Shown here in pieces: positions 1-12,412 of a stretch of DNA of 12,412 nt (positions are counted from its first letter, which is position 1; every line of letters starts with the position of its first letter). The translations under genes and the position numbers were made by a program. The DNA is from a virus. Lineage: Duplodnaviria; Heunggongvirae; Uroviricota; Caudoviricetes. Below the pieces are notes generated by a model. That model was not told the origin of the DNA and did not search any database. It was given only the letters and a program-made list of their open reading frames with translations. The stretch lies in the IMG/VR virus record IMGVR_UViG_3300017766_004476, positions 1 through 12,412 of that record; one strand, written 5' to 3'.

Positions 1-164
1 AGTGTATAATCCTTTTCGGTGTTATTAATCGGATGCTCTTTACCTACCTTTCGAGTACAGCTATCTACATACTGAATCTGATCATTACCTTTATAATGTT
101 CTTTCAATCTATCAATTAATGTAGTCTTACCTGTACTATGTGAACCTGTGAAAGCAATTAACAT
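1..164 (-). CDS. Partial P-loop NTPase / nucleotide-kinase-like protein (AAA_28/NadR- or dNMP-kinase-like); runs off the left edge
   Basis: Not in the ORF track. Manual translation from ATG at 164 gives MLIAFTGSHSTGKTTLIDRLKEHYKGNDQIQYVDSCTRKVGKEHPINNTEKDYT, open to base 1. N-terminal hydrophobic strand plus Walker A GSHSTGKTT. Confidence 0.75.
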   Translation of the reverse strand, partial: MLIAFTGSHSTGKTTLIDRLKEHYKGNDQIQYVDSCTRKVGKEHPINNTEKDYT

Positions 165-170
165 ATAAGA

Positions 171-198
171 ATAATATATGAATTTTACATATTATCAA
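171..198 (-). promoter_or_regulatory. Sigma70-like promoter for the kinase-like gene
   Basis: TTGATA (198-193), 16-nt spacer, TATTAT (176-171), then 6 nt to the ATG at 164 (leaderless geometry). AT-rich background lowers certainty. Confidence 0.5.
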
Positions 199-203
199 CA
201 GGA

Positions 204-211
204 TATAAATA
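204..211 (+). promoter_or_regulatory. T4-type late promoter (gp55 consensus)
   Basis: Exact TATAAATA, 5 nt upstream of the ATG at 217. Confidence 0.7.
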
Positions 212-216
212 ATAAT

Positions 217-1029
217 ATGGTTCACTTTAAACAATTTCTGCATGAGAATGCTCTTCCTGAGAGTCACAAATATCTCTCTGGTAAAGTACTTCACACATTA
301 AGAGATAATGAAGACTTAGTAAAGGTAATTCGTTCAGGTCTTAGAGCTGAATCTAATGTGACTCTTGACGGAGGAAAGCCTAATCAATCTCTCGGGTATG
401 GTATTACTTTAGTCTACAATAGAGAAGATGTAGATGCATCACCAAAAGGATATAATGAAAATGATGGTATACTAAATTCCCGAATTAGAAAATTACCTGT
501 TGCTATTTTTATAGAGCAAGAAGAAGTAGACATGATTACCTATAAGACCTTTACAGAAGAAGAGATTGCCCATAAGTTAGAGCAAATGTACCCACAGCTC
601 GAAGCAGAGCGCCTCTTTATTAAAAAACACAGAGAAGAGAACCCACCTCATTTTGTAGTTAAAGAAATGGATGATTACTTTGCTGCAATGCAAGAAGTAA
701 TGAATAAAACAGATATGTCAGTCATTATGACCGGAAAGGGAAAGTATAAGGTGGTTAGAGATAATCCAAACTATAAACCCATCAAGCTTAATTGGTATGG
801 AGAGACTGATAAACTTTCAAAACTTAGAGCAGAGTATGAGCAATGGCATGCGCGGTATGATGAGCTTTTAGATCGTCAGTTACAGGAACCAGGACTAAAA
901 AAAGTGCCTGAGACTAATGAATCTCAGGCAGTTGAATATCTTATAAAGGGTATACCAGAAAATATTCCCGTATATCTCTATGAACTTTCAGAAGATGAAG
1001 AGGTCATCAATATTAGAAAAGTGCGCTAA
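217..1029 (+). CDS. Putative virion head internal protein (270 aa) with a capsid-targeting-like N-terminus; possible ADP-ribosyltransferase fold
   Basis: Start moved from 178 to 217 because a TATAAATA lies just upstream and MVHFKQFLHE aligns with the T4 internal-protein targeting sequence MKTYQEFIAE. VLHT...VIRSGLRA and LGYGITLVY weakly resemble ART motifs. The ORF is well supported; the function is tentative. Confidence 0.65.
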   Translation: MVHFKQFLHENALPESHKYLSGKVLHTLRDNEDLVKVIRSGLRAESNVTLDGGKPNQSLGYGITLVYNREDVDASPKGYNENDGILNSRIRKLPVAIFIEQEEVDMITYKTFTEEEIAHKLEQMYPQLEAERLFIKKHREENPPHFVVKEMDDYFAAMQEVMNKTDMSVIMTGKGKYKVVRDNPNYKPIKLNWYGETDKLSKLRAEYEQWHARYDELLDRQLQEPGLKKVPETNESQAVEYLIKGIPENIPVYLYELSEDEEVINIRKVR

Positions 1030-1556
1030 AGCAGCTTTCTAAGAAGGGTGACCCATATATCAATAGAAAGACCTTTAATATTATTTGTCAAGCTATCTAA
1101 TGTATCTGTAGGTGTAATAGTATAAGGAGCTCTACTCACAATTTCACCGCAATCTACTTCTGCAGTAACTCGATGAATCACCGTACCAGTTGTGGGCAAC
1201 TTTAACTCTAGAGCCTTCTTTTGTGGATTAAAGCCCTTGAGTTCAGGATATTGAACTATATCACCAGGATGCCCATTATAGATCTCATAATCATTACAAA
1301 TTTCCGGTGGTATAATACGGAGATAACCATGTAATGTTACAATAGTATCCTTTCGATCACCAATAGCTTTATAGTAATCACCTACAGATGGCTTTTGAGG
1401 TACCCCTAATAGGATTGTATGCTTTAAAAGCTCTTGATTAATACCTTCAAAGTGATTTCTATTACAGATAACATAGTCAGGATACCTACCTAGTTTCTTT
1501 GATATTTGTTCAAGCTCTGAACCAGTTTGACTAAAGAGCGATATCCATCTTTTCAT
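1026..1556 (-). CDS. dpdN: PurN-like 10-formyl-THF-dependent formyltransferase; by context a DpdN-like dPreQ1 formyltransferase
   Basis: Motifs FSQTGSEL (PurN SGNGSNL loop), LHGYLRII (LAGYMRIL), YNGHPG and HRVTAEVDCG give an intact N94-H96-D135 catalytic triad. Lies two genes downstream of a DpdA-like gene in the same unit. The fold is confident; the dpdN assignment is contextual. Confidence 0.8.
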   Translation of the reverse strand: MKRWISLFSQTGSELEQISKKLGRYPDYVICNRNHFEGINQELLKHTILLGVPQKPSVGDYYKAIGDRKDTIVTLHGYLRIIPPEICNDYEIYNGHPGDIVQYPELKGFNPQKKALELKLPTTGTVIHRVTAEVDCGEIVSRAPYTITPTDTLDSLTNNIKGLSIDIWVTLLRKLL

Positions 1557-1981
1557 TGCGGATCCTTTGATGAATCATATTCATGAGGCCTTATAATATC
1601 TAATAGAGCAGGGTAATCATTAATTCTCTTAGTATGAATAAAAACATTACTGCACACTAATTGATGTTTTTCATCTGTAGAAAATTGAATCTTGATGTAC
1701 GCATCTTCTCTGATTTGAAAGATTGATGTCCACATAAAGCTTCCATTAGATAAAAAGGCACCTTGAGTACCTACTAACATATCCCTTAATGTATCTAAGA
1801 GAGAATACTTACAAGGATATATATGAGGAGTGACTACATTTACCTTATGATTATGCCAAATGTATTTTATAAACTCTTCTACATCTGATGTGGTTGATTC
1901 TTCAAAAAGCCATTTATATCTAGTGAGAAACTCACTAACAATTTCCTGATTAGACTTTTTTGTAAGTTTATTATGAAACAT
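1553..1981 (-). CDS. Hypothetical protein (142 aa) between dpdA-like and dpdN-like genes
   Basis: Tightly coupled on both sides: starts 1 nt after the upstream TAA and ends in an ATGA overlap with the formyltransferase start. No motif recognised. Confidence 0.7.
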   Translation of the reverse strand: MFHNKLTKKSNQEIVSEFLTRYKWLFEESTTSDVEEFIKYIWHNHKVNVVTPHIYPCKYSLLDTLRDMLVGTQGAFLSNGSFMWTSIFQIREDAYIKIQFSTDEKHQLVCSNVFIHTKRINDYPALLDIIRPHEYDSSKDPQ

Positions 1982-1982
1982 A

Positions 1983-2810
1983 TTATTTAATTAGATTTGT
2001 ACGGAAGTATTCCACATTATAATTGATACGCTCCATCTCATCATCAGTTACCTTATGAGTGATCATTTCTGCAAGCATCTGAGAAGGCTTATGCCAGAGA
2101 CCAAACTCTTTATCATATGTATAACCTAAAATACCTGCAACCACTGGATTTGATGTATCACAAGATCTAATATTATTAATATCATGTGTTGTATAGAATT
2201 TAAATTCCTGTGCAAGGCTACAGCCCAACAAATGAATAGGCTTCTTCATATCCCAGATACCTTCAACCATTAACCCAGCAATAAAGCGTTGACGACCAGT
2301 GCACCAAATCTGAAGCTGTTTAGTACGTTCATCAACAACGCGACCCTTATTAAACACCTCGCCAATTTCATTATATGCAGCAAGATCAAAGCTGATTGCA
2401 ATCTGATCAGCCCAATCACACATAAATTTGTAGCATTCAACCATCTCTTCAATAGTTGCACCCTGAACTACACCAATTCGTCTTCCAGGAAGCTTACTAT
2501 ACTCTTTCATCCATGCTGCATAATTATCAATGGTTTCTTGCTTGTCCTGAAGGCTATCAGGAACAATGTAACAAGTAGGTTTAAGTTTATCAACCCACCC
2601 TGCAAAAGCCTGTGCATCAAATGCCTTTTTGAGTTCAAAGATGCTGTTATCAAGTAACACTTCACGATCTACAGCTAATGACTTAGCAAAGAAGTCATAA
2701 TACTCGGGATGCTTATCAAAAAGATGAACTAAGGCATATTCATAGTCATTATAATATCTAGATTCATCGAGGATTGATATAGGTGATTCGTGTGATGTAA
2801 GTATTCGCAT
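1983..2810 (-). CDS. dpdA: TGT-fold guanine transglycosylase, DpdA-like (possibly DpdA3 type)
   Basis: TGT-like motifs in the correct order: LLD54NS (DSG-type catalytic Asp), VPD85, VVQ116G, H193LLG, SCD218TSNP (nucleophilic Asp). At 275 aa it lacks the Cys/His zinc site of tRNA TGTs, as expected for phage DNA-acting paralogs. Confidence 0.8.
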   Translation of the reverse strand: MRILTSHESPISILDESRYYNDYEYALVHLFDKHPEYYDFFAKSLAVDREVLLDNSIFELKKAFDAQAFAGWVDKLKPTCYIVPDSLQDKQETIDNYAAWMKEYSKLPGRRIGVVQGATIEEMVECYKFMCDWADQIAISFDLAAYNEIGEVFNKGRVVDERTKQLQIWCTGRQRFIAGLMVEGIWDMKKPIHLLGCSLAQEFKFYTTHDINNIRSCDTSNPVVAGILGYTYDKEFGLWHKPSQMLAEMITHKVTDDEMERINYNVEYFRTNLIK

Positions 2811-2818
2811 ATAAGTTA

Positions 2819-2847
2819 ATAGTATTAGAGCCTGAGTGAAAATGCAA
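2819..2847 (-). promoter_or_regulatory. Sigma70-like (early) promoter of the dpdA unit
   Basis: TTGCAT (2847-2842), 17-nt spacer, TACTAT (2824-2819), 8 nt before the ATG at 2810. Confidence 0.6.
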
Positions 2848-2853
2848 ATGTTA

Positions 2854-2861
2854 TTTAAATA
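2854..2861 (+). promoter_or_regulatory. T4-type late promoter, one mismatch
   Basis: TTTAAATA, 5 nt before the ATG at 2867 (same spacing as 204-211). It sits in the palindrome TTATTTAAATAA (2851-2862), so the motif is also present on the minus strand. Confidence 0.55.
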
Positions 2862-2866
2862 ATTAT

Positions 2867-3592
2867 ATGGTAGAAACTAATACAGCACTGAAGTCTCTAA
2901 GAAATACGGTAACCAATACATCTAGTACGGTTTATTCGGATGTAAAGAGTATTGTTCTATCGCCTGTTGATACAGTTAAACGAACGGGTGCGCTTATTAA
3001 CGATCTACCCAATCTTCCATTAGTCAACAACATCTCTATTGCAGATCTAAAAAACTTTGTCACAGAACCATCTAAATCAGACTTAACAAAGTTTATCGAG
3101 AAGTCTACAAATCTCTCATTTAGCAGTCTTTCAAAGCAAAATTTATTAAATCAATTCCAGGATGGGCTTGGAAGCCTTCAAAGTATATTAGTAGGTGAAC
3201 TTAGAAACTGTATTGATAGACATTTAAGGAATATCGCGCGCGATATTAAATTTGTAGACATCGCTCTTAACTTTGATAGAATTTTAGGAAGAAAGATTGG
3301 AGAAGTACGCTCGAAGATAAACAATAAGGTGAATTCTGAATATGAGAAGTTATTGTACAACAAACTTAAAATTCAGAGGCGTGCATTAATTCGTCAGAAG
3401 GTAACAGATAGTATTCGTAAAATCTGTCCTGATGCTTCTGCTTCGAGACTCAAGAAGTATCAAACATCTCCTGACTACAGAGAGATTGAAACACAGCGAG
3501 CAGCTTTAAACACTGCACAGACAGTTAATAATCAATTGGTTGCTTCTGTAAATACTCCAGTAAATAATAATACCTGGAAGAACTTAGTATAA
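2867..3592 (+). CDS. Hypothetical protein (241 aa), probably late/structural, coupled to the gp5-like spike gene
   Basis: Long ORF with a late-promoter motif; its stop lies 1 nt before the gp5 ATG. No family recognised. Confidence 0.7.
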   Translation: MVETNTALKSLRNTVTNTSSTVYSDVKSIVLSPVDTVKRTGALINDLPNLPLVNNISIADLKNFVTEPSKSDLTKFIEKSTNLSFSSLSKQNLLNQFQDGLGSLQSILVGELRNCIDRHLRNIARDIKFVDIALNFDRILGRKIGEVRSKINNKVNSEYEKLLYNKLKIQRRALIRQKVTDSIRKICPDASASRLKKYQTSPDYREIETQRAALNTAQTVNNQLVASVNTPVNNNTWKNLV

Positions 3593-3593
3593 C

Positions 3594-5990
3594 ATGTCAG
3601 ATATCAATCATAGCAATTTACATGAATCGTCAAAGGGTAGATCATCAAAACAGAAATATTTTGGTCATTACCTCGGTATAGTAGTTCAAAATAACGATCC
3701 CGAAAAACGAGGCAGAGTTAAAGTCTTTGTACCTCATGTATCTCCTACTGTATATAAAAATTGGCTTTCAGTCAATACTAAGAAGAAATTTAAGTTTATA
3801 GGTAATAATATCGACTCTGACTTAACGCTTATTATTGATGAGCTTAGAGATATACTTCCTTGGTCAGAATGTGCAGCACCTTTAGCTGGTGAATCTTCTT
3901 CAGGTAGATATAATGCATATACAAAGCTAGCAACGACATCAGATGGAAATATTTCATCACTTTCGTTCCCATCTTCTGCATCACCTACAAAATACAGTCT
4001 TAATAAAGAAAATATATCCGAAAAGCCAGGAAGGCTTTATGAAGTCAATACGAGTAGAGTTAATGATGCATTTAATGGAACAGACATAGAGTCATCAAGA
4101 ATTCTTAACAAGTATTCTCATAACTATATCCCATCTACTTATTCAAACACATCTAAAGGATCATTCTCAATCCCCCGGGTAGGTTCTCACCTGTGGTGCT
4201 TCTTTACTAATGGTGATCCAATGTTTCCAATATATTTCGCAGTATCATACAATCAAGAAGATTGGAAGGGTATATATGAGCTTAACTCTGAAGGTACTCC
4301 CGACTACCCATCTGATTATGAGAACAGTAGCGTTAAGGAAACTCCTAACTATGGACCTGAAAATGATAAGTATCGAAATAAATGGGTAATGTCTCAGAAG
4401 GGCGGTGTAATAGAAATCGTTAATACTGACAATAGAGAAGTATTAAGGTTTACTCATTATAGCGGGTCATTTATCGAGTTCAACAATAACACTGCAATAG
4501 AGTTTAATTCTAAGAATAAACAGACATTAACTCAAGGAGATGAATTTAAAACGATAAGGGGTAATAAGGCTCTTTATGTTGATGGTATATTGGATCAAAC
4601 TATCAGAGGAGATGTGTATCGGACTGTAGGTTATAAAAAGTATGATAAGTTTTCGAGTTGGCGTGAAATAATGAGAGAGATCGCCGATGCAAAACAACTC
4701 TTTGATATTCGCCGTGCTGATTATGTATTAAATGAAATATATCAAGATGTATCACCCCTTCAAGTAAAATCACCAGGAGGGTTAATAGGTCACGCTCCTT
4801 GTCCATTATGCTCAGCAGAAGGAAGACAGAAGTATTGGAAAAATAATCACACTCTCATATCGTATAGTAATGTTAACCGCTATGACTCACCTCCACCTAA
4901 TGGCTCTACTCAACCTGCAGGTACCTTTACTACCATTGTAGATATGGTTGATGATTCTGCGAGCTTTAGTAATGTTAGTTATACTGGAGGTAGTTTACCA
5001 GAATTTATCCAAGGACCTACCGCACCTCGAAGCTTTCTCGGGGAAGTATGTCCGGTATGCTTAGGTACTGGTAAATCTCCTTCATCTCAAAATGGTAACT
5101 TTACCAATGAAAATAAAGACTCAGAAGTAATCATAAAACTTCGTGATAAAATTAAGCAATTAACTGAACTTGAAAGAGAGCTCGGTATTGGAGGGTCTGA
5201 AATTGTAACCATAGCTAAGCATCGTGTAGAGAACATTGGTTTATTGATGAATAACTTTCCTGCTATTAGGGTAGATTACATCGGTAAAGCTGCACCTGGT
5301 GAAGTATATATTCTTCCTGAAGGTGTAGTAAATGCATATGAACCTGCACCAGTTATAGAATTAGTACACGTTGATGACCTACCTGGAGGTAATGCGTCAT
5401 TAAATGTTGCAAACAAATATAATGTCACAGTAGGTTCGGGAGGTATTAATATTAAGACTACTGGTGTAGTTAACTTTGGTGGTGTAGTTACTAATATTGC
5501 AGGTAAGCAGGTCAACATCGGAAGTGAGCTTGAAACAAATATTTCATCTAAGCGTGTTACCATAGATGCAGATTACATCACTCTTAAGAATCGTAAATTT
5601 AAACAAGTGGTTGTTGAAGGTAACCTCGGAGTAACTCAAAATGTTATTATCGGAGGAGGTCTCCATGTTGAAGGTGAGTTATCAGTCAACCATATCACTG
5701 CCCCAGTAGAAATTCAAGAGACAGAAGAAGTAATCCTCCAGGGATGGATAGATGATGAGAATGTCCAGAAGATGCAATCAACTGGACCAGGAGGACCTAT
5801 TATCTTAATAGACCCTAATGACCCTGTATTGGTACACTTTGCGCCGCACTCACATCAATTTAGAAATATACCTCTTACATTGACTACATCTAACGTAGCA
5901 TTAAGAAAGATTGCAGCTGTTAATCAGAATGCATCTAAAGCTCCATCTATGCCAGTTCGACACGAGAAGAAGGTAGATGTTAGTTTATAA
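3594..5990 (+). CDS. gp5: Baseplate hub / central tail spike, gp5/VgrG-like (798 aa)
   Basis: N-terminal OB-fold signatures YLGIVVQNNDPEKRGRVKVFVP, LPWSECAAP and IPRVGSHLWCFFTNGDPMFPIYF. Gly/Val/Asn/Thr-rich beta-helix-like C-terminal half ending in an HSH motif. No lysozyme domain seen. Confidence 0.85.
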   Translation: MSDINHSNLHESSKGRSSKQKYFGHYLGIVVQNNDPEKRGRVKVFVPHVSPTVYKNWLSVNTKKKFKFIGNNIDSDLTLIIDELRDILPWSECAAPLAGESSSGRYNAYTKLATTSDGNISSLSFPSSASPTKYSLNKENISEKPGRLYEVNTSRVNDAFNGTDIESSRILNKYSHNYIPSTYSNTSKGSFSIPRVGSHLWCFFTNGDPMFPIYFAVSYNQEDWKGIYELNSEGTPDYPSDYENSSVKETPNYGPENDKYRNKWVMSQKGGVIEIVNTDNREVLRFTHYSGSFIEFNNNTAIEFNSKNKQTLTQGDEFKTIRGNKALYVDGILDQTIRGDVYRTVGYKKYDKFSSWREIMREIADAKQLFDIRRADYVLNEIYQDVSPLQVKSPGGLIGHAPCPLCSAEGRQKYWKNNHTLISYSNVNRYDSPPPNGSTQPAGTFTTIVDMVDDSASFSNVSYTGGSLPEFIQGPTAPRSFLGEVCPVCLGTGKSPSSQNGNFTNENKDSEVIIKLRDKIKQLTELERELGIGGSEIVTIAKHRVENIGLLMNNFPAIRVDYIGKAAPGEVYILPEGVVNAYEPAPVIELVHVDDLPGGNASLNVANKYNVTVGSGGINIKTTGVVNFGGVVTNIAGKQVNIGSELETNISSKRVTIDADYITLKNRKFKQVVVEGNLGVTQNVIIGGGLHVEGELSVNHITAPVEIQETEEVILQGWIDDENVQKMQSTGPGGPIILIDPNDPVLVHFAPHSHQFRNIPLTLTTSNVALRKIAAVNQNASKAPSMPVRHEKKVDVSL

Positions 5991-6416
5991 GCTTATCAAG
6001 TCACTTAATTTGTGAACCTTAACACCTCTGCGCTTTAAAAACTCTATAGAAGGTAAACTCGTCTCATATGAATCGAGATAGACTACTCTACTGATTTTAG
6101 CACCTACTAGTAATTTACTACATGGTAGACAAGGTAAGAGAGTTATATAGCAGGTAGCACCTTCACTTGATTGAGTACTACAAGCCAATTTTAAGATAGC
6201 ATTTTCTTCTGCATGATAGACTTCTGGTTTAGTCTTACCCTGTTCATCTTCACAGCAATTATCGTCACCAGAGGGAGTACCATTATAACCATCGCTGATT
6301 ATTTGAGTACCCTTTACTATAAAGCAACCTACTTTACGGCGCTTTGAGGGAGACAGCTCAGCCCATTGCTGAGCCATCTCTATGTATTTCTTATCAAGTT
6401 CTAATTGATTTGCCAT
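5985..6416 (-). CDS. cd: dCMP deaminase
   Basis: HAEENAI and PCLPC zinc-deaminase motifs, plus KVGC...DGYNGTPSG. Confidence 0.95.
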   Translation of the reverse strand: MANQLELDKKYIEMAQQWAELSPSKRRKVGCFIVKGTQIISDGYNGTPSGDDNCCEDEQGKTKPEVYHAEENAILKLACSTQSSEGATCYITLLPCLPCSKLLVGAKISRVVYLDSYETSLPSIEFLKRRGVKVHKLSDLISL

Positions 6417-6418
6417 AA

Positions 6419-8533
6419 TTATAATTCACATTTACCACCAGCGCATGCTGCAGACTCCATGATTTTTGTTTCATCGGTACTCTCTTCGAGCTGTGTAAAG
6501 TCAACAGAAGTATACTTTGCTATAAGCTGGTTCCACTTAACATTATCTTCTTCTGTGGTAACTTCTTCACGCGGAGCTTGTACATACATCTTGTCACCCA
6601 TTTTTGAGATGAATGATACTGCGCAGAATAATGCTCGGTGATCATATACATATTGAGATACATTATCCCATTCATGGGTATCTACAATTATAGTACAACT
6701 GACATTATGCTCGAGACCTCTATGAGTATTATTAACAGTCTGAGAACCTGGTTTAACCCAATTCTCTTGGATGAGTTTAATATATTCGAGGTGCTTTAGT
6801 GCATCAAGATCTTTATTAACGATTGCATGTTCTGGTGCACAGAGCGGCCAGCTAATTACATCATCTGATTTATTAGCGCTCCAAACACTCTCTTCACACA
6901 TGTGATCATTCTGGATGTAGAAGAACTGATACGGATTATCAAGTTTATTACACTGAACCCTTCTGAAATACTTACGAGCATGATGTGGATGTGCACCCGA
7001 TCCAGACCCAAATATTAAACTCGTAGTACCTTCAGGCTTAACAGTTGTAATACGTGCAGCAGGATTAATTCCTAATTTTTGAGCCCATTCTTTATTCACT
7101 TCAATAGAATACTTAGCACCGCTTTGAAGTATCTCAGGCTTGAGAAGAATTTGAGGGTTATCAAATACTCCACAGATAGATACCCCTAAGAGAGCTTCCT
7201 CATTGGTTAACTGCTTACCGGTGTTACTTAAATAATTAAAGTTGGTGTAACCTGCTTGCAATGTACCAATAATAGTTGCATACTTAACACAATCATTAAA
7301 GATTTCCCGTGATACAATCTTTCTTCCGTTCATAGAAGTAAGATTACAGAATTGAACTCCGCAAATACCATCTGCTGTTATAGGTCTAAAACTAATCTCG
7401 AAACACGGATTAAACAATTGATCATCATAATCTGCCCAAACAAAGCCTGGCTCACCCCATTGCTTTGTCATCTCGAATACTGCTTTAAACTCTTCATATG
7501 TCGTCTTATTACGAAGTAAGAGAACACTGTTATTGCTCCGAGCTCTCTGAGGTTCAATTCTGTGCCAGCTAATTGTCTTAGTCTCTCTAAGAGCGCTATA
7601 TTCGTATTCTGAAAGAACTACATCATGCTTCTTTCCATCTACATATACAAATCCATGCCAATTAGAGCCCTCTTGTTCAAAGCGGAAGTAACGGGTAACC
7701 TTTAAATTAGATTTAGCAGACATCATCTCTAAATCATCCTTATCAAAGACTGTACTACATGCACTTCTTCTAATACCACCCGATAAGACTGCATCTGCAC
7801 AGTGCATTAAGATATCATATGCATTGATGGGGTGCATCCTACTTTGATGCTTGTTTTCAATAATGTGGTCGAGTAATGCTTTAATCTTAATATGAGCATT
7901 CTTGAGTCCTTCGTACCCCGGAGCCTTACCTCCTGCAGTCTTTAAAGGTGCACCCTTTTTACGAATCTTACTGTAGTCAAATATAACCTTACGTCCGGTA
8001 TATGCTGTATTCTTAAAGTAGCAGTTCAATAATGCTTCAATAGAATCAGACCATCCTTCAAGAGAGTCATCTACAGTATAAGTAATAACAGTACCACTCT
8101 TATCTTTAGGCCCTACTAAGTCGGGTAACCGATTAATGAATCTCTTTGTTAATCCAAACCCAACACCACACCCTGACATGAGCATGAAGAATGATTCTGA
8201 AAATGATCGAATGCTATCTATGTGACGCACTGCACAGTTAAACATGCGTGCAGGATTAACTTCAATTGCCTTACCTCCAAATTGGAGAGATCTCATTGAG
8301 GGTACGATAAATTTCCGCTTTACTAATTCAAATGCAGTACATACTTCCTTGACATCATAGGGAGTTAATTGTTCCTTATAATTCTTAAGATGCATGTCTC
8401 TAACTCTATCAACACACTCTTCCCATGTTTCTCTGCGCTTTAACTTATTATTGTACTTTGCATACTTGCTAACAAAGATAAAATCCGACAATTCATCCAA
8501 CATTTCTTCCCCTGTAAACGCCTTTTTATTCAT
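6419..8533 (-). CDS. nrdJ: Class II (adenosylcobalamin-dependent) monomeric ribonucleotide reductase (704 aa)
   Basis: RRETWEECVDRV, PSMRSLQFGG, FNCA, GCGVGF, GGIRRSA, NPCFEI, QFCNL, TTVKPEGTTSL, HNVSCT and C-terminal CAGGKC redox pair. Start moved from 8578 to MNKK at 8533, downstream of a TATAAATA. Confidence 0.93.
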   Translation of the reverse strand: MNKKAFTGEEMLDELSDFIFVSKYAKYNNKLKRRETWEECVDRVRDMHLKNYKEQLTPYDVKEVCTAFELVKRKFIVPSMRSLQFGGKAIEVNPARMFNCAVRHIDSIRSFSESFFMLMSGCGVGFGLTKRFINRLPDLVGPKDKSGTVITYTVDDSLEGWSDSIEALLNCYFKNTAYTGRKVIFDYSKIRKKGAPLKTAGGKAPGYEGLKNAHIKIKALLDHIIENKHQSRMHPINAYDILMHCADAVLSGGIRRSACSTVFDKDDLEMMSAKSNLKVTRYFRFEQEGSNWHGFVYVDGKKHDVVLSEYEYSALRETKTISWHRIEPQRARSNNSVLLLRNKTTYEEFKAVFEMTKQWGEPGFVWADYDDQLFNPCFEISFRPITADGICGVQFCNLTSMNGRKIVSREIFNDCVKYATIIGTLQAGYTNFNYLSNTGKQLTNEEALLGVSICGVFDNPQILLKPEILQSGAKYSIEVNKEWAQKLGINPAARITTVKPEGTTSLIFGSGSGAHPHHARKYFRRVQCNKLDNPYQFFYIQNDHMCEESVWSANKSDDVISWPLCAPEHAIVNKDLDALKHLEYIKLIQENWVKPGSQTVNNTHRGLEHNVSCTIIVDTHEWDNVSQYVYDHRALFCAVSFISKMGDKMYVQAPREEVTTEEDNVKWNQLIAKYTSVDFTQLEESTDETKIMESAACAGGKCEL

Positions 8534-8550
8534 ATTCTTTTTTGTGAAAT

Positions 8551-8558
8551 TATTTATA
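8551..8558 (-). promoter_or_regulatory. T4-type late promoter upstream of nrdJ
   Basis: Exact TATAAATA, 17 nt upstream of the ATG at 8533. Confidence 0.6.
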
Positions 8559-8599
8559 TGATAACCCCGCAATAACACTAGTGGTTGAATTAAGAAAAA

Positions 8600-9160
8600 T
8601 TATTCGAAATCAAGAAGTTCTTGAAGGGGATTGGATATGATAAACAGTTTCCAAACGGGGTATGTATAGAGGAGTGTCAAGTCATTGCATCGTGAATAAG
8701 ACCCGTTTAGATCAAAGTCTCGCAAGAAAGAACATAGTTCTAAAGCGGTTGGTGTAATATCAATTGGATAGAGTCCATCTGCAATATATCCAAACGATTC
8801 TTTACATTCGAGCCCCCAGTCGTCCAAATATTTTTTATATGCTGTAGTGAATTTCTTCTTAGTACAGATGTATTTAAAGAAGGTACTTTCTATCTGAGAA
8901 AAGCCTTTTACGAATGGTATATATTTTTCATCTGGGTGAAGAATAAAACCATACAATAAATTTAAAGTTGCCTGTTCATCAACATATGTGAAGTGAGAGT
9001 ATCTACTCGGAACTAACCCTTGCTGAGGATTTATATGGGCTTTATACTCATCAAATTTATTGTTGATGATAAAACCGAAAAAAATACCTGAGTTAAAGGC
9101 TCCAGGAAGAAGGGGGTATGAATGTTCTGGTGGAATCTCTTTATACTCTAAAATGCTCAT
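8600..9160 (-). CDS. Hypothetical protein (186 aa)
   Basis: Fills the gap in the minus-strand block; TATAAT lies 6 nt upstream of the ATG. No family recognised. Confidence 0.7.
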   Translation of the reverse strand: MSILEYKEIPPEHSYPLLPGAFNSGIFFGFIINNKFDEYKAHINPQQGLVPSRYSHFTYVDEQATLNLLYGFILHPDEKYIPFVKGFSQIESTFFKYICTKKKFTTAYKKYLDDWGLECKESFGYIADGLYPIDITPTALELCSFLRDFDLNGSYSRCNDLTLLYTYPVWKLFIISNPLQELLDFE

Positions 9161-9169
9161 ACGAGCATT
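9152..9169. repeat. Short inverted repeat over the start of the 186-aa gene
   Basis: AATGCTC-ATAC-GAGCATT (7-bp arms, 4-nt loop) covers the ATG and part of the TATAAT box. Confidence 0.5.
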
Positions 9170-9175
9170 ATATAC

Positions 9176-9496
9176 TTACTTTTTAGAAGTAAAGTGTTGA
9201 ATTATCAGATGAGTGAGTTTATCTAACTTCTCATTCATACTGTTAACTTCTTCTCGAACTTGGATGATGTTATTATCAGTATTAGCCTTATAGGACTCTA
9301 ATAATTCAATTTTAGCATCAGTGCGGATTAATCCTTCCTTTACTTTACTTACCTCTGCTTTGAGTGATTCAACTACAGGCTGCCAGGTCGTGTCAACCTT
9401 TTTGTATATTCTTACAATAGCCAGAGCACTTCCGCATATTGCACACACGGTACCTACCAATGCTATTGCTGCTCCGATGTCTAGTGAAAGTTCCAT
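9176..9496 (-). CDS. Small membrane protein (N-terminal TM helix plus coiled coil), possibly holin-like
   Basis: Hydrophobic IGAAIALVGTVCAICGSALAIV followed by RIYKK and a heptad-rich tail; ATTAAATA late-like motif 7 nt upstream. The holin role is a guess. Confidence 0.6.
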   Translation of the reverse strand: MELSLDIGAAIALVGTVCAICGSALAIVRIYKKVDTTWQPVVESLKAEVSKVKEGLIRTDAKIELLESYKANTDNNIIQVREEVNSMNEKLDKLTHLIIQHFTSKK

Positions 9497-9503
9497 ACAA
9501 AAT

Positions 9504-9511
9504 TATTTAAT
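9504..9511 (-). promoter_or_regulatory. Degenerate late promoter
   Basis: ATTAAATA (core TAAATA), 7 nt upstream of the ATG at 9496. Confidence 0.4.
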
Positions 9512-9519
9512 CAAGCTGA

Positions 9520-9753
9520 CTAGATAATACTCGAGCTCAATAAATTTCCTGAAGGTAATTTGTATGTATAGAGATACTGTTTAGTATCGAACTCATTCTT
9601 ACGTATAACTATAGATGCAGTATTACCACTTACCGTAGGTCCGCTTATGGTAATTCCTGTGTGGTAAATACTTCCTACTGTATTACCAGTACCTGCATCT
9701 ATGATAAGAAATGAGTTCTTATTGCGTTGTACAACTGTATATATTTTAGACAT
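9520..9753 (-). CDS. Hypothetical beta-rich protein (77 aa), probably late
   Basis: 8-nt overlap with the upstream stop (ATGTCTAA) and an exact late promoter upstream. IIDAGTG and YKLPSG resemble propeller-blade turns. Confidence 0.65.
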   Translation of the reverse strand: MSKIYTVVQRNKNSFLIIDAGTGNTVGSIYHTGITISGPTVSGNTASIVIRKNEFDTKQYLYTYKLPSGNLLSSSII

Positions 9754-10114
9754 TCTTTAGTATATTTATAAATTTTTTAACTTCAATATCAGTCTCAAGA
9801 GCGATATTGTTCTGAATTGTATCAGGTTTGATTCGAAGATTATTAGTAGATTTTGAATTGCGGATGATATCTTGGATGATATCTGTAGAAACCTCACCGA
9901 GAGACGGGTCATCAATACTAAGCATTTCTCGGATCTGAGAGACTGTATAACCACCTTTAAGGAACGTTTTTGCTTCTTTGCAGATATATGTTGAATGTAA
10001 CGCTGCTTCTGATCCTGCCTTCTCAACCTTTGATGTGTAGTATTCCTTAGTTACTGTTAAAAGCCTACCAGTTACAATACACTTCAATGTGCGAGTCTTT
10101 TTTTCTTCTGACAT
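9746..10114 (-). CDS. Hypothetical protein (122 aa)
   Basis: First gene of the minus-strand block, with promoter motifs upstream. No family recognised. Confidence 0.7.
   Translation of the reverse strand: MSEEKKTRTLKCIVTGRLLTVTKEYYTSKVEKAGSEAALHSTYICKEAKTFLKGGYTVSQIREMLSIDDPSLGEVSTDIIQDIIRNSKSTNNLRIKPDTIQNNIALETDIEVKKFINILKNV
9763..9770 (-). promoter_or_regulatory. T4-type late promoter embedded in the upstream gene
   Basis: Exact TATAAATA, 9 nt upstream of the ATG at 9753. Confidence 0.55.
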
Positions 10115-10119
10115 AATAG

Positions 10120-10127
10120 TATTTAAT
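10120..10127 (-). promoter_or_regulatory. Degenerate late promoter
   Basis: ATTAAATA, 5 nt upstream of the ATG at 10114. Confidence 0.45.
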
Positions 10128-10135
10128 TTGTGTAA

Positions 10136-10176
10136 ATAATTATAATTGATTTAATTCAACAATCAATTACAATTAT
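10136..10176. promoter_or_regulatory. 16-bp inverted repeat forming a symmetric bidirectional sigma70-like promoter
   Basis: ATAATTATAATTGATT (10136-10151) and AATCAATTACAATTAT (10161-10176) pair at 15/16. Plus strand: TTGATT-N16-TACAAT. Minus strand: TTGATT-N16-TATAAT. Confidence 0.6.
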
Positions 10177-10180
10177 AGAT

Positions 10181-10435
10181 ATGATAGGGTCCATTGTTAC
10201 CATAGCTAAAGCAGCTATATATGTGTGTGAGATTATAGAAAAAGCCATAATTGAAATTAAGGTTTACCTACATCGGAGAATTAGAGAAGAACAGTTAAGA
10301 GAACTTCAAGAAAAGGAACGCTCTATAACTGGTGCCCTTTCTGGAGGTAGTATCGAAGATCTCAATAAATTAGTAGGGTATGATACTAAGACATTATCTG
10401 TATCTGGAACATGGACAGTACCTGTATCAGGATAA
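10181..10435 (+). CDS. Hypothetical protein (84 aa); weak i-spanin-like candidate
   Basis: Amphipathic/hydrophobic N-terminus and a charged helical segment, directly upstream of a lipoprotein gene. Confidence 0.55.
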   Translation: MIGSIVTIAKAAIYVCEIIEKAIIEIKVYLHRRIREEQLRELQEKERSITGALSGGSIEDLNKLVGYDTKTLSVSGTWTVPVSG

Positions 10436-10439
10436 ATTT

Positions 10440-10712
10440 ATGAAACGTATTTTTAATATAGTTCTCTTACTCTCAATGTGTTTTACACTAGGTTGCAAGA
10501 CTTGTCAACGGAGACATTTAGATAATGTCACTCCGATGCCCCCTGCACCTACCCAATTGTTCATATTTTCAAAGCCTCCTATTGTTGATAAAATTGTAAC
10601 TGTAGATGGAACAAACTATGTAGTCACTACAGAGTATATCAACAACACTATCCTTTACAAATATTACTTTGAAAAGGTAGAAGAGTGGAGAAAAAAGAAT
10701 CAGATTCCTTAA
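10440..10712 (+). CDS. Putative lipoprotein (90 aa), o-spanin-like
   Basis: Start moved from 10380 to 10440. MKR-IFNIVLLLSMCFTLG-C is a lipoprotein-type signal with Cys19, followed by a Pro-rich linker TPMPPAPT. Confidence 0.6.
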   Translation: MKRIFNIVLLLSMCFTLGCKTCQRRHLDNVTPMPPAPTQLFIFSKPPIVDKIVTVDGTNYVVTTEYINNTILYKYYFEKVEEWRKKNQIP

Positions 10713-11227
10713 ACTTCCCAGGGAAATTCAAGCCATACATCTTTGTGATATGTGACATTGTAGAAAAACGGGACGGTAAATTTTGCTCCTTTAAATTCCT
10801 TGTAATAGGGAGCAACAATAAAGATGTTTATCTTTCTAAGAAGTTTAAATTCTTCCTCTAATAAATTAACAACAGCATTCATTGTTTCTCCTGTGTCAAT
10901 TAATTCATCTACAATAATAATATTGTTCCCAGGTAGACTTATTAAATCGGAGGTAATATTATCTAGATGTTGCTTTATATTTCTCGGGTAATACTCAATT
11001 CCTTTTTGTTCTTCATTATCATAGCTCTTTACACCGATAGAATAGACATTTTTGATCTCTGCCTTATTTGCGAGGATTGTTGCAGGTACTAAACCCCCGC
11101 GACTCAATGCGATTATTGCCTTTGTATTAGAAAAAATGTTAGCTTGATATAATCGATGATAAATCTCTCTTACATGCTGATGCAGATTGTCCCATGTTAT
11201 CTTTTGCTTTTCTAGTTGAGTTGTCAT
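10709..11227 (-). CDS. gpt: Gpt-like purine phosphoribosyltransferase (type I PRTase)
   Basis: IIALSRGGLVPA, VKSYD, PRPP loop IIVDELIDTGET and terminal WLEFPWE closely parallel E. coli Gpt (SRGGLVP, IDDLVDTGGT, WIEQPWD). Confidence 0.85.
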   Translation of the reverse strand: MTTQLEKQKITWDNLHQHVREIYHRLYQANIFSNTKAIIALSRGGLVPATILANKAEIKNVYSIGVKSYDNEEQKGIEYYPRNIKQHLDNITSDLISLPGNNIIIVDELIDTGETMNAVVNLLEEEFKLLRKINIFIVAPYYKEFKGAKFTVPFFYNVTYHKDVWLEFPWEV

Positions 11228-11744
11228 AATTATGAAATGTTAAAATGTAATTATTTGTTGTAAATACTTCTGTTATTATTTTGTAAACCTTATCCCAATC
11301 ACCACCTGCATTGCGGCACCCCATATACTCCGGAAATGCAATCATTGGCAATACGACCCAATTTTTTGTATGCTCTTCAATATCATTTCGGATATTATTG
11401 AGACCGGTTCTCACTGCATAATAATCTAAATGAGCGCGGGTCCGCCCATACATATATTGACCATAGAGATTATAAACAACAATAGTCTTATTATTACTAC
11501 CGTTGACAAATGCTTTACTGAAGTCTCCTAATTTAGTCTCATCACCGTAATTAGTTTTCTTATCAGCCGCATATATCTGAGGCCATTGCTGCCGGAGCGA
11601 AAGAGCAACCCCAGCACCCATTGTATGGAAGCAATTACAGCAATGAATGATGAAGTCGCTGGGTGTGTCTAATATACTAGTATTGAGATGTAAGCACTTA
11701 TCACCTATCACCTTTATTCCAGTTATTGCAGTCAAATCTTGCAT
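11139..11744 (-). CDS. Macrodomain protein (ADP-ribose binding/hydrolase; phage Tk.4/Poa1p/DarG-like)
   Basis: IIHCCNCFHTMGAGVA (loop 1), NLYGQ and PEYMGCRNAGGDW (loop 2). Start uncertain (ATG 11744 or GTG 11711); the last ~29 codons overlap the PRTase gene. Confidence 0.85.
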   Translation of the reverse strand: MQDLTAITGIKVIGDKCLHLNTSILDTPSDFIIHCCNCFHTMGAGVALSLRQQWPQIYAADKKTNYGDETKLGDFSKAFVNGSNNKTIVVYNLYGQYMYGRTRAHLDYYAVRTGLNNIRNDIEEHTKNWVVLPMIAFPEYMGCRNAGGDWDKVYKIITEVFTTNNYILTFHNYDNSTRKAKDNMGQSASACKRDLSSIISS

Positions 11745-12411
11745 AGTTAGGGATTCCTAATCCTGTAAATCCATTATAAAATATAGTAACTGTTTTACCA
11801 ATATACTTCTGTTTATTATTTAGTACTTCTGTAAACTGTTCAACCTTACCTTTCATAGATGCTTTAAACTCTCTACCATCCTTCATCTGTAGAGAAATTT
11901 TACCAGCCATTCCAGAACGATCGCCCTTACCTTCGATAACATCAAGGATAAGAAATTCATCATCATCTTCCGGCTTCATCTTTAAGAGGTTAGAAGACCG
12001 CTTATGATCATAAACACTATTGTTGATTCTAACCATTGCTCCTTCATACCCATCTTCGACAAATGCATCATATAGCGCCCATACTTCATCCTCTGACTTT
12101 GCAATGTATGAAGGTACGATTTCAATGAAAGGAATACCTTTAAGATGCTCCTTAATTGCTGCCTGGCGAACTAAGTATTCAGATTGATCCGTAGTACCTC
12201 CGATGTTATATCCATCATAAACATAATACTTAACAACATCTTTCGCTTTAATTAGATCAAAGCTAGTAATATTAGCAGTTCTCCGAACAATAGACATCAG
12301 ATCGTTTAGATTGTATCTATAATCATGATTATAGAGCTCACCATCAACGACTGCATCAGGAAACTTTTTAAAGAATCCAGATTCACAGAGAGCATGATAA
12401 ATGTGAGGGCA
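11701..12411 (-). CDS. lig: ATP-dependent DNA ligase (T4 gp30-like), 5'-truncated by the window edge
   Basis: The frame is open upstream of the track's ATG at 12297 to the window end and includes motif III VVDGELYNH. Downstream: YYVYD, GYEGAMVR, KRSSNLLKMKP and an OB-fold tail. Confidence 0.92.
   Translation of the reverse strand, partial: CPHIYHALCESGFFKKFPDAVVDGELYNHDYRYNLNDLMSIVRRTANITSFDLIKAKDVVKYYVYDGYNIGGTTDQSEYLVRQAAIKEHLKGIPFIEIVPSYIAKSEDEVWALYDAFVEDGYEGAMVRINNSVYDHKRSSNLLKMKPEDDDEFLILDVIEGKGDRSGMAGKISLQMKDGREFKASMKGKVEQFTEVLNNKQKYIGKTVTIFYNGFTGLGIPNYARFDCNNWNKGDR
12316..12335. repeat. Perfect 20-bp palindrome within the ligase gene
   Basis: TCTATAATCATGATTATAGA is its own reverse complement. 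Confidence 0.85.
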
Positions 12412-12412
12412 G

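Follow-up and report, generated by a model that had tools for sequence, protein, structure and literature searches.

DNA transglycosylases of the DpdA3 subfamily are the closest described relatives of the system studied here. The founding members of this subfamily are CGPG_00065 of the Cellulophaga phage phiST, gp056 of the Campylobacter phage CP220 and gp206 of the Flavobacterium phage immuto_2-6A. In immuto_2-6A DNA, LC-MS/MS showed that fdPreQ1 replaces dG, while in the CP220 group all dG is replaced by dADG, the pathway stopping at CDG and the base being ADG (PMC10516641). Its discoverers could not reconstitute DpdA3 in E. coli, and the activity of DpdN has never been demonstrated biochemically (PMC10516641).

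The window, i.e. the whole stretch of 12,412 nt analysed here (positions 1 to 12,412 of IMG/VR record IMGVR_UViG_3300017766_004476), comes from a 112.7-kb contig that is about 65% complete. The samples that contain the phage include IMG 3300017747 and sequencing run SRR10520205. No near-identical cultured phage turned up when the whole window was compared with phage genomes by megablast. The previous placement of this DNA in a T4-like phage was confirmed by a gp5-like hub in the window and by gp23 and gp21 on a sibling contig. Three tightly packed ORFs occupy the minus strand: 2810..1983 (P0001, 275 aa), a DpdA3-type guanine transglycosylase by homology and AF2 fold; 1981..1553 (P0002, 142 aa), an ORFan with coding-like codon usage; and 1556..1026 (P0003, 176 aa), a DpdN-type (PurN-like) formyltransferase by homology and AF2 fold. 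The P0001 and P0002 genes are spaced by 1 nt, and those of P0002 and P0003 share an ATGA overlap. A 56-nt divergent intergenic region (2811..2866), defined from the sequence, separates the DpdA3-type gene from the baseplate genes. On the other side, 96 nt past the DpdN stop, a consensus scan and the sequence revealed a terminator-like hairpin on the minus strand (905..930; 11-bp stem and T run), a pattern match only, which lies antisense within a 283-aa ORF. This ORF, on the strand opposite to the DpdN unit, gave no usable match in Pfam, PHROG or NCBIfam. The first 54 codons of a P-loop (AAA_28) nucleoside/nucleotide kinase follow on the minus strand (3..164), truncated by the contig start.

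P0001 shares 47% identity with the DpdA of immuto_2-6A across 270 aa, and 41% and 24% with the DpdA3 founders of the Campylobacter CP220 group and Cellulophaga phiST, respectively. In this similarity search, the cultured-phage matches at E 1e-3 or better were confined to the DpdA3 founders, namely phiST, immuto and the CP220 group. A further three matches, at E 0.01-0.8, were to unclassified phages, and no DpdA1, 2 or 4 phages were among the cultured-phage matches. The similarity to the founders places P0001 in the DpdA3 family. The AlphaFold2 model of P0001 (pLDDT 92.8) shares the (beta/alpha)8 TGT fold of bacterial Tgt (PF01702), and its best 50 PDB chains in Foldseek were all tRNA-guanine transglycosylases (E ~1e-7, probability 1.00). 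However, P0001 is about 100 residues shorter than Tgt and has no zinc subdomain, and neither the Pfam model nor a PDB sequence profile detects the relationship. P0001 has no match in Pfam or NCBIfam, and the PDB sequence profile of the DpdA3 alignment returned chance matches to complement C8 alone and no TGT; judging from the model, the relationship with the TGTs is detectable at the fold level only. Residues D54, D85, Q116-G117, G196 and D218 are invariant across 25 relatives, and, on motif resemblance, D54, D85 and D218 may include the counterparts of the catalytic D102 and D280 of Tgt. The P0001 motifs DNSIFE, VVQG, HLLG and DTSNP resemble what we take to be their Tgt counterparts, DSGGFQ, VQGG, LMGVG and FDCV.

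These closest solved folds would also suit an enzyme that acts on tRNA rather than DNA, making a queuosine-type change in host or phage tRNAs. Yet P0001 has no Pfam TGT match, the CxCxxC...H zinc motif was not found in its sequence, and its nearest relatives belong to phages in which full modification was demonstrated for the DNA and not for tRNA (PMC10516641). We consider a tRNA substrate extremely improbable.

P0003 aligns with immuto DpdN (YP_010114479.1) over 173 of its 176 residues (44% identity, E 1e-49), and this similarity assigns it to the DpdN type, group 1 of PMC10516641, a putative preQ1/dPreQ1 formyltransferase. The protein matches Formyl_trans_N in Pfam (2.2e-11), and the best 21 PDB matches of its AF2 model (pLDDT 96.8) are PurN/GAR transformylases. 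P0003 shares with PurN (GAR transformylase, TIGR00639) both the fold (TM about 0.8) and the N-H-D catalytic triad. Among 37 relatives the triad residues N94, H96 and D135 do not vary, and in another 29 their conservation is at least 95%; S9, G12 and E14 of the N-terminal loop are invariant.

Alternatively, P0003 could be an ordinary PurN-type auxiliary metabolic gene serving purine synthesis, as in cyanophages, in which case the DNA would contain at most dPreQ1. PurN is indeed the best named family, the PHROG match of P0003 is the cyanophage PurN group, and the cyanophage PurN genes align to its C-terminal half with 33-37% identity. However, P0003 is shorter than PurN, and its match to TIGR00639 (5.8e-13) aligns only residues 67-173 and reaches 48.8 bits, as compared to the equivalog cut-off of 150.1. 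The PurN profiles cover the C-terminal half only, whereas DpdN aligns to the full length. Furthermore, the gene always lies within a 7-deazaguanine module: P0003 shares an operon with DpdA3, with QueF two genes further on the sibling contig, and 29 related loci share this arrangement, with DpdN invariably located between DpdA3 and the kinase. The presence of DpdN tracks the DpdA3 tree, and a predicted DpdA3::DpdN fusion exists. A role restricted to purine synthesis is, in our view, very unlikely.

The sole match of P0002 among 5.8 billion proteins was P0002 itself. It belongs to no Pfam, PHROG or NCBIfam family and was not found in 78 related modules. In codon usage it resembles a coding sequence, scoring 0.167 in its own frame and no higher than -0.6 in any other. 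Its low-confidence Atlas model gave NTF2/SnoaL-like matches (TM ~0.43).

The kinase fragment at 3..164 is identical to the first 54 residues of the kinase encoded at L003:7310-7879, which has an AAA_28 profile match of 9.3e-18. On a 99.8% identical sibling contig, beyond the window start, the gene directly after the kinase encodes QueF (QueF_N + QueF) and keeps the QueF motif, the catalytic Cys and HFHEE. Relative to the sibling contig there are 16 differences, 13 of them synonymous, which points to purifying selection. The kinase has orthologues in CP220 (34% identity, 3e-28) and immuto (33%, 2e-18), so that it occurs in three very different phage lineages, and in structure it is nearest to deoxynucleoside and thymidylate kinases. 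Kinase and QueF stand immediately past DpdA3/DpdN in 72 of the 79 sampled modules. Predicted DpdA3::DpdN and DpdN::kinase fusion proteins were each found on one short contig only, where an assembly or frameshift artefact is possible. The DpdA3-kinase pairing and both fusions are not mentioned in PMC10516641. The predicted DpdA3-DpdN complex scored 0.01, a value that informs neither for nor against a complex.

The unit of DpdA3, ORFan, DpdN, kinase and QueF probably represents the last part of a phage 7-deazaguanine pathway, in which the base is inserted into DNA and tailored. In agreement with the core of the sequence-only reading, a DpdA-like enzyme acting with a formyltransferase, the two proteins are 47% and 44% identical to immuto DpdA3 and DpdN, the gene order is the same and QueF is present on the sibling contig. 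In the proposed pathway, preQ0 would be supplied either by the host or by FolE, QueD, QueE and QueC, whose genes are expected in the third of the genome that is missing, and QueF would convert preQ0 to preQ1. DpdA3 would exchange guanine for the 7-deazaguanine base, while DpdN would transfer a formyl group from formyl-folate to the 7-aminomethyl nitrogen, either before or after insertion, yielding fdPreQ1. By analogy with other DpdA3 phages, fdPreQ1 would replace most or all of the G and block restriction.

The conserved kinase partner counts against this proposal, as purely post-replicative DNA transglycosylation gives a kinase no obvious role. The same product could be made by a pre-replicative route in which all three enzymes work at the level of free nucleotides: DpdA3 would exchange the base of dGMP, DpdN would add the formyl group to the aminomethyl group of the resulting 5'-phosphorylated compound, much like PurN acting on GAR, the kinase would phosphorylate it and the polymerase would incorporate the triphosphate, with a Gpt-like enzyme recycling the released guanine. 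Incorporation of a modified triphosphate by the polymerase would explain a 100% replacement of guanine. The orthologous kinase adjoining DpdA3 in the present phage, CP220 and immuto, its recurrence with QueF after DpdA3/DpdN, its deoxynucleoside and thymidylate kinase neighbours and the two predicted fusions are all consistent with such a route. The nearest folds of DpdN are likewise those of PurN, an enzyme that uses an aminomethyl compound linked to ribose-5-phosphate, with the S9/G12/E14 loop being invariant; the neighbours of DpdA3 include a MazG-like pyrophosphatase in phiST and an HD-domain protein in CP220; and acidity is uniform across the DpdA3 family (median pI 5.5), which is weak evidence. 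On the other hand, all of the characterised TGT/DpdA enzymes use polynucleotides, and the discoverers favour post-replicative insertion (PMC10516641). In addition, each fusion is found on a single short contig and may be artefactual, dNMP kinases are common in phages and have general roles, and tblastn with the phiST MazG, the CP220 HD protein and the immuto hydrolases detected no dGTP-clearing enzyme on the contig. We therefore regard nucleotide-level synthesis as unlikely and insertion into DNA as the preferred reading. In either case, the kinase partner and the fusions provide a testable handle on how the DpdA3 phages achieve complete replacement.

The proposed pathway would depend on a source of precursor, and the sequence-only reading had pointed to folE, queD, queE, queC and especially queF in the rest of the genome. 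[quoted passage not shown] FolE, QueD and QueC are encoded in all five long relatives (two of them at least 93% complete), at a distance of 37-68 kb and in the company of replication genes, which are likewise absent from this contig. Judging from these relatives and the missing replication genes, FolE, QueD, QueE and QueC are expected to reside in the missing third of the genome. Extension past the far end of the contig reached 2-kb contigs only, with nothing gained. A possible accessory enzyme, a Gpt-like xanthine/guanine phosphoribosyltransferase, is encoded on the minus strand at 10709..11227; its PRK09177 match (8.2e-27) is under the cut-off of that model, and Pribosyltran was matched in the Logan gene call. 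This protein is 24% identical (E 1e-7) to immuto gp211, which lies within the immuto 7-deazaguanine cluster, suggesting that it may have a role in the 7-deazaguanine pathway.

The expression signals gave a different picture from that drawn earlier, in which a sigma70-like promoter, the TGT-fold gene, an ORF and the formyltransferase formed one coupled unit. The three genes stand as described, with the ORF lacking a family and the formyltransferase carrying its N-H-D triad, but the promoter is no better than chance: promoter-like sites in the region number 14, as compared to 17.9 in shuffles, and the 56-nt gap 2811-2866 contains no minus-strand match to the promoter consensus, the best reading being TTGCAT-17-TACTAT. 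Upstream of genes, neither TTGACA (1 seen, 4.0 expected) nor the Bacteroidota TAnnTTTG (11 seen, 9.7 expected) is enriched. Enrichment is mild for a loose -35/-10 pattern (8 seen, 2.0 expected) and clear for the T4-late TATAAATA (9 seen, 1.2 expected). No Shine-Dalgarno motif precedes the DpdA3 start, and the use of this motif by the phage (9%, versus 7% at random) is like that of the Flavobacterium phage immuto_2-6A (6%), as compared to 64% in a Campylobacter phage. With TTGACA not enriched and Shine-Dalgarno use this low, the suggestion of a non-Bacteroidota host is unsupported.

The gene module is not rare, in contrast to the earlier description of the chemistry. The DpdA3-like family comprises 2757 protein clusters and at least 539 IMG/VR loci, and DpdN is present in 29 of the 79 sampled DpdA3 modules. 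In the DpdA3 tree, P0001 and immuto fall in one clade (SH-aLRT 93) in which 23 of the 26 members are DpdN-positive, and DpdN presence requires 4 changes on the tree, as compared to about 24 when shuffled. No column of the DpdA3 alignment splits DpdN-positive from DpdN-negative modules at 80%. The module, with or without the formyltransferase, is a standard feature of a large uncultured clade of T4-like phages and no curiosity of one Flavobacterium phage. Given that it is so widespread in the clade, fully G-substituted genomes may be common in environmental viromes, where they may bias sequencing and restriction-based methods. Sister modules with and without DpdN offer a natural comparison for the effect of formylation.

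Among the described systems, the DpdA3 of Cellulophaga phiST (dDG), a founder of the subfamily, is a recognisable homologue (24% identity, E 1e-3), but phiST is a non-T4-like 79-kb Cbastvirus in which QueD, QueE, FolE and a MazG-like gene lie beside DpdA3, and the locus examined is without kinase, QueF or DpdN. The Campylobacter Firehammervirus CP220 group has a 41% identical DpdA3 and the orthologous kinase directly after it. The CP220 locus (about 12.8 kb examined) has no DpdN or QueF beside DpdA3, and Shine-Dalgarno motifs are used. The closest system is immuto_2-6A, in which the same proteins are encoded in an identical order, with DpdA3 followed by a small ORF, DpdN, the kinase and QueF. 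Both phages have a Gpt-like phosphoribosyltransferase gene in the vicinity, and Shine-Dalgarno motifs are wanting in both genomes. The two nevertheless differ in several respects. FolE, QueD and QueE lie at most 4 kb upstream of DpdA3 in immuto, whereas baseplate, dCMP deaminase and RNR genes are upstream here. The immuto polymerase belongs to family A, while the present phage is T4-like, with a family B polymerase on the related contig G009. The ORF between DpdA3 and DpdN has 50 aa in immuto and is replaced here by the unrelated 142-aa ORFan, and the opposite-strand 283-aa ORFan separates DpdN from the kinase only in the present phage. The DpdA3/DpdN system and its product were already described in 2023, and the present phage adds little that is new in kind; what appears to be new is the orthologous kinase adjoining DpdA3 in three distant phage lineages, together with both predicted fusions.

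The transglycosylase ORF P0001 (275 aa; 2810..1983, minus strand), the ORF P0002 (142 aa; 1981..1553, minus strand) and the formyltransferase ORF P0003 (176 aa; 1556..1026, minus strand) are tightly packed. A single base separates the P0001 stop codon from the P0002 ATG, and P0003 overlaps P0002 in an ATGA. At 96 nt past the P0003 stop codon lies a strong hairpin with a T run after it (930..905, minus strand). The sequence-only reading had placed a sigma70-like promoter before P0001, which is unsupported: in the 56-nt gap 5' of P0001, a consensus scan detected no minus-strand promoter site, the best -35/-10 reading being TTGCAT-17-TACTAT, and the region contains fewer promoter-like sites than its shuffles (14 as compared to 17.9).

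P0001 showed no match in Pfam or NCBIfam, and matched phrog_19058, a family of unknown function (7e-50). In a tblastn search of 50,697 phage records, it retrieved only 4 records of Flavobacterium phage immuto_2-6A (immuto), annotated as DNA guanine transglycosylase (46.7% identity), and 14 Campylobacter records of the CP220 group (~41% identity). A relaxed threshold added Cellulophaga phage phiST and its kin (24%, E 1e-3), together with three weaker matches to unclassified phages (E 0.01-0.8). At E of 1e-3 or better, the matches coincide exactly with the lineages (immuto, CP220 group and phiST) used to define the DpdA3 subfamily (PMC10516641). The AlphaFold2 model of P0001, computed from 25 relatives, has a pLDDT of 92.8, and every one of its 50 best PDB matches is a tRNA-guanine transglycosylase, with E near 1e-7 and a probability of 1.00. 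D54 (in LDNSIFEL), D85, Q116-G117, G196 and D218 (in DTSNP) are invariant in 25 relatives and, judging from motif likeness to Tgt, presumably correspond to its substrate-binding and nucleophile motifs, while a zinc-site motif is absent from the P0001 sequence. P0001 is DpdA3.

P0003 is DpdN. It shares 44% identity across 173 residues with YP_010114479.1 of immuto, the protein named DpdN in PMC10516641. It matches Formyl_trans_N in Pfam, and scores 48.8 bits for the PurN equivalog against a cut-off of 150.1. The P0003 model (pLDDT 96.8) is nearest in fold to the PurN/GAR transformylases, which constitute the top 21 matches (TM about 0.8). N94, H96 and D135 are invariant across 37 database relatives, and at least 95% conserved across 29 locus-derived relatives. 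The core of the sequence-only reading, a DpdA-like transglycosylase and a PurN-like formyltransferase that likely serve formyl-7-deazaguanine DNA hypermodification, was right.

The window makes up the opening 12.4 kb of an IMG/VR contig of 112,741 bp, with a CheckV completeness of about 65%. The sibling contig L003 (IMGVR_UViG_3300017747_003762) is 99.8% identical to window positions 1-7473 and extends beyond the window start; the two contigs differ at 16 positions, of which 13 are synonymous and none is in P0002. Window 164..3 (minus strand) is the start of an AAA_28 P-loop kinase, which is whole in L003 (189 aa) and directly followed there by a 308-aa two-domain QueF (QueF_N and QueF) with the QueF motif, the catalytic Cys and HFHEE all intact, and then by gp23 and gp21. 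A 283-aa ORFan (178..1029, plus strand), with coding-like codon usage and the terminator-like hairpin of the DpdA3 operon antisense inside it, is wedged between DpdN and the kinase. In the locus survey, this ORF and P0002 were found only in the target phage and its sibling; P0002 has phage-typical codon usage and no homologue among 5.8 billion proteins.

The sequence-only reading had pointed to queF, folE, queD, queE and queC as its check. Besides QueF in the sibling, QueC, QueD and FolE are encoded in each of the five long relatives, which span 105-225 kb and include two that are at least 93% complete. These genes lie 37-68 kb downstream of DpdA3 in four of the five, and a weak radical-SAM match adjoins QueD in two. 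Neither Pfam models nor tblastn with immuto proteins detected QueF, QueC, QueD, FolE or a radical-SAM gene on the 112,741-bp contig. PolB, UvsX, gp41 and gp32 are also entirely absent from this contig, implying that the replication module lies in the missing third of the genome. The want of precursor genes on the contig is thus uninformative, and the target phage likely carries them, judging from its relatives. In one relative (L105:7900-10967), QueC lies in the replication module between UvsX and gp41. Its neighbours there are a glycosyltransferase and a separate class-II glutamine amidotransferase, a pairing that we take to recall the Gat-QueC fusions known from other phages.

The target phage, CP220 and immuto have orthologous kinases next to DpdA3 (33-34% identity), and in 72 of 79 modules the kinase comes after DpdA3/DpdN; the paper describing DpdA3 and DpdN (PMC10516641) does not mention a kinase. 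Predicted fusions join DpdA3 to DpdN (P0173, 447 aa; L110:554-1897, one short metagenomic contig) and DpdN to the kinase (P0256 and P0260; one of 373 aa at L111:1247-2368, on a single short contig, and a second of 365 aa). If DpdA3 does no more than remodel finished DNA, it is not obvious what a nucleotide kinase would contribute. A rival is therefore that guanine is fully replaced via a nucleotide-level route, which we consider rather improbable. A Gpt-like xanthine/guanine phosphoribosyltransferase (10709-11227, minus strand; PRK09177 8e-27, below cut-off), which under either model might salvage the guanine that base exchange sets free, is related to gp211 within the immuto 7-deazaguanine cluster, and recurs upstream of the module in L040, L042, L044, L086, L093 and L017.

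Several neighbouring genes were also observed. A 201-aa protein (11139-11744, minus strand) matches the macrodomain of DarG, an antitoxin that acts as a DNA ADP-ribosyl glycohydrolase, at E 1.6e-12, far short of the cut-off, and possibly counteracts defence by DarT-type DNA ADP-ribosylation. In the sibling, the gene directly after QueF (L003:8800-9375, minus strand) encodes a 2H phosphoesterase/Acb1-like protein (2_5_RNA_ligase2 5.6e-11, Acb1 8.4e-5), which may act as an anti-CBASS nuclease on cyclic nucleotides. A dCMP deaminase (143 aa) and a B12-type class II ribonucleotide reductase (about 704-719 aa), adjoining baseplate genes (5985-8578, minus strand), are ordinary phage nucleotide-metabolism genes.

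The argument from promoter motifs to a non-Bacteroidota host fails. Genes of the contig have A-rich leaders and essentially no Shine-Dalgarno motifs, the core occurring in 18 of 198 ORFs (9%) as compared to 7% at random positions; the corresponding counts are 2/33 for the Flavobacterium phage and 7/11 for the Campylobacter phage. Upstream of genes, TTGACA is not enriched, whereas enrichment is mild for a loose -35/-10 pattern (8 seen, 2.0 expected) and clear for the T4-late TATAAATA (9 seen, 1.2 expected). Identity of the capsid protein to those of cyanophage T4-likes is only about 35%. A host from Bacteroidota, or another one poor in Shine-Dalgarno motifs, is plausible.

The supposed rarity of this chemistry was not borne out either. 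The DpdA3-like family comprises 2757 clusters at 90% identity and at least 539 loci in IMG/VR, and the DpdN-like proteins with E of 1e-10 or better group into 324 clusters at 50% identity. Among the 79 loci with enough sequence downstream of DpdA3, 43 have DpdA3-kinase-QueF, 29 DpdA3-DpdN-kinase-QueF and 7 DpdA3 alone, and the module is almost always head to head with a gp5-like baseplate hub gene. A differing layout occurs in L027, L050, L087, L090, L091, L095 and L099, where DpdA3 lies beside the baseplate hub, and kinase, QueF and DpdN are all lacking within 6 kb. On the DpdA3 tree, DpdN presence requires only 4 changes as compared to about 24 when shuffled, and P0001 and immuto fall in one clade, 23/26 DpdN-positive (SH-aLRT 93); the exact position of P0001, on a long branch, is uncertain. 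DpdA3s with and without DpdN are not told apart by any alignment column, which is weakly consistent with a single substrate, preQ1, for both groups, formylation occurring later.

These results indicate a genuine DpdA3/DpdN/QueF module, of a known kind, in a very common, unstudied T4-like phage clade. With the sibling sequence beyond the window start, the order DpdA3-(ORF)-DpdN-kinase-QueF is common to the target phage and immuto.
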